Virus record (IMG/VR): IMGVR_UViG_3300045988_122191
Coordinates: 44,922-108,921 of that record
Length of the DNA: 64,000 nt
From: a virus
Reading direction: 5' to 3' (one strand)
Shown one piece after another: positions 1 through 64,000 of this stretch; within the stretch, counting starts at the first letter, position 1, and every line of letters begins with the position of its first letter. Below the pieces are notes generated by a model. That model did not search any database and had not been told where the DNA came from. It saw nothing but the letters and a program-made list of their open reading frames with translations. Both the position numbers and the translations under genes were made by a program.

Positions 1-267
1 TTTGAGGAACAACTGCAGGCGCGTGTTGATAAGATTAACAGCACAAGAGAGAAAGAATTAAACGAGGCCCTGTCAATGCTAAAGTTCGTTACTCAGAAAT
101 ATAACGAGGTATCCCTTGTGTTTAAGGAAGTTATGGGTAGTGACCTGTCTGAAATCATTTCTGTATTCTCAAAGAACGCTGAGTCTTTAAAGGCAAGTGT
201 CAGTGCATTGGCAGAAGATTTTAGTAAGTATGTATCTGAACAGGGTGATAGCGATGACAGTGTTTGA
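1..267 (+). CDS. hypothetical protein, 5' partial (tail module; possible tail assembly chaperone)
   Basis: ORF open from the window start in frame 1; stop TGA at 265-267. It lies directly upstream of the tape measure gene, the position usually occupied by chaperone G. Confidence 0.4.
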   Translation, partial: FEEQLQARVDKINSTREKELNEALSMLKFVTQKYNEVSLVFKEVMGSDLSEIISVFSKNAESLKASVSALAEDFSKYVSEQGDSDDSV

Positions 268-673
268 TAGCTTTGCAGAGCTTGAAGCACATTTAATGGA
301 GGAGCTTAGGAGTGTTATACATAACGACATTCCTCCTATAGTTGATGACGTCATAAAGGAACATATCAACTCGGACGTCTATTCGTACAGCCCTGAATGG
401 TATGACCGTAGAGGTATGATGAAATCTGGTGAGAACCTAAAACATTACGAAGGGGATCTGTCTCTCTTAGTAACAGATGAGACTCCAGGTAACACGCCAG
501 TGTTCCCCGGCTATCAACCGTCTGGCACAGACCTAAGCTTCATTATAAATACAGGCGCACAAGGAAACGGGAATGGCATGTGGAGAAAAGCGTTTGCCAG
601 ACCTTACATAGATAATGCACAAAAGGACGTCAATGCGAAGGTCATTGACGTCCTTCATTCTAAATTTGGATAA
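254..673 (+). CDS. hypothetical protein (possible tail assembly chaperone partner)
   Basis: ATG at 254 overlaps the upstream stop (ATGA). 140-aa ORF ends 19 nt before the TMP start. It is in the +1 frame relative to the upstream ORF. Confidence 0.4.
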   Translation: MTVFDSFAELEAHLMEELRSVIHNDIPPIVDDVIKEHINSDVYSYSPEWYDRRGMMKSGENLKHYEGDLSLLVTDETPGNTPVFPGYQPSGTDLSFIINTGAQGNGNGMWRKAFARPYIDNAQKDVNAKVIDVLHSKFG

Positions 674-691
674 TATCAAGGTGGTGAGATC

Positions 692-3600
692 GTGGCGGAA
701 GAATTTGGCGTAAAGGTAAAACTTATACCTGAGTTTGACAGTAATGCTTTAAAGACTGCTGCTAGTGCGGCTGCTGGAAAGAGTGGTGTAAAGGTAAATC
801 TCCTGCCCGTAATTGATACTAAGGGGCTGCAGAGCGCTGTCAATGCCGCAGCAAAGAACTTAGTTCTGAATATAGATGACGTAAAGATCAACGGCAAGAG
901 TGGTCGAGGTAGTGGTGCTAGTTCTGGCGGGAGCGGCAGTTCTGGAAGCAAAAGGTCGTCCGCCACTAACATCGAACCTCTTATCAAATATTATAAAAAT
1001 CTTGTAGATTATATTCGGAAGAACCCGTCTGTGCAAAAAGACAAGACCCTAGCTAGTGACCTATCTAATGAGAAAAAAGCGCTAGCTAATCTTGTTAGAG
1101 GTGCTATCCAGACTGGGTCTTATAGCAAGGATGGGTTTGCTAATAGCAAAAATAAAATTGCTGCAATACAAAATGCGGCTAGGGGCCGAGGTTTGGAGGA
1201 TACTTCTACTCCGAATAGGGCAGTCGCAACGCTTCAGAAACAAGTCGATGCCATCCGTGAAAAGGCAGCTAAATATAGCACGTCGGCGGATACTACGAGG
1301 GTAGAAACCGAGTTAAAAAAAGCGGAGGGTGCGATCCATCAACTTAGCCAACTTGGGACGGTGTCCGCTGAAAGCTTTGGTAAAGTTGAATCTTCGGCGA
1401 AAGCAGCTATCGCATCTGCCAAGGGAGCGATGGATAGTCTCTCTGCTTCAGTTAAAGATACGTCTAACGATTTAGTCCCCGTATATAACCTTTTAAAAAA
1501 AATATCCAGCATGGATCAACCGAAGAAGCTCTCGTTGCTGGATGATGCTGATATTAACGACCTGAAGTCTTACAAGGATCAACTTGAAGCTATTGTCGAG
1601 GCTGGGTCATACAGCAAATCAGATTTAAGAAAAATCACTTCAGGCGTCGCAGGGATAGATTACAAACAAAACAACATAAGTACCGGGTTTAAATCAGAAG
1701 TTCTTTCTATAGCGCAGGGCGTGACAGTAGCCGAAGCAATTCAAGGTGCTTTTTACAAAGCAAAGCAAGTTGCTACGGAAATGGTTACTGCTGTTAGGGA
1801 TATCAATGACGCGCTAACTCAGCTTACCATTGTTACTGGAAAGAGTGGCTCAGAACTCGACTCGTTCTTCCAGAGGGCGGCAGACTCAGCATATAATATG
1901 GGGCACAGTGTCACAGAGGTTCTTGGGTCTGTCGAGACATTCACCCGTCTTGGCTATGGATTAGAAGACGCCTCTACTCTTGCTGATGCTGCAACTATCA
2001 TGTCAAATGTTGCCGACACGACAGTGAGTGCGTCAACGACTGGTTTAACTTCTATTATTAAGAGCTACGGTCTTGAAGCTTCTGATGCCACTCGTGTTTC
2101 TGACGTTTTGGCTAAAGTCGGTAAAGATTATGCTATTAGCGCAGAAGAACTAATGACTGCTCTGGAGCGTGGTGGTGCGGCTCTTAACGTAGCTAACACA
2201 TCCTTCGAAGAATCTGTTGCCCTCGCGGCAGCCGGAAACGCCGCAATTCAGGACCCAATTAAAACGGGCACAGCTTTAAAAACAATGTCCGCAAGAATCC
2301 GCACATCTAAGCCTGAACTCGAAGAACTCGGTGAAGACTACGACGACGTTGCGACATCCGCTGCAAAATATCGCGCAGAAATTAAAGCGTTGTCTGGCGT
2401 TGATATTATGGAAAACGCCACTACCTATAAGTCGATTTACGATATCATGGTAGAGATTGCAAGCGTTTGGGATAAGATGTCTGATACAGACCAGGCAGCA
2501 TTGCTTGAGCGCATCGCTGGTAAGAATCAGTCCAATGTTGTTGCTGGCATTATCACTAACCTAAAGGACTTGACTGGCGCTTATGACGAAGCGCTGAGTG
2601 CTTCCGGAGAAACTGAAGTAGCTAATGAGGTCGTTATGGACTCAATCTCCGGTAAGGTTGGTCAGTTCAAAGAACAGTTTGAAGAGCTTTCTTACAACAC
2701 TATAAATTCTGACCTGGTAAAGGGTGTAGTGTCTGGTGGCACGGGCATCTTAGGATTTCTAAATAAAGCAATAGAACTATTCCACCAGCTTGGCCCCGTC
2801 GCAACAGCAACCGAGGCCGCACTTGCTGGCGTGGCTGGTGTTAAGTTAGCAAAAGGCGGAATGGATATAGTCAAGCAGCTTGCTACTGGCGATAAGAAAG
2901 ACTCCTTTAGCGGCATACTCGCCAACAAGACTTTATCCGGAGTTGATAAGGCTAAAGGCGCGATTAGTGGTCTATGGGGGGTTATAGCCGCTCATCCTGT
3001 TGCGTCTGCAGTGGTTGCTGTTGGTGCGTTGGCTACAGCGTTTGCTATTACCGCAATGAAGGCAGAGTCCCTTGATAGCAAGATCGAAAAGCTACAAGCT
3101 TCCACGGAGTCTTATAAGGCTGCACAGACAGATGTAGATAACACGAAAACGCAGATAGACGCTAACCAAAAGATTATTGATAATATCAGAGATCAAGGTT
3201 ATACAAGTCTTACTGACGAAGGTACGGTCGCAAAACTTCAAAGGGAAAACGAAGGGCTTCGGCGCTCTCTTGCGTACAAAAAAGAAGTAGCCGAGACGGA
3301 ATCCAAAAAGGTACATGACGATGCGTTAGACGTTATAACTTCAAGCGGCGGTGCGTGGGATTCTATCTCGTCTGCTTTTACTGGGGATTATGACGGTCTT
3401 CTTGGTGAGAGACTTATCAGCGCCTCTAAAGACATCCTTGAATATACTAAAGACGTTGACGACTTAAAAGAAAAATTAAGTGACGATAGTATTTCTGAGT
3501 ATACGAGAAATGGTTATGAGGCTGGTCTCGAACAAACAGAGAAAATGCTTGAGTCGGCAAAAGGGTCTGCCCAGGAATATGTCTCTGTTATTGAAGACAC

Positions 3601-6600
3601 GTTAAGCGGTTTTAAAGCAGCAACGCCCGAAGAGCAAAAATATGTCGATCTACTCCGTGAAGCAGAGGCCGCTTACGTACAAGCGATGGACGCTGCTGAA
3701 GGAAAAAGCGTTGAAGAAATCATTGGTGATGGGTTTGCAGCGGACGGAGCCTTATCTTCTTTGGTTGATGACTTTTATAACCTTGGTGACGCTGGAGATG
3801 TAACCGAGCAGTCTGTTTTAGCGCTTGCTGGTGAATTTGACGAGCTGGATACCTTCATGCAAATACATGGTATCACCGCGCAACAACTTTGTGATTACTA
3901 TAATAACCTAGCAGACGCCACCGACCGCGCACTATCTTCCGAAGAACAGTATGGTTACGTATTACAAGATGTAATCTCCTTCGGGAAGAGTATGCAAAAT
4001 TATCAAAATATGTCGAAGTCTTATACGCCGTATGATGAGACTGTAAAGGCATATGATAATATGATGCAGTATCAAAAGACTGGTATGACTGGTCTTGGCA
4101 ACGAAAGCTATTGGGGTTTTTTGAAGGAAAACTTCACGGGTTTCGATGATGTTGATATCGACAATGTTGGAGAGAAAAGGAAGCAAGCAGAAAAACTATT
4201 AAGAGAGTATGACTCGATCTACAGAAATAGAGATAAGGATGGCAACTTAACGGCGTCCGGTGTTCAAGCATTCTTTGATAAAATGAGTTCCAACAAAAAG
4301 GTGCAAGACATACTGAAGAAAAATGGAGACTCATTCACAAAGGATAAGAATGGCGATTATGACTGGAACATCCCGGTTAGTCACTTTAAAGAGGTTGCAG
4401 AAGCACTCGGTCTGTCAAGAGAAGGGTTTGAGTCTTTGATTGCTGCGGCTGGGAACTATGTTGATATAGACTGGTCAGACGACGCCGGAATGAACTATTT
4501 TGAGCGGCTTAAGAAGTACGCGAAAGAAGCTGGAGACTCTATAGAGAATACGAAAGAGTATACAGTTGCATCCAAAGAAGCTATCTCAAAAGCGTCAGAG
4601 GCTGCAGGGAAAACTGAAGAAGAGTTCTCTAAAAAATATCAGGAAAAACAAAAGAAAATTCTGTATACAGACCTCGGAAGCGGGTATTACCAGACTGATT
4701 ACAGCTCTATGGAAAAAGCCGCGAAAGATGCTGGCACAAATGTAACTAGGTATGTACAAGGGCTTGAAGCATCTATGGGCAAGAAGATTATACTGTCTAT
4801 GGATGTTGATACAGTAAATGCTGAAAAAGAGATTGGTACGTTTGTAGAGGATGAAAACGGTAAAACGATCCAGGTCTATTCAAAGGCAGATCCAGAATCT
4901 ATTGAGAGAATAAAGAAGGAGTACGAGGGACAGGACGTCACTATCAAAGTTCGCACCCAGTACGGCGGCGAGACAAAGACAGTCGAGGCAGCAGGTGACG
5001 CCGGTAATGAAAAAATAATTAAGGTCTCTGTGGCTGGCATAGAACAGGCAGGTACGCAGCTAGACGCACTTCAGGGTAAGTACGAAGCACTTCGGTCTAA
5101 GCCAAATATTACAAAGACTGTCACAACGAATTACGTAGAGAATCACACCATCAATACAATCAAGAAGACAACATCGTCCGGAAGCAATTCTAACCGCTAT
5201 GCTGGCTTGACCTTAAACAGCAGTAGCGGAGGCGCTAGACGGAGACAGACGAATGGGTCTAAGGCTAACGGTACTGCTTTCGCTCAGGGTACTTCTGGTT
5301 TCTGGGGCGCTGGAGGCTCTGGTACTGCTCTCGGTGGTGAAGTCGGCCCAGAGCTATTGGTGAGAGATGGCTCGTTCTATATAATCGGGCAGGACGGTGC
5401 GGAGTTCTTTGATTATCGTTCTCATGATATAATCTTTAATGCCGCTCAGACGGAAGAGCTTTTTAAGAAGGGTAAGCTTCGCGGCTCTGACACGCGCGGC
5501 AAGACAGCTATGGCGGACGGTACTGCTTTTGCCGGGGGAGCCGGGGGAAAAAATAACTTTGGCAATCCGAAACCTGGTGTCCGTGGTGACAGCAGTTTGA
5601 AGTCAGGAGGCTCCTCTGGTTCCAGCAAGAAGTCAGGCGGGGGTAAAAAAAAGACTGGCGGCGGAAAGAAAAAGGGCGGCGGTAAAAAGAGAGGATCCGG
5701 CTCAAAGTCAGATGCCGAATTTTTCGATTGGGTCGAGGTCAAGCTTCAGCGGATTGAAGAGGCTATTGAGAAGATTGGTATTGCAGCTGATAGCGTTTAT
5801 GGCACCACAAAAACTCGGAACGATGCTTTGAGAGAGAGTATCAAAAAACTCAATAGTGAAATTTCTTTGCAGGGCAAGGCGTATAATTATTACATTAAGA
5901 AGGCAAATTCTGTTGGCTTGAAAAAAGAGTATAAGAACAAAGTCCAGAATGGCGCGATTGATATTGATAAGATTTCCAATAAGAAATTAAAAGAGAAAAT
6001 CAGTCAGTATCAAGAGTGGTACAACAAAGCTCAAGATTGCAAGAAGCAAGTAGAAGAACTCAAGGTTAGCGTCGGTGACGCTTATAAAGAGATCTTCGAC
6101 AACTATTCTAAGCGAGCACAGGAAACCCTTGATAGGCTTGAAGATCATCGTGATTCTATACAAGCATTTATTGACCTTGCAGAAGAAGCTGGTTATAAGA
6201 TAAGCTCGAAGTATTACGAGGTTATGGTTGAAAGCGAAGGTAAGACTAGTGCGCGTCTTATCGAAAAGAGAAAAGGACTTGTAGAAAAACTGAATAAGGC
6301 GGTTGACTCAGGATTTGTTAAGACCGGGTCTGAAGCATGGTACGAGATGCGTCATGAGATCGACCAGCTTACCACCTCTATCATTGAAGCAGATGAAGCT
6401 ATAAAGAAGTATCAGAACGAACTAAGACAATTAAACTGGGACAAGTTTGACGACATGCAAGATGGCTTTTCAAAGCTAACAGACGAAGCCGAATTTCTGA
6501 TTGATTTGATGAGCGAGAAAGACTTGTTTGACGATAACGGCGCTATCACTAACGAGGGTATTGCCACAAGAGCATTGCACGCTCAAAATTACAACGTATA

Positions 6601-8119
6601 TATGGCCCAGGCTGATCAGTACGCTGAGGCTATTGCTGAAATCAATAAGTCTATCGCAAACGACCCGTACAACACAAAGTTGCTAGAGCGTCGTGAAGAT
6701 TTGATTGAGTCACATAGGGACGCTATTCTTGCGGCCAATGACGAAAAGGATGCACTAAAGGACTTAGCCGAAGATGGTTTTGATGCCCTGCTGGATTCTT
6801 TAAAGGATGTCATTGATGAATATGAAAAAGCATTAGATAGTGCAAAAGATTTGTATGACTATCAGAAAAATATTGACGAGCAAGTAAAGAACATATCAAA
6901 GCTTGAGAAGCAACTGACCGCCTATTCTGGCGACGCCTCAGAAGAATCTAAGAAGACTGTCCAACAGCTGAAGAACGACCTGAAGGAAGCTAAGGATGAT
7001 TTGGCTGACAGCCAGTATGACAAATATGTGTCTGACACAAAAGAGCTTCTAGACGACCTTGTTGATAATTTTGAAGAGTTTATAAATGAGCGCCTCGATG
7101 ACGTGGACAAGTTGTTGTCCGACGCAATTGAGTCAGCAAACAAAAACGCGGACACAATCGCAAGTACAATTAACAGCGCAACAAAAGAGGTCGGATCTTC
7201 CCTGTCCGACTCAATGCGGTCTATCTGGGATGCCAACAGCTCTAAGGATATCCTGTCTAACTACTCTGAGAGCTTCAGTGAAGAATGCACAACCTTGAAT
7301 GGCATACTGAACGAAATCAAAGGGTATGTCGCGCGGCTATATTCTACTGGGGACTCAGAGGCATCTGATAATATCAAGGATATAAAGAGCCAGACTAACG
7401 AAGGCAAAGGAACTCCGAAGCAAAGTGGCAGCGGCAACACTACAACCACAACAAAGAATCCTCCAGAAGATAAAAAGATGGACGGAATCTTTTATAAGAA
7501 GACATATACCAAAAGCAAGAAAAAACTGAAACCTAACAAATACTTCATTCATAGACTGAAGTATAAAGACTACGATTGGTCGATGAAGGCAAGAGACGAG
7601 TATTTTAAGAAGATGGGGTTCCAGGCTAAATATGGCGTGTACCATAAGGTTGGCGGCAAGTACAATAAGCAGATAATCAACTGGATGAAGAAGCGCGGCT
7701 ATGCGTCCGGTGCTCAAGACATCCCGCGTGATGAGTTGGCGTGGACTCAAGAGAACGGGCCTGAGACAATCGTCCGTAAGTCTGACGGCGCTCTGCTTAC
7801 CCAACTCAAGAGAGGCGATAGTATTCTGAACAAAAACGCTACCTCGAATATCTGGGATATGGCGAATGATCCACGTGATTTCATTGCTCGCACTATGAGT
7901 TTTGGCAACGGTTTGCCTGGCGTTAAGATTCCTGGCGGCACGGGTAACAATATCAAGAACTCTATTGATATGGAGATCGTACTACCCAATGTCTCAAACT
8001 ACAACGACTTTATGAACTCAGCTCGATCTGATCCTAAGTTCGAAAAGCTGGTTCAGGCAATGACCGTTGATAGACTAGCTGGCAGAAACACAAAAGGGAA
8101 AAATAATATTAAGTGGTGA
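692..8119 (+). CDS. tail tape measure protein (2475 aa)
   Basis: GTG start 5 nt after RBS AAGGTGGTGA. Very long alpha-helical/coiled-coil protein. The TP901-type TMP core (QLTIVTGKSG...TFTRLGYGLEDAST...) is present, with a Gly/Lys low-complexity linker. The conserved TMP C-terminal GPE motif occurs twice, at nt 5333-5474 and 7713-7856. Located immediately before Dit and Tal. Confidence 0.9.
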   Translation: MAEEFGVKVKLIPEFDSNALKTAASAAAGKSGVKVNLLPVIDTKGLQSAVNAAAKNLVLNIDDVKINGKSGRGSGASSGGSGSSGSKRSSATNIEPLIKYYKNLVDYIRKNPSVQKDKTLASDLSNEKKALANLVRGAIQTGSYSKDGFANSKNKIAAIQNAARGRGLEDTSTPNRAVATLQKQVDAIREKAAKYSTSADTTRVETELKKAEGAIHQLSQLGTVSAESFGKVESSAKAAIASAKGAMDSLSASVKDTSNDLVPVYNLLKKISSMDQPKKLSLLDDADINDLKSYKDQLEAIVEAGSYSKSDLRKITSGVAGIDYKQNNISTGFKSEVLSIAQGVTVAEAIQGAFYKAKQVATEMVTAVRDINDALTQLTIVTGKSGSELDSFFQRAADSAYNMGHSVTEVLGSVETFTRLGYGLEDASTLADAATIMSNVADTTVSASTTGLTSIIKSYGLEASDATRVSDVLAKVGKDYAISAEELMTALERGGAALNVANTSFEESVALAAAGNAAIQDPIKTGTALKTMSARIRTSKPELEELGEDYDDVATSAAKYRAEIKALSGVDIMENATTYKSIYDIMVEIASVWDKMSDTDQAALLERIAGKNQSNVVAGIITNLKDLTGAYDEALSASGETEVANEVVMDSISGKVGQFKEQFEELSYNTINSDLVKGVVSGGTGILGFLNKAIELFHQLGPVATATEAALAGVAGVKLAKGGMDIVKQLATGDKKDSFSGILANKTLSGVDKAKGAISGLWGVIAAHPVASAVVAVGALATAFAITAMKAESLDSKIEKLQASTESYKAAQTDVDNTKTQIDANQKIIDNIRDQGYTSLTDEGTVAKLQRENEGLRRSLAYKKEVAETESKKVHDDALDVITSSGGAWDSISSAFTGDYDGLLGERLISASKDILEYTKDVDDLKEKLSDDSISEYTRNGYEAGLEQTEKMLESAKGSAQEYVSVIEDTLSGFKAATPEEQKYVDLLREAEAAYVQAMDAAEGKSVEEIIGDGFAADGALSSLVDDFYNLGDAGDVTEQSVLALAGEFDELDTFMQIHGITAQQLCDYYNNLADATDRALSSEEQYGYVLQDVISFGKSMQNYQNMSKSYTPYDETVKAYDNMMQYQKTGMTGLGNESYWGFLKENFTGFDDVDIDNVGEKRKQAEKLLREYDSIYRNRDKDGNLTASGVQAFFDKMSSNKKVQDILKKNGDSFTKDKNGDYDWNIPVSHFKEVAEALGLSREGFESLIAAAGNYVDIDWSDDAGMNYFERLKKYAKEAGDSIENTKEYTVASKEAISKASEAAGKTEEEFSKKYQEKQKKILYTDLGSGYYQTDYSSMEKAAKDAGTNVTRYVQGLEASMGKKIILSMDVDTVNAEKEIGTFVEDENGKTIQVYSKADPESIERIKKEYEGQDVTIKVRTQYGGETKTVEAAGDAGNEKIIKVSVAGIEQAGTQLDALQGKYEALRSKPNITKTVTTNYVENHTINTIKKTTSSGSNSNRYAGLTLNSSSGGARRRQTNGSKANGTAFAQGTSGFWGAGGSGTALGGEVGPELLVRDGSFYIIGQDGAEFFDYRSHDIIFNAAQTEELFKKGKLRGSDTRGKTAMADGTAFAGGAGGKNNFGNPKPGVRGDSSLKSGGSSGSSKKSGGGKKKTGGGKKKGGGKKRGSGSKSDAEFFDWVEVKLQRIEEAIEKIGIAADSVYGTTKTRNDALRESIKKLNSEISLQGKAYNYYIKKANSVGLKKEYKNKVQNGAIDIDKISNKKLKEKISQYQEWYNKAQDCKKQVEELKVSVGDAYKEIFDNYSKRAQETLDRLEDHRDSIQAFIDLAEEAGYKISSKYYEVMVESEGKTSARLIEKRKGLVEKLNKAVDSGFVKTGSEAWYEMRHEIDQLTTSIIEADEAIKKYQNELRQLNWDKFDDMQDGFSKLTDEAEFLIDLMSEKDLFDDNGAITNEGIATRALHAQNYNVYMAQADQYAEAIAEINKSIANDPYNTKLLERREDLIESHRDAILAANDEKDALKDLAEDGFDALLDSLKDVIDEYEKALDSAKDLYDYQKNIDEQVKNISKLEKQLTAYSGDASEESKKTVQQLKNDLKEAKDDLADSQYDKYVSDTKELLDDLVDNFEEFINERLDDVDKLLSDAIESANKNADTIASTINSATKEVGSSLSDSMRSIWDANSSKDILSNYSESFSEECTTLNGILNEIKGYVARLYSTGDSEASDNIKDIKSQTNEGKGTPKQSGSGNTTTTTKNPPEDKKMDGIFYKKTYTKSKKKLKPNKYFIHRLKYKDYDWSMKARDEYFKKMGFQAKYGVYHKVGGKYNKQIINWMKKRGYASGAQDIPRDELAWTQENGPETIVRKSDGALLTQLKRGDSILNKNATSNIWDMANDPRDFIARTMSFGNGLPGVKIPGGTGNNIKNSIDMEIVLPNVSNYNDFMNSARSDPKFEKLVQAMTVDRLAGRNTKGKNNIKW

Positions 8120-8124
8120 TAGAA

Positions 8125-8153
8125 AACGGGAGCGGCTTTCTGCCGCTCCCGTT
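8125..8153 (+). promoter_or_regulatory. perfect 12-bp stem-loop immediately after the TMP stop (no U-tract)
   Basis: aacgggagcggc-tttct-gccgctcccgtt lies 6 nt after the TMP TGA. No T-run follows. Confidence 0.3.
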
Positions 8154-8175
8154 CATCACTATTGGAGGAAATGAT

Positions 8176-8469
8176 TTGGATTATAAAAGAAGGTATCAAA
8201 CTCAAAAGAACAAGTATGAGCGTTTGAGAGAAAAATATAATAATGCGTTGGCTGAGAAAAAGTTGTTCGAGACGCAATATTCCGACTCCCTAAAGGAGAT
8301 TGACTCGTTAAACGAAGAGATCTCTAATCTAAAGGTAGAGTTGTCCAAAGCAATTCTGGACGCAACAACGCAGAGTGAGAAGTGCGCTGTTCTAAATAAG
8401 AAAATGGGTAAGCTGTTTAAAGAGATTGAACAAGAGTTTTATAGACGCTACCAGACAGTAGCAGAATAA
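8176..8469 (+). CDS. small coiled-coil protein, hypothetical
   Basis: TTG start 7 nt after GGAGG. 97-aa ORF with heptad-like charged/hydrophobic pattern, sitting between TMP and Dit. Confidence 0.4.
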   Translation: MDYKRRYQTQKNKYERLREKYNNALAEKKLFETQYSDSLKEIDSLNEEISNLKVELSKAILDATTQSEKCAVLNKKMGKLFKEIEQEFYRRYQTVAE

Positions 8470-8488
8470 AAGAATAGGAGGTTACTAT

Positions 8489-9304
8489 ATGAGAGCAACA
8501 GATTTCATATATGATGGCGTGCAACTTAGTAGCCTCGGCTACATCGTATGCACGTTTGATAGCGGCGGCACCGACAGTAGTTCTGCTGGGTCTGAGATTA
8601 CTTTTAACTCTGTCAAGCAACACGGCGGAGTTTATTATGCTCAAACGGGAACGGAGTACGAGCAGTGTTTTTCCACCACATTTAGCATCTGCAAGAATAC
8701 CACAGATGGGCCTGGCCAGGAGATTTCCTTGGACGAGTACCGCAAGTTGATGCGTTGGTTAAACCGCAGACGGTTTTATGACTTTGCTTTGCTTGACCCA
8801 AAAGAAAACGGGTGGAAGGATATAACCTTCCAGGGAAGTTTCAACGTGGAAAAGATTGAGTTTGCCGGAAATATTATTGGGTTGAACCTTACCTTTAATA
8901 CTAACCGTCCGTTTGGCGTTGGTAAAGCTACTACTGTTGCGTTCTCTATAGAAGCCGCTAATGGCACTTATAATATAACAAACGACTCGGACGAGATTGG
9001 GGTACTTTATCCTGACCTCTTAGAAGTTACTTGTAAGCAGGCCGGGGATCTCTCTATTACTAATAATCTGGAAGGGCGGGTTACATTTATAACCGGCTGC
9101 ACTGCTGGAGAAAAGATAACAATGGACTGCGTAGACAAGATTGTCACATCTTCCCTAGCCTCCCACAAAAAGATTTATAACGATTTCAATTTCACATTCT
9201 TCCGGCTCTATAACTCTTATTCGGATCGCGTAAACACTATTACCTTCTCCATACCGTGTGACGTAAAAATTATTTACAGGCCGATACGGAAGGTGGTGTT
9301 CTAA
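8489..9304 (+). CDS. distal tail protein (Dit-like)
   Basis: RBS AGGAGG 8 nt upstream. 271-aa ORF immediately after the TMP and before Tal, the canonical siphovirus order. Size and position match the Dit family. Confidence 0.7.
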   Translation: MRATDFIYDGVQLSSLGYIVCTFDSGGTDSSSAGSEITFNSVKQHGGVYYAQTGTEYEQCFSTTFSICKNTTDGPGQEISLDEYRKLMRWLNRRRFYDFALLDPKENGWKDITFQGSFNVEKIEFAGNIIGLNLTFNTNRPFGVGKATTVAFSIEAANGTYNITNDSDEIGVLYPDLLEVTCKQAGDLSITNNLEGRVTFITGCTAGEKITMDCVDKIVTSSLASHKKIYNDFNFTFFRLYNSYSDRVNTITFSIPCDVKIIYRPIRKVVF

Positions 9305-12300
9305 TGGCTATTCGCATTCAGTTTGATGGAACTGGGTCGCCAGAGTGCCCAACTCTAGTGTTAGCAAAGCGCGGTGGAGAAAAGCTTGGCGTTTTAAATA
9401 CGGCTGATAATATCAGCTTGTCAGATAGATTGAGTGATTCATGCGAACTATCTTTTGATATATATAAAGAATTCGACGGTAGGGTCTGTCCTATATGGGA
9501 TAAGGTAGTTGACTTTAAGTTAGTCTGGTGTAAAGAGTGGGATAAGTGGTTTTCCATCTCTGTTAACACACAGGAGTCTTCTAGCGTTATGAAGAGTATA
9601 ACTGCAACAAGTTTGGGCGAAGCCGAGCTGTCTCAAATTTTACTGCACGACATTGAGATTAACACGGAAGATGACATCGACAGGGACGATTACGATGAAA
9701 ACTTCCCTACTATTCTCTATCGCCCGGACAGACCTGACGCGTCCCTTCTCCATCGTCTAATGGAGAAAGCGCCTCACTATTCTATTGGTCATGTAGATTC
9801 GACGATAGCAAAACTGCAGCGGACATTTTCTTTTGATGGCGATTCTATCAAAGATGCTTTCGACGCCGTTGCAGAAGAGATTGGCTGTCTGTTTGTTTAT
9901 CCTTCCGGGTCTACTGATAAAGGAACCCCATCCCGAACGGTAGAAGTGTATGACTTGGAACGTGCCTGCCTAGACTGCGGTTATAGGGGTGAATTTGACG
10001 GCAACTGCCCGGAGTGTAATAGTTCTAATATTAACGAGGGGTATGGTCAGGACACAACAATCTTTGTTTCTACGGAGAATCTCACCGACGAGGTGTCCTA
10101 CGAAACAGACACTGGTTCTGTGAAAAATTGTTTTCGACTAACTGCTGGCGATGACCTGATGACGGCGACGGTTCGCCTATGCAATCCAAGTGGCGGCGGA
10201 TACATTTGGTGTATTACGGATGACACCAAGGAAGATATGTCTGACGAGCTAGTAGCAAAAATAAATAGCTATGATGAGCTATGTCATCATTACGATGAAG
10301 AGGCTGGCAGCTCGATCGACGCCACCATTCTAGTTTCCTACAACGAGCTTGTAGATAAGTACAAGTCGATGAACGAAAACTTAGAGAAGATCACCTCTCC
10401 TATCGCTGGCTACTCTAATCTGGTCAAGGCTTACTTTAGCGCGATAGAGTTCGGCAGCTACTTACAGACATCCATGATGCCAACCTACGAGCACCAGGAA
10501 ACGAATGCTGCGGCACAAGCTGCTTTGCTAACAACAGACAACCTCTCCCCTATTGCGGTGTCCAAGCTGACTTCTAGTACGTCAAAGGCTACAGTTGAGA
10601 GCGCACTAAAGGCAATGGCGAAAGTGTTTATTGACACAAGCAGATTTAAGTTTACTATCAACACAACTTCATGGGTAAATACAGAAGGAAACACTCCAAC
10701 GTGGACAGGCAATTTTACTGTTACTAGCTACACTGAAGAAGGAGACGTGGCAACGTCGAGTACAATTTCTGTTGTCGTAACAGACAATTATGCCGACTAC
10801 GCAAAGCAACTTGTAGAAAAGAAGATTGCCATTTCAGACACTGAGGATGTTAGTATTACTGGTTTATTCAAGCTGGAGCTGGAGCAATTCACAAATAATC
10901 TAAAGAAGTACAGCATGGATTGTTTGGATGAATTTGAGGATTGCTGCCAAGACGTTCTAAATATCTTGACGGAATCCGGTGGTGGCGAAACAACCTCTAT
11001 TATGTACGACCAGTATTACCTGCCGTACTACAACAAACTGCTTGCGATACAAGCGGAGAAGGATGTTCGCAGCTCAGAGCTTATGATTATCCTGGGCGAC
11101 GAGGGGGCGGAGACGGCTTCGGATGAACCGGTGCTTGGGGTAAAGCAGTATATCGAAAGGGCGCAGGAAGAGATTCGGGGCGCTCTCGATTTGGAGACAT
11201 ACCTAGGTCACGATTTGTGGGTTGAGTTTTCTTCTTACCGGAGAGAGGATGAATATTCTAACGACAACTTCATCTCTGATGGACTGACTGACTCAGAGCT
11301 TGTTGACCAGGCTTTTCAGTTTATCGACAAGGCTAAGAAAGAAATCTACAAGTCTGCGAACCTGCAGCATACTATTACAGCTACATTAAAGAATCTTTTG
11401 GTCATCCCAGCGTTCGCGCCGATAGTTGACTACTTCTCTGTAGGGAATTGGATTCGGGTTAAGGTTGATGGCGCAGTATACAGACTAAGGCTTGTTAGTT
11501 ATGATCTTGACTATTCAGATATGGATAGCCTGTCTGTCGAGTTCTCCGACGTAACTAAGACGCTTAGTGGTACAGCTGATGTGGCGGATATTCTATCCCG
11601 CGCATCGTCTATGGCGTCTACCTTTGACTACGTAACAAAGCAGGCAGTCAAGGGTTCCGACGCGTCTGGGATCCTTTCTAACTGGACGGAAAATGGTCTA
11701 TCCACAACACACACAAAGATTATAGACAGTGCCGACAATCAGAACATGGTTGTTGACCAGCACGGGACGCTTTACAGAAAGTTCGATCCGATGACTGAGA
11801 AGTACGAAGACATCCAGATGAAGATCATCAACTCGACTATCGCTATTACAGATGACAACTGGAAGTCTACCCGCGCAGCTCTTGGTCGGTTCTTCTATGT
11901 CAATCCAAAAACCAAAAAGTACACTGAGGGGTACGGCATCAATGGTGAAGTCCTTTGCGGCAAACTGTTGCTAGGTGAGTCGCTGGGAATCTACAACTCT
12001 GATAACAGTATGCGGTTTGACGCCGACGGTCTGACCGTAACAAATGGTACGAACACAGTTACTATTGACCCCAAGGAGGGAGACTCGGTATTGTCGATAG
12101 TCAGTGAGAATGGAACTGTGATTTCGTTTAACAAGGATGGCACAGCAAACTTCACAGGCAACGTTAACGCTACTTCTCTATCCACTGGTGGCAAAGGGTC
12201 TATTGAATCTACAAACGACGGAATCTATATTGCAGCGGATGGCTCTATTTATATTGGCAAATACAACGAGAGTGTACAAAGATGTGTTAGCGAGATAAAA

Positions 12301-13104
12301 TCGGACGGAACATTTAATTTAGGTGATGGCTCAGTTATCTGGGACAATGAGAATAGCCTGATAAAATCTAAGAACTACAAAGAAGCAGTTAATAGCAACC
12401 CAGGCAGCGGTTCAGCACTAAACTTGGAGAATGGTAAGTTTAGTTTCGGTGGCGGGGCGTTAGTGTACGATGGCTCTGATTTAATTATTAAGGGAAAGAT
12501 GAGGGGCAGTGCTATTGATATCCAGGCAGAGACCGGGAATGAGCGGCTGCGGCTGGGTACTTCGGTGAATGCGGAGACCAATGCGTCTGCCATCAGCATG
12601 TCCGTGAAAGATACTCAGTCCAACGCCAGCGCAGAGGTGACCGTCAACGCAGTGGGCGTCACCATGGATGGGGTTCAGCTGGATCTGCTGGGAGAGTGGA
12701 TCGCCATCGGGGACGCAAATGTCGCGTCAGAGACCGAATTTTATGGGCATGTGGTCCTGCCGGGTGGAAATTTGGAGGACAAAGACTACAGCAGCACCAC
12801 ATATACCAGCTTTTCCGGCGGAGTTCTGTCGTCCGGGTCGGTGACGGTGACCAAAAAGCTGGGGGTATGCTACATCAGCGGCACAGTGACCTTGTCCAAG
12901 AGCATCAGCGCCTGGACTACCATCCTGTCCAGCTCCAAGATCCCGGCACCGCAGCACGGAGAGTTGGTTCCGTTTGAGGCATCCCAGTGGGGAACGAGCT
13001 ATGCTCGGCCCCTGCGCGGGAAGATTACGCCCAGCGGCGGGCTGCAGCTGGTCTATGGCGCTGCGGGAAATTATGTATTTACAATTGCTTACCCAATCGA
13101 CTGA
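9304..13104 (+). CDS. tail-associated protein / tail fibre (Tal-like, 1266 aa)
   Basis: Start overlaps the Dit stop (TAATG). N-terminal region is typical of prophage tail endopeptidase/Tal proteins. Contains a CxxC...CxxC zinc-ribbon insert (CLDCGYRGEFDGNCPECN). The last ~190 codons have markedly higher GC than the rest. Confidence 0.8.
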   Translation: MAIRIQFDGTGSPECPTLVLAKRGGEKLGVLNTADNISLSDRLSDSCELSFDIYKEFDGRVCPIWDKVVDFKLVWCKEWDKWFSISVNTQESSSVMKSITATSLGEAELSQILLHDIEINTEDDIDRDDYDENFPTILYRPDRPDASLLHRLMEKAPHYSIGHVDSTIAKLQRTFSFDGDSIKDAFDAVAEEIGCLFVYPSGSTDKGTPSRTVEVYDLERACLDCGYRGEFDGNCPECNSSNINEGYGQDTTIFVSTENLTDEVSYETDTGSVKNCFRLTAGDDLMTATVRLCNPSGGGYIWCITDDTKEDMSDELVAKINSYDELCHHYDEEAGSSIDATILVSYNELVDKYKSMNENLEKITSPIAGYSNLVKAYFSAIEFGSYLQTSMMPTYEHQETNAAAQAALLTTDNLSPIAVSKLTSSTSKATVESALKAMAKVFIDTSRFKFTINTTSWVNTEGNTPTWTGNFTVTSYTEEGDVATSSTISVVVTDNYADYAKQLVEKKIAISDTEDVSITGLFKLELEQFTNNLKKYSMDCLDEFEDCCQDVLNILTESGGGETTSIMYDQYYLPYYNKLLAIQAEKDVRSSELMIILGDEGAETASDEPVLGVKQYIERAQEEIRGALDLETYLGHDLWVEFSSYRREDEYSNDNFISDGLTDSELVDQAFQFIDKAKKEIYKSANLQHTITATLKNLLVIPAFAPIVDYFSVGNWIRVKVDGAVYRLRLVSYDLDYSDMDSLSVEFSDVTKTLSGTADVADILSRASSMASTFDYVTKQAVKGSDASGILSNWTENGLSTTHTKIIDSADNQNMVVDQHGTLYRKFDPMTEKYEDIQMKIINSTIAITDDNWKSTRAALGRFFYVNPKTKKYTEGYGINGEVLCGKLLLGESLGIYNSDNSMRFDADGLTVTNGTNTVTIDPKEGDSVLSIVSENGTVISFNKDGTANFTGNVNATSLSTGGKGSIESTNDGIYIAADGSIYIGKYNESVQRCVSEIKSDGTFNLGDGSVIWDNENSLIKSKNYKEAVNSNPGSGSALNLENGKFSFGGGALVYDGSDLIIKGKMRGSAIDIQAETGNERLRLGTSVNAETNASAISMSVKDTQSNASAEVTVNAVGVTMDGVQLDLLGEWIAIGDANVASETEFYGHVVLPGGNLEDKDYSSTTYTSFSGGVLSSGSVTVTKKLGVCYISGTVTLSKSISAWTTILSSSKIPAPQHGELVPFEASQWGTSYARPLRGKITPSGGLQLVYGAAGNYVFTIAYPID

Positions 13105-13155
13105 TCTAGCATAGTTATAAAGCAGCTAACAGTTCGTTTAAAAGAGGTGGACAAA

Positions 13156-13467
13156 TTGATTGAGTATATACCTCAAGTAATTATCCCTGTGCTTGTTTCT
13201 TTTTTTACAGGTGCGTGGGCAATTCTATATAAGAAACAGCAAACACTTTTTCAGCGTTATCATGCGGTTAACGACGGAATGAAGTGTTTGCTGCGGGCAG
13301 AAATCATCAGAGATCATTCGCATTATGTAAATATGGGTTACATCCCTATGTATGCAATGCAGAATGTATTGGAAAGTTATTGTGCGTACCACTCTCTAGG
13401 TGGGAATGGCACGATTACAAAAATGGTAGAGGAGCTTAAACAGCTCCCCACCAAGAATGAAGAATAA
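13156..13467 (+). CDS. small membrane protein with one N-terminal TM, putative holin (LL-H-like architecture)
   Basis: TTG start 6 nt after AAAGAGGTGG. Residues 7-27 are hydrophobic (IPQVIIPVLVSFFTGAWAILY) followed by a soluble domain. Immediately downstream of Tal. Confidence 0.35.
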   Translation: MIEYIPQVIIPVLVSFFTGAWAILYKKQQTLFQRYHAVNDGMKCLLRAEIIRDHSHYVNMGYIPMYAMQNVLESYCAYHSLGGNGTITKMVEELKQLPTKNEE

Positions 13468-13493
13468 CTGTACTAACGGAAGGAGTAATAGTT

Positions 13494-13703
13494 ATGAAAC
13501 AAAGAGAATGGCTCCATAGAGCACTACGTACCGCACTGCAGGCTGCCGCCGGTGCTATCGCCGCGAACCTGGTAGCATGGGTTAACGGCGTCACCGATGT
13601 GGCAAGCGCAAAGACTGTAGCGATCAGTGCTGGGGCGGTTGTCGTCAGCGCTGTGCTGGCAGCTTTGATGAATATGGATAAGAAAGAAGACCTGGAGGAA
13701 TAA
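13494..13703 (+). CDS. putative holin (69 aa, two TM segments, charged C-terminus)
   Basis: RBS GGAGTAA. Two hydrophobic helices (AAAGAIAANLVAWV / TVAISAGAVVVSAVLAALM) and a C-terminal tail DKKEDLEE, the classic class II holin layout. Confidence 0.45.
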   Translation: MKQREWLHRALRTALQAAAGAIAANLVAWVNGVTDVASAKTVAISAGAVVVSAVLAALMNMDKKEDLEE

Positions 13704-13718
13704 CCTCCAGGTCTTCTA
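13686..13718 (+). promoter_or_regulatory. perfect 14-bp stem-loop spanning the holin stop codon
   Basis: agaagacctggagg-aataa-cctccaggtcttct. No U-tract follows. Possible attenuator or RNA stability element. Confidence 0.3.
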
Positions 13719-13747
13719 ACATTGATGATGAAAGGATGTGACCTAAC

Positions 13748-14068
13748 ATGGTGTCCTTGATTAAATATGGCGGCCATCAGAATAAAAATGATATGAACTT
13801 TGTGGGCAAATCTACCGATACAAAGCCAATCAAAACTTTTGATGGAATGCCGATTTCAAATGGTAGTACGTTCTATGAAATGGATACGGAAACAGAGTAT
13901 ATGTATGATGAAGAACTTCATGAATGGACGTACAAAAATTCGGGAGGAGCTTCCGCGTTAGTAGCGGATGATACAGTAGCTAGTCTAGTGGATGCGAATA
14001 TGTTGGCGGCTGTTAGTAATAACGGAGAACTGCTGACTGATGAAGACGGGAAAATTATTTTGATGTGA
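13748..14068 (+). CDS. hypothetical protein
   Basis: 106-aa ORF in the co-directional block; no recognisable motif. Confidence 0.4.
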   Translation: MVSLIKYGGHQNKNDMNFVGKSTDTKPIKTFDGMPISNGSTFYEMDTETEYMYDEELHEWTYKNSGGASALVADDTVASLVDANMLAAVSNNGELLTDEDGKIILM

Positions 14069-14080
14069 GGAGTGAATTAT

Positions 14081-14266
14081 ATGAACGAACCTTTGGCTTT
14101 GCGGAGCGTCGCGGATCTCGAAGAGCTTCAAGTTCTTCCTGATAGCGCAAAGATTCTGATTATTGATGCGGGAACGGCAAAGCAGATCTCCAAGTCTAAC
14201 GCTAAATTTGGCGGCGGTAGTGTAACAATTTTCGATGTAGTTCAGAATGGGAGTGAGGTTAGTTGA
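14081..14266 (+). CDS. hypothetical protein
   Basis: ATG 6 nt after GAGGAGTG. 61 aa. Confidence 0.35.
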   Translation: MNEPLALRSVADLEELQVLPDSAKILIIDAGTAKQISKSNAKFGGGSVTIFDVVQNGSEVS

Positions 14267-14502
14267 CATATACTTTATATAATCAAGATGGCGTAGCCGC
14301 AACTGCACAGGAAGTTTACGATGCGCTCATGGCAGGCACGGTATACCTACATGTGCAAAATGTTTATCATTTAGTAACAAACTGGCAATGGTTTGATTCT
14401 ACTGGCGGAGCATCTGATAACAACAATGTTGTTGCAGTAGGTATGGGTACCGGAGACGGCGAGATTATAGTGGGAGCACTACCACGACCACCGTTTGAAT
14501 AA
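14263..14502 (+). CDS. hypothetical protein
   Basis: TTG start overlapping the upstream stop; 79 aa. Confidence 0.35.
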   Translation: MTYTLYNQDGVAATAQEVYDALMAGTVYLHVQNVYHLVTNWQWFDSTGGASDNNNVVAVGMGTGDGEIIVGALPRPPFE

Positions 14503-14514
14503 GGCGGTGTTGTC

Positions 14515-15825
14515 ATGAATAAACTGAATATTAAAAATTTACTCACCGCAATTCAGAACATGATAATGCGGAATAGAGTTGCGTACAAGGATTACCTTGG
14601 GAAGGAAACGGTAGTTAAGTCCGTATTGCTTGCGAGTGGATTGGCCGACGGAGATAATGTTGGGTTTAACCTAACTGAAGGCCAGTCATACGATATCGAC
14701 TTCGGCGACGAAAGGATCACTTTGACTGCAAGGTGTCGGCAGTGCGCTGAGGATGTGCCAGAAGATATTTCTTCGTGGGTAAGTGTAACACCAGAGCTTG
14801 ATAATTTTCCTAATGACTACTTGCTGTCTATTGATACATCTACATTCCCGGATAATTCATTCAGAATCCAGATACATGACGGTCTGATGTTTACATCTTC
14901 AACTGGCAAATACGCAGATAAAGACTTCGACTTGTATCGTAACGACCTGGTTACTACGAACAGATATGATATCAAGTTGTTGCCGGAAGAGCTACTGCCC
15001 AAGAGTGTTGCTAAGAAGAAGGATGTTAATAGTCAGTTTACTTTAGTCAACAGAAAAGTTGACAGTATAGAAAATCGTGTAACTTCTGTTGGTGACTTGG
15101 TTTACACAAAAGTGTGCTATGATCAAGATCAGTTTTTAACAGCATCACAAAAAGCGCAGGCACGGAAAAATATAGACGCATCAGATTTTTCTGGGAGCTA
15201 TCATGATCTACAAGATAAGCCATGTGAAAATTACGAAAGAAGGACAGAGGTGTATACGCTTACTGGCGGTATGAACGTTAGGGTTGGTGATGGAGATGAA
15301 GCCTACACCGTTACTACTGGTTATACGTCCCAGTTAGTACCTCAAGACAGCATCGTTCGGGTTTGTGGCAAAACATGGGAATCCCCGAAAATAGGCGTAC
15401 AATCAATCCTCGTTGGCGAGGGAATGGAATGCCGATATGTGGGCAACTTATCCATGATCACTAAAATTCTTTTTGTAAAAAATAGTTTCGGTGGTTTTCA
15501 GAGTAGCAAATATCCAACATCCGGCGACGATACAGGAGAAGATTTTCTGTTTATTATTTCTTGCGTGAAAATTGATGGACACTCAGTGTACGACTTTTAC
15601 TATGTAGTTTCCAGCAAAAAGTACGCCGATTCAAAATTATGTGCTGTAGTAGATGAACTGATAAAGTTAGATGACGCCCTAATCCCTAACAACATTCAAA
15701 GAGTTGGCTCCGATCTTATCATTAACTCTTCCACAGAGGGAAGCACTAAAAAGTTTAAGCTGGCTGTAGATGACAGCGGCACCCTCAGCGCGTCAGAAAT
15801 AACAAAAGCAGAATCAACAGGATAA
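14515..15825 (+). CDS. hypothetical protein (436 aa; possible tail fibre/receptor-binding or lysis-associated)
   Basis: Large ORF between the holin candidates and the endolysin; no catalytic motif recognised. Confidence 0.4.
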   Translation: MNKLNIKNLLTAIQNMIMRNRVAYKDYLGKETVVKSVLLASGLADGDNVGFNLTEGQSYDIDFGDERITLTARCRQCAEDVPEDISSWVSVTPELDNFPNDYLLSIDTSTFPDNSFRIQIHDGLMFTSSTGKYADKDFDLYRNDLVTTNRYDIKLLPEELLPKSVAKKKDVNSQFTLVNRKVDSIENRVTSVGDLVYTKVCYDQDQFLTASQKAQARKNIDASDFSGSYHDLQDKPCENYERRTEVYTLTGGMNVRVGDGDEAYTVTTGYTSQLVPQDSIVRVCGKTWESPKIGVQSILVGEGMECRYVGNLSMITKILFVKNSFGGFQSSKYPTSGDDTGEDFLFIISCVKIDGHSVYDFYYVVSSKKYADSKLCAVVDELIKLDDALIPNNIQRVGSDLIINSSTEGSTKKFKLAVDDSGTLSASEITKAESTG

Positions 15826-15850
15826 CTCATATAGATGGAGGAGTAGTAAT

Positions 15851-17164
15851 ATGGCATTAAAGGGTATTGATGTGTCTGTACATCAGGGAGCAATCGACTG
15901 GAAAAAAGTTGCGAAGGATGGCGTAAAATTCGCCATCCTTCGCGCCGGTTACGGGCGAGAGATCTCTCAGAAGGATAAGTATTTTGAAGTAAATTATGCC
16001 GGGGCTAGAGCCGCCGGTATCAAGGTTGGGGCTTACTGGTATAGCTATGCTGATAGTGTGGCTCGCGGTGAACAGGAAGCCAAGACTTTCCTAAAAGCAA
16101 TCGAGGGAAAGAAGTTTGACCTTCCCCTCTTCTTCGACCAGGAATATGAAACGGCCATTTTGAAACTGTCCGACGCTACTAGAACAGACATTGTTCTAAG
16201 GTTCGTAAAGACGGTAAAGGCCGCAGGTTATGAGTGCGGATTGTATAGTTCGACCGATTTTCTGAAGAATAAGCTGGTCACCTCCAGAGTTGCTGGCCTA
16301 AAAATTTGGCTGGCTGAGTATGGCCCCAAACTCCATTACACCGGCAAGGTTTGGGCTTGGCAGTATAGTAGCAAGGGGCGTGTATCCGGTATCAAGGGTA
16401 ACGTCGATATGAACCACGGCTACTTTGAGATTGCCACACCCGTAAAGACTCAAACTAAGAACAGTGACACTTTGCTGATGAAGGATGATACCGGCGATAA
16501 GGTGAAACTGTTACAACATCGGCTGAATATTATGGGCAGCCAGCTCGCTGAGGACGGTATCTGGGGCATCAAGACCGATCAGGCCGTTCGTAATTTCCAA
16601 TACAATTATGGTTTGGTTGTGGATGGTATCGTTGGCCCGAAGACACAGGAGAAGCTTATTTCGGAAGCGGTCGTTGCGTCCGCGAAGACGATCAGCAACT
16701 ACATGCTGAAGAACAAGTGGCATTACAAGGGTGACGGCTATACGGCGAAGACTACATTTGCTGCTACTAAGAGGTTGTCTAAGCCTGGTTCAAGCTGTGC
16801 GCACTTTGTCTCTTGGGTACTGCAGGATGTTGGTATGCTGCAGGCTGGAAAGATCCTGAGTCACAGCAAGGCTGGCTATGGCGTCGGCGAAAAGTCTATT
16901 GTTAATGCGGACAAGCTGATCGACTGTAAGGTCGTGTACCCGAATAAAAGTATCGACTCTTATAAGAATGAGCTGAAGCCTGGTGACGTGGTTGTCCATG
17001 ACTCCAGTATTGCTATCTACCTGCTGAAAGACAAGAAACCTGCTGTACTGACGGGCCGAAACGGATCATGTATCAATAGCAAGGGTCAGTATGTAAAAAT
17101 GCTTGTTACGTCTGGATATGAGTGGCGGCATAATGTCCTAGCAGTTGTAAGAGCGAAGGTGTAA
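15851..17164 (+). CDS. endolysin: GH25 muramidase with peptidoglycan-binding repeats
   Basis: N-terminus GIDVSVHQG...DWKKV...FAILRAGYG matches the GH25 lysozyme family. Residues ~210-265 resemble PG_binding_1 (LLQHRLNIMG...GIWG..T..AV..FQ). Followed by a terminator. Confidence 0.85.
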   Translation: MALKGIDVSVHQGAIDWKKVAKDGVKFAILRAGYGREISQKDKYFEVNYAGARAAGIKVGAYWYSYADSVARGEQEAKTFLKAIEGKKFDLPLFFDQEYETAILKLSDATRTDIVLRFVKTVKAAGYECGLYSSTDFLKNKLVTSRVAGLKIWLAEYGPKLHYTGKVWAWQYSSKGRVSGIKGNVDMNHGYFEIATPVKTQTKNSDTLLMKDDTGDKVKLLQHRLNIMGSQLAEDGIWGIKTDQAVRNFQYNYGLVVDGIVGPKTQEKLISEAVVASAKTISNYMLKNKWHYKGDGYTAKTTFAATKRLSKPGSSCAHFVSWVLQDVGMLQAGKILSHSKAGYGVGEKSIVNADKLIDCKVVYPNKSIDSYKNELKPGDVVVHDSSIAIYLLKDKKPAVLTGRNGSCINSKGQYVKMLVTSGYEWRHNVLAVVRAKV

Positions 17165-17169
17165 AATGA

Positions 17170-17202
17170 AAGAGGACGCCTAAAAAGCGTCCTCTTTTTT
17201 TT
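17170..17202 (+). terminator. rho-independent terminator of the lysis operon
   Basis: aagaggacgc-ctaaaaa-gcgtcctctt followed by T8, 6 nt after the endolysin stop. Confidence 0.8.
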
Positions 17203-17265
17203 GACTGTTTGTGCCTTCAAATCAATGATTTTAGATAGGTGTTATAAAACTAACAGTCCGTTTAT

Positions 17266-17317
17266 CCTTTAAAAATAAGAGGGTCGCCCTGCAGGGCGAC
17301 CCTCTTATTTTTAAAGG
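17266..17317. terminator. perfect 52-bp palindrome (24-bp arms, tgca centre), putative bidirectional terminator
   Basis: cctttaaaaataagagggtcgccc tgca gggcgaccctcttatttttaaagg with T/A runs on both sides. Lies between the convergent lysis and integrase transcription units. Confidence 0.6.
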
Positions 17318-17319
17318 AT

Positions 17320-17726
17320 AATTACATATGCACAAATATGTTTGATTGTCCTTGTTTTTCCTGTTGCGTAAACTTCGCCGAAGGAAACAAAATCTTTGCG
17401 TACTCAACGCACTACGCAACTTCTACTCAATGCTTCTTATAAAGCTGTGATAATATATGACATATATTTCAAAAAGTTGTGTAGTTTATTTTAAAGAGCA
17501 TATGCCGAAAACGTTGATATTGCAACGTTTTTTAACACTGTTACTCAGAATCTGCCGAAGACTTTGTTACTTAATCATCTTTGCTAAGTTTCAAAAATCG
17601 TGTTGATATATCAACGTTTTTCCATCACACGCACACTTCACTACTCAACAACTACTCAACGCTTATTGTTTTGTGCCTCCGCCATATTTAGAACACATGA
17701 CTCAACGCCACACACTACACAACACT
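17320..17726. promoter_or_regulatory. candidate attP region with arm-type repeat sites
   Basis: Non-coding 400 bp between the lysis module and int. Five or more same-orientation copies of ACT(A)CTCAAC(GC) at 17402, 17424, 17640, 17651 and 17699. Inverted pair of AAAACGTTGATAT at 17509-17521 (+) and 17608-17620 (-). Palindrome gttgatatatcaac at 17603-17616. Repeated TGCCGAARAC. Confidence 0.45.
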
Positions 17727-18926
17727 TTACAGTAGGCTTCCAGCTTTAGCAACCTCACTATTTGTGTAGGAGTCTGTGATGTGCGTATAATGTAGAGTCG
17801 TAGAGTAACTCGAATGCCCCATCACCTGTTGAACAAATAGCGGTTCGAGACCCTTTTTGAAACAGAGTGTTGCGAATGTATGTCTACATACATGCGGATG
17901 AATGCTTTTGATCTCCCTTGGAACTCGCCCTTTTTTATTTGCATTGTAGTTCTCTTTGGCTTGCATATTTGCACACACCCTTTTAAGATCGTGTGCAATA
18001 GGATATCTTGTAGCCGGAGACCCCATCGTTGTTGTAAAGACTAGGTTGCCGTGGTCGGGGTTTGCTCTCCACCTATTGCCAAGCTCCTCTTTTAAGGTTT
18101 GTTGCTTCATCCTCCAGGCTAGTAAATATTTTTCCACATCTCCGAAGAACGGGATTCTTCTGTACGCATTTGATGTTTTTGGAGTACATAGCTCTTCTAC
18201 TTTCTTGCCCCCGTCATAGTATGTTCTCATTGATCTCTCAATCGTGATTACCTTGTTGCCAAAATCTATATCCTCCCAACGTAACCCGGAGAATTCTCCG
18301 ATTCGTACGCCGGTAAGGAGCAAGAACATATATGCCTCATAGTAATAGTTGTTTTCGATCTCCTCCAAGAACAACTTTAGTTCCCAGTCAGCAAGCGCCC
18401 GTTTTTCTTTCGCGGCAGTTACATTGGCGTTCAGGATATTTATTCCAACACATGGGTTAACTTTAATTACTTTGTTTACTACAGCGATGTCTAGGCACTC
18501 TTTTAGAGCACCAAGGGCTTCTTTAATTGATCTATATGAATACTCCTTTTCTACAAGTTCATTTGTCGCTGTTTGAATATTCATCTGGGATATGTCTTCA
18601 ACCTTTTTTGCACCGATAATGTTGATATATGTGTTATTGATTTTTCTGTAATAGACCTTTCTGGATACATCAGATTTCAGACTTGGCGCTTTGCAGCGCT
18701 CAAACCATTCTTCAAACCACTCAGTAAGTTTTATGCCGGGGCGCTCTCCATACTCGTCCCTATGGGCGAGTGCTTTTTTCTCTTCAAACTCTTTCTTCAG
18801 TTTTGAAAGATTAGAATTATATATGCAGATCTTGGTCGTACCAATTTTTGCGCGAGCGCAATATATCCCGTCTTTCCGTTGAGAAAACCCAACCCCAAGA
18901 TCTTTCCCTTTTAAATCTTTGCCCAA
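17727..18926 (-). CDS. int: tyrosine integrase
   Basis: 399 aa. C-terminal catalytic region has HVCRHTFAT...GHSSYSTTLHYTH (R...HxxR...Y). Adjacent to the excisionase-like gene and the att-like repeats. Confidence 0.9.
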   Translation of the reverse strand: MGKDLKGKDLGVGFSQRKDGIYCARAKIGTTKICIYNSNLSKLKKEFEEKKALAHRDEYGERPGIKLTEWFEEWFERCKAPSLKSDVSRKVYYRKINNTYINIIGAKKVEDISQMNIQTATNELVEKEYSYRSIKEALGALKECLDIAVVNKVIKVNPCVGINILNANVTAAKEKRALADWELKLFLEEIENNYYYEAYMFLLLTGVRIGEFSGLRWEDIDFGNKVITIERSMRTYYDGGKKVEELCTPKTSNAYRRIPFFGDVEKYLLAWRMKQQTLKEELGNRWRANPDHGNLVFTTTMGSPATRYPIAHDLKRVCANMQAKENYNANKKGRVPREIKSIHPHVCRHTFATLCFKKGLEPLFVQQVMGHSSYSTTLHYTHITDSYTNSEVAKAGSLL

Positions 18927-18986
18927 GTCAGCACTCCTTTCTACTTACGGGCAAAACATATTTGTGCATATGTAATTAGTATACAC

Positions 18987-19175
18987 CTAGATGTCAATAC
19001 CGTATTTTGCGCACCGGTGTAAGTATTCGTCAAACCTCTCCTTGTGAACGTAAAGTCTATTTCCTACTCTAAGGGTAAAACCGCCCTCGTTTTCTTTTAG
19101 TAGTTTTCTTGTTTTTGTTTGTCCCCATCCCGTGTACTCACACACTTCTTTTAATGACAATAAAGCTTTTTCCAT
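18987..19175 (-). CDS. xis: excisionase-family HTH DNA-binding protein
   Basis: 62 aa; LSLKEVCEYTGWGQTKTRKLLKE...RVGNRLYVHKERFDEYL matches the HTH_17/Xis pattern. Immediately upstream of int. Confidence 0.6.
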   Translation of the reverse strand: MEKALLSLKEVCEYTGWGQTKTRKLLKENEGGFTLRVGNRLYVHKERFDEYLHRCAKYGIDI

Positions 19176-19227
19176 GTCCTCTCCTTATTAGGGCTGCCCG
19201 ATGGGCAGCCCTAAATTCATACGTTAG

Positions 19228-19968
19228 TTACTTTCTTGTATACTTACTTTTGACCTCTTCATACTTACCGCAGCTCATGCTGCCCTCCGGACACTTGCCC
19301 TCAGCTACACAACTAGGCCCAGCCTTTGCAAACAAGTTCGGTGCTACAGGGTAAACAAGCTCCAACATCTTATCGGCCAGTTCTCTGATCTCCCACTGGG
19401 CACGATTGCAACATCTGAGTTCGAATAAATGCATCAGAGATCTTGCATTCATAGTCACGATCATTTTTGTCGTCGCTGCATTCGGCAAGACAAATCGTGC
19501 ATCCTCATTCGCAGCTTTATCCGCTGCAGACTTTTTCATTCCTGCTTCAACATACTTCTTGGACAGCCTATCCTGGAGAACTTCGTACACTCTATTTTCC
19601 ATCGTCATCGTCTCGGAGAATAGGACGTTCAGTTCCTCGTCCTCCTTTACGGCTGGCGGAGTAACGAAATCAAACCCATTCATGTTGACATACCGCTGAC
19701 TCTGTACCGAGTAAGAAGCAATCCGGTGACGAGTCAACTGTGCGAGTAGTGCGCGAGACACTCCTTCAATACCAAATGTAAAAGATACGTGCTCGATAGG
19801 CGATTGATGCCCCATGTTCGAGAGATGCTGAATGAATTTGGACACAGATTCGTCCGTCAATCCGTTCATCAAAGTCTCAATACTATCTGCATTTGAGTAA
19901 CACAGCTTAGCCGCTGCAGCGACAACCTTCTCCGGTTCTGGTGTATGTGTAATCAGAGTAACCTTCAT
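19228..19968 (-). CDS. thyX: flavin-dependent thymidylate synthase ThyX
   Basis: ThyX signature RHRIASYSVQSQRY (RHRxxSxxxxSxR) and N-terminal ITHTP...AAKLCY. Confidence 0.85.
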   Translation of the reverse strand: MKVTLITHTPEPEKVVAAAAKLCYSNADSIETLMNGLTDESVSKFIQHLSNMGHQSPIEHVSFTFGIEGVSRALLAQLTRHRIASYSVQSQRYVNMNGFDFVTPPAVKEDEELNVLFSETMTMENRVYEVLQDRLSKKYVEAGMKKSAADKAANEDARFVLPNAATTKMIVTMNARSLMHLFELRCCNRAQWEIRELADKMLELVYPVAPNLFAKAGPSCVAEGKCPEGSMSCGKYEEVKSKYTRK

Positions 19969-19977
19969 TTATAAACC

Positions 19978-20880
19978 TCACTTATCCATTCCAATCATGA
20001 TGTTTCCGTCCTTCGATGTGACGACGCCAGGCATCTTGCCATCCCATTTTTCAATATACCGACTCTTAATAACGTTATCAGTCAAAGATTTTTCCAGCAT
20101 TTTGTTTGCCTTGGACTCAGCTTCGGCATTCTTAATCTTTACCTTCGCTTCCGCCTCTGCTTTAGCGATATTTTTCTTATTGAGGATCTCTTGCTCCTCT
20201 GCTTCAAGCTGTGCTTTCTGCTTTTTAGCAATGGCTCTGTTGTAACTATCCTCAAAATCAGCACCGTTGATAACAACTTTGTTAATCACAACAACGTTCT
20301 TATTATATTTTTCGTCCAACGCTTCTTGCAGGTGCTTCATAGCGAGTGGTTCAATCTTTGTTCTTGACGTCGCGTCGGTGTCTTGCAGCTCTTTGCTCGC
20401 AGATTTGACCGCAGAAGACACAATCCCAGTAGAAACTAGCGCATCTTTATAGTCTGAGACATTGGCGTAGATCCAAGAGGACTTGTCCGGGTTAATTTGA
20501 TAGGTCACAGTCACATTTTCGTAGTACACAGCAGTTCTATTTGCAGTCTCAGACCAAATCTTATCTTCAAAAGTGACGTCTTGTTGCTTGTTGTTTACCG
20601 CTTCGATTTTCTGAACGAACGGAACTTTCCAATTGAATCCGGTTTGGACAGTTTTCTCTGAAATCTGACCGAATGTGCTGCGCACGCCGGTATATCCGGT
20701 GGGAATAATAGTGAACGTCTGTAAACCCAACATAATAACAATTCCAGCTACAATAAAAATGTTGCAAGTCTTTGTAATTCTTGCTCCGGCCTCGTGCTTC
20801 ATGTCCCCGCATCGACAAACGATTGATACAACAATACCTGCCAGCACAAAGATGGCAGCAATAAAACGCAAAAACCCCAT
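19978..20880 (-). CDS. SPFH/band-7 (prohibitin/HflC-like) membrane protein
   Basis: N-terminal TM helices followed by an SPFH core (TGYTGVRSTFGQI...FNWKVPFVQKIE) and a C-terminal Ala/Glu/Lys coiled coil. Confidence 0.7.
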   Translation of the reverse strand: MGFLRFIAAIFVLAGIVVSIVCRCGDMKHEAGARITKTCNIFIVAGIVIMLGLQTFTIIPTGYTGVRSTFGQISEKTVQTGFNWKVPFVQKIEAVNNKQQDVTFEDKIWSETANRTAVYYENVTVTYQINPDKSSWIYANVSDYKDALVSTGIVSSAVKSASKELQDTDATSRTKIEPLAMKHLQEALDEKYNKNVVVINKVVINGADFEDSYNRAIAKKQKAQLEAEEQEILNKKNIAKAEAEAKVKIKNAEAESKANKMLEKSLTDNVIKSRYIEKWDGKMPGVVTSKDGNIMIGMDK

Positions 20881-20890
20881 ATAGCCCTCC

Positions 20891-21496
20891 TTATTTATCT
20901 ACTTCGTCCAGGTGACTCGCCATCATGTCCGCCATATGCAGCATAAAACCGAGCGGATACTTCTCCCACGCCTTATTAAGGGATTTGTCTCCGCCTTTCA
21001 CGGCGTTATCAAACTCACCCATATGCCATCTAATAGCGATTGCCTCTTCCGGCTTCAGCTTCATATAGTTCTGGATGATAAAGGTGGTTTTCTCGCCGTG
21101 ACCAATCGGGAATCTTTCGTCAATTACATAGGTTGGAACCGTTTCCCATCTACCAGTGTCCGGATTCTTTACGTTCCGTGTGCCAGGCTGGTAAAAATGA
21201 ATCTTGCACAGGTCGTGCAGGAGCGCCGCAATAGCAACTGTCTCGTTAATTTCTTCGTCCGGTACTCCGGCGGGGAAGCAGCGTTCCTTGTCTGCCTGAT
21301 TATCAAGCAGCTGGACCAATCTATCGTATACATTCAGACTATGGATACACAGACCTCCCTCGCAGGACAGGTGAAACCGGGTGCTGGCCGGTGCTGTAAA
21401 GAAATCAGATCGTTCCAGGTACGACAGGAGCTGGTCGCTCCCGTCGCGGTGGACGTTGTTTTTAAACACCTCAATAAATCTTTCCTTGTAGCCCAT
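20891..21496 (-). CDS. HD-domain phosphohydrolase (possible 5'-deoxynucleotidase)
   Basis: H...HD...H...D metal-binding pattern (FHLSCEG...LHDLCK...HGEKT...D) in a ~200-aa YfbR-sized protein. Confidence 0.55.
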   Translation of the reverse strand: MGYKERFIEVFKNNVHRDGSDQLLSYLERSDFFTAPASTRFHLSCEGGLCIHSLNVYDRLVQLLDNQADKERCFPAGVPDEEINETVAIAALLHDLCKIHFYQPGTRNVKNPDTGRWETVPTYVIDERFPIGHGEKTTFIIQNYMKLKPEEAIAIRWHMGEFDNAVKGGDKSLNKAWEKYPLGFMLHMADMMASHLDEVDK

Positions 21497-21504
21497 ATTC
21501 CTCC

Positions 21505-22146
21505 TTATTCTTCGTTGATGTTGTTGTTCTCGAACATAGCTTTGCAGTTTCTTTTCATATTTTCCGCAAGCATGTTAACCATGAACTCCCAGTTATCACG
21601 TGCCTGCTTCTTCTCCAGCTCACGAACTCTCTGCTTGGCCGCACGTTTTCTCTTTTCTTTTTCCTTAGCCTTCTCTTTTTCAATCTTGAAGGCGTCCTTC
21701 TTTTTGAGGGCCTCTCTCAGCATATTGTTGTACAGATTTGTACCGGATTTATTACCAAACTCTTCAAACATCAGCCGAAGCATTCTTTTCATGATGCAGA
21801 TCGTTACACCAGTTTCGATGGAGAACGTATCGCCTTCGCGGCAGATAGCTTTCTCCTGCGTTCCGTCAGTAAACGTGACGATGGTAACTTTGTCGTTCAC
21901 AGTTGATACGTCTGCAACCTCTGGGTCAACACCATGAGGAGTCTGATCCTTGGTTGCCCCGCGCCAGTCTGCGACAGGACACGCACAGCCAAGACCTTCC
22001 TTATCGTTATAGTTGATAGACTTTGCCTCCTTACTGGGCACACTCAGCGTGTCATTAAACCTAAGCTCAATATCACCAAGGAAGGGAACGTTATCACCAA
22101 GGAAGGGAACGTTAATTTCGTAAGTATTGCTACATTTACAACCCAT
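21505..22146 (-). CDS. hypothetical protein with N-terminal 7-aa tandem repeat and basic coiled-coil C-terminus
   Basis: 213 aa. A 21-bp tandem duplication at 22080-22125 encodes NVPFLGD x2. C-terminus is KEKEKRKRAAKQRVRELEKK. Confidence 0.4.
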   Translation of the reverse strand: MGCKCSNTYEINVPFLGDNVPFLGDIELRFNDTLSVPSKEAKSINYNDKEGLGCACPVADWRGATKDQTPHGVDPEVADVSTVNDKVTIVTFTDGTQEKAICREGDTFSIETGVTICIMKRMLRLMFEEFGNKSGTNLYNNMLREALKKKDAFKIEKEKAKEKEKRKRAAKQRVRELEKKQARDNWEFMVNMLAENMKRNCKAMFENNNINEE

Positions 22147-22159
22147 TTAATTACCTCTT

Positions 22160-22195
22160 TCTGTTTTATTATGTTTATATTTGTGGTATCATGAA
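22160..22195 (+). promoter_or_regulatory. candidate sigma-A-like promoter for the embedded + strand gene
   Basis: Extended -10-like TGgTATCAT preceded by a T-rich -35-like region, ~25 nt upstream of the ATG at 22224. Confidence 0.25.
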
Positions 22196-22223
22196 ATCAT
22201 ACTTTCATGAAAGGAATGAGAAT

Positions 22224-22439
22224 ATGGCAAGAGCCAGAAAAACCCTGGAACAGCAGCTTATTGACATCGACGAGAAAATTGCTTTTTACGAAAACAAGAT
22301 CGCAGAGCTTAAAACGAAGCGAGAAGAGCTTCTTGCTCCGTCTCCCGCAGAAATTATCGCCATGGCCAAGGGCAAAGGCATGACCATCACCGAGATCATG
22401 GATGTGCTTGGAGTTAACCCTAACGAAACTGCTGAATAA
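22224..22439 (+). CDS. small coiled-coil protein, hypothetical (only + strand gene inside the - strand block)
   Basis: ATG after AAGGAATGAG. 71 aa with a coiled-coil N-terminus and a short helical C-terminal segment (EIIAMAKGKGMTITEIMDVLG). Convergent with flanking genes. Confidence 0.4.
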   Translation: MARARKTLEQQLIDIDEKIAFYENKIAELKTKREELLAPSPAEIIAMAKGKGMTITEIMDVLGVNPNETAE

Positions 22440-22464
22440 CTTTTAACGCGTCGCTTGTCGGTGC

Positions 22465-23637
22465 TTATTTTTTATCTAGGCTACAGATAATCTCATCAAT
22501 CTTAATCGCACACCCCACAAAGTCCAGCGGGCCAAACCCTTTGGTCGTCATAGCTGCACAGCCGATTCTAATTCCACTAGTCTCTGTCGGAGATCTCTTA
22601 TCACCCGGCACACAGTTCTTATTTACTGCAATACCTTTCTCCTCCAAGGCGTCCTGGACCATTTTCCCAGTAACATTAGGATGGGTATTGGTCAGGTCAA
22701 TCATGAACAGATGATTGTCTGTTCCGCCGGATACAATCTCGTAGCCCATCTTTTTGAACTGCTCGCACATAGTGTATGTATTCAGAACCACCTTGGAGAT
22801 ATACTCCTTGTACTCTTCCGTGCAAGCCTCTTCTGCCGCCACTGCTTTGCCTGCAATAGCGTGCATTAGAGGGCCGCCCTGGTTTCTGGGGAACACCGCG
22901 CTATTGATTTTCTTTGCCAACTCTTCTGTACGAGAGAAGACCATGCCGCCCCTGGTAGAACGAAGGGTCTTATGCGTGGTGGTGGTGATTACATCTGCGA
23001 GGCCAAATGGAGATACGTGCTCGCCACCGACAATCAGCCCGGCGATATGTGCCATATCTACCATAAAGATAGGGTGGTAATCAGGATCAACAGACATTTC
23101 GATATCAATGATTTTTTTAATCAAGCCAAACTTAATTTCTCTTGAATAAGAACTCGCACCAGCTAAAATTAGCTTGGGTTTGTGAGTTCTTATTTTTTTA
23201 CTGAGATCGTAGTAATCAATAATCCCATCTTCATCTAAACCATAGAAAACCGGATTGTAAAGCTTACCAGAAATGCTGGCTGGCGAAAAGTGTGATAGGT
23301 GCCCACCACAGTCCAACGACATGCTCAAAACCGTATCACCTGGATTGAGCAGCGCGTAGTAAACCGCTTCGTTTGCCTGTGTGCCGGAGTGGGGTTGGAC
23401 ATTTACGAAGTAGTCTGTGTTGAAGGCTTCCTGCCATTTCTTTTGGCAGTAAAGCTCAAGCTCGTCTACCACTTCACAGCCGCCATAATACCGGTAACCA
23501 GGATACCCCTCGGCGTACTTGTTGGTAAGGCAAGAACCAACTGCTTTCATCACATCTTCTGAACAAAAGTTCTCTGACGCAATTAGATTGATCTGGCGTT
23601 CTTGTCTTTGCTGTTCTTCCGCAATAAAATCAAACAC
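22465..23637 (-). CDS. glyA: serine hydroxymethyltransferase
   Basis: SHMT motifs LIASENF, VQPHSG and TTTTHKTLRSTRGG (PLP lysine region) are present. 390 aa, slightly shorter than bacterial GlyA. Confidence 0.85.
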   Translation of the reverse strand: MFDFIAEEQQRQERQINLIASENFCSEDVMKAVGSCLTNKYAEGYPGYRYYGGCEVVDELELYCQKKWQEAFNTDYFVNVQPHSGTQANEAVYYALLNPGDTVLSMSLDCGGHLSHFSPASISGKLYNPVFYGLDEDGIIDYYDLSKKIRTHKPKLILAGASSYSREIKFGLIKKIIDIEMSVDPDYHPIFMVDMAHIAGLIVGGEHVSPFGLADVITTTTHKTLRSTRGGMVFSRTEELAKKINSAVFPRNQGGPLMHAIAGKAVAAEEACTEEYKEYISKVVLNTYTMCEQFKKMGYEIVSGGTDNHLFMIDLTNTHPNVTGKMVQDALEEKGIAVNKNCVPGDKRSPTETSGIRIGCAAMTTKGFGPLDFVGCAIKIDEIICSLDKK

Positions 23638-23685
23638 TCTTTTCGTTACTATACACCTCGCGTTTCGTTCGTCATATGTACGTTG

Positions 23686-24236
23686 TTAATTGACCCATCG
23701 CACAATCGGGTCGCCCTGGAATCCTTTCTCCCAGACAAACCATGCGTATGCGACGGCGTTATTCTTTCGATCAAACACACCGTTCTTGCCACAGCACACA
23801 CGCGATGAGAACACGTATATTGTTTTAGGCGGATACTTTTGAAACAGTTGCTTACGAGCCTTTCCTTCCAAGAAAGTGAGCTTCAAAAACATTGCAACCT
23901 TGTGCCCGTCTCCCACACACTCTAAAGACTTCTCAACAAATTCCCGTGCGTACTTATAGGGGGGTTGGTGATAATGTCGATGTCATCTGCCTCTGTAAAG
24001 TCCTCGTTTAAAAAATCAACAGGGGCTTTAAATCCAAAACCTCTATACACCAGGTCTGTACTTAGTACATCGTACCCTCTCTCAAGCAGGACTTTCGATA
24101 TATGGCCTTCACCACAAGCTGGTTCCCATACATCCTTAGAGAAGGTTTCGTGATCGAGCAAGATCTCCACGGCTCTTGGTTCTGTGGCGTAGTAATCGTT
24201 AGTCGCTGCGTCATCTTTTCTGTTGTTGCCAGACAA
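23686..24236 (-). pseudogene. phage Dam-family N6-adenine DNA methyltransferase, split by a frameshift at a G6/C6 homopolymer
   Basis: The upstream ORF (23922-24236) has DYYATEP and motif I WEPACGEGHI and ends ...DIDIITNPP then stops. Adding one C to the C6 run (plus-strand G6 at 23959-23964) restores NPPYKYAREF... and fuses in frame to the downstream ORF (23686-23916; ...AYAWFVWEKG). Confidence 0.6.
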
Positions 24237-24264
24237 GATGAACTGCTGTGTCCCAACCCAATCT

Positions 24265-24666
24265 TTATTCTTTATCGCTCAACAGCTCCTTTGCAAGATC
24301 TACAAACGGCTGGATGTCGTCTGCGAGAGTCCCAGGCCACCAAGGGCCATCTGCCTCGTTTGGTAGTTCTACGGCCTTGCAGACCGCCATTGCTTGATCA
24401 TACGTCATTCTGTTGCCGACCTCATCTTGAATCGCATAGCATACATCTCTAACACAGCGCGCATACCGCGCTTCTCGGTCTAGAATATCCGCGACGTACT
24501 TGGCCTCCAATTCCTCGTTTCTTTTCGCAAGCTGCTCTCTGTTCCACTTGACAGACTTGTTTTCGTCGATAATCATGTGGTCAACGTATCTATCACGCCT
24601 TGGTTTACTCCGTTGAATGCGGAATCCTTCGTCCTCAAGCGCTTTCCATGCTTCTTTGTAAACCAT
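24265..24666 (-). CDS. hypothetical protein
   Basis: 133-aa ORF; no recognisable motif. Confidence 0.4.
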   Translation of the reverse strand: MVYKEAWKALEDEGFRIQRSKPRRDRYVDHMIIDENKSVKWNREQLAKRNEELEAKYVADILDREARYARCVRDVCYAIQDEVGNRMTYDQAMAVCKAVELPNEADGPWWPGTLADDIQPFVDLAKELLSDKE

Positions 24667-24713
24667 AAATCATCCTCTCTGACCGCCGCCCGTGCGGGCG
24701 GCGGTTCTATAAA

Positions 24714-25052
24714 TCATTTATCTGTTTTGTCGTAAATCGTCTTTACGACAGTCCCAATGCGAACACTTTTAACGACCTTGTAAGGTTGTCCAGTCATTTG
24801 ATATCCAAGAAGATCCCACGTCCAAGGGATGCACCAAAGGTTATTACCAGCCTTAATGATGGTCTGCATCTCTTTAGCTGATCGGCCTTCTCCCCTTTCC
24901 ACCACATCAAATTCTTCGTACTTGCCAGGCTCTGTGTGACATCTATCATCATAACCAAGTGCTAGGTAGGAGAGTTCTTCTTCGTTAAGAGGAATGCCAT
25001 GCAGCATTTTCTCAATGATTGTCACTACCAAATCGCCTCCTCTCTTATTCAA
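24714..25052 (-). CDS. hypothetical protein (paralogue of 55850-56164)
   Basis: Shares ...G(N/D)(N/D)LW(C/A)IPW...QPY(K/R)VVK..R... with the ORF at 55850-56164. Confidence 0.45.
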   Translation of the reverse strand: MNKRGGDLVVTIIEKMLHGIPLNEEELSYLALGYDDRCHTEPGKYEEFDVVERGEGRSAKEMQTIIKAGNNLWCIPWTWDLLGYQMTGQPYKVVKSVRIGTVVKTIYDKTDK

Positions 25053-26007
25053 TCTTCACGCCGATCGACTCCAGGACTTCCTTCATCCCAAGTCCGCCTT
25101 CGTCCCAGGGCTTCATGCAATACTCCCACAGCTTCGGGTGAGTTTGCTTTAGCCGCTGGAACCGGTTCGGTTCTTTTTCCAGATGCGCCCCGAACGCGCA
25201 GAAGACGCAGCCCGTGCGAGCGCAACCAGTAGTATGTAACTTGCCCTTATCATCTTCCACAATCTCGCCATAGACCGAGGCGTAGGGGACGTTAAACCGC
25301 TTGAGATAAAGCAGCACGTCTTGCTCTGTCCAAAAGCTCATTGGTTGGGACTGTGGGTGTTTAACCTCAAAAGCGTTGCAGCCATTTACCAGCCAAGCCT
25401 GGCGACGCATAACACCTTCTTCCGCCATGGTGGCAATGATAGGGTGCTTCTTACTCGCCGTGTGGTATCGGTGTGCCGTGCTCTTCTTCATGACGTTGCA
25501 GCACTGCTTGCTCACTTTGATATGGTCGTTTTCGGGGTTGTTCACCCAGTCAACCCACCGGCGGGATAGGTTTAACCTAGCCCGCCGGTATAACGGGTGG
25601 CTCGAATCCATATAGCGTTGTGTGTAAGCGCAGCCCTTCCGGGAGTCTTCGATTAGCTGCGCGGTGTGCTTTGACCCCAACGGATACCCGTACTTCTCGA
25701 TCACCTGGCGGAAATTTATCTTCGGTTTCAGCCAAGTGACATTGTTAAACGTCTTGACAAACTCCCTAATCTCCGGGTACTCCAAGCCAGTGTCGATAAA
25801 CACTGCCTCGATGTCAGGGTAGATTCTACGGGCCATATCCAGCAGCACGGTAGAATCCTTGCCGCCAGAGAATGACACGTACACCTTGCCGTCATAGTGT
25901 TGATACCATTCGATGATGCGGGTCTGCGTGACCCGGATTTTGCGTTCTAACGGCCATGCCTGCATTTCCTTTAGGTCTTCTGGGGTGTATTTCTTTTCTT
26001 TTTCCAT
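25045..26007 (-). CDS. PAPS-reductase-like PP-loop ATP pyrophosphatase family protein (DndC-like)
   Basis: PP-loop motif VSFSGGKDSTVLL and a C-terminal Cys cluster (TTGCARTGCVFCAFG). 320 aa. Confidence 0.6.
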   Translation of the reverse strand: MEKEKKYTPEDLKEMQAWPLERKIRVTQTRIIEWYQHYDGKVYVSFSGGKDSTVLLDMARRIYPDIEAVFIDTGLEYPEIREFVKTFNNVTWLKPKINFRQVIEKYGYPLGSKHTAQLIEDSRKGCAYTQRYMDSSHPLYRRARLNLSRRWVDWVNNPENDHIKVSKQCCNVMKKSTAHRYHTASKKHPIIATMAEEGVMRRQAWLVNGCNAFEVKHPQSQPMSFWTEQDVLLYLKRFNVPYASVYGEIVEDDKGKLHTTGCARTGCVFCAFGAHLEKEPNRFQRLKQTHPKLWEYCMKPWDEGGLGMKEVLESIGVKIE

Positions 26008-26579
26008 CGGCTACCTTCTTTGCTTGTACTTCCGAACCCGCCGGTTCTTTCTTCGACACCGTACAGCTCCGCGTTTTTGTTGTCATACTCAGGAAGAGTG
26101 GAATACGGGACAATAATTCCCTGCATAAAGCCATCGTTAAAATGAAAAGTAACTGGTTCGTGGTGGTCGTGATTAAACAGCTTAGCCATGATATGTCCTT
26201 CGCTCCCAGTATCGGGGTTGTAGTAGTCACTATCAATAACGCCAACCGTGTTCGCAAGGCTTACACCGTACTTAAAACCACTGCCGCTTCTAGGGACAAT
26301 CAGGAGCACAGCCGATTCCGGCATGACAATTCTCACACCAGTGGGGATCGTGGCCGAACCGCCTGGTTGAATCGTCACGTCAAACGGGATGAAGAAATCG
26401 TACCCGGCGGAACCAGGTGTTGCCCTTGCTGGCAATCTAAATTCATCATAGGAACCCTGAATTCTTCGATTGAAGGCTGCGTCATCCTCGCAAAGACTTT
26501 GCATCTCTGGAATCTTTGCGCAGTCTGTTCTGAAGGTCTCGAAGGGAACCTTTTCAAAATAGCCTTTACATCCGATCAA
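25971..26579 (-). CDS. dut: dUTP diphosphatase (trimeric dUTPase)
   Basis: dUTPase motifs ATPGSAGYDF, PRSG, GVIDSDY and RTGGFGSTS. C-terminus overlaps the downstream start by ~37 nt. Confidence 0.8.
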   Translation of the reverse strand: MIGCKGYFEKVPFETFRTDCAKIPEMQSLCEDDAAFNRRIQGSYDEFRLPARATPGSAGYDFFIPFDVTIQPGGSATIPTGVRIVMPESAVLLIVPRSGSGFKYGVSLANTVGVIDSDYYNPDTGSEGHIMAKLFNHDHHEPVTFHFNDGFMQGIIVPYSTLPEYDNKNAELYGVEERTGGFGSTSKEGSRWKKKRNTPQKT

Positions 26580-26594
26580 TTCGTACCTCTCTTT

Positions 26595-27098
26595 CTAATC
26601 TGTAATCCATTTGACCCATACGCCATCTTGTTTTTTCCAAACAATCTGGTTACTGCTGCCTCGGAACTGAAGGGTGACATCTCGCTTGTCGATCTCAAAC
26701 TTCCCGTCTACTAAATACGTGCATCTATCTAATAGCTGAGACATATCTTTGTCTTGCTGCACCTGTCCCATTAGCAGCCCTGTGTAGCACCAGAGGTTAT
26801 CATTAGGGATATGGATCTTATCAATAATGGAAACCAGTTCCCCGGCGGAGAACATAGGGTCTCCGCCGGACAGAACCAGTGCGTTTAAAAACGGTCTTTT
26901 ATCAATCTCAAAATTGATTCTATCAATTACATCTTGTGTGATTTCAAGCCCATAATTAAAGTCATGGGTCTGTGGCGACTGACAGCCTGGGCAGTTATTT
27001 CGACACCCCGAAATAAACAGCACACAAGCTACACCCTCTGCATCACAGAAGGATTCCCAGTCATAGCCTGCGAGCTTAACCAAATAGCTCACCTGCAT
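26595..27098 (-). CDS. nrdG: anaerobic ribonucleotide reductase activating protein (radical SAM)
   Basis: CX3CX2C as GCRNNCPGC near the N-terminus. 167 aa. Immediately downstream of nrdD with a 23-nt overlap. Confidence 0.8.
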   Translation of the reverse strand: MQVSYLVKLAGYDWESFCDAEGVACVLFISGCRNNCPGCQSPQTHDFNYGLEITQDVIDRINFEIDKRPFLNALVLSGGDPMFSAGELVSIIDKIHIPNDNLWCYTGLLMGQVQQDKDMSQLLDRCTYLVDGKFEIDKRDVTLQFRGSSNQIVWKKQDGVWVKWITD

Positions 27099-29337
27099 CT
27101 TGATATGTACTATGTTTCACTCTTTCTTCTACCTCTGCTTGTTTGCCGTCGTTAAAATTGTGGTAATCAGTAGAAAGATATCCTGTTACGCGACGTAGCT
27201 GCTGGATGTTCTTGCTTCCGCATTCAGGACAACTATTATTAAACTCGCCCTGATATCCGCAATCTAAGCAACTATCAATTGGGAAATTGAAAGCAAGATA
27301 CGGAATATCAAGCTCTTTAAAAGCATAATCAATAATATCTTCCACAGCTTTAGTATTCTTTACGAAGGTGCTCGACAATTCTACGTAAGTAATAGTGCCA
27401 CCTGTCGGATACTTACAGAACGGAGCTTCAATACGAAGCTTGTCATAGATAGACACCTTTTCCCATACAGGCACATGGTGGGAGTTTGTCAGATAATCAT
27501 GAGATGTAACATCTTTAATAACACCATATTGCTCTCTAAGCGCAACCAGCGCTGTACGCGCTAATGTTTCGGCCGGAGTCGCGTAACATGAGAAATTCAG
27601 GTCATTTCGCTTAGATGCCTCTGCCGCAAACTCATTGATTCTTTTTACAACAGATAGCGCAAAGGCGTGAATATCCTTGTCGTGAACATGATTTTTCCCG
27701 AATAGCGCTTGACACATCTCTGCAACTCCAATGAAGCCTATGGCAAGCGTGTTGCCTTTTAAAGCATTAAACACGTCGTCTTCACACTCACGTGCTTTTT
27801 GGATTGTATTGTTTTCATACATAAACGGAGCAGCTTTCGGTGATTGCCGAACCATGATTTCGAACCGCTCTAGCAGCCCTCTCTCACACAGTTTTAATGT
27901 TTCCTCAAAAGCGTTCCAGAACCCGTCGAGATCTGGCTTTGTGCGCTCTCCTAGGCAAATACCAAACTCGATTCCGAGCTTCGGGAGAATAATTGTGTTG
28001 GGTACATTATTCCCTCTGCCTTGGCGGATATACCCAAGGCCATGGCGATCATACCCCAGCATAGTTCTACAACCCATGGTACTAAACCAGGTGTCCGGGT
28101 TGTCGTCGTCCTCATGCGCTTGAGACCAATCACCGTTACACCAGTTCGGGTAAATTCGTTTGCTCATTGACTTTAAGGCAAGCTGTTTGAGGTCGTAATT
28201 TTTATCTTCAGGATTTGCATTAACACCTTGCTTGTACTGGAAGATGCTAATTGGGAAGATGCTTGTCAGATGGTGTTTACCGATCCCATCTAGGCTGGCT
28301 TCAAAAACCCACTTGGTTATGAGTCGGCCTTCGACGGATGTATCTCTGCCAAGGTTGATTGACGTGAATGGCACCTGCGAACCTTGCCGTGATTCTAGTG
28401 TATTCAGGTTATGGTACAACGCCTGAGTCGATTGCTGCCCCTCTCTCTCTAACATATCCATAGCGTACTGATATGCTTTCGGGTAATATGATTTGAAAAC
28501 TGGATTGTCAATATGCCAATCATCTGTTTCAAAAATAACTATATCTCCAATTCCCCTCACAGTTGGTTCGTCGATGTATTTCTTTCCGTCTTCATAATGT
28601 TTGCGAAAGCTTTTCTTTACAAACGGAGCGAGATCCAGGTCAAAGTGTACCGTGCCGCAGCCACCGTACTGGATCTGGCTTTGGCACTGAAAAGCGACGG
28701 CGACAAGCTGACACGCTGTGCTGAAGCTTGCGGGTGGTCGCACATCTCCGTTTCTAGTGTGAAACCCGTATGTAAACAGCTCTTGGAAATTAACGTTAAG
28801 GCAATTGTGCATACCGTAAATCGCCTTCTCCAGGTCGTGCTGATAAATCAACATTTCCTTATGAGCTTTTGCTACTTCGTCAGATAGACCGCCATACTCT
28901 AAGGCAATCATCTTACCGATATCAGCAGATGCCTCTTTTTCTCTGCCTGAAAAGCTCTTCTCGTCCACATTTGCATTAGATCTATTATCTACACTGGACG
29001 TTGCGCGATCCAAAACCTTCTGAACAAGCCGTCCGTTCCGCTCTCTTACCTTCGTTCTCTCATTTCTGTATAGGATGTATGCTTTTGCCACATCTTTTCT
29101 GTCAGATTCCATAAGTTTGGCTTCAACAATATCTTGAATTTCCTCAACAGACTTGCTTTTTTTCATTTCAGCAGTCACGGCGACCGCAATTTCCTTTGCA
29201 ACAGCTGCACACTGCCCATTTTCTTCCCCATCGACGCTTACAAACGCCTTCTTTACTGCTTCTTCTATCTTTTTAGGGGAAAATTTCTCTAACCGACCGT
29301 CTCTTTTGATTACAAATAGCTCGATAATCAACCACAA
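27076..29337 (-). CDS. nrdD: anaerobic ribonucleoside-triphosphate reductase (class III)
   Basis: 753 aa with an ATP-cone-like N-terminus. C-terminal zinc ribbon CLDCGYQGEFNNSCPECG followed by the glycyl-radical region RRVTGYLS. Confidence 0.9.
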   Translation of the reverse strand: MWLIIELFVIKRDGRLEKFSPKKIEEAVKKAFVSVDGEENGQCAAVAKEIAVAVTAEMKKSKSVEEIQDIVEAKLMESDRKDVAKAYILYRNERTKVRERNGRLVQKVLDRATSSVDNRSNANVDEKSFSGREKEASADIGKMIALEYGGLSDEVAKAHKEMLIYQHDLEKAIYGMHNCLNVNFQELFTYGFHTRNGDVRPPASFSTACQLVAVAFQCQSQIQYGGCGTVHFDLDLAPFVKKSFRKHYEDGKKYIDEPTVRGIGDIVIFETDDWHIDNPVFKSYYPKAYQYAMDMLEREGQQSTQALYHNLNTLESRQGSQVPFTSINLGRDTSVEGRLITKWVFEASLDGIGKHHLTSIFPISIFQYKQGVNANPEDKNYDLKQLALKSMSKRIYPNWCNGDWSQAHEDDDNPDTWFSTMGCRTMLGYDRHGLGYIRQGRGNNVPNTIILPKLGIEFGICLGERTKPDLDGFWNAFEETLKLCERGLLERFEIMVRQSPKAAPFMYENNTIQKARECEDDVFNALKGNTLAIGFIGVAEMCQALFGKNHVHDKDIHAFALSVVKRINEFAAEASKRNDLNFSCYATPAETLARTALVALREQYGVIKDVTSHDYLTNSHHVPVWEKVSIYDKLRIEAPFCKYPTGGTITYVELSSTFVKNTKAVEDIIDYAFKELDIPYLAFNFPIDSCLDCGYQGEFNNSCPECGSKNIQQLRRVTGYLSTDYHNFNDGKQAEVEERVKHSTYQDAGELFG

Positions 29338-29873
29338 CCTTCCATAATCTCACTTGCGACCCAATCCGCTTCAGATCTCAGACTTTCAAGCGTCAAATTT
29401 TCAACTACATAGTCAAAATCATAGTCGTCAAGCTCATTTTCTGATTTATGCCTACGCCAAAACGCCGTTTCATCACCGCAATCCATTCTCTCAACACGCA
29501 CGGTCACGGTTTTAAACGCCGCTTTCACTTTTTCTACCTCATTTTTGAACCGCGCGTCGGGAATCAGCACGATATCCCACAGATACCCGATGGAATGTAG
29601 GGTATCTACCACAAAGTTCACAAAAAAATCCTCATTGTTTGCTCTAAATGTATCCCCTGTCACTTGAAGAAGCTCTCTGCCGCAAGAATCCTTCTTGCTA
29701 TCCCAACTGAAGTAACTGCGGAGAATATATTTCAAAGAATCAGCGTAATGAGTTGTGCAAACCTTCTTCCCGTACGCCTGTTCAAGCTCATCCGTCAGCA
29801 TTCCAGCAAATGTATCCTTACCAGAACCAGCCTTCCCTGAAATCAGGACAACCAAGGGGCTTTGACTCTTCAT
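29328..29873 (-). CDS. P-loop kinase, dNMP-kinase-like (T4 gp1-like)
   Basis: Walker A VVLISGKAGSGKDTFAG resembles phage deoxynucleoside monophosphate kinases. 181 aa. Confidence 0.55.
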   Translation of the reverse strand: MKSQSPLVVLISGKAGSGKDTFAGMLTDELEQAYGKKVCTTHYADSLKYILRSYFSWDSKKDSCGRELLQVTGDTFRANNEDFFVNFVVDTLHSIGYLWDIVLIPDARFKNEVEKVKAAFKTVTVRVERMDCGDETAFWRRHKSENELDDYDFDYVVENLTLESLRSEADWVASEIMEGCG

Positions 29874-30196
29874 GCCATCCCCTCCTCAGTCAAATTACTC
29901 AGAACCAGCCATAGCTCATCGTCCGGAACAACCTTGTTACTGACCATTGGGGATCTTTCAATCCAATCATATTGACATTTTGCGTCCCAGTTCTTCTTCT
30001 GTGGGCTATATCTGTCAACTCTGTTCTGCATATACAGCAGGAGCTTATAGCAATTACTTTCACTCATATAAACGTCCAGCGGTGAGGCGTGAAGTCGGTT
30101 CATGTCGTAAGACAAACCCTCCACACCTTTGAAAAAATCCGCCATGCACGTAATCAGTTTGAATTCTTCAATATTGTACTTGTATTTCTTGATCAT
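29870..30196 (-). CDS. hypothetical protein
   Basis: 108-aa ORF, translationally coupled to its neighbours. Confidence 0.35.
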   Translation of the reverse strand: MIKKYKYNIEEFKLITCMADFFKGVEGLSYDMNRLHASPLDVYMSESNCYKLLLYMQNRVDRYSPQKKNWDAKCQYDWIERSPMVSNKVVPDDELWLVLSNLTEEGMA

Positions 30197-30402
30197 TCTT
30201 CCTCCGTGAATGGGTTAACCGCAAAATCAATACGGTTTACAATTTTATCAAAGCAGTCGTAACATAAAGTGCAAGAAAACCGCAGCCCATCATAGACACT
30301 TCCATATCCAACCTCTCCAAGGTCGATATCAAAGTAGTTGCCCAGGCTAAACTCTTTTAGTTCACGACCACACACATTACATTTCTTATGTACATCATTC
30401 AT
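30193..30402 (-). CDS. small zinc-ribbon protein
   Basis: CNVCG...CTLCYDC Cys pairs in 69 aa. Confidence 0.35.
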   Translation of the reverse strand: MNDVHKKCNVCGRELKEFSLGNYFDIDLGEVGYGSVYDGLRFSCTLCYDCFDKIVNRIDFAVNPFTEEE

Positions 30403-30482
30403 CTTGTAAAAACTCCTGTTGTAATGATTGCTTTCGCCAACAAGGCGGGCTTCTGTTGTTCAAAAACTTTTCTGCAGTTGCA

Positions 30483-31661
30483 TCACTCCAATACTTTGTA
30501 GTCGTTCAAATACCAATACCCTTTCTTGTTCTTGTACAGACCTGCGCCGAACAGGATATTGTATTGAGCGAAAGGCTTCTTATCAAAAATAGACTTACGA
30601 ACCGTGAGTCTTGCCTCGTTACCAGTCCCGATAGACCGAACTGTTGTGGCAACACCCCACACTCCGTTAGGCCCATTCAGGTCAAACGTCTCAAGAACAA
30701 TCAGCTTTCTTCTGTCTTGCGGATCATTGGTCGTGATGTCTATGTACCCCATTAGTCCAAGCTGATCCATGATCCTACTCCTCACATCAGCCTCTTCAAT
30801 ACCAAGACTTAGAACATTGCGCTCACATTCCTCCAATAAGCCGGGCATATCTGTGATCGTATAAGACTTTAGCTCATTGCCCTTCACGCCAACGTCTGTC
30901 GCGTGTCGCTTTACTATTTCACACATCGGCCCTTCTTTAAGCTTTGTCTTCTTAATAGATTTGGCCGTGCCATCATTAAAGAACTTGAAGATGTCGTATA
31001 TTCTTTGCAACTCACGGGTGTTGCCATACTCAGAAAAGAACCCTATGCGGATTAGATTTAAGAGTTGTCGCTCATTACACGACGTCTCTGATCTAATTCG
31101 AATGAGTGTCTCCATAAATGTCTTCGGTTTCTTCTGGTGATACATGGCATAGAGTTGCTGCGGCACAACTTTGTTAAGATACTTTACAGAGCTGATACCT
31201 TTGGATACGATCTTTCTGTCCGGGTCAAACATGTACTGGTCAGACGACGCACCAAACATCGGGGGCGTAATCTTCAGCCCGTATATCTGTGCAAGCTTAG
31301 TGCCGTTTCTGATATCCTCATCCTTTGCTGGATTATTTAGATAACTCGTCACAAACTCATACGGATGATAACAACGCAACCACGCACACAAAAACCCAAC
31401 CAGACAATAGCTAATAGAGTGATTGTAACCAAACTGATATGACGCACTGTCCTCCAGTATCTGAAGGAACTCTTTTGCTTCTTCTTCGGCCACTTCTCGT
31501 GGCTTATCTGACTTACTACAATACCCGTCAAGAATTTTTGGAAGCGCAGCGTCTAATCTATCTTTGTCCTTTCTACCAATGGCTCGGCGGATATTGTCAC
31601 TTTCAGAACCAGACAACCCGCAGATTTGTTGCAGGAATTTAATCGTGTCTTCCTGATAAAT
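30483..31661 (-). CDS. dnaE: DNA polymerase III alpha subunit, C-terminal segment (exon 2)
   Basis: The reading frame is open upstream of the annotated TTG as ...YQEDTIKFLQQICGLSGSESDNIRRAIGRK, matching DnaE [26 protein letters not shown]. Pol III alpha C-terminal region follows. Confidence 0.8.
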   Translation of the reverse strand: MYQEDTIKFLQQICGLSGSESDNIRRAIGRKDKDRLDAALPKILDGYCSKSDKPREVAEEEAKEFLQILEDSASYQFGYNHSISYCLVGFLCAWLRCYHPYEFVTSYLNNPAKDEDIRNGTKLAQIYGLKITPPMFGASSDQYMFDPDRKIVSKGISSVKYLNKVVPQQLYAMYHQKKPKTFMETLIRIRSETSCNERQLLNLIRIGFFSEYGNTRELQRIYDIFKFFNDGTAKSIKKTKLKEGPMCEIVKRHATDVGVKGNELKSYTITDMPGLLEECERNVLSLGIEEADVRSRIMDQLGLMGYIDITTNDPQDRRKLIVLETFDLNGPNGVWGVATTVRSIGTGNEARLTVRKSIFDKKPFAQYNILFGAGLYKNKKGYWYLNDYKVLE

Positions 31662-32618
31662 TAGATCCGTTTTATTATGTGCTATGTATCTCTTTCATCT
31701 TAATCGCATCTTCGAGCGGGATGCCTCGACGGATTCTAGCTCTTAACGTCGTGTATTTTATTCCCGTTCTTCTGGCCCATTCTGCCATGGTTAATGTTTC
31801 GCCATTGTAAGTAAACAGTTTATTGCTTGATTGGTTATTGCATTGTGATGTATGGTTAGACCACCTACAATTCGACGGGCAGTAATCTTTTGAGTTATCT
31901 ATCCTGTCAATTGTACATTCTTGTGGGGCCGCGTACTCGTTATATCCATTCTCGATTGCCCACTCTGAAAACGCCGTAAAATCGTTTCGCCATTCTTCGC
32001 ATACCGCAATGCCTTTCCCGCCATAATACTTATAGTTTTCAGAATTCTTATTGTAACAACGGTTTTTAATACCAGCCCACACACGATACAGTCTTGTTTT
32101 CGACGCTTTATGTGTCGTCATTCTTTCTCTAACTAGCTCTCTTTGAAGACACCCGCATGAACGAGTGTCTCCGGTAATTAGGTCACGGCTTGACACTACC
32201 TTTTCTTTGCCACAGTCGCATCGGCAACGCCACGTTGCGTTTTTTGCCTTATCGCTACCAGCTCTATCGACTACCAACAGTCTTCCAAACTGTTGCCCTT
32301 TTAATTGATACATACATTCACCTCCTTCATAATTTATTTACATAGCACTTAGTTCGCTAAACTATCCTCTACCATTTCGATAGAGCGTAGACTATATCTT
32401 CATCCGTTTTATCCGGATGCCCACCGCTTCGAACCGCCGATCGCTTGCGGTCCTACTTGCATACGCAATAGTCGTTGAACCTTTCTCTGTTCGAGACTTG
32501 GCTGCTGATTGCCCAATCTACATTCTTTTCAAACCATCACGCTTATCTTTGTTTCAAAATTACGTTGTGGCGAATATAGCTCTAAGGGGTTTCCAGCAAT
32601 TCAATGGGTTTGCAAGCG
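31659..32618 (-). mobile_element. intervening sequence in dnaE: putative group I intron carrying an HNH homing endonuclease ORF (boundaries approximate)
   Basis: About 960 nt separate DnaE ...ELLADNNG(LEIVPV) from (DL)IYQED.... It holds ~290 nt of ORF-free sequence upstream of the HNH gene. The HNH ORF has its own SD (AAGGAGGTG) and ends ~15 nt before the exon-2 homology. Confidence 0.55.
31675..32313 (-). CDS. HNH homing endonuclease (AP2-like plus HNH plus C-terminal HTH)
   Basis: RLYRVWAGIKNRCYNKNSENYKYYGGKGIAVCEEW, HNH motif IDRIDNSKDYCPSNCRWSNHTSQCNNQ, and C-terminal MAEWARRTGIKYTTLRARIRRGIPLEDAI. Confidence 0.8.
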   Translation of the reverse strand: MYQLKGQQFGRLLVVDRAGSDKAKNATWRCRCDCGKEKVVSSRDLITGDTRSCGCLQRELVRERMTTHKASKTRLYRVWAGIKNRCYNKNSENYKYYGGKGIAVCEEWRNDFTAFSEWAIENGYNEYAAPQECTIDRIDNSKDYCPSNCRWSNHTSQCNNQSSNKLFTYNGETLTMAEWARRTGIKYTTLRARIRRGIPLEDAIKMKEIHST

Positions 32619-34598
32619 CATATTACTATGCACCGGGACTATCTCTAATCCATTATTGTCCGCAAGCAACTCGTCAATCATTGGCGACGGGTTATGATGT
32701 GGAACTCTACTTATCAAATCATTTCTATACGACGCGCCAGACGGGCGAATACACGCAGTCACCAACGACATATCAAAGATCGACTTCGTGTTGAAGTCCT
32801 TTAGCATCTTTCCTGCAAAGGGAGATTCCATCTGAAAGATGCCGATATTGGAAACCATCATGTCTTCCCAAACCTTTTGGTCACCCCAATCTATTTCATG
32901 TGACTTCGGGTATGGGATGTTTGCCAGTTTGCAAGCGTCACGAATAATTTGTAGCGTACTTAGAACAAGCATGTCGTACTTAACGAGAGACACCTCATGG
33001 ATTTCTTCCATGTCAATCTGAAGTACGATACCGCTATCCTTGTGGTGAAAAACGCCATAGTTATCATCTAATGTAACAGGGCTGATCACAATGCCAGCCG
33101 GATGTACAGATTGTGATACTCTTGTATTCAGGAACCCATCAAAATAATAGAACGTTTCTTTGTATCTCTCTCTGCACGTTTCTGCATCCTTTCCGTAATC
33201 TGCTTTAATCTTTGCCGCTAGACTTACTGGATATGGGTTTTCGTTTTTGTCCGCTTCCGGATGTTGCTCTGCCCATTTATGTCTGAACCCACGCACAATC
33301 TCTTCGATAGTCGCCAAGCCTTTTAGTGTACCGCATGATGGAACGAACGCAGTCTTCCGTTGCCCGAATCGTTCAATAATGTAATTGAAGATCTTAGGCC
33401 GGTCATCTTCAATAACGTCTGTGTCGATATCGCCTACTTCAATCCGGTCCTCATTGCAAAAGCGGCTGAATACCGTATGCCATGTTTCCGGGTTAACATC
33501 TGTAATATCTGTCACATAAGCAACTCTTGACCCAGCTACACTGCCACGCCCAGGACCTGTTACAATTCCATTCTCATGACACCATGTAAGAATCTCGCTC
33601 ATGGATTGCATGAACCCGCACATCCCAAGTTTTGTGAATACTCTAAGCTCTTCTTTAATTGCGTCTCGGAACGCTTGTTCTTGCTCTCTTGGGATGATTC
33701 CGGCCTCTAACTTTGCTTCTAGCTTTTCGTTAATATTCTGGATAAATTTTTCTCTATCTTCTTCTGCAGACCCATAAAGGATTGGGTATTTCAAAGAAGT
33801 ATCTAATTCAAACTCCTCAACCTGATTTGCCATCAAGACTGTATTGTCTATCGCGGCCTGCCATGCTTCTTCTGGGATAGCGTCTTGTTTTTTAAAAGCT
33901 TCCCCCAGTTCCTCGCGCGACTTATACGTTAGATCAAAATCATCTTCCGTGTCATAATGCTTACTCTTTGCATAAGCAAGCAACGACCGACACTCAGCGT
34001 AGTATTGGTCGATACTGTGCGTGTCTGTTGCCGCAATCAAAGGGATGCCATACCTTTGAGACAGCGCTGCCAAGTGTCTGTTATAGACAATCTGATCTTC
34101 ACAATCGTGCGGTTGGATCTCAAGGTAGTCATACTTCTTTACGAGCTTCTCGTAGTACGGATGACTTACGTCCAGCTTGTTCAGTGGTGAAGCCAAACAA
34201 GCGGACGTTTTGATAATATTCGGAGAGATATTCAAAAACTCATCAAACGAAAGTCGCCCGACGTAGTATTTATGTTCTTCATCCGTTGACATACTAAGCA
34301 ACTTATTAAGTTCCAAAAACCCTTGTCGGTTCTTCGCTATCAGAATCGTATGATAGTTATCTCTCACTTTCTCATGTAGAGATTCCGTCAAATAAATTTC
34401 CACGCCATGTAGATACTTGACACCTGCTGCATCACAAGCCATCTTCTTGGCAACCCATCCACGGATGTTGCCATGCTCGGTGAAGCAAATAGCCTTCTGC
34501 CCAAGCTGCTTTGCCTTCTCTATGTAAAGGTTAAAATCTGTCGTCGAGTCCAACAGCGAATAGTCGCTGTGAACATGATACGCAACATAATTATCCAA
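32601..34598 (-). CDS. dnaE: DNA polymerase III alpha subunit, N-terminal segment (exon 1; the last ~6 codons before the stop are probably intron-encoded read-through)
   Basis: PHP domain start YHVHSDYSLLDS. Palm/fingers motifs ...KYDMLVLSTLQII..., IGIFQMES and ACIRPSGAS. Homology to DnaE is lost at ...GLEIVPV. Confidence 0.8.
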   Translation of the reverse strand: MDNYVAYHVHSDYSLLDSTTDFNLYIEKAKQLGQKAICFTEHGNIRGWVAKKMACDAAGVKYLHGVEIYLTESLHEKVRDNYHTILIAKNRQGFLELNKLLSMSTDEEHKYYVGRLSFDEFLNISPNIIKTSACLASPLNKLDVSHPYYEKLVKKYDYLEIQPHDCEDQIVYNRHLAALSQRYGIPLIAATDTHSIDQYYAECRSLLAYAKSKHYDTEDDFDLTYKSREELGEAFKKQDAIPEEAWQAAIDNTVLMANQVEEFELDTSLKYPILYGSAEEDREKFIQNINEKLEAKLEAGIIPREQEQAFRDAIKEELRVFTKLGMCGFMQSMSEILTWCHENGIVTGPGRGSVAGSRVAYVTDITDVNPETWHTVFSRFCNEDRIEVGDIDTDVIEDDRPKIFNYIIERFGQRKTAFVPSCGTLKGLATIEEIVRGFRHKWAEQHPEADKNENPYPVSLAAKIKADYGKDAETCRERYKETFYYFDGFLNTRVSQSVHPAGIVISPVTLDDNYGVFHHKDSGIVLQIDMEEIHEVSLVKYDMLVLSTLQIIRDACKLANIPYPKSHEIDWGDQKVWEDMMVSNIGIFQMESPFAGKMLKDFNTKSIFDMSLVTACIRPSGASYRNDLISRVPHHNPSPMIDELLADNNGLEIVPVHSNMRLQTH

Positions 34599-34601
34599 CC
34601 A

Positions 34602-37448
34602 TCATCCTCCTCCCTGTATCACTCCGTACACTTCCGATTCCATATCTAATGGAGCACATGGAACGCGGGTAGTGTAAATCTTGTCATCCCATTTATATCT
34701 GCGGTCATACTCTTCGTAGTTCGTAAAGAACCTCCGGCACGCTTCGTCGTAGTATAAGCCGAGTTCAAAACCAGCCCTTCCTCGCATACGATCTTTTGTT
34801 ACAGACACAACGCAGGAATACTGCGAGAACTTTGATGTTCCTTGTTCTTTCTCGTCCTGCCGCACTCTTCGTAAAGACAATGTTCGGTGTGCAAGATTGG
34901 GGAGGTTTGATGTGCCGCCAATATCGTACAACGCAACTGCTCCCGGTGTTGTACCGCTTGGGATTTTACGAGGGTGTGCAACCAGAATCACACACACGTT
35001 AAACTTTGAGGCGAACTGAATCAGCCAGTTGACCAGCTCGGTCTGTTTGTCATACTTGTTCTCGTCAGAAGAGTGCAGGTCTATTGTCATTAGGTTGTCC
35101 AACAGGAACAACTTACTGCCATACTTTCTAGCTGAGGCTTCCATAGATTCCTGGATTGATTCAATATCATTCGGCCATTCATTCTTATACACAAACCACT
35201 GGCCTCTATAACAATCGTTGATTTTTTCTTTCGCTTCTCTCGAAGCAACCCAGTAGACCGCGCCGTTCTTACCGGTGTGTTCTTCAACGTTCCTCGGCCC
35301 CGCGAGCAGGTAGTTCATCCACGCCTTGCTCATGAAGTCCGGTAACTCTCTTGAGAAAATCCAAGCACCTCTGTTTTGCTCAAGTGCATTACAGATAAGC
35401 TGGTACAAGAAGCTGGTCTTGCCGGAACCTGGCGTGCCGGTCACGAGCGTTAACGTCCCGAAGAACAGTTTAAACAGTTCCCTGTCGAGGCTTTCAATAC
35501 CAAAATAAATCCCGTCCAAGTCACTGATATTAACGTCCTCGACGTCACTAAGATCCATCACACTGTCAATCGGAGACTCCTTCGCGCTAAGAATTGCGTT
35601 CATCACCGCTTCTTTTCCCTTGTAATAAAGCAACTCATTCAAATCCTTAATGTGCCTACCAGTTGCTTCATCTATTGGCGGGATGTCTACCACCTTTGTC
35701 CTCCAGGAACCAAGTCTAGGGCACACATCTTTTGCCATTTGATAACCAGCTTTATCATTGTCAGAGCAGATAATAATTTCGGAAAACTGGTCTAGCCAAT
35801 CCATATTCTCTTCAATCCAGTGGTGATTTTGAGAACCTAAAGGAACGCTCACCGCGTTTGTATATCCGGACTCGATAGCAGCCATTGCGTCGCAGTTGCC
35901 TGTAACAAAAATTGTCCCGTATTGCCTCACTAAGATCATTCCACTTGGAACCGTCACACAATAAACTGGACCGCTGTAATACTGCGTGTCATATGTAATA
36001 TTGTTTAGATCCGCTTTTTTCTTACCTGTGATTGACACACGATAGCTCCCGTCCAATGTAGACAACTGGTATTTAACAGAGCATTGCTGTCCGCTTGTGT
36101 GAGCAATCGTCTGCATCACATTAGCGTTATCCAGTTTGCAGGCATAGCCTGCAGTCCATTTCTGAAATCGCCGAAGGATCACGAGCTTTTGTGTTTCAGA
36201 CGTGGTGCTAACCCACGAATAAGAGACGGGTTCTATGTGAACATGTGACGGGATCTTGAACAACAATTTAAAACCATAATCAGAAACTGGCGTCTCAACG
36301 TAACTAACGGATAGTTTCTTGAGAAGCCGCCGCAACCTACGCCGTTTTCTCTTTTCTGTCGTCAAGAGTCTGTACTCACCAGTGCTCTTGTCATAACTAC
36401 AGTTCTCCGATATAGCAATTGATAGTTCGACTTCATCCATAGTGAGAAAAAACCCATCGCCTGAATAACTCGTTGTAATTGGAGCCGATTTATACCAATC
36501 ATCTGGCAGTTTCCTCGCCTTCGTCTTCTCTAGAAAACCAAGAGCATTATAAGTTACAATATTATGGCCTCCAGTTACACACGACACATAGTTATCCGCA
36601 GCAATGAAGGAGAGGAACCCTTCGTAGTGCTCGTTGATAATTGCAACCGGTCTTACAAATCCGCCACGCAGTTTCGACCAAGTACCAGCAAATAGGTCAT
36701 CCGCGCACACCGAATACACGTCCTGCCCGTGATATTCATTAAACCGAACCCATCCATCAGGCGTTAGAATTTCTGCGTCACCAGGGAAGCACTCACCTTC
36801 AGTTATCAATAACGGTTGACTTATGTTTACCCTGTTCATATTGAAAAGGAGCGGACGAGTGTCCGCTCCTTTCTGACACCAGTTCTTAGCTTCGCCTTTT
36901 GACTTGTCAATTTTTCTAGCCGGTCGGTACTTTACCATCGTCAGTACGTCGTTCGTATCATAGTAATTAAACACAGCGTTGCCATGTTCATCCTCCCGCA
37001 CATCGCAATGGTCTAACGTCTTTTCACTAATCTTTCTCGTAGCCATGTACTGGTTTACGATTGACCGATCTCTTAACGGAGTCTGCTGAGGATAGCGATA
37101 CCCCCTATGAGTCTTGATGCCTTTCTCTCCAAAGCTATATACCATCCCAGCTTCTTCAAAAGTTTTCTCTGCCGCTTCAAGATATGTATCGCCAGACATC
37201 ACATAGGCGTCAATAATATCAATATTGCAGCCGCATCCAAAGCAGTGAAAACTATAGGCTTTCGGATTATAAATAAAGCTCGGAGTGTCTTCTTGATGCA
37301 CCGGGCATAATGATTTCAAGTTAGACGGATCAAACAATTTAAGGTCAAGTGTTTCAGCAATCAAGAATGGAGTTCTGTCTCCGACCTTCTCTTTTGCCTT
37401 TTGTAATTTTTCCTTTTCAATTAGCATTTCGTTCTCACCATCTACCAC
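34602..37448 (-). CDS. primase-helicase (CHC2 zinc finger, TOPRIM, DnaB/RepA-like P-loop helicase) with an intein
   Basis: Zn finger CPVHQEDT...HCFGCGC. TOPRIM LLITEGE|(intein)|CDAMAAIESGY. Helicase Walker A TGTPGSGKTSF. Confidence 0.8.
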   Translation of the reverse strand: MVDGENEMLIEKEKLQKAKEKVGDRTPFLIAETLDLKLFDPSNLKSLCPVHQEDTPSFIYNPKAYSFHCFGCGCNIDIIDAYVMSGDTYLEAAEKTFEEAGMVYSFGEKGIKTHRGYRYPQQTPLRDRSIVNQYMATRKISEKTLDHCDVREDEHGNAVFNYYDTNDVLTMVKYRPARKIDKSKGEAKNWCQKGADTRPLLFNMNRVNISQPLLITEGECFPGDAEILTPDGWVRFNEYHGQDVYSVCADDLFAGTWSKLRGGFVRPVAIINEHYEGFLSFIAADNYVSCVTGGHNIVTYNALGFLEKTKARKLPDDWYKSAPITTSYSGDGFFLTMDEVELSIAISENCSYDKSTGEYRLLTTEKRKRRRLRRLLKKLSVSYVETPVSDYGFKLLFKIPSHVHIEPVSYSWVSTTSETQKLVILRRFQKWTAGYACKLDNANVMQTIAHTSGQQCSVKYQLSTLDGSYRVSITGKKKADLNNITYDTQYYSGPVYCVTVPSGMILVRQYGTIFVTGNCDAMAAIESGYTNAVSVPLGSQNHHWIEENMDWLDQFSEIIICSDNDKAGYQMAKDVCPRLGSWRTKVVDIPPIDEATGRHIKDLNELLYYKGKEAVMNAILSAKESPIDSVMDLSDVEDVNISDLDGIYFGIESLDRELFKLFFGTLTLVTGTPGSGKTSFLYQLICNALEQNRGAWIFSRELPDFMSKAWMNYLLAGPRNVEEHTGKNGAVYWVASREAKEKINDCYRGQWFVYKNEWPNDIESIQESMEASARKYGSKLFLLDNLMTIDLHSSDENKYDKQTELVNWLIQFASKFNVCVILVAHPRKIPSGTTPGAVALYDIGGTSNLPNLAHRTLSLRRVRQDEKEQGTSKFSQYSCVVSVTKDRMRGRAGFELGLYYDEACRRFFTNYEEYDRRYKWDDKIYTTRVPCAPLDMESEVYGVIQGGG
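35895..36791 (-). mobile_element. intein (299 aa) inserted in the TOPRIM EGE-CDA motif of the primase-helicase
   Basis: Block A CFPGDAEILTPDGWVRF begins immediately after TEGE. Block B is VTGGHNIV. Blocks F/G are VYCVTVPSGMILVRQYGTIFVTGN followed by the +1 Cys of CDAMAA. Confidence 0.6.
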
Positions 37449-37454
37449 ACTCCT

Positions 37455-37946
37455 TTACTCCATTGTTGCATCCGTACTCTCTACATTCATCCTCGCTCCG
37501 CAATTTGGGCAATATCTTGCGAATGTATACGGCTTGAGGTTTTCTAAAAACTTCTCTAAAGCTTTTTGCTTTTCTGCTTCTAAATCCCATTCATACGTAT
37601 ACTCTTCTCCATCCGGCGCATATAGTCTGCGCGACCATACTACTGCATTATTTGGATACCTTTCCCCGCACCCAGAACACACTGCCGTGATGGACACAGA
37701 AAGCTCTCTTTCCTCAGACATTGTATCCATATAAAAGGCGGCTGGTCTTAGTCGCCATTCTTGAAGGTGCGCAGAGGAAACATTCGCCGCTGGTGCATTT
37801 TCTATAGCACTAATCACATCTTCAGGATCAAAGTTTCCTTCCGGGTATTTCATTGGTGGCCCGTACACACCGCCGCCATCTTCCCACCATATCGGCAGAT
37901 CTTTTATGTATGCTAAAAGAGATTCTCTCTCGATATATTCAGGCAT
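37455..37946 (-). CDS. hypothetical zinc-ribbon protein
   Basis: CSGCG...CPNCG Cys pairs in 163 aa. Confidence 0.4.
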   Translation of the reverse strand: MPEYIERESLLAYIKDLPIWWEDGGGVYGPPMKYPEGNFDPEDVISAIENAPAANVSSAHLQEWRLRPAAFYMDTMSEERELSVSITAVCSGCGERYPNNAVVWSRRLYAPDGEEYTYEWDLEAEKQKALEKFLENLKPYTFARYCPNCGARMNVESTDATME

Positions 37947-39240
37947 CTTTATCTCCTTCTATTGCCCACTTTGCAATTCCGCCCAACACAAACTCAACGC
38001 ATGGCAACGCAACGCCATTGCCCCACATCTTGTATTCCGCCGATTCGGAGTACGGACTTTTCAGCCACTTGACGATTTGCTTGTCTGTCTTCCGCTTCTT
38101 TCCAGCCAGACCCGTCCAGGTGTCGAACACCTCGCGCCAAAAAGACAGCTCATCGGCTGTCGGGTCCTCCGCGCTAAGATCAGCGCACCACCAGCCGGGG
38201 AAGCCTTGGAGTCTGGCACACTCTGTCGGGGTCAGTTTGCGCACCTGATAGTAGGGGGTGACTATAGCGATACCGCCTTGATTTGAGCAGGGGTTTCCGC
38301 CGCCCTCGCACTCTGAGCGTATCTCGAGCAACAGGGGAACGTTGTTGCCGCCAGTACCCATATGGCTAGTCAGGGTTGGGACTACATCACCCTCCGCAAT
38401 CTTCACCCTGCCATCCTGCGCGTGATTTTCTAAGACTATTGGCGCGTACCCGTGCATACTCGCTCTGAGCGTTCCGTTTATACCATAGGACAAATCCATT
38501 TGTTGTCCACCTTGGTCGTTTAGACAGACGCCGCTTGCATTTCCAAGGCCACTCGCAAGGCTTCTGGGAGTTCCTTTCCCCGCTCGGCGGCTCTGCGCAG
38601 GATTCCCTGACAAGCCTTCGCACTCAAAAAGTATTTCTCCGGCACTTCCGCCTGCAAGATCTGCGACGAGGTAGATGCGACGTCTGTGTTGGGGGACTCC
38701 CCAGTATTGCGCATCAAGAGTTCTGTACGCAACGCTCCATCCGTCTCCCATGTATAGGTCGGCGTAGGGCCATCGTGCCTTTTCAGGCATAGGCACCTGG
38801 GCATTCGGTTCGGCGATCCCGATGACTGCCTCAAGGACGCACCGGAAGTCTTCGCCTTTGTTCGAGGAGAAGGCCCCGGGGACGTTCTCCCACACGATGT
38901 ATCTTGGATATTTGCCACCTGTGGCACACCTCATTTCTTTGATAACGCGGACGGCTTCGTAAAAAAGACTGGAACGCGCTCCGCCCAAGCCGTCTCTTCG
39001 GCCTGCCACGCTCATGTCCTGGCACGGTGAACCGAAGGTGATGATGTCAACCGGTTCGATTTCGTCACCGTGCATCTTGGACACATCCCCGTAATGTTTC
39101 ATCTCAGGGATGCGTTTAGTAGTGACACGAATCGGAAACGGCTCAATCTCCGACGCCCATACGGGGGTGATCCCGTGGGCAAGGCCAGCTAACGGGAATC
39201 CACCAGAGCCGTCAAATAAGCTGCCTAAAGTCATCTTCAC
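37939..39240 (-). CDS. DNA (cytosine-5)-methyltransferase
   Basis: Motif I LFDGSGG, motif IV GSPCQDMS and ENV motif WENVPG. The GC-rich central region (target recognition domain) produces spurious antisense ORFs. Confidence 0.85.
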   Translation of the reverse strand: MKMTLGSLFDGSGGFPLAGLAHGITPVWASEIEPFPIRVTTKRIPEMKHYGDVSKMHGDEIEPVDIITFGSPCQDMSVAGRRDGLGGARSSLFYEAVRVIKEMRCATGGKYPRYIVWENVPGAFSSNKGEDFRCVLEAVIGIAEPNAQVPMPEKARWPYADLYMGDGWSVAYRTLDAQYWGVPQHRRRIYLVADLAGGSAGEILFECEGLSGNPAQSRRAGKGTPRSLASGLGNASGVCLNDQGGQQMDLSYGINGTLRASMHGYAPIVLENHAQDGRVKIAEGDVVPTLTSHMGTGGNNVPLLLEIRSECEGGGNPCSNQGGIAIVTPYYQVRKLTPTECARLQGFPGWWCADLSAEDPTADELSFWREVFDTWTGLAGKKRKTDKQIVKWLKSPYSESAEYKMWGNGVALPCVEFVLGGIAKWAIEGDKDA

Positions 39241-40157
39241 GCGCTCCTCCTCCCCTCTCTTTTCACCCTAAACGGACAACTCTCAGCAGTGTCACAAATA
39301 TATGTACATCTGAAAAACTCAGGGTCTGGTTCAAACTCTCTCTCATTTTTAATCTCTTCGATTCGATCCAGTACCCACTGTTTCACCTGCTCAAGCCGTT
39401 CTTCGTCGAATGCTTCTGCGATAAACCGCCCATGTCGGTAACAATTGAAATCCAAAGTCGCAGGCCATTTCCCATATTCTTCTTTGATGGGGATTGAGTA
39501 AATATAAGGCTGCCTGTAGTACCTGTCTAGTTCCTTGTCATACTCTGTCTGGAACTTTCTATTGCTTCTGAATCTCAATCCGTGTGACTTGTGGTCGGCT
39601 ATATGTAACCCGTTCTCTTCGGCCAATACATCTATAAAACCAACAAAGTTGTACGGGCCAATCATGAAGTGGACTTCTTTTTCAACAGCGACAATATCTT
39701 TGATATCGTATGGGAAGTCAATGTTTTCCAAATACGAAAGTGAATTATTGAAGAAATTATCCTCGACCTTTTTGCTCGGTGGTTTACCAACGACCTCCTC
39801 GTCATAGTGATCCAGGAAATACGGTACAAGCTCTTCCTTCTTTAACGCCCGTGACAAATACTGCTCCAGCACATGGTGCATAAATCTGCCATACGTGGAA
39901 AAGAAGTGTGGCTCCGGTTTGATTCTTACCGCTGTGTGCTCAAGAACCTTTTGGTAAGTCTCGTCGTCGAGTCTTTTCTTCATCCACTCCATAACCTTCC
40001 TGTAAACCTGGTCTAATTCTTTGTTGTACGCTATGTACCGAACAAACCAGCCATACTTGCAGTCATCAAACGAAGACAGTCTAGAATAACTCCACAGCAT
40101 AGCTGAAATTGCTCTTTCATATTCGGGGTCAGAGACGACTTCAAAAGGGATCGTCAT
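39237..40157 (-). CDS. PD-(D/E)XK nuclease, Cas4/RecB-like phage exonuclease
   Basis: D...ExK-like core (FIDVL...HIADHK) and a C-terminal Cys cluster CTYICDTAESCPF typical of Cas4-like Fe-S nucleases. Adjacent to ssb and erf. Confidence 0.6.
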   Translation of the reverse strand: MTIPFEVVSDPEYERAISAMLWSYSRLSSFDDCKYGWFVRYIAYNKELDQVYRKVMEWMKKRLDDETYQKVLEHTAVRIKPEPHFFSTYGRFMHHVLEQYLSRALKKEELVPYFLDHYDEEVVGKPPSKKVEDNFFNNSLSYLENIDFPYDIKDIVAVEKEVHFMIGPYNFVGFIDVLAEENGLHIADHKSHGLRFRSNRKFQTEYDKELDRYYRQPYIYSIPIKEEYGKWPATLDFNCYRHGRFIAEAFDEERLEQVKQWVLDRIEEIKNEREFEPDPEFFRCTYICDTAESCPFRVKREGRRSA

Positions 40158-40500
40158 CTGTTACGGCAGGCTGACTTGCCGGAATCGCGCCACTATCAGA
40201 GTTGCCTCTGGAGTTGTCAGCGGACTCAAAAGAGAACACAGCAAAATTGTAGTACCGCTTGTTCGTTTCCTTGTTATAGCTATTGGTTGCATCCATATCG
40301 CCGATACGAATTCTGTCTCTCGGCTTCAGCTCCTTTGCGTTAGCGTGCGCCGCACCAACAAAATTTACGAAGTCACTAAACTTAGTCTCGTATTCGCCAG
40401 TGTTCTTATTCTTCTGGCTGACAGACAGATTTACCTTTGTATAATTACCTTTGTCTTCGACAGACCAAATTGTTGCATACGCGCCAGTATGAAAACCCAT
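40141..40500 (-). CDS. ssb: single-stranded DNA-binding protein
   Basis: OB-fold-sized (119 aa) with a Gly/Ser-rich tail ending DDDPF, like the SSB acidic tip DDDIPF. Confidence 0.6.
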   Translation of the reverse strand: MGFHTGAYATIWSVEDKGNYTKVNLSVSQKNKNTGEYETKFSDFVNFVGAAHANAKELKPRDRIRIGDMDATNSYNKETNKRYYNFAVFSFESADNSRGNSDSGAIPASQPAVTDDDPF

Positions 40501-40503
40501 GTA

Positions 40504-41214
40504 TTATTCCTCCGTATGTAGTTTATTCAAATCTCTCAGCAGAGCAGTCGCTCTTGCCTTCTTTTTAATTTGTTTGTAGTCTCCAGTGGGAATCAGCTTC
40601 CCATTTTCGTCACGCTTATCTACGTGCTTTGTAACCAACTCTCTAATCTTTTCTCTCTTGCTAGGATCTTTTGCCGCGATGTCGTTAGCGATTGCGTCAA
40701 TTTCTTCAATGATAGACGCGAGTTCGTTCTTAGACTTCTCTTCTTTTTGCTTCGAGCGAATGAAGTCCGGATCGTCGGTAGTAGTAGCACACTGAAAGTA
40801 TTTCAGTAGGAAATATCTGTTACTGTAGGTAAGAGCCGAACCAAACGCCTGGCTGCTATCTGCTTGATTGCCAGTCATCGTCCAGGGGACAATGATCTTT
40901 TCTTCAGGATTGTCGTTGTTAACCCAGGTATAGACCATATCGGCAGAGACCAAGAATTCATTTACTGTTTCCGTCTTGCCGCCTTTCGTTTTCTCGTAGC
41001 TAAAAGGCCGCACGTCCGCCGTACCGTGGACAATCCCTGGAACCAGCGTCAGACCGTACTCCGCAACAGCACTGTTGATTTTAGGCAACAGCTCTACGTC
41101 AGAAGTGTAGCTATACCCATACCCCTTCTTATCTTTCTTGACAACATCTACGGCTTTCTGTACTGCCGCAAGCTTCTGATAGATGTTCAATGTTGCGTGA
41201 TTTTCTTTTTCCAT
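40504..41214 (-). CDS. erf: ERF-family single-strand annealing protein
   Basis: N-terminus NIYQKLAAVQKAV...KDKKGYGYSYTSDVELL resembles Erf. Sits with ssb and the exonuclease as a recombination module. Confidence 0.55.
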   Translation of the reverse strand: MEKENHATLNIYQKLAAVQKAVDVVKKDKKGYGYSYTSDVELLPKINSAVAEYGLTLVPGIVHGTADVRPFSYEKTKGGKTETVNEFLVSADMVYTWVNNDNPEEKIIVPWTMTGNQADSSQAFGSALTYSNRYFLLKYFQCATTTDDPDFIRSKQKEEKSKNELASIIEEIDAIANDIAAKDPSKREKIRELVTKHVDKRDENGKLIPTGDYKQIKKKARATALLRDLNKLHTEE

Positions 41215-41284
41215 ATTTCACCTCGTCTCATTTTTTGCGCTGGCCGCGTTGCAAAATAACCTTATATTTTTTAACCGCTCAGCG

Positions 41285-41313
41285 TGATTATATTATATAA
41301 CTTTATTTTTCAA
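41285..41313 (-). promoter_or_regulatory. candidate sigma-A-type promoter upstream of the erf-ssb-exo operon
   Basis: On the - strand, TTGAAA then 15 nt then TATAAT, ~70 nt upstream of the erf start. Adjacent hairpin at 41329-41355. Confidence 0.3.
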
Positions 41314-41374
41314 ATGTCTACCCCTTTTCGCGAAACTCGTCTGACGAGTTTCGCGACGGAGCAGCCACTTAAAA

Positions 41375-41788
41375 TCACAGTCCTTGAATCCTCTTTGACT
41401 CCTTCCATACGTCCAGGAGTTCCTCCTCTGAAAGAAGGGCGATGGCCGAGGAGGATAGGATGTTTCCAATAGCTATGCTCTTAATATCCTCCTCTTCTAG
41501 AGCACCTAGATATTTCAGCAATCTTGACTTTGACATCCTCTGCGGATTCTCACATAGGACAAGGCTATCCGCCAGCAGGTTGTATTTCTCCGCTGGCAGA
41601 AGCACATGTGTGGGTTGAGCTAGATTCTTAATTCTGGTCGTGAGCGGCAGCGCTATGACGTTCGGGCTTCTGTCATTTCCAATATCGTTTTGGAAAATGA
41701 TTCCCGGCCTGACGCCTTTCTGTTCACTGCCAACCCCACTGAAACTCATTAGATATATATCGCCTAGTCGCGGCTTATCGTATTCCAT
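41375..41788 (-). CDS. mazF: MazF/PemK/EndoA-family endoribonuclease toxin
   Basis: Near-collinear match to B. subtilis EndoA: RLGDIYLMSFSGVGSEQKGVRPGIIFQNDIGNDRSPNVIALPLTT...PTHVLL. RBS GAAGGAG. Confidence 0.8.
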   Translation of the reverse strand: MEYDKPRLGDIYLMSFSGVGSEQKGVRPGIIFQNDIGNDRSPNVIALPLTTRIKNLAQPTHVLLPAEKYNLLADSLVLCENPQRMSKSRLLKYLGALEEEDIKSIAIGNILSSSAIALLSEEELLDVWKESKRIQGL

Positions 41789-41799
41789 AAAATCTCCTT

Positions 41800-41834
41800 C
41801 TACCCGATGTTAGGTTCCGCTAACACACGGGTAG
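41800..41834 (-). promoter_or_regulatory. 13-bp interrupted stem-loop immediately upstream of the mazF RBS
   Basis: ctacccg a tgttag gttccg ctaaca ca cgggtag. Confidence 0.3.
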
Positions 41835-41842
41835 AAGAGAGC

Positions 41843-42013
41843 ACTTAATCGTTACTTTTCTTCCGTGTCTTTGCGTAAAGTATCGGGCTTTTCCTTAAAT
41901 CTATCTGTTACCTGTCGCCATGTGCAGGCGACCCATGCTTGCCAGTCAGGACACTGGCGAGTACACTTCCAGTCCCTATCACACAATCTACAAGGACTAG
42001 TATCCAAAATATT
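41843..42013 (-). CDS. small Cys-rich ORF (56 aa) in the antitoxin position upstream of mazF
   Basis: ATG after GGAGGCGGTGG; MPENILDTSPCRLCDRDWKCTRQCPDWQAWVAC.... Below the ORF-track size cutoff. Confidence 0.25.
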
Positions 42014-42021
42014 CTCCGGCA

Positions 42022-42309
42022 TTATTCCACCGCCTCCAACCTTTTTAATCCAAGAGTTTTAATAACAACGTATACTGCGGACGGCGTCACCTTGATCTTT
42101 CTTGCGATATCACTGGCGCTCATCCCGTCTAGATACAAAGACGCCACTTCGTCAATATCAATCTTAATACGGCCATCTCTCACTTTGCTCTTTCGCTTTC
42201 TATGTACCTGCTCATTCGGGCGATTCTGCGCTACCCACTGACCATAACTCAAACCAGCTTCCTTAGCCGCAGCCGCCACTTCATCAATTGTCATTGGATT
42301 GCAGCTCAT
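42022..42309 (-). CDS. HTH DNA-binding protein
   Basis: Start chosen at MSCNPMTIDEV after GAAGGAGAGGA. HTH-like MSASDIARKIKVTPSAVYVVIK. Confidence 0.4.
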   Translation of the reverse strand: MSCNPMTIDEVAAAAKEAGLSYGQWVAQNRPNEQVHRKRKSKVRDGRIKIDIDEVASLYLDGMSASDIARKIKVTPSAVYVVIKTLGLKRLEAVE

Positions 42310-43843
42310 AATACTTATCCTCTCCTTCGGTATCTTCATCGTTATTGTCCTTCTGGCTACCAGCGGCGACCTTCCCGCCAATCAGCCCGGAAATCAACGC
42401 GTTAATGTCAAGACCAGTCGAACTCTTAACACCCTCAGTTACCTGAGTCATCGTATTCATGATGTTGTTTGCAAGCTGGCCTGAGGCGTCACCAAACATC
42501 TTAATTTCCCCGACGTTGGCATAGCCATCACCAATTGCCGCAGCGATCTTAGGTAACTGCTCGAAATATACTTTCAGTGTGTCGAGTTCCATCTGCTGCT
42601 TTGCCGCATCGCCATACTCCTTCATTGCTTCTGCCTTCTTCAGAATACCAGCAGCCTCTGCTTCTGCCTTCGCCTTGATCGCCTCAGCTTCTGCAACACC
42701 CTTAGCGGAAATTGCATCAGCCTCCGCAATACCAGCAGCTCTTACAGCCTCTGCTTCCTGTTCCTTTGCAAATCTCTCTGCTTCTGCGCGAGCTTTCTGA
42801 GCTTCCGCCTCCTTCTGGGTCTCAAAGAGTTCTGCCTCTGCCTGCTTCTGTCGTTCGTACTGGTCTGCGTCCGCCTTCTGCTGGGCTGCATACTTCTCTG
42901 CTTCAGCCTGCTTCTTAACAGTAGCCTCCAGCACTTTCTCCTTAATCGCAACCTCTCGTTCCTTTAGCTCAATCTCTTTCTCCTGTCGAGCCAGGTTTGC
43001 GTTAGCGGTTGCAATCTCTACGGTACGGCGCTGCTCTTCCTTCTGAATGTCGTAAGCTGCTTCCGCCTCTGCTCTCTTGGAGTCGGCCTGCTTCAGCAGC
43101 TCGGACTTCTTAATAGCAAGTTCGTTCTGCCGCTCTGCAATTTCCGTGTCGCTCTTAACACGAGCATCATTCGCTTCACGCTCTGCCACCGCGTTTGCAA
43201 TAGCGACTTCCTTATCTGCGTTCGCCTTTGCAATAGCTGCATCCTTTTTAATCTGAGAGATGTTGTCAATGCCAAGATCTTCAATGACATGGTTTGCGTC
43301 AGAGAACCGCTGCACGTTAAATGAAACCAGTTCAAGACCCATCTTTTGCAGGTCGGGGATTACGTTTTCAGAAACTTTCTCGACGAAAGTTTTACGATCT
43401 CCAATCAGTTCCCGCAGCTTCATTGTGCAGATAATCTCTCTGATATTACCTTCAAGAACTTCAGCGACAATCGCCCCGACCTCTTCGCTGGTCTTATTCA
43501 GGAAATTCTTTGCCGCGACCTCGACCATCTCCGGTGTAGAACCAATCTTCACGTTAACAGCAGAATCAACGTAGATATTGATACAGTCTGCTGTCGGCAC
43601 TGCATCCCCAGTTCTAATGTCCAGAGGGATCAGCTTGAGAGAAAGCTCGTCCACCCGTTCAAAGAAAGGAATCTTCACGCCAGCTTTACCAATAAGAACC
43701 TTCGGCTTCTTTCTTACGCCGGAGATAATCAGCGCTTTGTCGGGCGGAGCCTTCACATATCCTCTAGCAAGAACACCGGCGACACCAACTGCCGCTACAA
43801 CAGGCACCGCAACTGTGAGACCACTCATAAGTTCAGTAATCAT
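42284..43843 (-). CDS. SPFH/flotillin-like protein (YqiK/FloT family)
   Basis: N-terminal hydrophobic segment, SPFH core, then a long Ala/Glu/Lys-rich coiled coil and C-terminal region. 519 aa. Confidence 0.75.
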   Translation of the reverse strand: MITELMSGLTVAVPVVAAVGVAGVLARGYVKAPPDKALIISGVRKKPKVLIGKAGVKIPFFERVDELSLKLIPLDIRTGDAVPTADCINIYVDSAVNVKIGSTPEMVEVAAKNFLNKTSEEVGAIVAEVLEGNIREIICTMKLRELIGDRKTFVEKVSENVIPDLQKMGLELVSFNVQRFSDANHVIEDLGIDNISQIKKDAAIAKANADKEVAIANAVAEREANDARVKSDTEIAERQNELAIKKSELLKQADSKRAEAEAAYDIQKEEQRRTVEIATANANLARQEKEIELKEREVAIKEKVLEATVKKQAEAEKYAAQQKADADQYERQKQAEAELFETQKEAEAQKARAEAERFAKEQEAEAVRAAGIAEADAISAKGVAEAEAIKAKAEAEAAGILKKAEAMKEYGDAAKQQMELDTLKVYFEQLPKIAAAIGDGYANVGEIKMFGDASGQLANNIMNTMTQVTEGVKSSTGLDINALISGLIGGKVAAGSQKDNNDEDTEGEDKYYELQSNDN

Positions 43844-43846
43844 TAT

Positions 43847-45880
43847 TCATTCCTCCACTATGTAATTATTTAAAAATCCTTCTTCTGAAAGAATCGGGAT
43901 TCCCATGCTAACAGCTTTCTTGAGTTTCGAGCTTCCGCCCTGCGGATCATTGCAAACCAGACAAGTCGTGTCTTTTGTCACACTTAACGACACGCTCCAG
44001 CCCGCACCTTTTGCAACCTCCTCGAACTCTTTTCTTGACTTAAACGTCTTCAGTTTGCCAGTCACGCAAACCGTCATTCCTGCGTTCTTCTTGTTTTCCC
44101 TAACAGTAATAGCTAAATAGCAACTCAACGACGTAATCTCCTCAGAATGTCTTTTGACATAGTCGTTAATCCCATCACTGGTTTTTGCGCCAACCCCATT
44201 GAGATTGCTCCAATCCGCATCAGTATTTGCCATATCGCACAACGTCTCAGCAAACGAGCACTCGCCCATTACTTCAAAGATTGCCTCAGCTATAACCGGT
44301 GCAGAGGATTTCCCTACGCCAGGAATTCCTATTGCAACAATAAAGTTTTCTGCCGCACAAGTCTTGCTTTTCTCTATCGCGGCCAGCAGCTTGTCCACGC
44401 TGGCGTCACCAAACCCGTCGAGCTGCTTCATATCATCACAATATCTGTCGAGCTGGTAAACATCAGCAAGATTCTTCAACCATCCGTTGTTGACGAAAAG
44501 CTTGATGCGCTCCGTAGACAGGCCATCAATATTCATCCCTTGCCTAGACACGAAGTTTGAAATCCTGTCTACCAAAACCGCAGGACAATTATCGTTACTA
44601 CACTCAAGACGCTGAGCTTCGTTACTTGATACAACTCTAGCGGCTTCCCCGCAGACCGGACAGTGTTCCGGAATTGAATACGTGTCACTCTGAGTAAGGT
44701 TACGAACAACCATCGGGATGATTTGATTAGCCTTGATGACTTCAATTTCGTCGCCAATCCCAAGCTTTAGCTTTTTAATCTGGCTTACATTAGAAAGGCT
44801 CGCCCTGCTTACAGTCGTGCCATCAATTTCTACAGGGTCGAACACAGCGACTGGGTTGATCGTGCCGGTCCTCGTAGTATTCCACTCAATGCTTCTAAGC
44901 GTTGTCAGATTTCTCTCCTGATAGAACTTAAAGGCGAAGCTATGATTTGGGTGGTGAGAAGTCTCGCCTAGCGACCGCCCATATTTCTGATCGCAGAATG
45001 TTCCGACCACTCCGTCGATTGGGTATGGCGTACGCTTCATTGTCTCCATGGTACGGCTCACAAATTCCTTGACGTTAGCACCGCCCTTACCGGAAGAAGG
45101 GACAGGCACAATCCGAGCGGTCGTAAACCCTAGGTCGCTCAGCACCTGCATGGCGTCTCGAAAATCTTTATCTTGAAATCCAGGTGTAGAATTTCGCCAC
45201 GCTATGAAACTGACATTTCGTCTACACAAAACAGCACTGTCTAGCTGTCTGACAGTTCCACTCACAAGGTTGCGGGGGTTCTTATAGCAGGTGTTTTCGG
45301 CATTTTTGATTTTTTCAAAATCTTCATAGCTGATCACTGCTTCCCCATCTACATACAGCTTGCCTTGATATGGAATGGTTAACGGGATATTAGTGAACTC
45401 TTTTGCGTTATGAGTGATATCCTCGCCGACAGTACCATCTCCTCGTGTCTCGGCGCGTTTAAGGACGCCATGTTCGTATGTAAGAGCGCAAGTAATACCA
45501 TCTAGTTTCGGCATCAATACGAACTCATGCTGATTAAAATACGCAACAAACTCATCTAGCCCGGTCGTCTTAGCGAGGGACAGTAACTTGTGTGTATGCG
45601 TTACCTTTCTCAGATCACTAACCACTTTGCTACCAACAGTTCTTGTCGGAGAGCTTGAGTATGTAATACCTGTTTCTTTTTCAAGCCACGCTAACGCATC
45701 TACAAACTTGTCAAACTCCCTGTCGCTTACTACATTTTCGCCACCATTAAAATAGCTATCGTTGAGACAATTTATAAAATATATTAGCTCTTGCATGAGT
45801 TCGATGTCGTTAAGACGCTGCTGCTCTTTATCAAGTAATATCGGCTTATACATTGACATAAGCACAAACCCCAATTGCAA
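43847..45880 (-). CDS. ligA: NAD-dependent DNA ligase
   Basis: Adenylation motif PKLDGI, OB domain, zinc finger CPVCG...CSNDNCP, HhH region and C-terminal BRCT. 677 aa. Confidence 0.9.
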   Translation of the reverse strand: MQLGFVLMSMYKPILLDKEQQRLNDIELMQELIYFINCLNDSYFNGGENVVSDREFDKFVDALAWLEKETGITYSSSPTRTVGSKVVSDLRKVTHTHKLLSLAKTTGLDEFVAYFNQHEFVLMPKLDGITCALTYEHGVLKRAETRGDGTVGEDITHNAKEFTNIPLTIPYQGKLYVDGEAVISYEDFEKIKNAENTCYKNPRNLVSGTVRQLDSAVLCRRNVSFIAWRNSTPGFQDKDFRDAMQVLSDLGFTTARIVPVPSSGKGGANVKEFVSRTMETMKRTPYPIDGVVGTFCDQKYGRSLGETSHHPNHSFAFKFYQERNLTTLRSIEWNTTRTGTINPVAVFDPVEIDGTTVSRASLSNVSQIKKLKLGIGDEIEVIKANQIIPMVVRNLTQSDTYSIPEHCPVCGEAARVVSSNEAQRLECSNDNCPAVLVDRISNFVSRQGMNIDGLSTERIKLFVNNGWLKNLADVYQLDRYCDDMKQLDGFGDASVDKLLAAIEKSKTCAAENFIVAIGIPGVGKSSAPVIAEAIFEVMGECSFAETLCDMANTDADWSNLNGVGAKTSDGINDYVKRHSEEITSLSCYLAITVRENKKNAGMTVCVTGKLKTFKSRKEFEEVAKGAGWSVSLSVTKDTTCLVCNDPQGGSSKLKKAVSMGIPILSEEGFLNNYIVEE

Positions 45881-45946
45881 ACATAAGCAGATAGAACAGC
45901 CCCCAAAGAGATTCTATTACAACATCTAAAATCTTACACAACTTTC

Positions 45947-46147
45947 TCATTTCTTCGTCCCGCCTTTCAGCAACTCCTTCAGCTTTCTAGAGATGACGTA
46001 CCACAAGAAAATTGCCCCAGCTGGCATAAGAATCACCACAGTAACAGTCGCAAACAATTCCGAAACATACTGCCCCAAAAGAAAGAGGACGGCAATGATC
46101 AACGCTAACGTGATCGCCGTCCAAACTCCAACAATTTTTTCTTTCAT
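45947..46147 (-). CDS. small membrane protein
   Basis: 66 aa with two hydrophobic helices. Confidence 0.35.
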   Translation of the reverse strand: MKEKIVGVWTAITLALIIAVLFLLGQYVSELFATVTVVILMPAGAIFLWYVISRKLKELLKGGTKK

Positions 46148-46156
46148 ATGTCCTCC

Positions 46157-46510
46157 TTAGCAAGCAATCTTACTAACCTCGATTGCTGTTGTACGGATAA
46201 ATTTTTTCAGTGTTATATCTCCGGTTCTATAGAAGTCCTCATCCGGAAACAGATCGTACAGATACTGAATTGGCTGCTTTACATCCAGCATACTTACTAC
46301 GTTCCTTTGCATAGCTTTTTCTACAGACTTGAATGACGCCCCGTATTTACACCCAAGATCCATGATGAGTTCTTTCAGTTCAAACCCGTAGAAATCCTTC
46401 TCCTCTGCTACCGCACATATCGCATCCTGCAGGTATCCAGCTCCACGCTGCGAAAACCTGCAACCTAAAGCTTGTAGTAGGTCTGCCGTTACAGCACGTA
46501 CTTTATTCAC
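46157..46510 (-). CDS. stand-alone Spo0A C-terminal (DNA-binding) domain homologue
   Basis: Aligns with Spo0A-C over VTADLLQALG....GAGYLQDAICAV (hIGxxxxxKGYxYLxxAI) and ...YGASFKSVEKAMQRNV (the NTTASRVERAIRHAI recognition helix). No receiver domain. Confidence 0.55.
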   Translation of the reverse strand: MNKVRAVTADLLQALGCRFSQRGAGYLQDAICAVAEEKDFYGFELKELIMDLGCKYGASFKSVEKAMQRNVVSMLDVKQPIQYLYDLFPDEDFYRTGDITLKKFIRTTAIEVSKIAC

Positions 46511-46522
46511 TTACCCAGCTCC

Positions 46523-46789
46523 TTAGCGAGCTACAGACACCTGCCGCCCATCGGAGCAAGCATCGCGACACTCTTCACACTTTACACAGTCCTCTTTTAG
46601 CCACACATTAAAAAGTGTGCATTTTGGCACATGATATTCTGTCGGAGCTTTCTTACCGTGCGTGCGATTTCTTCGTCTATGATATTTACACACATACTTC
46701 CCATAAAAGTCTCCACCGTAAGTGCAGTTATTTTCGTCTGGTGACACATTATGTTCAACTGTAATTCTCGTCATTGTTTCAAAATTCAT
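46523..46789 (-). CDS. Cys-rich hypothetical protein
   Basis: Start moved to an internal Met (MNFETMTR). CVKCEECRDAC cluster. Confidence 0.3.
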   Translation of the reverse strand: MNFETMTRITVEHNVSPDENNCTYGGDFYGKYVCKYHRRRNRTHGKKAPTEYHVPKCTLFNVWLKEDCVKCEECRDACSDGRQVSVAR

Positions 46790-46987
46790 TATTAACCTCA
46801 TCCATGTCTTTAAATTCAAGCACAATCTAAACAAACAGATCAATCGCCGAGAGCACGGTGGAGGCAATGAAGAGAAAGCTTCCTACAAAGAACCTCTTAC
46901 TGCGACTAGCAAGCTCCTCGCTATAGCCGCTTGCAAACGCAGCAATAGTAATAAGGTCCAATATGTCTATAATAAAATGTAAAGTGC

Positions 46988-47269
46988 TCACTCTAATTTC
47001 TCACCTCCATCAGCTACTCTTATAACCTCCAGTAGTTCAATATATTTCTTTACATACATCGCCAAACCGTTTACATAGTCATCAAAAAACCTCATTCCAT
47101 ACGACTCGAAACCCCAGCAACTCTCTTTTAAATCCCAGTAGATTCTGGCGATCGCATAACAGTGACCGTCACCAAACCATTTCACCAGTTCATAATCTCT
47201 TGTCTCTTGGTTGGCAGAATGAATGATTGGCCTGATCTCAAATTCTTTAAACCGCATCTTCTTCTCCAC
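46988..47269 (-). CDS. hypothetical protein
   Basis: 93-aa ORF. Confidence 0.35.
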   Translation of the reverse strand: MEKKMRFKEFEIRPIIHSANQETRDYELVKWFGDGHCYAIARIYWDLKESCWGFESYGMRFFDDYVNGLAMYVKKYIELLEVIRVADGGEKLE

Positions 47270-47561
47270 GTCTATTCATATACGCAACGACCGCATCATT
47301 CCAATTCCGTTTTGCCTGCTTAGCAGTCTCTGCGGGTGCTCCCTCGAAAGTGCAGGTCTTTCGGGTGCCTCTCACGCAAAACTGATCGTCAGACTCAGCT
47401 TGCCAATTTCTGCAGCGTCTAATGTACTTACCACCACCAAACCACTCGCTGGTAGTTTTGCTGCCGCACACGGGGCACGGCAGCAGCTTAATACTTTCTG
47501 GTTTCTTCGTGAGGTTATAACCCAACTTGTCAGCTTCAGTTCTCAGTTCTTCAACAGTCAT
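47247..47561 (-). CDS. Lar-family restriction alleviation-like protein
   Basis: Lar-type N-terminal zinc motif LLPCPVCGS and C-terminal AKQAKRNWNDAVVAYMNRR (cf. ...EAIAAWNRR). Confidence 0.5.
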   Translation of the reverse strand: MTVEELRTEADKLGYNLTKKPESIKLLPCPVCGSKTTSEWFGGGKYIRRCRNWQAESDDQFCVRGTRKTCTFEGAPAETAKQAKRNWNDAVVAYMNRRGEEDAV

Positions 47562-47770
47562 TATGTACTCCTTTACAAATCTGTGTCGCCATATTTACAT
47601 GCCAGTTAAATCAAATCCGGCATGGCAAAACCCATAGGTATCAGACAGAAAATCTGAAACCTCATCTACATCCGTCATACCCTCCGGGATCTCAACAGAT
47701 TGCGGCAGTTGGCTTAGAAGCTCTTTATCGCCATCTGTGTCCCACTTAATGTTTGTTGCAATCATGAGAT

Positions 47771-47989
47771 TTACTCCTTCAGCTCAAAGCTTCCTTCCGG
47801 ATAAAAGTCGGTGCTGACATTGATGTACGGTTCCGCATCTAGATCGTCAACATAGCAAGTAACGATAACGCCTTTCGAGTATTTGTAATTGCCAATAATA
47901 CTCTCCGCGTTGTCGATCAAAGACTGCCCACACTTTTTAATAGCATGAATCTTCCTTTCGTTATCCCAGATATTAAATTCTGTCGCCAT
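47771..47989 (-). CDS. hypothetical protein
   Basis: 72-aa ORF. Confidence 0.3.
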   Translation of the reverse strand: MATEFNIWDNERKIHAIKKCGQSLIDNAESIIGNYKYSKGVIVTCYVDDLDAEPYINVSTDFYPEGSFELKE

Positions 47990-48015
47990 ATGTATCCCTC
48001 CATGAAAACAGTAGT

Positions 48016-48264
48016 TTAAATTTTGATGCCTCTCTTATCCAGCTCTGCCTTGAATACAGCTAACCAATACTCGTTCTCTAATATCCCCTGTTTAAGCATG
48101 TAGTAACAGTTCTGAATATGAGCATCGGTCATGCTCCCGACCGTGAGTTTCTTTCCGTTTTTAGTAATCCAAATTACGTTTGATGGGTTGCCAGCATATA
48201 TTAGGTTTCGTTCCGGAAACGCCGCATCATCGCTCCATATATTGATAAAATCATGCCGTGTCAC
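48016..48264 (-). CDS. hypothetical protein
   Basis: 82-aa ORF. Confidence 0.3.
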   Translation of the reverse strand: MTRHDFINIWSDDAAFPERNLIYAGNPSNVIWITKNGKKLTVGSMTDAHIQNCYYMLKQGILENEYWLAVFKAELDKRGIKI

Positions 48265-48270
48265 CTGTCC

Positions 48271-48528
48271 TCACCTCCACTCTTTTTTCGGCAGCGGAGG
48301 TAAACCTTTTCCGGCCTTGATGTCGTCCATCAAATCACGACTGCCACTCTGAGGCTTCACATCATCCCTTTCATACACAACAATTACTCCGTGCTTCGGT
48401 GTTGCTGCCATCGTGACCACTCTGTAATCGTCCCAAGTCATTTCGCGCATTTCACCACTTGCTGTGATTACGTCTTCATAAAGCCTTACGATTTGTCTAG
48501 ACACTATCTTTGTCTCCTTTAAACCCAA
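48271..48528 (-). CDS. hypothetical protein
   Basis: 85-aa ORF. Confidence 0.3.
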   Translation of the reverse strand: MGLKETKIVSRQIVRLYEDVITASGEMREMTWDDYRVVTMAATPKHGVIVVYERDDVKPQSGSRDLMDDIKAGKGLPPLPKKEWR

Positions 48529-48833
48529 ACAATATCTTCGTATTTCCCCATATAAAAATTACGGACTGCTCTGTCAATCATTCTCTTGTCTTTTTCCTTG
48601 TTGCACCAGAGCCTACCAACTCTTTTCACACAAGTGGCTTCGTCCGGCATCCATGACAGTACGGTGCCGTCCGTAAATTCCGTAAATGCCATATGTTCAT
48701 GTCGCCTGTATCTGTGCCTCACTTCTTTGCCGCAGGTCTGTTCGATCTTATCCATTAAGGCACAGCCAGATTCATAATCGAACCCGATAACAGCCCAGTA
48801 TTTTCTAAACATGATTCCCTCCGTAAAAATCAT
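48519..48833 (-). CDS. hypothetical protein
   Basis: 104-aa ORF overlapping its neighbours by a few nt (operon packing). Confidence 0.35.
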   Translation of the reverse strand: MIFTEGIMFRKYWAVIGFDYESGCALMDKIEQTCGKEVRHRYRRHEHMAFTEFTDGTVLSWMPDEATCVKRVGRLWCNKEKDKRMIDRAVRNFYMGKYEDIVWV

Positions 48834-49371
48834 AGTACCGATATAGGCTGCTCACATCTTTATTTCTTACCGGAGACCCATCGTAAAACACGTACGCATG
48901 TTTAACACCCTCGCCTACACAACGCATATAATCTGTCACGGCATTCAACGTCTTCCCGCTATAGTAGCTATCGTCAAGGAATATGAACTCTTTCCCCTGC
49001 GAGAACTCGCAGCAATGCCCTTTTGAAGCCAGTTTTGTGGGGTCCTCTCTCAGGCCGCCCGGCAATAAAAATAGATTGATGTTATCTGGAATTTCCCCAG
49101 CACACTGCAATTCGGCATACCTGTCACCTATCTCACCACTAACAACCACGTCATAAACGCCTGACCTGTCAGTAACATACTTTATGTACTCCGCAAGCAG
49201 CTTGGGCTGCTTCTTCACTTCAGCATCAAGTCTTGTGAAGTAAGATCTCCCCCCACTTTCTTCCGCCAGACATTTATTTACGATTAGTCTCATCCACACT
49301 TCAAGAAAAATCCTTGTGTGCATTTCACTCATGAGTTTACTTACAAGTAAATCAATTTCTCTATATAGCAT
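48805..49371 (-). CDS. type I phosphoribosyltransferase-fold protein (Hpt/Apt-like)
   Basis: PRPP-binding-like motif EFIFLDDSYYSGKTLNA, preceded by a YDVVVSGEIGDRYA flexible-loop region. Confidence 0.4.
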   Translation of the reverse strand: MLYREIDLLVSKLMSEMHTRIFLEVWMRLIVNKCLAEESGGRSYFTRLDAEVKKQPKLLAEYIKYVTDRSGVYDVVVSGEIGDRYAELQCAGEIPDNINLFLLPGGLREDPTKLASKGHCCEFSQGKEFIFLDDSYYSGKTLNAVTDYMRCVGEGVKHAYVFYDGSPVRNKDVSSLYRYYDFYGGNHV

Positions 49372-49446
49372 CTCTCCGCTCCTTTGAAAATAGGAATCTT
49401 CTCAATTACTTCCCATGTAGTTCTTCCGTCTGGCATCAGCTCATCC

Positions 49447-50211
49447 TCAGCATGAGTTTTCCATTCGTGCTCGCTGACCTGATACATCTTTACACAGCAA
49501 ACTACCTCTCCTCTGACACATAGGAAGATCATTCCAGTTGATACCCCTCTCCGCCATCAGCATGTCCAAGATATCGCTACAAGACTTATGGTCTAATTCA
49601 CGATGGCTGAAATTTGCCCTGCCAACCATCTGGACGCTGTTCCTGATGGCGTCCAACTGTCTCCAATAAATAAGATTTGCCACATCTTCTTTGGGGATAT
49701 TAAACACTCTTGCATCAAACATAGCCCCTCTATCTTCTGCACGACTATAAGTCCAACTCAACTTCAGCAAATCCTTATCGACAGGATCATTTGTGCCGCC
49801 TTCATCCCAGTACGGGAACCTCTCTCTGCCCCACTCGTCTCGACGCTTTGCAAATGCTTTGTTAAACGCCAGGGTAGCCATACTCGCTGCCACGCTGCAC
49901 ATTTTCTGCACCTCATAACCAAACCAAGCAGCAGAATTAAGATTCTTATAGTCTACAAGAATTAACGTGATTTCATCGGATTGAGTGTAGCCAAACACCA
50001 CACCCTGGATGTTCTCACAGAGATACTTCATTGTATCTTGCATTGATTTGATCAGCACATCATCAAAAGGCTTTTGAAAACCTTTTGTGAAAGTGTGAAA
50101 CGCTTTACCATCCAGTCTGATCGCAACCGGCGTTCTTCGCATTAGCTTTGTCTTCGGAATGCTTTCGTAGTACGCTTTCATTCTGTCGCCGAGCGCATCT
50201 TTTACCGACAT
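49447..50211 (-). CDS. Thg1-like protein (tRNA 3'-5' nucleotidyltransferase / tRNA-His guanylyltransferase family)
   Basis: N-terminal Thg1 core RLDGKAFHTFTKGF...VVFGYTQSDEITLIL, with the palm carboxylates. Start chosen at M11, 6 nt after GAGGTG. Confidence 0.6.
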   Translation of the reverse strand: MSVKDALGDRMKAYYESIPKTKLMRRTPVAIRLDGKAFHTFTKGFQKPFDDVLIKSMQDTMKYLCENIQGVVFGYTQSDEITLILVDYKNLNSAAWFGYEVQKMCSVAASMATLAFNKAFAKRRDEWGRERFPYWDEGGTNDPVDKDLLKLSWTYSRAEDRGAMFDARVFNIPKEDVANLIYWRQLDAIRNSVQMVGRANFSHRELDHKSCSDILDMLMAERGINWNDLPMCQRRGSLLCKDVSGQRARMENSC

Positions 50212-50227
50212 AATATTCACCTCGTCT

Positions 50228-50458
50228 TTACCTATCTTCACTAGTCTTTCTACGCATTACCAACTCAAACTCTGTGCTTGGATATGTAATAGAGTATTCT
50301 TCATTGCCATTCATATTTCCAATAAACCATTCAAATACAGCCGCAATAGCTTTATCAGTTACATCTTCCTTCTTTCCAGTCCACATTTGTTTTTCTGGAT
50401 TTTGTGTTCCAAAATAAATAGTATTTGTAATTGGGCTAACTCCAAATCCTTTCGCCAT
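50228..50458 (-). CDS. hypothetical protein
   Basis: 76-aa ORF. Confidence 0.3.
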   Translation of the reverse strand: MAKGFGVSPITNTIYFGTQNPEKQMWTGKKEDVTDKAIAAVFEWFIGNMNGNEEYSITYPSTEFELVMRRKTSEDR

Positions 50459-50481
50459 AGCTTATACCTCACTTATACCTT

Positions 50482-50718
50482 TCAATCCCTTACAAAAACC
50501 TGGCCACATTTTTTACAATAACAAAGAGTCTTTTTCTTATATCCTCTATCCCAAGACCAAACGACAGAATCTTTGATATCATAATCAGCGTCGCAGCAGT
50601 ATGATAACTTTGCAAACTCATGCTCGCATTTTCCATTCTTGACATTCATAATTTCTATCTGCTTTCTGATCTCTTCAACTTCTTTTAAAATCCTTGCAAT
50701 AATATATGTTTTTCTCAT
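50482..50718 (-). CDS. small zinc-ribbon protein
   Basis: CEHEF...CYCKKCG pattern. Confidence 0.3.
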   Translation of the reverse strand: MRKTYIIARILKEVEEIRKQIEIMNVKNGKCEHEFAKLSYCCDADYDIKDSVVWSWDRGYKKKTLCYCKKCGQVFVRD

Positions 50719-50829
50719 GGGTTATCCTTTTTAACTATCGACTCATCTCCGACCTGACACATAGTCTACTACCACAGCTACAGCCAGCTACCATGTCTAC
50801 TGCTAAAGTTTTTTATATCCAGCGTCTCA

Positions 50830-51045
50830 TCAATCAGTTTCAAATCCAATCGTACGAATATAATGTTCTTTAGAACATAAATCAAGACCCAGTTGTTCTT
50901 TAATAATATATCTGTCCCAAAGACAACAAGTTACACATTCTTCATTTACTTCTGACACAAATCCTATAGGTATATTATTAATAGTCACAGGAATATTTAC
51001 AGCACTTTCTCCATAAGAACCGTCATTTTTAAAATATACTTCCAT
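50830..51045 (-). CDS. hypothetical protein
   Basis: 71-aa ORF in the AT-rich block. Confidence 0.3.
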   Translation of the reverse strand: MEVYFKNDGSYGESAVNIPVTINNIPIGFVSEVNEECVTCCLWDRYIIKEQLGLDLCSKEHYIRTIGFETD

Positions 51046-51168
51046 TATTCTTTTCCTTTCATTTTCTCAAACATCAACATTCCAAAATAAATTTCAAACA
51101 AAGTTCTTGCCATAGAAAATCCACAATGACGAACTGGAACACTAATTGGCACACTAAAACCATGCTTT

Positions 51169-52062
51169 TTAATAGTTGCTCAAAATCTTTTGAAACATTC
51201 CATCAATACTGTCCATAATTGGGTACCTCTCAGTTGCCAAAGAATTCTTGCCAAAAGTTCCATCCACCATATCAATATAAAAAGTATAATTCCCGTCATC
51301 GCCCATATAGAATTCCTCCCACTGTTCTTTGGGTAAATGCTCTTGTACATGGAACTGCTTAATTGCAAGATTGTCAAAACTTACAACCTTAAACCAACTC
51401 TTATCAATAATTTCAGGGAACAAATATTTATCCAAATCTTCTTGCAAAGCATTTACAATCTCATCATTCTGCTCATAGTAACTTTCTCCACGACGAAGAT
51501 TCTTATAGCCAAGGATAAGAACTTTAAGATTATGCCCTGCAAGACGCGATAAGTCATACACAGATACCATACCATTAATCACATGAATGACGGCATTAGG
51601 AAGTTGAGTAATCATGTTAATAAATTTATCCGTAGGTTCTTTCAGAGATACACCGAGGCCATAAATTAAACCATCATCAATCCACTCTTTGATAACATTG
51701 AAATGTTTTTCAAAATGAATCTGATTAACAGTCATATTCAGAATGATTTTCTTATCTCTCATCTTATACATAAAAGGAACTAAATCAGGATGAGATAAAT
51801 CGTTCCCATTGATGGCAAGTTCGGTATAAGGATGTAGAGTATCTAAGAACTTATAATTCAAAATATCTCCATGTCTGCCGTTAGGAGTACACCCTTCATA
51901 GCAGAACGGACATCCACCATCACATTTATCAGTAATTTTAACATCACAGTTTTCCGCAAAAGAAGGAATAAATTCATTATCATTTGTCTCTCTAATCTTA
52001 GTACCGTCTGACAACAAAGTTACAACATAATCACCATTCTTATACTTACCAATAATATTCAT
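51169..52062 (-). CDS. radical SAM protein
   Basis: CX3CX2C as CDGGCPFC near residue 45. 297 aa, in the AT-rich block. Confidence 0.55.
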   Translation of the reverse strand: MNIIGKYKNGDYVVTLLSDGTKIRETNDNEFIPSFAENCDVKITDKCDGGCPFCYEGCTPNGRHGDILNYKFLDTLHPYTELAINGNDLSHPDLVPFMYKMRDKKIILNMTVNQIHFEKHFNVIKEWIDDGLIYGLGVSLKEPTDKFINMITQLPNAVIHVINGMVSVYDLSRLAGHNLKVLILGYKNLRRGESYYEQNDEIVNALQEDLDKYLFPEIIDKSWFKVVSFDNLAIKQFHVQEHLPKEQWEEFYMGDDGNYTFYIDMVDGTFGKNSLATERYPIMDSIDGMFQKILSNY

Positions 52063-52074
52063 TTTTAAATCTCC

Positions 52075-52371
52075 TTAATCATGTCCATAATAACCAAATG
52101 CGACAACTTCATCTCCGCCAGGAGTTGTATAATGCTGTTCAAATGTTTCAAGCCATCCATTTTTAAAAAATTCTCCATAAGTTTCAATACCTTCATCTGA
52201 AAAAATATTATTAACTTTATATTCATCGTCCCAATTCACATCAGAAAACCAGGGATTCTTTTTTAGTTCTTCAATAATTTCTTCTCTTGTGGCAAACTTT
52301 TCATCCTCTTCCCAAAATAGGACTTCTCCTTTTTCCCATTTATCGTATTCTTCATTAGAACACATTGTCAA
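52075..52371 (-). CDS. hypothetical acidic protein
   Basis: 98-aa ORF. Confidence 0.35.
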   Translation of the reverse strand: MTMCSNEEYDKWEKGEVLFWEEDEKFATREEIIEELKKNPWFSDVNWDDEYKVNNIFSDEGIETYGEFFKNGWLETFEQHYTTPGGDEVVAFGYYGHD

Positions 52372-52440
52372 ACTGTGTACAGAAGAGCTATTAGTTTCAA
52401 AACTCCTCGTCTAATTTGTTTCTTCATAAAATTTTCCTCT

Positions 52441-53094
52441 TTAATTTCTCTTATAAAAATAGTCGTAATTTTCAGAATCATGATACGGATTTAGTACTTC
52501 GACATATTCTCCGTGTTCATCTTCTGTCCAGCAATATTCATTTGCGATATTACATCCGCCAGGGTCATCATCTTGATTGTCGTTACCGGTATATACAGCA
52601 CTATCGCCAAATAAATATCTCATAAGTAAATCTTCGTCATTAAGAACCGCAAGAACAAATTCTCTGGTTTCATACGCATGGTCGATATATCCACAATCAA
52701 TACTAAGCCAAATATGTTTTCCGTCATTAGACTTTTCATATTTCGGTTTTTCAAATTTATATTTAATCGAATGATTGTTAAGAATATCTTTTAATTTATC
52801 AAGTAATTCGTCTCTATCATCCTGTTCAAGAATTGCTGTGTATAGATAGTTTGCTGTATCAACACAATCATTTTCCCAACCAAATTTTCCAATGCTAAAA
52901 CTAATATATTCACCAGCTACAACAGGCTTCTTTGGAATCGCAATGCTATGAGTGCTACTTGAATTAGTTTCAAATACACCACTTCTAATTTGTCTTTTCA
53001 TATGAATTTGTTCCTGTTCAATCTCCGAAATAGGGTTTTTATAATCATCATAAAAATTGTACACAAAACACCTCTTAAAATACTTTCTTCTCAA
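52441..53094 (-). CDS. hypothetical protein
   Basis: 217-aa ORF. Confidence 0.4.
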   Translation of the reverse strand: MRRKYFKRCFVYNFYDDYKNPISEIEQEQIHMKRQIRSGVFETNSSSTHSIAIPKKPVVAGEYISFSIGKFGWENDCVDTANYLYTAILEQDDRDELLDKLKDILNNHSIKYKFEKPKYEKSNDGKHIWLSIDCGYIDHAYETREFVLAVLNDEDLLMRYLFGDSAVYTGNDNQDDDPGGCNIANEYCWTEDEHGEYVEVLNPYHDSENYDYFYKRN

Positions 53095-53659
53095 TCAGTT
53101 TATTCAGTACGTCAGTTACATCTTTATTCGCCTGCGCTACCTTAACACAGTTGTTATTGATGATAATCTTGTACGCTTCACTCAACTCTTCTAGGTTCTT
53201 GATCTCAGATCTTCTTTCTTTAATCTGGGCATCTGCCTCATCAATCATTTTCCTATACATGTCAGACTCTTCCTGCACTTGCTTCTGAACATCCTCCAGA
53301 GTTGCCTTAGTAGAGTTCAATTTATCCAGCATTTTAGTTACATATGTATTGTTAAATTCATCACCTAAACCAAGGTCGATCTTGTAAAGAGTCACGACAA
53401 CCTTTTCTCGTTCGTCTACAAGGAGCACCCAAGTATCTTGCACATAAACGTCAATTACTTTGCCCTTGCCATCCTTCTGAGATTGTCTGCCTGAATAAAT
53501 ACAACTGCCGTATTCTATCATCTTGTTAATATCTGTCTTAATCTTATCTTCATTCAGAGAAACAAAACGAGCAGCGTCTGGCTTCTCCCTTTTACCCATA
53601 ACGCGTTCCGCGTAACGAGTTTTACAATGCGATGATACTTGATACTTTACATTTTCCAT
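53075..53659 (-). CDS. hypothetical protein (N-terminal alpha/beta domain plus C-terminal coiled coil)
   Basis: 194-aa ORF. Confidence 0.4.
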   Translation of the reverse strand: MENVKYQVSSHCKTRYAERVMGKREKPDAARFVSLNEDKIKTDINKMIEYGSCIYSGRQSQKDGKGKVIDVYVQDTWVLLVDEREKVVVTLYKIDLGLGDEFNNTYVTKMLDKLNSTKATLEDVQKQVQEESDMYRKMIDEADAQIKERRSEIKNLEELSEAYKIIINNNCVKVAQANKDVTDVLNKLIEKKVF

Positions 53660-53687
53660 GTACTATCCTCAAACCTTATTTTAATTT

Positions 53688-54023
53688 TCAAATAGAAATC
53701 TCAATCAAGAAATCATAAACTTTATCCCACGATGATAGGTCGATGTACTCTTTTTTCTCCTCCCCGTGTGAGACAAATACATCTCCGATCTTAAAATCCT
53801 TTAGCCAGTCTTTCTCATAAATGCAATAACTAACCCAATGTTCGTCATCGTGCATCGCGTCTTCGATCAGTTGTATTGCTATGTCGAAAATATCCGTAAT
53901 GTAGAGGCCGCAGAAATCAGGATTAAGTTTTTTCATGGCAGAGTCCACTGCGTTCATCCTGCTATCCAAATCCATTAGCCTTTTCATAATGCTAACAAAA
54001 ATTTCTTTTGTCATATTAGCCAC
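53688..54023 (-). CDS. hypothetical protein
   Basis: 111-aa ORF. Confidence 0.35.
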   Translation of the reverse strand: MANMTKEIFVSIMKRLMDLDSRMNAVDSAMKKLNPDFCGLYITDIFDIAIQLIEDAMHDDEHWVSYCIYEKDWLKDFKIGDVFVSHGEEKKEYIDLSSWDKVYDFLIEISI

Positions 54024-54163
54024 CCATAATCATAATCTCAAAACCGCTTTCCTTTGCCTTCTCGCATTTGCGCATCTCTTCTTTGAGGAAAGCGATAAAG
54101 TCATGTTCTGAACTCAGTTCGACGACCTCACAGCTATTATTGAACGTAACAAAGTAGTTCATA

Positions 54164-54505
54164 TTAAGCATCCTCCTCCAAATTTTTTACGGCATTCTTT
54201 ACCGCTCTGGTTCTTCTGAGTCTTTCAGCCAGTCTATCAGCAGCAAGCTCAATAATCTCATCCTTATGTTCGTTGATTACCTCTGTGAGTTTTTTGTCAA
54301 AGTATATCGTTGGCTCATCATTTCCGCACCACTTCATAATCAGGACGTTGCGCACTTGCTCCGCCATTTCCTTAGTGATAGCGTTCTCAGCCCCTTGTTC
54401 AATGCTTTTCTTGATGTATTCGTCGTCAATCGTAATGCCAAACTGTACGATATGTTCCATTGAAACTCCTCCTGTCACATGAGTTGATAATCTATACGCC
54501 CGCAC
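54164..54505 (-). CDS. hypothetical protein
   Basis: 113-aa ORF. Confidence 0.35.
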   Translation of the reverse strand: MRAYRLSTHVTGGVSMEHIVQFGITIDDEYIKKSIEQGAENAITKEMAEQVRNVLIMKWCGNDEPTIYFDKKLTEVINEHKDEIIELAADRLAERLRRTRAVKNAVKNLEEDA

Positions 54506-54696
54506 TTATCGCACCGATACATATAGGTTTCTGGATGTGTAAGTATTCTGACTGTCTGATTCTTGCACATATTCCCACCGCAGTCCGGGCACAGATACTT
54601 CGGTTCTGACCATTCTGACCACTCTAGAGGTGTCGCCCTCACCATCTTCCTGTACTCCTCCGCAGTAGGAAGATACTTTTCGCTATAGCTACTCAT
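54475..54696 (-). CDS. zinc-ribbon protein
   Basis: CPDCGG...CDKCG pattern. Confidence 0.35.
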   Translation of the reverse strand: MSSYSEKYLPTAEEYRKMVRATPLEWSEWSEPKYLCPDCGGNMCKNQTVRILTHPETYMYRCDKCGRIDYQLM

Positions 54697-55125
54697 CTGT
54701 ACTCACCACCCGTCCATTTTCATATATTCTCCTTTGTACTTCTTTTGTTTACTTCCCTTCGCTAACTTCCTATTCTCCTTACACTGATTACAGTTATTTC
54801 TATTTTTACAAAGCCAGCATCCGTCCCTATTTCCCTACGCCCAATGTGGGATAGAAGGGCGTGGCTTTCTTTTAGCTCTTCCCATTTCTTTCTTACCTCA
54901 TTATTTTGGAATTCAGGTCACTCAAAGTTTTCGCCATTGCTGAAATTGCGCATACATCCCTCGGCCCAACAGGGGTTGAGACTGTTTGAAGCCAAGCACA
55001 GTGACTTTCACATATGGCCATCCTCCCAAGGCTGATAGAGAACAAGGGGCAGAACGGTCTGCTGTCGTCTTCATGCTCTCTTATATCCAGCACCTTATAC
55101 TTCGTCATCATCGCCACCTCCATAG

Positions 55126-55617
55126 CTAAATGTCCATTGGGTCATGGTCATGCGGCGAACAGCAAACGCTCACTTCCCACTCGTCACAACAACCACTCAT
55201 TGTGCATCCATTACAGAAATAATCACGCTCACCATTATCTCGTTCCCATCTCTCACAGAGTCGCTCGAATTCTTCTACTTCCTCCAGGTCTGCATCAAAA
55301 TATACCCCCTGTGTCGGGAGAGCTGAATGTTGCGGGCCGATCATAGTATAGACGGGTCTGTCTTGCCGCTGTTCTTCTAGGAAGATTGGGTTCTCTGATT
55401 CAGCAAAAGTTTCTCGGATTGTCAGCTCGTTTGCCAACATTTTTCTACACTGGTCAATCGTTGTCTTCGTAAGCACACAACTCTCATCATCGCTTCGGCA
55501 ACATAAGAAAAGCTCGTCTTTAAACGAGCTTAAAAACAGCACCGGATATCGGTGCTCAAAGAAAATATATTCAATAGACCAGTCTTTAATAAGCCCTATC
55601 AAACCCCAACCTTTCAT
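55126..55617 (-). CDS. hypothetical Cys-rich protein
   Basis: Start moved to an internal Met (MKGWG). C-terminus CNGCTMSGCCDEWEVSVCC. Confidence 0.3.
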   Translation of the reverse strand: MKGWGLIGLIKDWSIEYIFFEHRYPVLFLSSFKDELFLCCRSDDESCVLTKTTIDQCRKMLANELTIRETFAESENPIFLEEQRQDRPVYTMIGPQHSALPTQGVYFDADLEEVEEFERLCERWERDNGERDYFCNGCTMSGCCDEWEVSVCCSPHDHDPMDI

Positions 55618-55837
55618 CAATAATAGCCTCAGTTGCATCTTGCTGGATAACGCCAGCCAACATGTGAGCAGTTGTCGGAGTACACTCGTAGTAATTAGAA
55701 TAAATCTCCTCCGTGTCTTTACCAATAGCAACAATAGCAATGCTCGTTACGTCGCTAATCACGCTACTGATCTCATCCAAGGATTCCGCGAAGAAGTCCT
55801 GATATCGAACATCTTTATTTGAAATAATATGTACCAT
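55586..55837 (-). CDS. hypothetical protein
   Basis: 83-aa ORF. Confidence 0.3.
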   Translation of the reverse strand: MVHIISNKDVRYQDFFAESLDEISSVISDVTSIAIVAIGKDTEEIYSNYYECTPTTAHMLAGVIQQDATEAIIDERLGFDRAY

Positions 55838-55849
55838 GGCTACACCCTC

Positions 55850-56164
55850 TCACATCGTGACTTCCGTTCCTCCCAGTGTTTCGTAATACGTCTCGGTGAT
55901 AACTCTCGTTTTCTTAACCACTCTGTACGGCTGGTCATAAAACTCATTTTCCTGATACTCTGTAAGCCCCCGCTGCCACGGAATCGCCCAAAGATCATTA
56001 CCGACCTGGAAGATAGTTTCCATAGACTGTGACCATCTGCCAGAGTCGTACCCAACTTCATCGACCCAACCATATCCGTCAAGACGACAATCGCCATACG
56101 CAAGGTCTTTCAACTCACGCTCACTAAGTCTCTTTCCGGCATACAATTTTTCAACAATATTCAT
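55850..56164 (-). CDS. hypothetical protein (paralogue of 24714-25052)
   Basis: Shares the GNDLWAIPW...QPYRVVKKTRV core with the ORF at 24714-25052. Confidence 0.45.
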   Translation of the reverse strand: MNIVEKLYAGKRLSERELKDLAYGDCRLDGYGWVDEVGYDSGRWSQSMETIFQVGNDLWAIPWQRGLTEYQENEFYDQPYRVVKKTRVITETYYETLGGTEVTM

Positions 56165-56430
56165 GTTTTATCTTCCACCCTTTCATAAGTCATCGCAAAA
56201 ATATCAGGTTTACACGGATATAGCTCACCCTTCACACCGCGGATAATATAGTCTTCCATGTTCGCACGGTGAGTACCTTCCAGTGTCTCAATCTCAGTAC
56301 ACATATCACCGTCTTCGTTGATATATACTCGTGCCACGCCAGACTCACACGCCTCATCAAACCAATCAAGAGGTTTCTCTTCGCCAAACTGAAACGCTTC
56401 AATTACTACCGGCTTCTTTATATATCTCAT
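56161..56430 (-). CDS. hypothetical protein
   Basis: 89-aa ORF, translationally coupled to its neighbours. Confidence 0.3.
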   Translation of the reverse strand: MRYIKKPVVIEAFQFGEEKPLDWFDEACESGVARVYINEDGDMCTEIETLEGTHRANMEDYIIRGVKGELYPCKPDIFAMTYERVEDKT

Positions 56431-56648
56431 TTGCGCCCCTTTTCTTTAGTCACTACTTCAACTAAGGCTTCTTGTAGTTCTGACTTTGACATGGAATACA
56501 GCGCGGGAATTTCACAGGAGTTGCTGTTCTCATAAAAAGGGCAGACGAGCAAACACCCCTCACCGCTATACCATTTGCCGCCACAAATTTCTATAAACGA
56601 ATTCCTTAACTCATGCAAACCCATCTTGTTAATATCATCTTTTGTCAT
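56427..56648 (-). CDS. hypothetical protein
   Basis: 73-aa ORF. Confidence 0.3.
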   Translation of the reverse strand: MTKDDINKMGLHELRNSFIEICGGKWYSGEGCLLVCPFYENSNSCEIPALYSMSKSELQEALVEVVTKEKGRK

Positions 56649-56848
56649 TCGCCATTCTCCTCGTCCCGGCTATACTCACTTAGCTCAACAAAATCATTAG
56701 GCGAATTTTTGAAACTTCTTCTCAGATATGACAGGCCGCCATCACAACCAACAGCTCCGCAACTGCACATCTTAAAATCGTGAGTATACTCAGAGACAAG
56801 AATATCACCACACCATTTACATTGAATTGAGTTTTTGATTAGCTTCAT
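56645..56848 (-). CDS. small zinc-ribbon protein
   Basis: CKWCG...CSCG pattern. Confidence 0.3.
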   Translation of the reverse strand: MKLIKNSIQCKWCGDILVSEYTHDFKMCSCGAVGCDGGLSYLRRSFKNSPNDFVELSEYSRDEENGE

Positions 56849-57053
56849 TCTTTCTTTTCACCTCTTCCTTCTTTAATAACTCAGCCTTTCTTCTTGCTCT
56901 TCTAATTACATCTCCGGCGGCCAGCGAAAGCGCGTATTTTTGGAATGGGCGTAGCTTCATTCCAGTTAGGTTACACCACCACTCAATATCTTTTTCTCGT
57001 TTTCTGCATCTCATCACACCACCATCACAATCCATGTTAAAATAATCTGACAA
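56817..57053 (-). CDS. hypothetical protein
   Basis: 78-aa ORF. Confidence 0.3.
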   Translation of the reverse strand: MSDYFNMDCDGGVMRCRKREKDIEWWCNLTGMKLRPFQKYALSLAAGDVIRRARRKAELLKKEEVKRKNEANQKLNSM

Positions 57054-57391
57054 ATATGAACCAGCTGATCCTGAACCAGGTTGATTTTCTTAAAGTTCGC
57101 CTTCAAGTCGTCAACACAAAAGTGAATAACGCAGTTCACTACCAGCATAACAAAAAACAGAACCGGTAGATTGAGCTTCAGATAAACCGCCACCGGCAGT
57201 ATCGTCATGAACGTCCAGCTAGAAGCGTGCATAAACAGTGCTGCGATATAGTCATGCTTGTACTTCTCTCCAGGAGAGTTCTTTCTCCACCAATCCTTCT
57301 GCTTCATACTGGCAAGCACACCTTGCAGATAATAGTCATCTACAATGTGAGCAAACAGCATTACCAATAACACAAATAACTTAGCCTGCAT
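57014..57391 (-). CDS. membrane protein (3-4 TM helices)
   Basis: Hydrophobic helices throughout 125 aa. Confidence 0.4.
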   Translation of the reverse strand: MQAKLFVLLVMLFAHIVDDYYLQGVLASMKQKDWWRKNSPGEKYKHDYIAALFMHASSWTFMTILPVAVYLKLNLPVLFFVMLVVNCVIHFCVDDLKANFKKINLVQDQLVHICQIILTWIVMVV

Positions 57392-57394
57392 TCA

Positions 57395-58363
57395 TCACAC
57401 CTCCGTAGCACCAGCAGAAATCAGAGCATTCCCGCAAGTAATTCTATCGCTGTCCTCTTCCTTGCTCGGGACAAACACGATGACATCCCAACCGGCGTCA
57501 ACCAGTGGCTGTTCAAATTTCCGGTAAACATCGTAATTCGTGTAGGTAGTAGACACGTCGAATCCATTCTGAACCGCAGAGTTTGTCTCGTGAATAGGCG
57601 TAATCTTAACGATGAACTTATCCTTGCTAAATAGCTCCCCCAGTCTAACAGGATCAATAATTGTATCGGCAGTCACTGCAAAATTCAGAGTGTACTTTCT
57701 CCCTACCGGATCAGGAAGCCCCCTTGCAATCTTAGAAATCTCATCCAGGCTGAGGCTCATGCCGCTGAACTGCTCCTCTCGTTGCTTATCGTCCGTACTG
57801 TTGATACTAAACTGCAGTCCTGCTTCGCCACCGTACCAACGATTCTTAACTCTACACCACACCATAAGGAACAACTTTAGGTGCGGATTATTCTTCGGTA
57901 ACATCGTAGAAACAACCGGGTGAATTGTTTTAGCGGTGATATACTTTCCTACCAGAGGTTTAAGCTCATCACGCGCAAAGAAAATAACGTCAGAATTAAA
58001 TGTTGGCTCGCCCATTCTTGCAAAATGCACGTTAAACCTATCCGTGTATTTAGTAGACTCGCCTTTTAGGATCGTTTCAATCTCATACTTGAGATCTTCG
58101 AGAGAAGCATTACCGTGAAATCCGTACTTTGGACAATCACAAAACTTGCATTTCATTGGGCACCCTTTCTGGGTGCTGATTGTTGCGACCCATTTCTTAC
58201 TGAGGTCAACCGGCTTGTTCTCTACGCCATTGATTTCCTTATGCAACCCAAGGAAATCTGCCTTAATATTATTCTCTTTACCGTAGTCTCCGACGGTCAG
58301 AAACTCCAGCTGTCTTTCTTCATCAACGTAAATCTTACCGGTGTGGGTGTTAACAATTCTCAT
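57395..58363 (-). CDS. radical SAM protein
   Basis: CX3CX2C as CPMKCKFC near residue 68. 322 aa. Confidence 0.55.
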   Translation of the reverse strand: MRIVNTHTGKIYVDEERQLEFLTVGDYGKENNIKADFLGLHKEINGVENKPVDLSKKWVATISTQKGCPMKCKFCDCPKYGFHGNASLEDLKYEIETILKGESTKYTDRFNVHFARMGEPTFNSDVIFFARDELKPLVGKYITAKTIHPVVSTMLPKNNPHLKLFLMVWCRVKNRWYGGEAGLQFSINSTDDKQREEQFSGMSLSLDEISKIARGLPDPVGRKYTLNFAVTADTIIDPVRLGELFSKDKFIVKITPIHETNSAVQNGFDVSTTYTNYDVYRKFEQPLVDAGWDVIVFVPSKEEDSDRITCGNALISAGATEV

Positions 58364-58547
58364 TCTTGGTTGCCTCCTTTTCTTCTCGCATCCTGGGATA
58401 ATCGTAAAAGTCTTTTAGCGTTGACATCGCCACCCTGATACCTTCGCAGAAAACCTCTCCTTTATTCCCACGATAGCCGTGTTTAGTTTTTAAATGTTTT
58501 CTCAGGTTCTGCTGTAGTAGTTCATACTCATAATTTGTCATATACAA
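58350..58547 (-). CDS. hypothetical protein
   Basis: 65-aa ORF. Confidence 0.3.
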   Translation of the reverse strand: MYMTNYEYELLQQNLRKHLKTKHGYRGNKGEVFCEGIRVAMSTLKDFYDYPRMREEKEATKNENC

Positions 58548-58553
58548 CCTTCT

Positions 58554-58928
58554 TTACCTGATTTCAAAACGGCCCTGACTTAGCGCACCTAACACACTCC
58601 TATCCCGCAGCACGCATACAAGATACCAGATCACTTCCCAGTCAAATTTTTCTACGTCCTCTGGGTTGATCGGCTCACCCTTACCGGCTACGTCAATAGG
58701 CAGCGAACCATTGTTGCCGTACTCATAATAAACGTTCGGGATGCACGGGCCAAACTCCCGCCACTCAACATCGTCAATAAATACGAAAAGCCCTTCATTC
58801 AACCAATCATGCTGGATATACGCCAGTAGCTGCTGCAGTTGGACATTGGTAATCGGATGACCTAAATCAATACACTTCTGTACGACATATCTAGCTACAT
58901 CAATTGCTCTATACATGTAATACCTCAC
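58554..58928 (-). CDS. hypothetical protein
   Basis: 124-aa ORF. Confidence 0.35.
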   Translation of the reverse strand: MRYYMYRAIDVARYVVQKCIDLGHPITNVQLQQLLAYIQHDWLNEGLFVFIDDVEWREFGPCIPNVYYEYGNNGSLPIDVAGKGEPINPEDVEKFDWEVIWYLVCVLRDRSVLGALSQGRFEIR

Positions 58929-59212
58929 TTCGCGTCCCGCTCATACATTAGCCAGTAAACGCCTTTGCTATGACGCTCATCAAACAGTCTCCAAATATCC
59001 TCCACATCGGTTCCATTTGCAAACCCATGCCAATCCTCATCAAGAACCGTTCTCATATCCGCATCTTCAGTGACTGGAACATCTGTTAGATCGTCCCACA
59101 GTCCCTCCAACCTTGCATCTGTTGAATACTTCACTTGTGACCAACCCCTCCTCAGCCCATACATCAATTTCAGTACCAGAATAGTCGCTGTCGTCCAGTA
59201 CGATCTCCTCAT
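58925..59212 (-). CDS. hypothetical protein (overlaps an alternative ORF at 59067-59315; exact boundaries uncertain)
   Basis: Two overlapping - strand ORFs; an acidic protein. Confidence 0.25.
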   Translation of the reverse strand: MRRSYWTTATILVLKLMYGLRRGWSQVKYSTDARLEGLWDDLTDVPVTEDADMRTVLDEDWHGFANGTDVEDIWRLFDERHSKGVYWLMYERDAK

Positions 59213-59477
59213 TGTTATACTTGCGCTTCACAATCTCGTAAGCCTGTTCCTTGCTCTCTGCCTCAATTTCCAGCTCTCTCCGGAGTTCTTCCGTAACAGC
59301 TACAACGTACTTCATACGGACCTCACTTTCTTCCGATCACAACGTGCTTTACACGCCCACACTTCTTACACATATAGACAAGCTCAATTCCATCCGGCAT
59401 AGTTACATTATCACCAAACTTCTTTACACCCGTCACATAATGAAAGTCGTGTTTGCAAAACAACTTTGACAACAACT

Positions 59478-59666
59478 TCATTTGCCACCTCTAGCAATCC
59501 GATCTTTATATCTGAAAAATGAGTACCGCGCGTATTCACTTCTGATACGTCCTCGCCACTTAATCCGGTTGTCCATTTTCTTTGCCTCTTTATATTTCTC
59601 GCAAAAACTATGACATCCTACCTCTCTGTCTTCGCAGTCTTTACACGGATACACCATCTTTACCAC
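59478..59666 (-). CDS. small zinc-ribbon protein
   Basis: CKDCEDREVGCHSFC pattern. Confidence 0.3.
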   Translation of the reverse strand: MVKMVYPCKDCEDREVGCHSFCEKYKEAKKMDNRIKWRGRIRSEYARYSFFRYKDRIARGGK

Positions 59667-60091
59667 CCATCTTTCGTGTACACATCCAGCAGCCGCATTC
59701 TATCCTCGCCACGCCAAATAAGATACGGAAGCTCGAACTCCTCATATCGCGTGTAACCAATAAATCCATACGTTCTTACATACGGGAAAATAAAGTCCAA
59801 GAACTTAGAAATTTCTCCGTCATAATTTTTCAGATTACAACGCACATTTAGTTCGTATTCCTTCGTGATATTATTACGGACCATAGAACTGTCAGTTCTG
59901 CCATCGAAATAATAGCTGCCACTTTTTAACATATACCGCCATCTTTCAGTCTGAAACAGCGGATGATCCGGTACTTCAACCACGTCTTCTTTATTACCAA
60001 GCATGTAATTGAGAACCTCAATGACGCTGTCAGGCGTCGAGGGTGCAAGGTTCACTCCAATGTTTAGTTCTGTATACATCCCCATTTTCAT
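59660..60091 (-). CDS. hypothetical protein
   Basis: 143-aa ORF. Confidence 0.35.
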   Translation of the reverse strand: MKMGMYTELNIGVNLAPSTPDSVIEVLNYMLGNKEDVVEVPDHPLFQTERWRYMLKSGSYYFDGRTDSSMVRNNITKEYELNVRCNLKNYDGEISKFLDFIFPYVRTYGFIGYTRYEEFELPYLIWRGEDRMRLLDVYTKDGW

Positions 60092-60345
60092 TCCCTCAGC
60101 TTTCTATGGTTGTCGTTCAGAAAACGATACAGGATGCTGTCATTGCCACCATCATGTCTCTGATTGCCGTCTTGTTCCAAAACCCATCTGTGTACGGACA
60201 CTTCCAGCACGTCTTCATTGAAACTCTGTTGTAACCCCCTCATATATGCTTCGTTAGGATCCAAATATGTATTAATATAATCAAACGGCACGTCAACGCC
60301 GTCTACATTAACTACGCTTTTTACATCTAACAAATAGAAGTTCAT
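60088..60345 (-). CDS. hypothetical protein
   Basis: 85-aa ORF. Confidence 0.3.
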   Translation of the reverse strand: MNFYLLDVKSVVNVDGVDVPFDYINTYLDPNEAYMRGLQQSFNEDVLEVSVHRWVLEQDGNQRHDGGNDSILYRFLNDNHRKLRE

Positions 60346-60361
60346 TATTACACCTGCTTTC

Positions 60362-61039
60362 TTACTGAATAATCATTTCGTCCGCAAAGATTTTTTCACG
60401 CTGACTAGCATCAATCTTCTCCAGATTTACCGGCAGAATACCTGCGATGCCAATACTAGTCTCAATCATCAGCATACCAAGCCTATCTTTGTAGTATACT
60501 TTTGCCACACTGCCATCATTAACAATGCTAAACGCTCTATCCAGCAGAGACATCTTATACCCTCCATCCTTGTATCGGAGCATATACCGGAAGTCATGTG
60601 TCGTCTCTGCCTTCTTGAATTTGTACCCTTTGGATTTCGCTTCTGCGAGCACTTTGTTAAGATCAACTCGGTCTACCTCTGTGTAATTGGTGTAGTTCAC
60701 AAACCCGTCCAGCTTAAAATACGAGCCATGTTCTTCCTCGTTATATGTATCCATCTCACCAAGCGGTTCCTTAGTAATTACAAAGGAATGACCGTCCACA
60801 AAGCCGTTGTAAATTTCCCCGTTCACTTTAACGTTGTCACACGGATAGTGACAACACGGATTTGGCTTATCCACATACTTAAAGTATCGTTTCATAGCCG
60901 CATAACGTTCTTTCGCACCAACATTTTTCTTCAAACTGTCCTGATAGATTTCATCAGTCAACAAGCTTTTAAGCTCGTCAATCCGCCCTTCTTTCAACAT
61001 TTCAAGTACAACTGTATTTTTCATATTTACTCCTTTCAA
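60362..61039 (-). CDS. hypothetical protein
   Basis: 225-aa ORF. Confidence 0.4.
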   Translation of the reverse strand: MKGVNMKNTVVLEMLKEGRIDELKSLLTDEIYQDSLKKNVGAKERYAAMKRYFKYVDKPNPCCHYPCDNVKVNGEIYNGFVDGHSFVITKEPLGEMDTYNEEEHGSYFKLDGFVNYTNYTEVDRVDLNKVLAEAKSKGYKFKKAETTHDFRYMLRYKDGGYKMSLLDRAFSIVNDGSVAKVYYKDRLGMLMIETSIGIAGILPVNLEKIDASQREKIFADEMIIQ

Positions 61040-61049
61040 ATTATCTTTT

Positions 61050-61277
61050 TTAATTGCTTACCAATCTAACCTTACTTTTTCTTACATAGATTCCGACATC
61101 GCCTTCTCCGTCAATCGAATCAAGCGTAACATAAATTTTCTTATCATACTTTTTTGGTGTTACCCCTACTGTACCTTCCGTAACAACTCTACAATTATAA
61201 TCATGAATCCAAAGTTCCGATGTATCACCAGAAATACAAACTCTATCTCCTGCCTTGAACATAGTTAAACCCTTCAC
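61050..61277 (-). CDS. hypothetical protein
   Basis: 75-aa ORF. Confidence 0.3.
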   Translation of the reverse strand: MKGLTMFKAGDRVCISGDTSELWIHDYNCRVVTEGTVGVTPKKYDKKIYVTLDSIDGEGDVGIYVRKSKVRLVSN

Positions 61278-61562
61278 TTAAAAATTACATTTTTATAGAG
61301 TCACTCAATATAGCCATCATAAATCAGGACTTCCGACCATCCTTTAACATTGATTGAGTCCTGTAAAATAATATCTCCGTATTTATTCTTGAAATCCATA
61401 AGCTCCTCCAGAGAGTTTATCTCAACAGTCCAGAACTTTTTTCTTTTTTACTAATACCATCGAAGAGAATCATTTGTTTTGATTCTTCGCAGGGGCAACC
61501 AGTACCCCATAAACTTGCTCTATTAACAATAAAAGTCATAAAGCTCCTCCTAATCCATCTCG

Positions 61563-61796
61563 TTAGAGTATGTAATACTCGCCATCTCTATCAAATACAA
61601 GTCGCTCTTTACCGTCAAGAACGATATACTCGTTAAGCAAAATATCAACATCTACATCAACACACTCAATATCGAAGACTTCGTTTGTTTCCGTATCCAC
61701 TTTGCAATCAGTAGTAATAGTTACATCTCCGCTCCACACCGTTACAAACTTAGCATCTTTAACCATAGCAACCTCCTTCATAAGCTCATAAGTCAC
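61563..61796 (-). CDS. hypothetical protein
   Basis: 77-aa ORF. Confidence 0.3.
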   Translation of the reverse strand: MTYELMKEVAMVKDAKFVTVWSGDVTITTDCKVDTETNEVFDIECVDVDVDILLNEYIVLDGKERLVFDRDGEYYIL

Positions 61797-61855
61797 ACGA
61801 ACAAATCTTCCTGATAATCCTTCTTGTAACCATAACTCTACAACTCACTCATCCA

Positions 61856-62266
61856 CTAATCCCATAGAAGATAAAAGACTTCTTTGAACAGATCAAAGAA
61901 GTCGTTCTTGTATTTGTCGGCCATATTTTGTGCCCACATATCTCTCTCTAGCAAGCTCATCTCTTCGGGAGCCTTCTCAAACCATTCTGACGCCCGCATA
62001 TTCTTCAGGCATTCAATCATCTTATCAACAACCGCCTGCCATTCCTCATCAGTATATCCGCCTGGGATTCCCCATCGTGTATCTGAGTATCTGGTCATTA
62101 CTCTCGTCATCGTTTTGATGAACCAAAGTGGCATATCATATTCTGCTTCTCTGGTGAATCCGTGTTTCAGAAGGTACCTCCGCTCTTTAAAGTAATAAGG
62201 TATCCCAAACACGTTCCGCCACCAGTGAATACCTTCATGTTGAAAACTTTTCTTCCAATCTACCAT
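61856..62266 (-). CDS. hypothetical protein
   Basis: 136-aa ORF downstream of the RT locus. Confidence 0.35.
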   Translation of the reverse strand: MVDWKKSFQHEGIHWWRNVFGIPYYFKERRYLLKHGFTREAEYDMPLWFIKTMTRVMTRYSDTRWGIPGGYTDEEWQAVVDKMIECLKNMRASEWFEKAPEEMSLLERDMWAQNMADKYKNDFFDLFKEVFYLLWD

Positions 62267-62295
62267 ATAGTACCTCCAGCATAGCTGCTTTAAGA

Positions 62296-62535
62296 TTACT
62301 CATTACCCTTCTTGTCTTTCTGCTCACCGCCATTTTCCTTCACACAAATCGGAAGCCGCCGAACATGGTAGTCCTTTCTTTCTCTTACCACGTTATACTT
62401 CTCACAGGTGTGTGTCGGGTATGGATGAGTCCCAGGGAGTCCGTACATGGCAGCGAGAGAGCTAGAGATACCAGCTCTGTACTTAGAGAATCTACACTCA
62501 TTACACAATACTGTTTTAGTTTTCATATATGACAC
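62296..62535 (-). CDS. small Cys-containing protein immediately downstream of the RT
   Basis: 79 aa; CNEC...HTCEKY...C pattern. Stop-start spacing of 8 nt to the RT suggests co-transcription. Confidence 0.35.
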   Translation of the reverse strand: MSYMKTKTVLCNECRFSKYRAGISSSLAAMYGLPGTHPYPTHTCEKYNVVRERKDYHVRRLPICVKENGGEQKDKKGNE

Positions 62536-62543
62536 CTCGTCCT

Positions 62544-63716
62544 TTAGTTTTTGAGATCCTTCTTCATCGTGGCTTCAATATCAAAGCCAAACTTCTGACT
62601 ATAGCGAGTGATAACTCCATCAATACTTCCTCTGTTAACCATTCGATAGTAGCTCATAAGACCGAGCACATATTGCAGTTGCTCAAGAGGCCAATAAGTT
62701 CCGCTCTTTCTGTCCTTCGCGTAATTGAAAAGCATCGCCTCGAAGTTGCGCTTCTTCTTATACCCAATCGTGATCTGGTTGTCCTTGTTGATCATCACAC
62801 CGAGTACCCAATTCTTATGATACGAGGGGCCGTAATGAGTTTTCTCATCTTTGATGAGATAACTGGCCCCGAAAAGTCTAAACAGATTTTCAATCTTTCT
62901 GATAATGAAGCTCTTATCAAACTCAATACCACAGCTGATGTTCATATCATCAGCATATCTGGTATACGCGAACCTTCTACCCTTTTCATCAGGGTTGTTT
63001 TCCGGGTTCTGCAGGCTACGCAGAAACTTACTGAACTCAAAATCAAACGGAATCATAATCAGATTGGTCAGCATCGGGCTGATCGGCGTTCCCATAGGTA
63101 GACCTCCATCCAGGAAGCAAAGCGACAGAGCTTTTCTAAGCTCTTCTCTCCCGCTTTTGCACTCCATAATGAGACAGAACGGGTAAATCATAGACAGCGC
63201 GTTCCATACAAACTCCGGAGTGGTATTAGGAAAGAAACCGCTGATGTCAGTCTTTAAATACCACTTGCTCTTATTCCACTGATGGACTTTTGCGGCGTCT
63301 ACACTACTTCTGTTTTTGACATAAGCGTATGCAGCGGCATGGCTGCTCGCATAAAACTCAGATTCTAACAGCAGTTTTAGCTCTCGCAGACAATTCATCA
63401 GCTCGTCGTCCGGCGCGTTAATCTCTCTCATGCCGCCGCTCTTTTTCGGGATAAAAAACTTGTGGTAATGCTCACGAATATCACTCTCCATCAGGCCATG
63501 GTGTTTCTTGTTGAATGTTCTTAACAAACCAATCTTTTTCTCAACATCAAACCCCGCTAAAATTCTTTCAGGAAGTCGCTCATATGTAAATGTTCTAGTA
63601 TACGGAGATCTTGGTGTTCGCTCCCGCACATTCTCACCTTGGAATAATGCGAGCATAATATCTTCTAAAGCAATTTGCTTGTACGGCTCTGTAATTCTAA
63701 CTGTTACATAAATCAT
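62544..63716 (-). CDS. reverse transcriptase, retron-type (or retron-like Abi/DRT)
   Basis: RT motifs 1/2 KKSGGMREINAP and motif 3 WYLKTDISGFFPNT. Pre-motif YAYVKNRSSVDAAKVH (cf. retron ...RSI.TNA..H). Motif 4 GLPMGTPISPMLTNL. Motif 5 YTRYADDMNIS. Thumb region VLGVMINKDNQITIGYKKKRNFEA (cf. the retron VTG...KR pattern). RBS AAGGAGA. Confidence 0.75.
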   Translation of the reverse strand: MIYVTVRITEPYKQIALEDIMLALFQGENVRERTPRSPYTRTFTYERLPERILAGFDVEKKIGLLRTFNKKHHGLMESDIREHYHKFFIPKKSGGMREINAPDDELMNCLRELKLLLESEFYASSHAAAYAYVKNRSSVDAAKVHQWNKSKWYLKTDISGFFPNTTPEFVWNALSMIYPFCLIMECKSGREELRKALSLCFLDGGLPMGTPISPMLTNLIMIPFDFEFSKFLRSLQNPENNPDEKGRRFAYTRYADDMNISCGIEFDKSFIIRKIENLFRLFGASYLIKDEKTHYGPSYHKNWVLGVMINKDNQITIGYKKKRNFEAMLFNYAKDRKSGTYWPLEQLQYVLGLMSYYRMVNRGSIDGVITRYSQKFGFDIEATMKKDLKN

Positions 63717-63820
63717 ATTATTCTCCTTGCTTTTATCTGAAACTATATATGGATTTGGATGTCAGTTGGCGATGCTGATCTCGGAGCCTGTTGCGGTGTA
63801 ATCCCAGTCTTGGCTTTTAT

Positions 63821-64000
63821 TGTTCGCCAGGATGTCGCTGCAGGTGGCGGATGTCGAACTTGTCGAACGAATATCCTTCTCGTTTTTTTTTGTTGGGAGG
63901 CTGCTCCTCATCAGAGAAGGGCTGTTTCTCATCAGAGAAGGGCTGTTTCTCGTCAGAGAAGATGCAACCTGGGTTGTTAAGCCTTCTTGGAGGTAGCAGA
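63821..64000 (-). CDS. 3' end of an upstream ORF (5' end lies beyond the window) with tandem PFSDEKQ repeats
   Basis: - strand frame open from the window edge: ...FSDEKQPFSDEKQPFSDEEQPPNKKKREGYSFDKFDIRHLQRHPGEQ*. Encoded by a 21-bp tandem repeat at 63903-63962. Confidence 0.35.
63903..63962. repeat. 21-bp tandem direct repeat (~2.7 copies)
   Basis: catcagagaagggctgtttct repeated; lies within the ORF upstream of the RT. Confidence 0.7.

What the first reader, a model, noticed from the sequence alone, without database searches (positions are those of the whole stretch)
23686..24236. Phage Dam-family N6-adenine methyltransferase disrupted exactly at NPPY by a G6 homopolymer: phase-variable switch or homopolymer error
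On the coding strand the catalytic motif reads aac ccc ccc (NPP) and then shifts frame. One extra C, giving C7 on the coding strand (G7 at 23959-23964 on the + strand), yields NPPYKYAREF.... It also fuses the 104-aa and 76-aa ORFs into a complete ~180-aa MTase (W..EP, FxGxG-like EPACGEG, NPPY). Homopolymer tracts inside MTase genes are the classic mechanism of phase-variable methylation. This could also be a sequencing artefact.
Basis: seen in the sequence. Interest (0 to 1): 0.55.

Follow-up and report, generated by a model that had tools for sequence, protein, structure and literature searches.

The report
Slippery C-tract inactivating a phage methyltransferase
A gut phage's small DNA-methylase gene is broken by the loss of one C from a run of seven Cs that encodes its catalytic NPPY motif. 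The intact and several differently broken versions of this run circulate in other gut metagenomes, so this is a real mutational hot spot and possibly an on/off switch, not a sequencing error.

Summary
G6 at 23959-23964 (C6 on the coding minus strand) splits a 183-aa methyltransferase into 104-aa and 76-aa ORFs at AAC CCC CCT (NPP).

- **Not an artefact.** The exact 104-aa product is encoded on 14 contigs from at least 10 samples.
- **The predicted C7 allele exists.** The intact protein P0122 is found on 9 contigs. ON/OFF pairs are identical for 736-1,986 nt apart from one C.
- **The tract varies in both directions within this ~107-kb phage clade.**
  - ON: C7T, C6TT, CCCACCCT, C6AT.
  - OFF: C6T (-1), C5T (-2), C7TT (+1), C5TT (-1).
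  - In-frame but damaged: NPPY changed to TPY.
- **Some OFF lineages have decayed further.** Examples are G44V in motif I and an 84-nt deletion. The window's allele carries no other lesion.
- **The tract is specific to this clade.** None of about 165 more distant homologues has a C-run of 6 or more.
- **The enzyme is not Dam-family.** It has no Pfam or TIGR Dam match, and its predicted fold matches the catalytic core of gamma-class enzymes such as M.TaqI and HsdM.

Verdict: this is a naturally occurring OFF allele at a hypermutable homopolymer, comparable to recently described phage contingency loci. Reversible, adaptive switching is plausible but unproven.

The parts
23686..24236 (-). Whole disrupted gene for a 183-aa orphan SAM-dependent amino-methyltransferase (PHROG 799). 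This copy is the OFF allele.
   Evidence: 100% identical apart from one C to the intact gene in L021, L123 and L125.
23922..24236 (-). N-terminal ORF of 104 aa with a TTG start. It carries the DYYATEP motif and motif I, and ends 12 codons after the frameshift.
   Evidence: The exact product is found on 14 contigs.
24105..24125 (-). Motif I (SAM-binding, FxGxG-like): E38-P-A-C-G-E-G44.
   Evidence: Translation. G42 and G44 are invariant in 44 homologues.
23958..23966 (-). Remnant of catalytic motif IV: AAC CCC CCT = N91 P92 P93. The Tyr codon is thrown out of frame.
   Evidence: N91, P92 and P93 are invariant and Y94 nearly invariant.
23959..23964 (.). Homopolymer tract: G6 on the plus strand, C6 on the coding strand. 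In relatives it is C7 (ON), or C5, C6 or C7 in other frame states.
23686..23957 (-). C-terminal part of the methyltransferase (Y94 to N183), now in the -1 frame. Only 23686-23916 is callable as a 76-aa GTG-start ORF.

Best explanation
The window carries a genuine, naturally circulating null (OFF) allele of a small phage-encoded orphan amino-methyltransferase. The enzyme has a gamma-class N6-adenine catalytic core and most likely methylates the phage's own DNA as protection against restriction.

**How it arose.** The allele arose by slipped-strand loss of one C from a C7 run (AAC CCC CCC TAT = NPPY). In this ~107-kb temperate gut-phage clade, that run happens to encode the catalytic motif. The frameshift removes the Tyr of NPPY and everything downstream, so any tract-length change produces a complete null.

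**How it behaves.** Across the phage population the tract acts as a mutational hot spot. It has produced several different out-of-frame lengths as well as in-frame ones, and ON and OFF copies are about equally common. This is the pattern expected of a contingency-type locus. The window's allele has no secondary damage, so it could return to ON by a +1 slip or by recombination with an ON phage.

**What is shown.** The lesion, its reality, the C7 sister allele, the recurrent tract polymorphism and the fold class.

**What is inferred.** DNA rather than RNA as the substrate, the anti-restriction role, reversibility, and any selective benefit of the OFF state.
For: 1. **Real allele.** The 104-aa product is on 14 contigs from at least 10 samples. 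L010 is 100% identical to the window over 20.3 kb and L014 over 8.3 kb.
2. **ON sister allele.** P0122 equals the repaired protein and is on 9 contigs encoded with C7. ON/OFF pairs differ by a single C within identical blocks of 736 nt (L125 vs window) and 1,986 nt (L126 vs L011). An ON C6TT copy and an OFF GAC-C7TT copy are identical over 1,071 nt apart from the A-to-G change and the extra C (L020 vs L120).
3. **Many tract states**:
   - C7T, C6TT, CCCACCCT and C6AT are in frame.
   - C6T, C5T (93-aa product on 20 contigs), C7TT and C5TT are out of frame.
   - AC5T is in frame but changes NPPY to TPY (5 contigs).
4. **Hot spot.** In about 17 kb aligned across up to 34 loci, this is the only intragenic site with recurrent frame-changing length variation. 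All truncated cluster members break at the tract.
5. **Family and fold.** PHROG 799 DNA methyltransferase. AlphaFold model with pLDDT 86. Best PDB matches are M.TaqI, M.BseCI, CamA and HsdM.
6. **Precedent.** Homopolymers of 6 nt or more act as reversible contingency loci in phages, including the T2 DNA-modification gene agt (bioRxiv 10.1101/2025.10.21.683753).
Against: - C7 is at the minimum length considered phase-variable for G/C tracts (PMC6321876), so switching may be slow.
- The tract is not conserved. None of about 165 homologues at 47-70% identity has a C-run of 6 or more. Within the clade several lineages have interrupted it synonymously (CCT, CCA).
- Two OFF lineages show onward decay:
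  - G44V at an invariant motif I glycine, plus T-to-I, in the C5T allele.
  - E19G in L025.
  - An 84-nt deletion in the TPY allele.
  
  These look like one-way gene loss.
- The flanks of ON/OFF pairs differ by 2-5% while the gene is identical. Recombination therefore shuffles this gene. That lowers the count of independent tract events to about 3 and prevents proof of a true OFF-to-ON reversion.
- No read-level data are available. Substrate and target sequence are untested. TrmM (tRNA m6A) and other small methyltransferases match the fold almost as well.
Confidence: 0.68

Rival explanations
1. One-way pseudogenisation. The methyltransferase is dispensable in the current hosts. The C-tract is simply the most breakable site, and OFF alleles are dead ends drifting towards loss. 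No adaptive or reversible switching is involved.
For: - OFF alleles are very widespread: 14 + 20 + 5 + 2 contigs.
- The C5T allele has G44V at an invariant glycine. L025 has E19G. The TPY allele has an 84-nt deletion.
- The tract is not conserved outside the clade.
- The tract is short (C7).
Against: - The window-type OFF allele, on two haplotypes, carries no other change relative to ON copies over 736-1,986 nt.
- Intact alleles remain about as common as broken ones. Many 183-aa members sit on up to 11 contigs each.
- An expansion as well as contractions is seen.
- Lesions are concentrated in 12 nt of a 552-nt gene rather than scattered.
Confidence: 0.27
2. Homopolymer sequencing or assembly error. 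The true sequence would be C7 and the gene intact.
For: Homopolymers are a classic site of indel error. One relative (L012) shows several broken genes, suggesting a noisy assembly.
Against: - The identical C6 allele occurs in at least 10 samples, from different studies and assemblers (MEGAHIT, metaSPAdes-type scaffolds, Logan).
- C7 copies of the same haplotype assemble correctly elsewhere.
- The window is 100% identical to two independent contigs over 8-20 kb.
Confidence: 0.02
3. Recoding. The C6 allele is still expressed as full-length enzyme, either by programmed -1 ribosomal frameshifting on C_CCC_CCU or by transcriptional slippage. Either route would regenerate exactly NPPY-KYAREF.
For: The sequence forms a formal X_XXY_YYZ heptamer, and a -1 slip gives the authentic protein (reading).
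Against: - There is no downstream stimulatory structure. The 99-nt stretch spanning the slip site and about 85 nt downstream folds worse than shuffles (z = +2.0).
- The allele is a very recent derivative of an in-frame gene with the same flanks, so no recoding signal has had time to evolve.
- Other OFF alleles (-2, +1) cannot use the same slip.
- Six C residues are short for RNA-polymerase slippage (general knowledge).
Confidence: 0.03

Closest known systems
Phage contingency loci (T2 agt A9 tract, T4 rIIA; Gomez, Barrick & Waters, bioRxiv 10.1101/2025.10.21.683753)
   Same: A homopolymer of 6 nt or more inside a phage gene gives +/-1 frameshifts. The best-studied case is also a DNA-modification gene, whose ON and OFF states trade off between restriction systems.
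   Different: - Here the tract is a C/G run that lies exactly in the catalytic-motif codons of a methyltransferase.
- The evidence is population-level, from metagenome assemblies. No mutation or reversion rates have been measured.
- The phage is an uncultured temperate gut phage.
Bacterial phase-variable DNA methyltransferases (phasevarions; Type III mod genes; homopolymer-bearing methyltransferases of Helicobacter pylori, PMC3936762; Campylobacter poly-G genes, PMC6321876)
   Same: Simple-sequence-repeat slippage inside a methyltransferase ORF switches methylation ON and OFF. C7 meets the poly-G/C cut-off of 7 or more.
   Different: - The gene is phage-borne and orphan, with no cognate restriction or Res gene nearby.
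- The tract is at the very bottom of the functional length range.
- It is not conserved across homologues.
- Bacterial examples usually carry runs of 8-13 or tetranucleotide repeats near the 5' end.
Poly-G tracts in phage genes: Fletchervirus receptor-binding proteins (Sorensen et al. 2021) and a methylase gene of Bordetella phage BPP-1 (Liu et al. 2004), both as cited in the preprint above
   Same: G/C homopolymers in phage ORFs generate sub-populations. One reported case is also in a methylase gene.
   Different: The phage lineage, host and enzyme family are different. I did not read the primary papers. The BPP-1 tract was, according to the preprint, not studied further.
Gamma-class N6-adenine DNA methyltransferases (M.TaqI, M.BseCI, CamA, Type I HsdM)
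   Same: Motif I comes before motif IV (NPPY) with short spacing. The Rossmann-type catalytic core of the predicted structure superposes on these enzymes (Foldseek E about 1e-7, TM 0.6-0.67 on the query).
   Different: - The protein is only 183 aa and has no separate target-recognition domain.
- Sequence identity is 14-19%.
- No Pfam family matches.
- tRNA m6A methyltransferase TrmM matches similarly well.
Dam / phage Dam families (alpha-class EcoDam and T4 Dam; Pfam PF05869; TIGR01712 phage_N6A_met)
   Same: An NPPY/DPPY-type catalytic tetrapeptide, and phage-encoded orphan status.
   Different: - There is no significant profile match: Pfam gives none, and TIGR01712 gives E 0.12 and 12 bits against a cut-off of 97.
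- The motif order and spacing are not alpha-class.
- No Dam structures appear among the top fold matches.

Membership tests
SSR-mediated contingency / phase-variable locus | A homopolymer or simple-sequence repeat inside the ORF whose length sets the reading frame. | tested here: met
   C6 at 23959-23964 gives the frameshift. C7 gives the intact 183-aa protein.
SSR-mediated contingency / phase-variable locus | Tract-length variation between otherwise identical or near-identical genomes, with both ON and OFF states. | tested here: met
   Haplotypes h0 and h3 each have C7 and C6. Haplotype h6 has C6TT and C7TT. Identical blocks span 736-1,986 nt.
SSR-mediated contingency / phase-variable locus | Changes in both directions (reversibility). 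| tested here: inconclusive
   Contractions (-1, -2) and one expansion (+1) are seen, but on different backgrounds. Recombination prevents proof of a true OFF-to-ON reversion.
SSR-mediated contingency / phase-variable locus | An elevated switching rate within a clonal population (minority tract lengths in reads). | not testable with these tools
   Only assembled contigs are available.
SSR-mediated contingency / phase-variable locus | A tract long enough for efficient slippage (G/C run of 7 or more; PMC6321876). | tested here: inconclusive
   The ON allele is C7, exactly at the cut-off. The window allele is C6.
SSR-mediated contingency / phase-variable locus | The tract is maintained by selection (conserved among homologues beyond what codon usage predicts). 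| tested here: not met
   None of 88 motif instances in viral homologues and none of 86 in bacterial-genome homologues has a C-run of 6 or more. Within the clade the tract is interrupted in several lineages. However, CCC-CCC is improbable from codon usage, at about 1%.
Gamma-class N6-adenine (amino) methyltransferase | Motif I (FxGxG-like) lies N-terminal to motif IV ((D/N)PP(Y/F)) with short spacing. | tested here: met
   EPACGEG at residues 38-44 and NPPY at 91-94 in the repaired protein. Both are invariant in 44 homologues.
Gamma-class N6-adenine (amino) methyltransferase | The fold of the catalytic domain. | tested here: met
   Model pLDDT 86 and pTM 0.85. Top PDB matches are M.TaqI, M.BseCI, HsdM and CamA.
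Gamma-class N6-adenine (amino) methyltransferase | A separate target-recognition domain and demonstrated DNA m6A activity. | tested here: not met
   The protein is 183 aa and consists of the catalytic core alone. Activity cannot be tested here.
   No Pfam family matches at E up to 1. TIGR01712 scores 12 bits against a cut-off of 97.

The most novel reading that the evidence does not exclude
A temperate gut phage uses a C7 run placed exactly on the NPPY codons of its orphan adenine methyltransferase as a bet-hedging switch.

- ON progeny are protected from classical restriction-modification systems.
- OFF progeny escape methylation-dependent (Type IV-like) defences.

Both states are kept at comparable frequency in human gut populations. 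Metagenome assemblies would then already show a phage 'phasevarion' operating in the wild.
Probability: 0.3. Interest if true: 0.65.

Novelty: new member of a known kind. Interest (0 to 1): 0.45.

Why it matters
Phage contingency loci have only just been demonstrated, and only in laboratory coliphages. This locus gives a natural-population example in an uncultured gut phage. At least eight tract states of one 12-nt motif are found across dozens of independent metagenomes. They include matched ON/OFF pairs that differ by a single C.

The locus is a ready-made target for three tests:
- Whether phages toggle self-methylation to move between hosts with opposing restriction systems.
- How fast a C7 run slips when copied by a phage-encoded Pol III-type replicase.
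- Whether OFF alleles are rescued by reversion or recombination, or decay.

For annotation, the split gene should be labelled a frameshifted methyltransferase. It should not be silently 'corrected', and the family should not be called Dam.

Tried and rejected
- **Megablast of 23000-25000 against INPHARED phages:** no match. No cultured relative exists. tblastn finds only homologues below 60% identity.
- **Curated protein families:** Pfam, NCBIfam and PADLOC give no family membership. The PDB sequence search gives only noise.
- **Host identification:**
  - An exact DNA-pattern scan of GTDB genomes found nothing.
  - A protein-based scan found only homologues at 67% identity or less, in prophages of Lachnospiraceae, Faecalibacterium, Bacteroidales and others.
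  - No tRNA genes were found.
  - The host remains unknown. The GH25/PG_binding_1 lysin suggests a Gram-positive host.
- **Programmed -1 frameshifting:** the heptamer exists, but no downstream structure does. Rejected.
- **First impression that the lesion was a T deletion (C6TT to C6T):** this came from the first two relatives. It was superseded when the C7T copy with zero mismatches was found.
- **Treating the two C6T haplotypes (h0, h3) as independent events:** this was weakened because h3 is identical to h0 from the 5' end to beyond the tract, and recombination is rife.
- **Direct lookup of the repaired protein:** It was obtained instead through cluster membership, as P0122.
- **A second amino-methyltransferase in the window:** only spurious overlapping ORFs carry (S/N)PP(Y/F).

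Full report
**1. The observation**

On the minus (coding) strand the window reads ...GAC ATC GAC ATT ATC ACC AAC CCC CCT ATA AGT ACG ... TAG. The C6 run is at 23959-23964, which is G6 on the plus strand.

- ORF 23922-24236 (104 aa, TTG start) ends 12 codons after NPP.
- ORF 23686-23916 (76 aa) continues in the -1 frame.
- Adding one C fuses them into a 183-aa protein with DYYATEP, EPACGEG (motif I) and NPPY (motif IV).

The description and the coordinates are correct.

**2. What the gene is**

- The repaired protein matches no Pfam family at E up to 1.
- TIGR01712 'phage N-6-adenine-methyltransferase' scores only 12 bits against a cut-off of 97.
- It matches PHROG 799 'DNA methyltransferase' over its whole length (E 2.9e-62).
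- It has thousands of homologues of about 185-200 aa in metagenomes, in cultured phages of Staphylococcus, Listeria, Bacillus, Aeromonas, Vibrio and rV5-like coliphages, and in prophages of gut Clostridia and Bacteroidales.
- In 44 homologues, G42, G44, N91, P92 and P93 are invariant and Y94 is nearly so.
- An AlphaFold model (pLDDT 86, pTM 0.85) best matches M.TaqI, M.BseCI, CamA and Type I HsdM. The tRNA m6A enzyme TrmM and small uncharacterised methyltransferases score close behind.

The order motif I then motif IV, about 50 residues apart, is the gamma-class arrangement. The protein is the catalytic core alone, without a target-recognition domain. 'Dam-family' is therefore not supported. 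'Small orphan gamma-type amino-methyltransferase, probably acting on DNA' is the defensible label. The substrate is inferred, not shown.

**3. Context**

The window is part of a ~107-109-kb temperate phage known only from human gut metagenomes.

- It is 100% identical over 20.3 kb to ENA contig ERZ27261182 k119_124860 (108,922 bp).
- It is 100% identical over 8.3 kb to a Logan contig from run ERR1137144.
- The methyltransferase sits in a nucleotide-metabolism and replication module: Pol III alpha, NrdD/NrdG, dUTPase, a PAPS-reductase-like gene, two small ORFs, the methyltransferase, SHMT, an HD protein, a Band_7 protein and ThyX. These are followed by Xis, an integrase and a GH25 lysin.
- No restriction gene is adjacent.
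- No cultured relative exists, and no host could be assigned.

**4. Is the frameshift real?**

Yes.

- The exact 104-aa truncated product is encoded on 14 contigs from at least 10 samples, produced by different assemblers. All of them read AAC CCC CCT AT.
- The same haplotype with C7 assembles as an intact gene elsewhere.

Random or systematic assembly error is therefore not a tenable explanation.

**5. The tract in relatives**

Collecting relatives by exact-protein lookup and by a gapped DNA pattern gave 41 loci of this clade plus the window. The states between ...ATCACC and AAGTA... are listed below.

| State | Sequence | Where found |
|---|---|---|
| In frame | AAC7TAT | L021/L024/L123 (one contig), L121, L122, L124, L125, L126, L028 |
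| In frame | AAC6TTAT | L001, L002, L020 |
| In frame | AACCCACCCTAT | L022, L023 |
| In frame | AAC6ATAT | L027 |
| Out of frame, -1 | AAC6TAT | the window and L010-L019 |
| Out of frame, -2 | AAC5TAT | L109-L118; 93-aa product on 20 contigs |
| Out of frame, +1 | GAC7TTAT | L119, L120 |
| Out of frame, -1 | AAC5TTAT | L025 |
| In frame but damaged | AC5TAT (NPPY to TPY, plus an 84-nt in-frame deletion) | L003, L026; 5 contigs |

All truncated members of the 90% protein cluster (93, 94, 99, 100 and 104 aa) break at the tract. One full-length member has NTPY (P0132).

**6. Matched ON/OFF pairs**

With the tract masked, haplotype h0 contains both C7 copies (L021, L125) and C6 copies (the window, L010, L014). 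Haplotype h3 contains C7 (L126) and C6 (six loci). Haplotype h6 contains C6TT (L020) and GAC7TT (L119, L120). The blocks of perfect identity around the single-C difference are:

- 736 nt for L125 vs the window.
- 1,986 nt for L126 vs L011.
- 1,071 nt for L120 vs L020.

**7. Caveat on counting events**

Outside the identical block, the flanks of these pairs differ by 2-5%. Haplotype h3 is identical to h0 from the 5' end to beyond the tract and resembles h6 at the 3' end. The gene is clearly shuffled by recombination.

One C7-to-C6 event plus recombination can therefore explain both C6T haplotypes. L025 (C5TT) may be the same frameshift plus a C-to-T change.

A conservative count is about three independent frame-changing events: C7T to C6T, C6TT to C7TT, and the C5T allele. 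The TPY allele is additional. A true OFF-to-ON reversion cannot be proven from these data.

**8. Hot spot or general decay?**

- Across about 17 kb aligned in up to 34 loci, the tract is the only intragenic site with recurrent length variation that is not a multiple of three. The other such indels are intergenic, paired within divergent stretches, or singletons.
- The tract is unusual for the genome. Only three G/C runs of 6 or more occur in 64 kb, and CCC is the rarest proline codon, at 15%.
- The tract is specific to this clade. Among 88 NPPY instances in more distant viral homologues and 86 in bacterial-genome homologues, none has a C-run of 6 or more, and the maximum is C5.
- Two OFF lineages show secondary damage:
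  - The C5T allele has G44V at an invariant motif I glycine, plus T-to-I.
  - L025 has E19G in the DYYATEP motif.
  - The TPY allele lacks 28 codons.
- The window's allele has none.

**9. Interpretation**

The data fit a hypermutable homopolymer that repeatedly knocks out a conditionally dispensable methyltransferase.

- Intact and broken copies are roughly equally frequent among assemblies.
- 'Young' OFF alleles, such as the window's, are still one slip or one recombination away from ON.
- Older OFF alleles are decaying.

This is what a contingency locus looks like at the population level. It parallels the recent demonstration that homopolymers of 6 nt or more act as reversible contingency loci in phages. 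That work includes T2 agt, where ON and OFF states trade off between Type IV systems (10.1101/2025.10.21.683753). It also parallels bacterial phase-variable methyltransferases (PMC3936762, PMC6321876).

Whether switching here is fast, reversible and selected is not established. C7 is at the lowest accepted cut-off, and the tract is not conserved. Simple hot-spot-driven gene loss therefore remains a serious rival.

Programmed -1 frameshifting on C_CCC_CCU would formally regenerate NPPY. However, it lacks any downstream structure (z = +2.0) and any evolutionary history.

**10. Verdict**

- The artefact alternative is refuted.
- The 'phase-variable' idea is supported at the level of tract polymorphism, with matched ON/OFF alleles, but not at the level of measured switching.
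- 'Dam-family' should be replaced by gamma-type core methyltransferase (PHROG 799).
- Novelty: a new member of a known, recently recognised kind. Interest is moderate.

Noticed in passing
window 62544-63716 (-): A 390-aa ORF is a reverse transcriptase (Pfam RVT_1, E 2.9e-13; motif IPKKSGGMREI). It may belong to a diversity-generating retroelement or a retron in this phage.
   Followed up: partly
window 25045-26007 (-): A PAPS-reductase-like gene lies between the dUTPase gene and the small ORFs upstream of the methyltransferase. It is present in some otherwise syntenic relatives (L010, L011, L109, L123) and absent in others (L003, L110, L121, L122). It is a variable cassette next to the methyltransferase.
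   Followed up: partly
window 27076-29337 (NrdD) and 22465-23637 (SHMT); loci L003, L011-L013, L119, L121, L123, L125: In several relatives NrdD and SHMT are split by insertions. Examples are a 185-aa ORF inside SHMT, and 239-aa and 93-aa ORFs inside NrdD. These look like introns, inteins or homing-endonuclease insertions. Both genes are intact in the window.
   Followed up: no
window 24237-24272 (-), just upstream of the TTG start: The in-frame codons upstream of the TTG start encode KDWVGTQQFI. This is homologous to the N-terminus MKDWTGTKQFI of a 71%-identical homologue (P0003), but the ATG is AAT here. The clade seems to have lost the ancestral start codon and now uses TTG. That start lies about 30 nt downstream of the upstream gene's stop codon.
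   Followed up: partly
L003 10001-10465 and L026: This allele has AC5TAT (NPPY to TPY). That equals the -2 frameshift allele minus one further A, so the reading frame is restored. It also has an in-frame 84-nt deletion. Two frame-preserving lesions in a catalytically dead gene could be chance, or could hint at selection to keep the ORF open.
   Followed up: partly
L109-L118 (C5T allele); L025: These OFF alleles carry additional substitutions at conserved residues: G44V in motif I and T-to-I in the C5T allele, and E19G in DYYATEP in L025. This indicates decay after inactivation.
   Followed up: yes
L012 (Logan SRR31481598): Several genes in this contig are broken (NrdD, NrdG, SHMT), unlike in its near-identical relatives. 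It is probably a noisy assembly and should not be used for indel inference.
   Followed up: no
window 2976-2981 and 49249-49254: These are the only other G/C homopolymers of 6 or more in the window. Both lie inside intact ORFs: the 2,475-aa ORF 692-8119 (+) and the 188-aa ORF 48805-49371 (-). None of the relatives fetched covers these regions, so polymorphism could not be checked.
   Followed up: partly
MTase gene vs flanks, e.g. L125, L123 and L126 compared with the window and L011: The methyltransferase gene is 100% identical between phages whose flanking genes differ by 2-5%. This indicates recent recombinational exchange of this small segment among co-circulating phage lineages.
   Followed up: partly

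Follow-up and report, generated by a model that had tools for sequence, protein, structure and literature searches.

A probable mobile group I intron with an endonuclease-like reading frame interrupting the finger-domain region of phage dnaE

Introduction

Group IA-type introns are known from the replicative polymerase genes of several phages. In the Bacillus phages SPO1 and SP82 (I-HmuI and I-HmuII) and in the Bastillevirinae they are self-splicing, carry an endonuclease gene looped out of the ribozyme, have intron-plus and intron-minus relatives, and may share one gene with other introns; PHROG 2081 is among the 'HNH endonuclease' families that introns of the Bastillevirinae encode (PMC11878797). 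A phage DNA polymerase gene with a group IA2-type intron and an HNH-family homing endonuclease has also been described (PMC3428280). Selfish elements are likewise found in dnaE itself, in the split and intein-interrupted genes of cyanobacteria and other bacteria, where splicing of an in-frame insert restores the product at the protein level.

Here we analyse an interrupted dnaE gene in a 64,000-nucleotide stretch of gut-phage DNA (the window; IMG/VR record IMGVR_UViG_3300045988_122191, positions 44,922 to 108,921). We put the probability that positions 31667..32647 on the minus strand are a mobile subgroup-IA-type group I intron (with P7.1 and P7.2), inserted where a phage dnaE encodes the finger domain, at about 0.93. 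The element resembles the SPO1, SP82 and Bastillevirinae introns in its type, in its looped-out reading frame and in having intron-minus relatives. It differs from them in lying in a C-family DnaE (PHP plus pol III alpha) rather than in another polymerase family, and in the placement of its ORF, which lies in a loop at the 3' end and stops 8 nt short of the splice site. The system of PMC3428280 differs in polymerase family, phage group and endonuclease architecture. Unlike the DnaE inteins, the insert contains stops and an RNA core, and we infer that it is removed as RNA. It is, as far as our literature search extends, a known kind of selfish intron in a host gene that is new for it: a full-text search turned up no phage whose dnaE or DNA polymerase III alpha gene was reported to contain a group I intron, and a megablast search of the whole gene against phage records gave no match.

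One DnaE in two exons

Two adjoining minus-strand ORFs, 32601..34598 (665 aa) and 30483..31616 (377 aa), had been read in a first-pass annotation as the N- and C-terminal parts of DnaE, and the ORF list and Pfam agree that they are parts of one protein. In Pfam the first ORF matches PHP, DNA_pol3_alpha and positions 1-113 of the finger domain, and the second matches finger positions 116-161 and HHH_6, so that a single finger domain (PF17657) is split between them. The frame of the second ORF is indeed open upstream of its called start (...DLIYQEDTIKFLQQICGLSGSESDNIRRAIGRK), as had been noticed.

Exon 1 occupies 32648..34598 (minus strand), that is, 650 codons and the first base of the junction codon; it ends ...AAUGGAU and encodes the PHP domain, the polymerase core and the N-terminal finger domain (ORF list; Pfam PF02811, PF07733 and PF17657 positions 1-113), its boundary being set by the intron-less allele L018. 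Exon 2 (30483..31666, minus strand) begins AUCUAAUU... and contributes the remaining finger domain, HHH_6 and the C-terminal region, an assignment that draws on the Pfam matches, the alignment of the spliced protein and the intron-less alleles. It supplies the last two bases of the junction codon U|AU (Tyr), and the leading Asp of the peptide originally assigned to this exon is not exon sequence. When the exons are joined they form one open frame for a DnaE of 1044 aa, with a predicted RNA junction of ...AAUAAUGGAU/AUCUAAUUUAUC and a predicted protein junction of ...LLADNNG-Y-LIYQED..., and the spliced protein aligns without gaps across the junction with uninterrupted phage DnaEs. Left unspliced, the message would yield a truncated 665-aa product, ending at a UGA (32601..32603, minus strand) 45-47 nt into the intron and within the 5' strand of P3. 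The stop 45 nt inside the insert, together with the different frame of the ORF, also rules out an intein.

In public annotation the locus is split into three genes, namely a truncated 'DNA polymerase-3 subunit alpha' (665 aa), a hypothetical protein (212 aa) and an unnamed ORF (377 aa), and this misannotated version recurs across a common human-gut phage group.

Intron identity and boundaries

That the insert is a group I intron, as first proposed, is borne out by a full-length match to the Rfam core (RF00028; 82.8 bits against a gathering score of 50, model positions 1-253, E = 5.5e-21 for the region), which includes the core helices and the P7 pseudoknot. A scan of the whole window returned RF00028 (E = 1.5e-19) as the sole Rfam match, and at these E values chance is excluded. 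Five related contigs gave the same RF00028 result.

Comparison with intron-less homologues, the approach suggested for fixing the splice sites, set both boundaries. In L018, whose DnaE shows 97% identity, the flanks are the same and precisely gene positions 1952-2932, or 31667..32647, are missing, with the junction reading ...GACAATAATGGATATCTAATTTATCAGG...; if the boundary is moved by one base, this sequence is no longer reproduced. A second allele, L008, lacks the same 981-nt stretch, and the splice sites that P1 and the terminal G imply coincide exactly with the L018 junction. The intron thus delimited runs from UAGAGAUAGUCC... to ...AAUAAAACGG and ends ...AAAACGG, with its terminal G at 31667 fixed to the base by L018. 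Among other introns at the site the 3' end is ...AAAACGG in L031 and ...UUUUCAG in L066 and L120. The earlier delimitation, an insert of ~960 nt at 31659-32618, therefore has to be shifted at both ends: its 5' end fell 29 nt inside the intron, because the exon 1 frame runs on for 45 nt before its stop, and its 3' end fell 8 nt inside exon 2.

Ribozyme structure

The P1 hairpin (32636..32651, minus strand, as are all elements below) pairs exon GGAU and intron UA (32651..32646) with the guide UAGUCC (32641..32636) across a GAGA loop, and places a U·G wobble at the 5' splice site (U32648). This GGAU|UA / UAGUCC pairing appears in the minimum free energy (MFE) fold; the U·G is present in all four sequences compared, and the neighbouring A-U pair has become G-C in L019 and L066. 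The ribozyme core (32367..32634), drawn from the Rfam alignment, the MFE fold and pair counts, comprises P2 (32634-27/32622-15), P3 (32608-02/32426-20), P4 (32598-93/32508-03), P5 with an extension, P6/P6a, the P7 pseudoknot GACUA/UAGUC (32473-69/32394-90), P7.1 (32468-65/32460-57), P7.2 (32453-47/32437-31), P8 (32419-14/32406-01) and P9 (32385-79/32373-67). With the exception of the pseudoknot, the MFE fold (z = -3.1) recovers P1, P2, P3, P4, P5, P6, P7.1, P7.2, P8 and P9. Rfam's own P1 and P2 lay on exon sequence and were replaced by the hand-drawn helices, since covariation and the intron-less allele support the latter.

Covariation was assessed on an alignment of the window intron with three divergent introns from the same site (L031, L066 and L019) and an intron from an Enterocloster phage. 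The hand-drawn structure pairs 91.1% of cells, compared with 34.6-45.1% when partners are slid, and 21 of its pairs have changed on both sides, compared with 3-8 in the slid controls; in 500 shuffles the observed value was never attained on four of the five measures. P3 has four double-change pairs with 100% of cells paired, four pairs of P7.2 have likewise changed on both sides, and P7 is invariant and 100% paired; P4, P6, P8 and P9 are present. The P3/P7 pseudoknot of the predicted guanosine-binding site is thus there in the aligned sequences. We assign the intron to subgroup IA (IA2-like) by its P7.1/P7.2 and its likeness to other phage introns, not by a subgroup-specific model, and this assignment leaves IA1, IA2 and IA3 undivided. 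Among close copies the 334-nt core has 3 differences and the 639-nt ORF 17.

The ORF-free part of the intron, previously put at ~290 nt, is this 334-nt 5' part. The ORF follows in a 3'-terminal loop that is closed by a 13-nt inverted repeat (92% complementary; duplex -15.5 kcal/mol), with its 5' strand, UAAGUGCUAUGUA, at 32339..32351, just after P9.1, and its 3' strand, UACAUAGCACAUA, at 31676..31688, overlapping the last codons and stop of the ORF. In both L031 and L120 a 13-bp helix occupies this place too, although its sequence is unrelated. Because the ORF is set in a loop closed in this way, the ribozyme can fold around it, and the helix places the 3' splice site 8 nt past the ORF stop codon rather than the ~15 nt estimated before.

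Several smaller pairings were also considered. P9.1 is a small hairpin at 32364..32350, and P10, for which we propose the short pairing AUCU/AGAU, does not hold in L031. A perfect 10-nt complement between the P9 5' strand and ORF codons 15-18, a possible regulatory alternative pairing, was dropped because it is absent from L031 and L120 and about at chance level, and an 8-nt AU-rich complement between intron and exon 2 was dropped because it cannot nest with the loop-closing helix.

Distribution at the insertion site

Copies of the intron in other contigs are 98.6-99.7% identical, whereas exon stretches a few hundred nucleotides away drop to 72-90%. In the intron-less L008 the identity is 66-79% beside the site and 85-99% elsewhere. 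Presence of the intron varies among near-identical phages, and the flanks are mosaic. In genomes that have otherwise diverged, the intron and the sequence flanking it remain almost the same, and the near-identity of the intron among phages with differing exons suggests that it has spread recently.

An exact P8-P9 pattern scan of viral contigs and a degenerate P1-P2 scan of viral and metagenome contigs found close copies from the same phage group only. More divergent introns at the site came from contigs with ORF homologues (L031) and from a P3-P4 motif scan (L066, L120 and L129). Among the latter, one ribozyme occurs at this site both without an ORF (L066 and L129, 329 nt) and with one (L120, 998 nt).

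The intron ORF

The intron ORF (31675..32313, minus strand) encodes a homing-endonuclease-like protein of 212 aa. It is preceded by AAGGAGGTG, in which a Shine-Dalgarno sequence, AAGGAGGUG (32319..32327, minus strand), can be read with its GGAGG core ending 7 nt before the AUG. Its N-terminal part has a cluster of cysteines (CxCxC...CxC), which is followed by a middle domain, a putative beta-beta-alpha motif (TIDRIDNSKDYCPSNCRWSNHTSQCNN) and, at the C-terminal end, a tail resembling a helix-turn-helix.

The gene had initially been called an HNH endonuclease with its own Shine-Dalgarno. The ribosome-binding site stands, and the HNH label finds partial support in the putative beta-beta-alpha motif and in matches to PHROG families named 'HNH endonuclease', including the PHROG 2081 shared with Bastillevirinae introns (E = 2.1e-28), but it does not extend to a curated HNH domain model or to the active site. 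Pfam returned no family at E up to 10, and hence no HNH match; NCBIfam gave no relevant match, single-sequence and profile searches of PDB sequences gave no match, and a Foldseek search of the PDB produced nothing above noise. Where the first strand ends and the catalytic His would usually stand, each of the 36 family members aligned has an Arg (Arg137, after the conserved Asp136), and nuclease activity is for this reason not assured. Tyr144, Asn148 and Gln157 are invariant in the same 36. I-HmuI-type enzymes have the canonical His that is missing here.

The best nuclease fold match of the ORF is PacI (PDB 3m7k). PacI belongs to the few His-Me finger groups without the catalytic His and uses a Tyr instead (PMC5714182); it is a restriction enzyme, not intron-encoded, and has no sequence similarity to the ORF detectable in the PDB sequence and profile searches. 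We tentatively suggest, as a possibility that we hold to be less probable than not, that the ORF belongs to a very large uncharacterised family of homing endonucleases, one with neither a Pfam model nor a solved relative, in which a His-less, PacI-like His-Me finger would use the invariant Tyr144 of the inter-strand loop to start cleavage, with the Cys-cluster module and the HTH-like tail providing targeting. The PacI-like role of Tyr144 is a guess.

The most likely product of the ORF is a site-specific DNA endonuclease. The ORF could instead be a decayed relic, in an element whose ribozyme still splices but whose ORF product is no active endonuclease, leaving the intron immobile. The Arg at the canonical His position and the lack of a Pfam HNH match would fit such decay, as would the ORF-less versions at the same site, and 13 of the 17 ORF substitutions among close copies are non-synonymous, with D136N in one copy, which hints at relaxed constraint. 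Nonetheless, an Arg that is invariant in 36 diverse members along with Tyr144, Asn148 and Gln157 suggests a conserved site and not a decaying one; none of the copies seen has a broken ORF, and its homologues number more than 7,800; the distribution of the intron points to recent spread; and PacI shows that a His-Me finger can be active without the His (PMC5714182). We therefore consider the relic unlikely, though it is the alternative that survives best.

Discussion

Overall, the data favour an intron that would be both self-splicing and mobile, and a general pathway can be proposed for each activity. In the transcript, the intron would fold into its P1-P9 core, external guanosine would attack after U32648 in the U·G pair of P1, and the freed end of exon 1 would then attack after the terminal G31667, leaving an mRNA that encodes the single 1044-aa DnaE. 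The ORF, held in its 3'-terminal loop by the 13-bp helix, would be translated from its own Shine-Dalgarno. Suppose now that an intron-bearing phage and an intron-less relative infect the same cell. The ORF product may cut or nick the intron-less dnaE allele, and repair may then copy the intron and some of the flanking exon sequence into the cut allele.

The first-pass annotation had offered a different possibility, in which a free-standing homing endonuclease gene split dnaE and the polymerase is made as two polypeptides without RNA splicing. Gene callers and public annotation do give three separate genes, and endonuclease genes are known to have fractured other genes (PMC2677866). Such a split would, however, leave unexplained why exon 1 and the ORF are separated by a group I core that is complete, it would put the break inside one domain, and it would cost the polymerase 17 conserved residues (YLIYQEDTIKFLQQICG), as the 377-aa ORF starts 50 nt past the point at which homology resumes. 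Moreover, the intron-less alleles lack the insert to the base, at the very sites to which P1 and the terminal G point. With the Rfam core, the compensatory changes and this junction in hand, a free-standing gene is not needed, and we regard it as very improbable. Least probable of all, with no finding in its favour, is a non-functional group I remnant in a dnaE pseudogene, with the phage relying on the host polymerase, given that both exons are open and conserved in many contigs, that close copies differ far less in the core than in the ORF, and that all helices are intact with compensatory changes.

For this locus, then, the correct annotation is one spliced DnaE of 1044 aa plus an intron ORF. 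The finding leaves the general understanding of such elements unchanged. If the PacI-like reading were true, the ORF at this dnaE homing site would represent a class of intron-encoded endonuclease with a mechanism of its own; an endonuclease-like protein from a large family with an unusual active-site motif may in any case be worth biochemical study. The site itself offers a natural series, from empty alleles with identical flanks through an ORF-less intron to ORF-bearing introns, that is suited to following how introns and their endonucleases are gained and lost. With it, a C-family replicative polymerase joins the phage genes colonised by group I introns.

Identification and boundaries of the intron

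We consider it very likely (probability about 0.93) that the 981-nt element at 31667..32647 (-), in the gene for DNA polymerase III alpha (dnaE), would excise itself from the transcript by the standard two-step guanosine-initiated pathway, restoring a single DnaE. The locus holds three minus-strand ORFs, of 665 aa (32601..34598), 212 aa (31675..32313) and 377 aa (30483..31616). By Pfam, the first contains PHP, DNA_pol3_alpha and positions 1-113 of a finger-domain model of 166 positions, and the upstream-extended frame of the third contains finger-domain positions 116-161 plus HHH_6; the domain is shared between the two frames, and a single DnaE domain has therefore been cut in two. The first-pass annotation had likewise taken the first and third ORFs as parts of one DnaE, and its upstream reading of the exon-2 frame, ...DLIYQEDTIKFLQQICGLSGSESDNIRRAIGRK, is reproduced by translation. 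Joining 32648 to 31666 yields one open frame of 1044 aa, and in uninterrupted phage DnaEs LLKDSLGWLVFQEQ and LLKDNNGFLVFQED align with the spliced junction, LLADNNG-Y-LIYQEDTIKF, without gaps.

An intron-less allele in a gut metagenome contig (L018) fixes the splice sites to the base. Its 1044-aa DnaE is 97% identical to the window's, and to either side of the junction its DNA is the same as the window's, with exactly gene positions 1952-2932 (window 31667..32647) missing; a 1-base boundary shift in either direction fails to reproduce it. L018 is the decisive natural control for the exact boundaries. A second intron-less allele, in the IMG/VR contig L008, is more diverged. The P1 hairpin, GGAU/UA-GAGA-UAGUCC (slash, splice site), pairs the last exon base, U32648, with a G, and the intron ends in a terminal G at 31667 (...AAAACGG/AUCUAAUU).

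The sole Rfam family in the whole window is RF00028, the group I catalytic intron, which matches 32693..32367 (-) over model positions 1-253 at 82.8 bits, against a gathering score of 50 (E = 5.5e-21 for the region, 1.5e-19 for the whole window). An energy-only fold of 32660..32314 contains hairpins P1 and P2, long-range P3, P4, P5 with an extension, P6, P7.1, P7.2, P8 and P9, and none of 100 shuffles folds as well. Between P7 and the 3' strand of P3 the core has two helices, the hallmark of subgroup IA, and in blastn it resembles many phage introns, including those of Enterocloster, Staphylococcus, Bacillus, Serratia and Streptococcus phages.

Structural conservation at the same codon

Introns interrupt the same codon in more distant dnaE genes, at 60-70% protein identity: one of 990 nt (L031, 76.3 bits in Rfam), one of 998 nt (L120), one of 329 nt without an ORF (L066/L129) and a partial one (L019). 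To count pairs, the window's helices, P7 pseudoknot included, were mapped onto five sequences aligned with MAFFT: the window, L019, L031, L066 and an intron from an Enterocloster phage. In this small set of five sequences, one of which supplied the structure, standard pairs fill 91.1% of cells; sliding the 3' partners by 1-3 columns lowers this to 34.6-45.1%. Both sides have changed in 21 of 66 pairs, compared with 3-8 after sliding, and none of 500 shuffles reached the observed value on four of five measures. The test is conservative, because the alignment was not fitted to structure. The P1 U·G pair is kept in all four sequences covering P1, and the pair adjoining it changes from A-U to G-C (exon GGAU to GGGU, guide GUCC to GCCC). 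P2, P3, P6a and P7.2 have 3-5 both-side-changed pairs each, and P7 is invariant. The Rfam match, these conserved helices and the base-exact empty allele together bear out the first-pass call of a group I intron.

The intron ORF begins 334 nt into the intron, past P9 and a small P9.1 hairpin, downstream of AAGGAGGUG, with the core GGAGG ending 7 nt short of the AUG; the ORF's stop codon ends 8 nt short of the 3' splice site. The ORF-holding loop is closed by a helix of 13 nt, formed by 32351..32339 and 31688..31676, which would return the 3' splice site to the core. Helices of 13 bp, quite unlike it in sequence, occupy this position in L031 and L120, and the loop is absent from the ORF-less L066. 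A perfect 10-nt complement between the P9 5' strand (32377..32386) and ORF codons 15-18 (32261..32270) is probably not meaningful, because L031 and L120 do not conserve it and roughly this much complementarity is expected by chance in 1.1 kb.

L066/L129 and L120 hold nearly identical ribozymes at the same dnaE codon, without and with an endonuclease-like ORF; in L120 the ORF block, with its own 13-bp closing helix, is inserted 8 nt upstream of the 3' splice site. Given the near identity of the ribozymes, ORF gain or loss there is recent, and the pair is a clean example of such change within an intron.

The ORF product and its mobility

The ORF matches PHROG 374 (E = 5.7e-72), 3377, 2081 and 953, all named 'HNH endonuclease'; PHROG 2081 is one intron-encoded family in Bastillevirinae polymerase introns (PMC11878797). 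Pfam gave no match, NCBIfam none of relevance and PDB sequences none, profile search included; source records label the protein 'hypothetical', and it has more than 7,800 homologues in public data. Across 36 diverse members five Cys of the N-terminal cluster, His68, Arg74, Arg137, Tyr144, Pro146, Asn148, Cys149 and Gln157 are invariant, and Asp136 and Asn160 nearly so. TIDRIDNSKDYCPSNCRWSNHTSQCNN is predicted to form strand, loop, strand and helix (pLDDT 91), the order of the His-Me finger topology; directly after the conserved Asp stands Arg, not His. The HNH endonuclease of the first-pass annotation is partly borne out: PHROG names and the predicted topology favour it, but the missing Pfam match and the Arg leave canonical HNH membership not established. 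We therefore term it HNH-like with an atypical site and regard it as a putative endonuclease.

The ORF product would most likely drive homing into empty sites. Twelve retrieved intron loci, representing about seven distinct contigs, share 98.6-99.7% identity in the intron, whereas 300-800 nt upstream the exons of the same contigs drop to 72-90%. In the intron-less L008 the pattern is reversed: identity is 66-79% within 200-300 nt of the site in both directions, and 85-99% elsewhere. The mosaic flanks are the product expected of gene conversion around a homing site, and, as L018 shows, an empty site with cognate flanks is still circulating. Close copies differ at 3 positions in the 334-nt core and 17 in the 639-nt ORF, 13 of the 17 being non-synonymous; these numbers, though small, fit a ribozyme more tightly constrained than the ORF. 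That the ORF has decayed and is inactive seems unlikely to us; it is open in all copies. One otherwise near-identical copy (L009, IMGVR_UViG_3300045988_107889) carries D136N in the conserved D-R motif, which may be inactivating.

An unspliced message would terminate at UGA 32603..32601, and a free-standing endonuclease gene with a two-polypeptide DnaE, which is not needed, would forfeit 17 conserved DnaE residues.

Relatives and other interrupted genes

Group I introns with HNH-type endonucleases are classic in phage DNA polymerase genes, as in SPO1/SP82, T7-like phages and cyanophage Pf-WMP3 (PMC3428280), and are common in Bastillevirinae, whose polymerase genes are split in nearly half of cases (PMC11878797). 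The dnaE intron belongs to this known class, as was correctly spotted at first pass; a full-text literature search, weak evidence of absence given its incomplete coverage, returned no paper on a group I intron in phage dnaE.

Other GenBank phage dnaE genes are split at other sites, and at least two further dnaE sites in the same phage clade have group I signals: an ORF-less intron after about aa 745 (L024 6242..6484, RF00028 51.8 bits) and a 300-nt gap after about aa 626 (L025 5851..6141, sub-threshold at 25.5 bits). L129 has a second gap, of 354 nt (12723..13078), about 80 aa downstream of the studied site. In two isolated phages, Thomasclavelia phage TR-TP1 (L002) and Lysinibacillus phage LC76P1 (L003), dnaE is split elsewhere, with an intervening ORF annotated HNH endonuclease and hypothetical protein, respectively; the LC76P1 break lies at the catalytic DxD region, and neither insertion matched RF00028 at gathering score.

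In Enterocloster phage CB457P1 (L001 3946..4277; OP172753.1 about 8285..8616), RF00028 detects at 93.6 bits a group I intron that lacks annotation; the ORF after it is labelled 'intron-associated endonuclease 1', and the two flanking CDS, annotated hypothetical proteins, are probably exons of one gene. In close relatives (L020 12552..12814; also L021, L022) nrdD is split by 264 nt into ORFs of 427 and 328 aa, and that gap is exactly filled by a sub-threshold RF00028 match (19.8 bits; E = 0.0098 for 551 nt searched); the window's nrdD (27076..29337) is intact at 753 aa. Within ORF 34602..37448, window 35895..36791 (-) encodes a 299-aa in-frame insertion in a DnaG-DnaB primase-helicase, between the Toprim 'EGE' and the next 'D', that is absent from the L019 and L025 homologues (633 and 642 aa) and has no match in Pfam or among PDB sequences. 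Its first residue is Cys (CFPGDAEILTPDGW), it includes TGGH, and its closing VYCVTV...FVTGN is followed by Cys; its boundaries and blocks look intein-like, with Gly for His before the final Asn.

Complete-looking relatives are ~106 kb, and in L020 (ENA ERZ27287570 k141_87095, 549,279 nt) the phage region and intron lie within a 549-kb metagenome contig. L020 could be an assembly chimera; alternatively, the phage may be present in a bacterial genome as a prophage or episome, which would hint at the host.

What the first reader, a model, noticed from the sequence alone, without database searches (positions are those of the whole stretch)
35895..36791. Intein inserted in the TOPRIM catalytic motif of the primase-helicase
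The TOPRIM motif EGExDA is interrupted as LLITEGE | C FPGDAEILTPDGWVRF ... VTGGHNIV ... VYCVTVPSGMILVRQYGTIFVTGN | CDAMAA. The inserted 299 aa have Hint blocks A, B and F/G and a +1 Cys. The terminal residues are GN rather than the canonical HN. The central ~150 aa has no obvious LAGLIDADG or HNH motif, so it may be a degenerate endonuclease or linker domain. Together with the dnaE insert this puts two selfish elements in the replication module.
Basis: partly seen in the sequence, partly recalled or inferred. Interest (0 to 1): 0.65.

Follow-up and report, generated by a model that had tools for sequence, protein, structure and literature searches.

The report
Primase-helicase intein with dead homing endonuclease
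The phage primase-helicase gene really is interrupted, inside its catalytic TOPRIM motif, by a 299-residue self-splicing protein element (an intein) from a family already known in phages, and this copy has lost the catalytic residues of the endonuclease that would make it mobile.

Summary
Confirmed. Window 35895-36791 (minus strand) encodes exactly the 299 residues quoted. They are residues 220-518 of a 948-aa T7-gp4-like primase-helicase and lie between LLITEGE and CDAMAA.

The element is not new. The same intein sits at the same EGE|C site in cluster A1 mycobacteriophage TOPRIM proteins (Kelley 2016). It also sits there in about 135 of 179 family inteins retrieved from metagenomes. Relatives occupy phosphoesterase/RDF, PhoH, ThyX, NAMPT, RNR and helicase P-loop sites.

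"GN" is the family rule: penultimate Gly in 179/179, with invariant Cys1, block-B Thr/His and block-F Cys. An experimentally spliced relative, the Bethlehem-type RDF intein, shares this signature.

The central domain is a LAGLIDADG fold. Both catalytic Asp positions (94-95% conserved in the family) are replaced here (Asn130, Thr213), and the second DNA-binding hairpin is deleted. The endonuclease is therefore probably dead and the intein fixed.

The splicing route is unresolved. Class 1 is favoured, but the closest Hint structure is a class 3 intein.

The neighbouring dnaE insert is a group I intron.

The parts
34602..37448 (-). Precursor gene: 948-aa T7-gp4-like primase-helicase containing the intein. 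The start codon is uncertain; relatives begin at the equivalent of Met8.
   Evidence: ORF list. Pfam Zn_ribbon_DnaG, Toprim_2, DnaB_C. Alignment of the spliced sequence with T7 gp4 chains 5ikn/6n7i.
36792..37448 (-). N-extein (aa 1-219): zinc ribbon, primase N-part and the first half of the TOPRIM motif, ending ...PLLITEGE.
   Evidence: 61% identical to the intein-less homologue in L002.
35895..36791 (-). Intein, 299 aa (precursor aa 220-518).
36477..36791 (-). Hint N-lobe (intein aa 1-105). Contains block A Cys1 (36789-36791) and block B T73-G-G-H76 (36564-36575). Also carries a clade-specific loop of about 10 aa (ADDLFAGTWSKLRGG).
   Evidence: Coordinates checked by translation. T73 and H76 are 121/121 in the family alignment. 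Cys1 is 179/179. The loop has lower pLDDT and is an insertion relative to other family members.
36006..36476 (-). Degenerate LAGLIDADG homing-endonuclease-fold domain (intein aa 106-262). Motif-1 remnant ELSIAISEN lies at 36402-36428 (Asn130 in place of Asp). Motif-2 remnant VILRRFQKWTAG lies at 36147-36182 (Thr213 in place of Asp). The second beta1'-beta2' hairpin is deleted.
35895..36005 (-). Hint C-lobe (intein aa 263-299). Block F VYCVTVPSGMILVR lies at 35925-35966 (Cys278 = F:4). Block G IFVTGN lies at 35895-35912 (Thr297 = G:5, Gly298 = G:6, Asn299 = G:7).
   Evidence: F:4 Cys 121/121. G:6 Gly 179/179 and G:7 Asn 177/179.
35892..35894 (-). +1 Cys, the first C-extein residue. It occupies the x of EGExD, where intein-less homologues have Thr.
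   Evidence: The +1 residue in the family is Cys 147, Ser 28, Thr 4 of 179.
34602..35894 (-). C-extein (aa 519-948 plus stop): the rest of TOPRIM (CDAMAA..., DxD at 35745-35765) and the DnaB-type helicase with an uninterrupted P-loop GTPGSGKTS (35412-35438).

Best explanation
The insert is a genuine intein of the 'large' type: a Hint splicing domain with a LAGLIDADG endonuclease-fold domain nested in it. It belongs to a widespread phage intein family and sits at that family's commonest homing site, between the Glu and the x of the TOPRIM EGExD motif.

While the intein is present, the primase active site is split. Primase activity therefore requires protein splicing, which would yield a 649-aa primase-helicase reading ...ITEGE-CDAMAA... 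plus a free 299-aa intein.

Most likely route (inferred, about 0.7), the class 1 order of steps:
- Cys1 (precursor C220) makes the N-S acyl shift, helped by Thr73 and His76 (block B).
- Cys+1 (C519) takes over the N-extein.
- Asn299 cyclises without either of the usual His helpers (the family has Gly at G:6 and Leu/Met in place of the block-F His).
- An S-N shift restores the peptide bond.
- The invariant block-F Cys278 sits where class 1 inteins usually have Asp and probably assists. It may act as a relay.

The endonuclease domain of this copy is most likely catalytically dead (inferred, about 0.8). The element would then be a fixed, vertically inherited passenger in this phage clade, kept foldable and splicing-competent by selection on an essential replication gene.

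Shown: the sequence, the site, the fold, the family membership, the residue conservation and the presence/absence polymorphism. Inferred: that it splices, by which route, and that the endonuclease is inactive.
For: Site and excisability:
- The intein-less homologue in L002 reads PLLITEGETDCASAIEAGY with no gap.
- 106 of 119 best extein homologues lack the insert, and 7 carry it at the same site.
- Toprim_2 improves from 30.5 to 38.3 bits once the insert is removed.
- The spliced sequence aligns colinearly with T7 gp4 across the junction.

Fold:
- AF2 pLDDT 89.7, pTM 0.88.

Family:
- The same site and a homologous intein occur in mycobacteriophage TOPRIM proteins, e.g. Turj99 gp53, annotated 'intein-containing topoisomerase primase'. 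Kelley et al. 2016 (PMC5050341) describe these.
- Relatives occupy phosphoesterase, PhoH, NAMPT, ThyX, RNR, RtcB, DNA polymerase and helicase P-loop sites.

Catalytic residues: Cys1 179/179, Gly G:6 179/179, Asn G:7 177/179, +1 Cys/Ser/Thr 179/179. Thr B:7, His B:10 and Cys F:4 are each 121/121.

Experimental precedent:
- The family HMM matches the U2 gp51 intein end to end at 110.8 bits. That intein is 317 aa, with R157 and G316 as in the Bethlehem RDF intein.
- The Bethlehem RDF intein splices efficiently with penultimate Gly, and its G316H mutant is impaired (PMC5050341).

Selection: window versus L007 exteins are 98% identical with dN/dS about 0.01, so the host gene is functional.

Dead endonuclease: Asn130 and Thr213 replace Asp that is conserved in 114/121 and 115/121 family members. 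Hairpin deletions are seen. GC content is the same as in the flanks.
Against: - No experiment exists for this intein or for any TOPRIM-site intein. Kelley et al. tested TerL and RDF inteins only.
- Neither Pfam nor NCBIfam recognises the insert (0 hits at E<=10), and sequence searches of PDB chains find nothing significant. Identification as an intein therefore rests on a predicted structure, family context and motifs.
- Both His residues that normally assist Asn cyclisation are absent.
- The endonuclease domain is still under purifying selection (pN 0.24-0.36 against pS 0.72-0.86). 'Dead' may therefore not mean 'functionless'. A Glu one position before the lost Asp (S-E-N) is conserved in the clade.
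Confidence: 0.85

Rival explanations
1. The intein splices by a class 3 or hybrid route. The invariant block-F Cys278, not Cys1, attacks the N-terminal junction to form a block-F branched thioester, which passes the N-extein to Cys+1. Cys1 would be dispensable, or would act only as an alternative or relay nucleophile.
For: - That intein has an atypical M-C-T triplet, penultimate Gly145, no F:13 His, Pro at Cys+4, and G145H kills it (PMC7891396).
- This family has the same signature: B:12 Met/Leu/Ile/Val, F:4 Cys 121/121, G:5 Thr/Ser, G:6 Gly, Pro at Cys+4.
- The G-to-H effect is mirrored in the RDF relative.
- Class 3 inteins do not require the residue-1 nucleophile even when they have one (PMC5222942).
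Against: - Cys1 is invariant in 179/179 family inteins across at least 10 different exteins. This is not expected if Cys1 were dispensable; AceL NrdHF has Ala1.
- The defining Trp at B:12 is absent.
- F:4 Cys is the second commonest residue at that position among inteins in general (PMC4031507), so it is not diagnostic.
- Kelley et al. treat the penultimate-Gly RDF intein as class 1.
Confidence: 0.22
2. The endonuclease domain is still an active homing endonuclease with unorthodox catalytic residues (for example Glu129 shifted by one position). The intein would then remain mobile.
For: - The S-E-N motif, with Glu immediately before the lost Asp, is conserved across the clade (window, P0176, P0177, P0178, P0183, P0030).
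- The domain is under purifying selection.
- The basic helix EKRKRRRLRRLLKKL, including the Arg column that aligns with RDF-intein R157, is retained. Mutating R157 inactivated the RDF endonuclease.
- Synonymous divergence is higher in the intein than in the exteins between window and L007, which hints at intein exchange.
Against: - Both canonical metal-binding positions are non-acidic, whereas 94-95% of family members keep Asp.
- The second motif has no nearby acidic substitute (KWTAGY), and the hairpin following it is deleted.
- Only 6 of 121 family members show such loss, and they look like independent decay events.
- From general knowledge of LAGLIDADG enzymes: Asp-to-Asn changes at these positions abolish cleavage in I-CreI and PI-SceI.
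Confidence: 0.08
3. The 299 aa are an ordinary, non-excised domain insertion, or a dead intein that has inactivated the gene.
For: No profile library recognises the insert. No splicing data exist.
Against: - Most homologues lack the insert and have a contiguous TOPRIM motif.
- The insert sits two residues after the catalytic Glu equivalent to T7 gp4 Glu157.
- All splicing residues are intact and family-invariant.
- The exteins evolve under strong purifying selection (dN/dS about 0.01).
- No second primase-helicase was seen among the ORFs examined in the replication module; the rest of the 64-kb window was not searched.
Confidence: 0.03

Closest known systems
TOPRIM inteins of cluster A1 mycobacteriophages (Kelley et al. 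2016, mBio, PMC5050341), e.g. Turj99 gp53, Petp2012, BillKnuckles
   Same: The insertion point is identical (AIAEGE|C...VTGN|CD against LLITEGE|C...VTGN|CD). The intein is homologous over its whole length (about 31% identity). The catalytic signature is the same: Cys1, T..H, F:4 Cys, T-G-N, +1 Cys. The architecture is the same, Hint plus LAGLIDADG.
   Different: The host protein there is a short TOPRIM-only primase of about 210 aa after splicing, not a gp4-like primase-helicase. The host phages infect Actinobacteria, not gut Clostridia. Their LAGLIDADG motifs are intact (AVSADAAV, EWDGNRV), whereas the window copy has lost both Asp and two hairpin segments.
Bethlehem/U2 gp51 RDF (metallophosphoesterase) intein, shown experimentally to splice (Kelley et al. 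2016)
   Same: It belongs to the same family: the family HMM scores 110.8 bits end to end. It has F:4 Cys (VWCLRVPNG) and a T-G-N terminus. The penultimate Gly is functional, and changing it to His impairs splicing.
   Different: The extein and insertion site differ (HEGNHD|C...TGN|S). The +1 residue is Ser. The endonuclease is active (toxic in E. coli). Identity to family members is only about 23%.
AceL NrdHF class 3 split intein (PDB 6ZGQ; Hoffmann et al. 2021, PMC7891396)
   Different: It has Ala1 (no N-terminal nucleophile), is naturally split with a free-standing GIY-YIG gene, has no nested endonuclease domain, and its class 3 mechanism is proven. HMMER detects no sequence similarity.
Classical LAGLIDADG inteins PI-SceI, PI-PfuI, PI-PkoII, TliVMA
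   Different: They are class 1 inteins with penultimate His. Their endonucleases are intact, with extra DNA-recognition regions. Sequence identity is 10-16%.

Membership tests
Intein (protein-splicing Hint element) | In-frame insertion at a conserved site of a host protein, absent from orthologues | tested here: met
   The intein-less L002 ORF is contiguous across the site. 106 of 119 best homologues lack the insert.
Intein (protein-splicing Hint element) | Hint fold | tested here: met
Intein (protein-splicing Hint element) | N-terminal Cys/Ser, block B Thr-x-x-His, C-terminal Asn, +1 Cys/Ser/Thr | tested here: met
   C1, T73/H76, N299 and C+1 are present and invariant in the family.
Intein (protein-splicing Hint element) | Penultimate His (G:6) and block-F Asp/His. 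These are typical but not obligatory. | tested here: not met
   Gly298, Cys278 and Met285/Leu287 occupy these positions. Such variation is known and compatible with splicing (PMC5050341, PMC7891396, PMC4031507).
Intein (protein-splicing Hint element) | Actual excision with ligation of the exteins | not testable with these tools
   Needs expression and gel or mass-spectrometry analysis.
TOPRIM-site intein allele (as in A1 mycobacteriophages) | Same insertion point in the EGExD motif, and a homologous intein sequence | tested here: met
   About 135 of 179 family inteins follow EGE, EGQ, GGE or SGE.
Class 3 inteins | No requirement for a residue-1 nucleophile (usually absent) | tested here: inconclusive
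   Cys1 is present and invariant in 179/179. Whether it is dispensable cannot be tested here.
Class 3 inteins | WCT triplet: Trp B:12, Cys F:4, Thr G:5 | tested here: not met
   The window has Ile78, Cys278, Thr297. The family has Met/Leu/Ile/Val at B:12 and never Trp. This resembles the atypical MCT of AceL NrdHF.
Class 3 inteins | Block-F branched thioester intermediate | not testable with these tools
   Requires biochemistry.
LAGLIDADG homing endonuclease (double-motif) | Two alpha-beta-beta-alpha-beta-beta-alpha half-domains | tested here: inconclusive
LAGLIDADG homing endonuclease (double-motif) | Acidic metal-binding residue at the end of each LAGLIDADG helix | tested here: not met
   Asn130 and Thr213 are present where the family has Asp in 114/121 and 115/121 sequences.
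LAGLIDADG homing endonuclease (double-motif) | Site-specific DNA cleavage of the intein-less allele | not testable with these tools
   Requires a cleavage assay.

The most novel reading that the evidence does not exclude
This very large phage intein family has invariant Cys1, invariant block-F Cys, Thr/Ser-Gly-Asn, and no His helpers. It may be a mechanistic bridge between class 1 and the AceL-NrdHF type of class 3 inteins. On this reading the block-F Cys is an obligatory relay or alternative nucleophile, or it forms a redox-sensitive disulfide with Cys1 or Cys+1. The endonuclease-dead copy fixed in this gut-phage clade would then be retained as a conditional switch that gates primase activity, rather than as a mere passenger.
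Probability: 0.12. Interest if true: 0.55.

Novelty: new member of a known kind. Interest (0 to 1): 0.3.

Why it matters
For annotation: the gene should be called an intein-containing primase-helicase, with a mature product of 649 aa. Standard profile libraries miss this entire intein family (no Pfam or NCBIfam hit), although it is present in more than a thousand 50%-identity protein clusters. Many phage replication proteins are therefore probably mis-sized or split in annotations.

For biology: this is a clean example of the late stage of the homing cycle. The intein is fixed in an essential gene, its endonuclease active site is gone, and both domains are still under purifying selection. Close relatives show every state: no intein, an intact intein, a decayed intein, and a second intein in the helicase P-loop.

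For mechanism: the family's residue signature matches a proven class 3 intein in everything except the invariant Cys1. Inexpensive mutagenesis (C1A against C278A) would therefore be informative about how class 3 splicing arose. None of this is surprising to an intein specialist.

Tried and rejected
- Pfam and NCBIfam scans of the insert alone: no family at E<=10 apart from a meaningless MetRS hit.
- phmmer and a 4-sequence profile against PDB sequences: only chance hits (MetRS, angiopoietin). No intein was found, not even 6ZGQ.
- First word-indexed homologue search with the single sequence: only 2 hits. This gave a false impression of rarity, which the profile search and the exhaustive phmmer search corrected.
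- An endonuclease encoded out of frame or on the antisense strand, as in some actinophage inteins (bioRxiv 10.1101/2025.01.02.630785): no other ORF longer than 54 aa overlaps the intein. Rejected.
- Recent acquisition detectable from base composition: GC is 0.42-0.46 across the intein, within the 0.39-0.50 range of the flanking gene. No signal.
- dN/dS by region among four close relatives: synonymous sites are saturated in most comparisons. Only the qualitative statement pN well below pS for the intein, and dN/dS about 0.01 for the window-L007 exteins, can be made.
- Tori and Perler 2011 (PMC3133030), on class 3 inteins that begin with Ser or Cys, is not held in the library. That point rests on secondary citations and on my own knowledge.
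- Pseudomonas phage KIL2 primase/helicase, checked as a possible cultured-phage example of the TOPRIM-site intein: its intein is in the helicase P-loop instead.
Full report
**1. The observation**

The ORF at window 34602-37448 on the minus strand encodes a 948-aa protein. They are preceded by ...QPLLITEGE and followed by CDAMAAIESG.... Within the precursor these are residues 220-518. The plus strand of the same stretch is full of stops, and no other ORF longer than 54 aa overlaps it.

**2. The host protein and the insertion site**

- Pfam finds Zn_ribbon_DnaG, Toprim_2 and DnaB_C in the precursor.
- The Toprim_2 match starts only after the insert, at profile position 5, with 30.5 bits. Deleting the insert in silico makes the match contiguous from profile position 2 and raises it to 38.3 bits.
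- The spliced sequence aligns with the solved T7 gp4 primase-helicase. PLLITEGE-CDAMAA is paired with KIVVTEGE-IDMLTV.
- Counting along that alignment puts the junction between gp4 residues 159 and 160. That is two residues after Glu157, the TOPRIM catalytic Glu (its role is from my knowledge of T7 primase), and one residue before Asp161.
- The TOPRIM active site is therefore split as long as the insert is present.

**3. Intein-free homologues**

- A 638-aa homologue in a human-faecal phage scaffold (MT835469.1, locus L002) is 61% identical in the N-extein and 47% in the C-extein. It reads PLLITEGETDCASAIEAGY without any gap.
- The spliced extein was searched against 5.8 billion proteins. Of the 119 best hits (51-99% identity):
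  - 106 are about 600-680 aa with neither insert;
  - 7 carry an insert at the same EGE|C site;
  - 6 carry a related insert in the helicase P-loop.
- P0030, found separately, has both inserts.
That is not met.

**4. Fold**

- AlphaFold2 was run on the insert plus 8 flanking residues on each side, with a 27-sequence family alignment. It gives mean pLDDT 89.7 and pTM 0.88.
- Foldseek against the PDB returns endonuclease-bearing inteins first: TliVMA 1.9e-11, PhoVMA, PI-SceI, PI-PfuI. It also returns LAGLIDADG domains (WhiA N-domain, I-DmoI, I-Tsp061I) for the centre.
- The insert is thus a Hint domain with a nested LAGLIDADG-fold domain.
- Sequence profiles do not see this. Pfam and NCBIfam give nothing at E<=10, and HMMER against PDB sequences gives only noise.

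**5. Family and distribution**

- A first word-indexed search found only two relatives, both TOPRIM proteins with the same junctions.
- tblastn against phage genomes found the same element at the same site in cluster A1 mycobacteriophages such as BillKnuckles, Turj99, Petp2012 and Switzer. Turj99 gp53 is annotated 'intein-containing topoisomerase primase' and reads AIAEGE|CLRGDAEVLTPEGWVRFD...VSVTGN|CDTIAA.
- Kelley et al. 2016 (PMC5050341) list eight TOPRIM inteins in A1 phages and note that the insertion is in the active site. A 2025 survey again lists DnaG-like primase among actinophage intein hosts.
- A profile search added relatives in metallophosphoesterase, PhoH, NAMPT and ThyX. tblastn added RNR, RtcB, DNA polymerase and Lak-phage genes.
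- An exhaustive phmmer search of 1.84 billion cluster representatives gave 1252 hits at E<=1e-3.
- A family HMM finds 179 near-full-length inteins among the retrieved proteins. About 135 of them follow EGE, EGQ, GGE or SGE, which is the TOPRIM site.
- This is therefore a common, already described intein allele. The window copy is a new member in a gp4-like primase-helicase of what looks like a phage or prophage of gut Clostridia. The neighbouring methyltransferase matches Oscillospirales phages, and close relatives come from human-associated metagenomes.

**6. Catalytic signature and mechanism**

Residues at the key positions:

| Position | Window residue | Family |
|---|---|---|
| A:1 | Cys1 | Cys 179/179 |
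| B:7 / B:10 | Thr73 / His76 | 121/121 each |
| B:12 | Ile78 | Met/Leu/Ile/Val, never Trp |
| F:4 | Cys278 | Cys 121/121 |
| Block-F His position | Met285 / Leu287 | Met or Leu predominate |
| G:5 | Thr297 | Thr or Ser 142/179 |
| G:6 | Gly298 | Gly 179/179 |
| G:7 | Asn299 | Asn 177/179 |
| +1 | Cys | Cys 147, Ser 28, Thr 4 |

- 'GN instead of HN' is therefore the family norm and not a defect of this copy.
- The U2 gp51 phosphoesterase intein matches the family HMM end to end at 110.8 bits. It is 317 aa, with R157 and G316 exactly as in the Bethlehem gp51 RDF intein studied by Kelley et al..
- That RDF intein splices essentially to completion with its native Gly and is strongly impaired by G316H. 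This is direct experimental precedent for the signature.
- According to the Mills-Johnson-Perler review, F:4 is most often Asp, then Cys (PMC4031507). Cys278 alone is therefore not diagnostic of class 3.
- I favour the class 1 order of reactions, at about 0.7, because Cys1 is invariant across many exteins.
- Which Cys starts the reaction cannot be settled by computation.

**7. The central domain**

- Relatives have two recognisable LAGLIDADG-type helices: (I/L)xLxxA(V/I)SADxx and ILxExxxWDGNxV. Some relatives carry precomputed PF14528 (LAGLIDADG_3) hits.
- The two Asp columns are conserved in 114/121 and 115/121 family members. The window has Asn130 (ELSIAISEN) and Thr213 (KWTAG) at those columns.
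- It also lacks about 10 residues after each motif.
- In the AF2 model of an intact relative (P0001), the second LAGLIDADG helix is followed by a beta-hairpin (E329-332, E337-342). In the window model only a two-residue bridge remains between helices 207-220 and 228-239.
- The endonuclease is thus very probably catalytically dead, and half of its DNA-binding saddle is eroded. Only 6 of 121 family members show comparable loss.

**8. Evolution within the clade**

- The closest relatives share the same degenerate state: S-E-N, W-T/S/G-G-G/N, and both deletions. They are P0175 (99% identical), P0176, P0177, P0178, P0183 and P0030. The loss therefore predates their divergence.
- A slightly more distant relative at the same site, P0179 (77% extein identity), has intact motifs.
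- Window against L007 (P0176): the exteins are 98% identical, with dN about 0.01 and dS 0.7-1.1. The intein is only 62-73% identical, with dN 0.18-0.29.
- Even so, pN (0.24-0.36) stays far below the saturated pS (0.72-0.86) in the endonuclease domain as well as in the Hint lobes. The dead domain is therefore not drifting freely. The simplest reading is selection for a foldable insert that still lets an essential protein splice.
- Synonymous divergence is higher in the intein than in the exteins for the window-L007 pair. This hints at different histories (recombination), which I could not resolve.
- GC content does not differ from the flanks.

**9. Comparison with what is known, and verdict**

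- The element works like, and is a member of, the phage TOPRIM-site intein allele first catalogued in A1 mycobacteriophages.
- It differs in three ways: the host protein (a fused primase-helicase), the host lineage, and the decayed endonuclease.
- It meets the defining features of an intein that can be tested in silico. It fails the WCT definition of class 3 and fails the catalytic-residue criterion of an active LAGLIDADG enzyme.
- Novelty: a new member of a known kind. Interest is modest.

**10.

It is right in spirit. The adjacent dnaE gene is interrupted too, but by a group I intron (RF00028, 82.8 bits, E 3.4e-21, at 32367-32693 on the minus strand). A free-standing 212-aa ORF follows at 31675-32313. 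Relatives have an uninterrupted 1044-aa DnaE. The two selfish elements are therefore of different kinds.

Noticed in passing
window 31675-32693 (-), within dnaE 30483-34598 (-): dnaE is split by a group I intron (RF00028, 82.8 bits, E 3.4e-21, at 32367-32693). A 212-aa ORF (31675-32313) with no Pfam hit follows, presumably the intron's homing endonuclease. Close relatives (L007, L008) encode an uninterrupted 1044-aa DnaE, so the 'dnaE insert' is an intron, not an intein.
   Followed up: partly
L004 6229-6341 and L005 1780-1892, matching window 36016-36128: A prophage remnant in ENA gut metagenome contigs lies next to bacterial topA, gidA and plsX. It carries a 113-bp piece 83% identical to the intein's endonuclease region. 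The piece sits inside a mosaic 128-aa gene (P0025), which also joins pieces matching window 53470-54474 and 40685-40731. This looks like deletion scars of a relative of this phage.
   Followed up: partly
window 35412-35438 (-), the P-loop GTPGSGKTS; relatives P0030, P0181, P0184, P0186, P0192, P0196, P0197; L010 (Pseudomonas phage KIL2): A second intein of the same family occupies the helicase P-loop (G-x-P-G|C...GN|S/T-GKT) in close relatives and in phage KIL2. The window's P-loop is uninterrupted. P0030 carries both inteins.
   Followed up: partly
window 35895-36791 (-) and the whole family: Pfam and NCBIfam give no hit at E<=10 for this intein, although exhaustive phmmer finds 1252 representative clusters. 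This is an annotation blind spot for a very common phage intein family.
   Followed up: yes
window 34602-37448 against L007 3001-5820: Between two phages whose primase-helicase exteins are 98% identical, the intein is only 62-73% identical. Its synonymous differences are also higher (pS 0.52-0.86 against 0.45-0.58). This suggests that the intein and the exteins have different histories, through intein exchange or extein homogenisation.
   Followed up: partly
window 37939-39240 (-) and 39237-40157 (-): Upstream neighbours in the same operon-like array are a C-5 cytosine DNA methyltransferase and a PD-(D/E)XK nuclease. Part of the methyltransferase gene is 76-85% identical in DNA to Oscillospirales and Acutalibacteraceae phages, which is a clue to the host. 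Downstream are a dNMP-kinase-like gene and an anaerobic RNR (NrdD).
   Followed up: no
window 37425-37448 (-): The start of the primase-helicase gene is uncertain. The longest ORF opens with GTG at 37448, directly after an AGGAG. Relatives start at the position equivalent to Met8 (ATG at 37425-37427).
   Followed up: no
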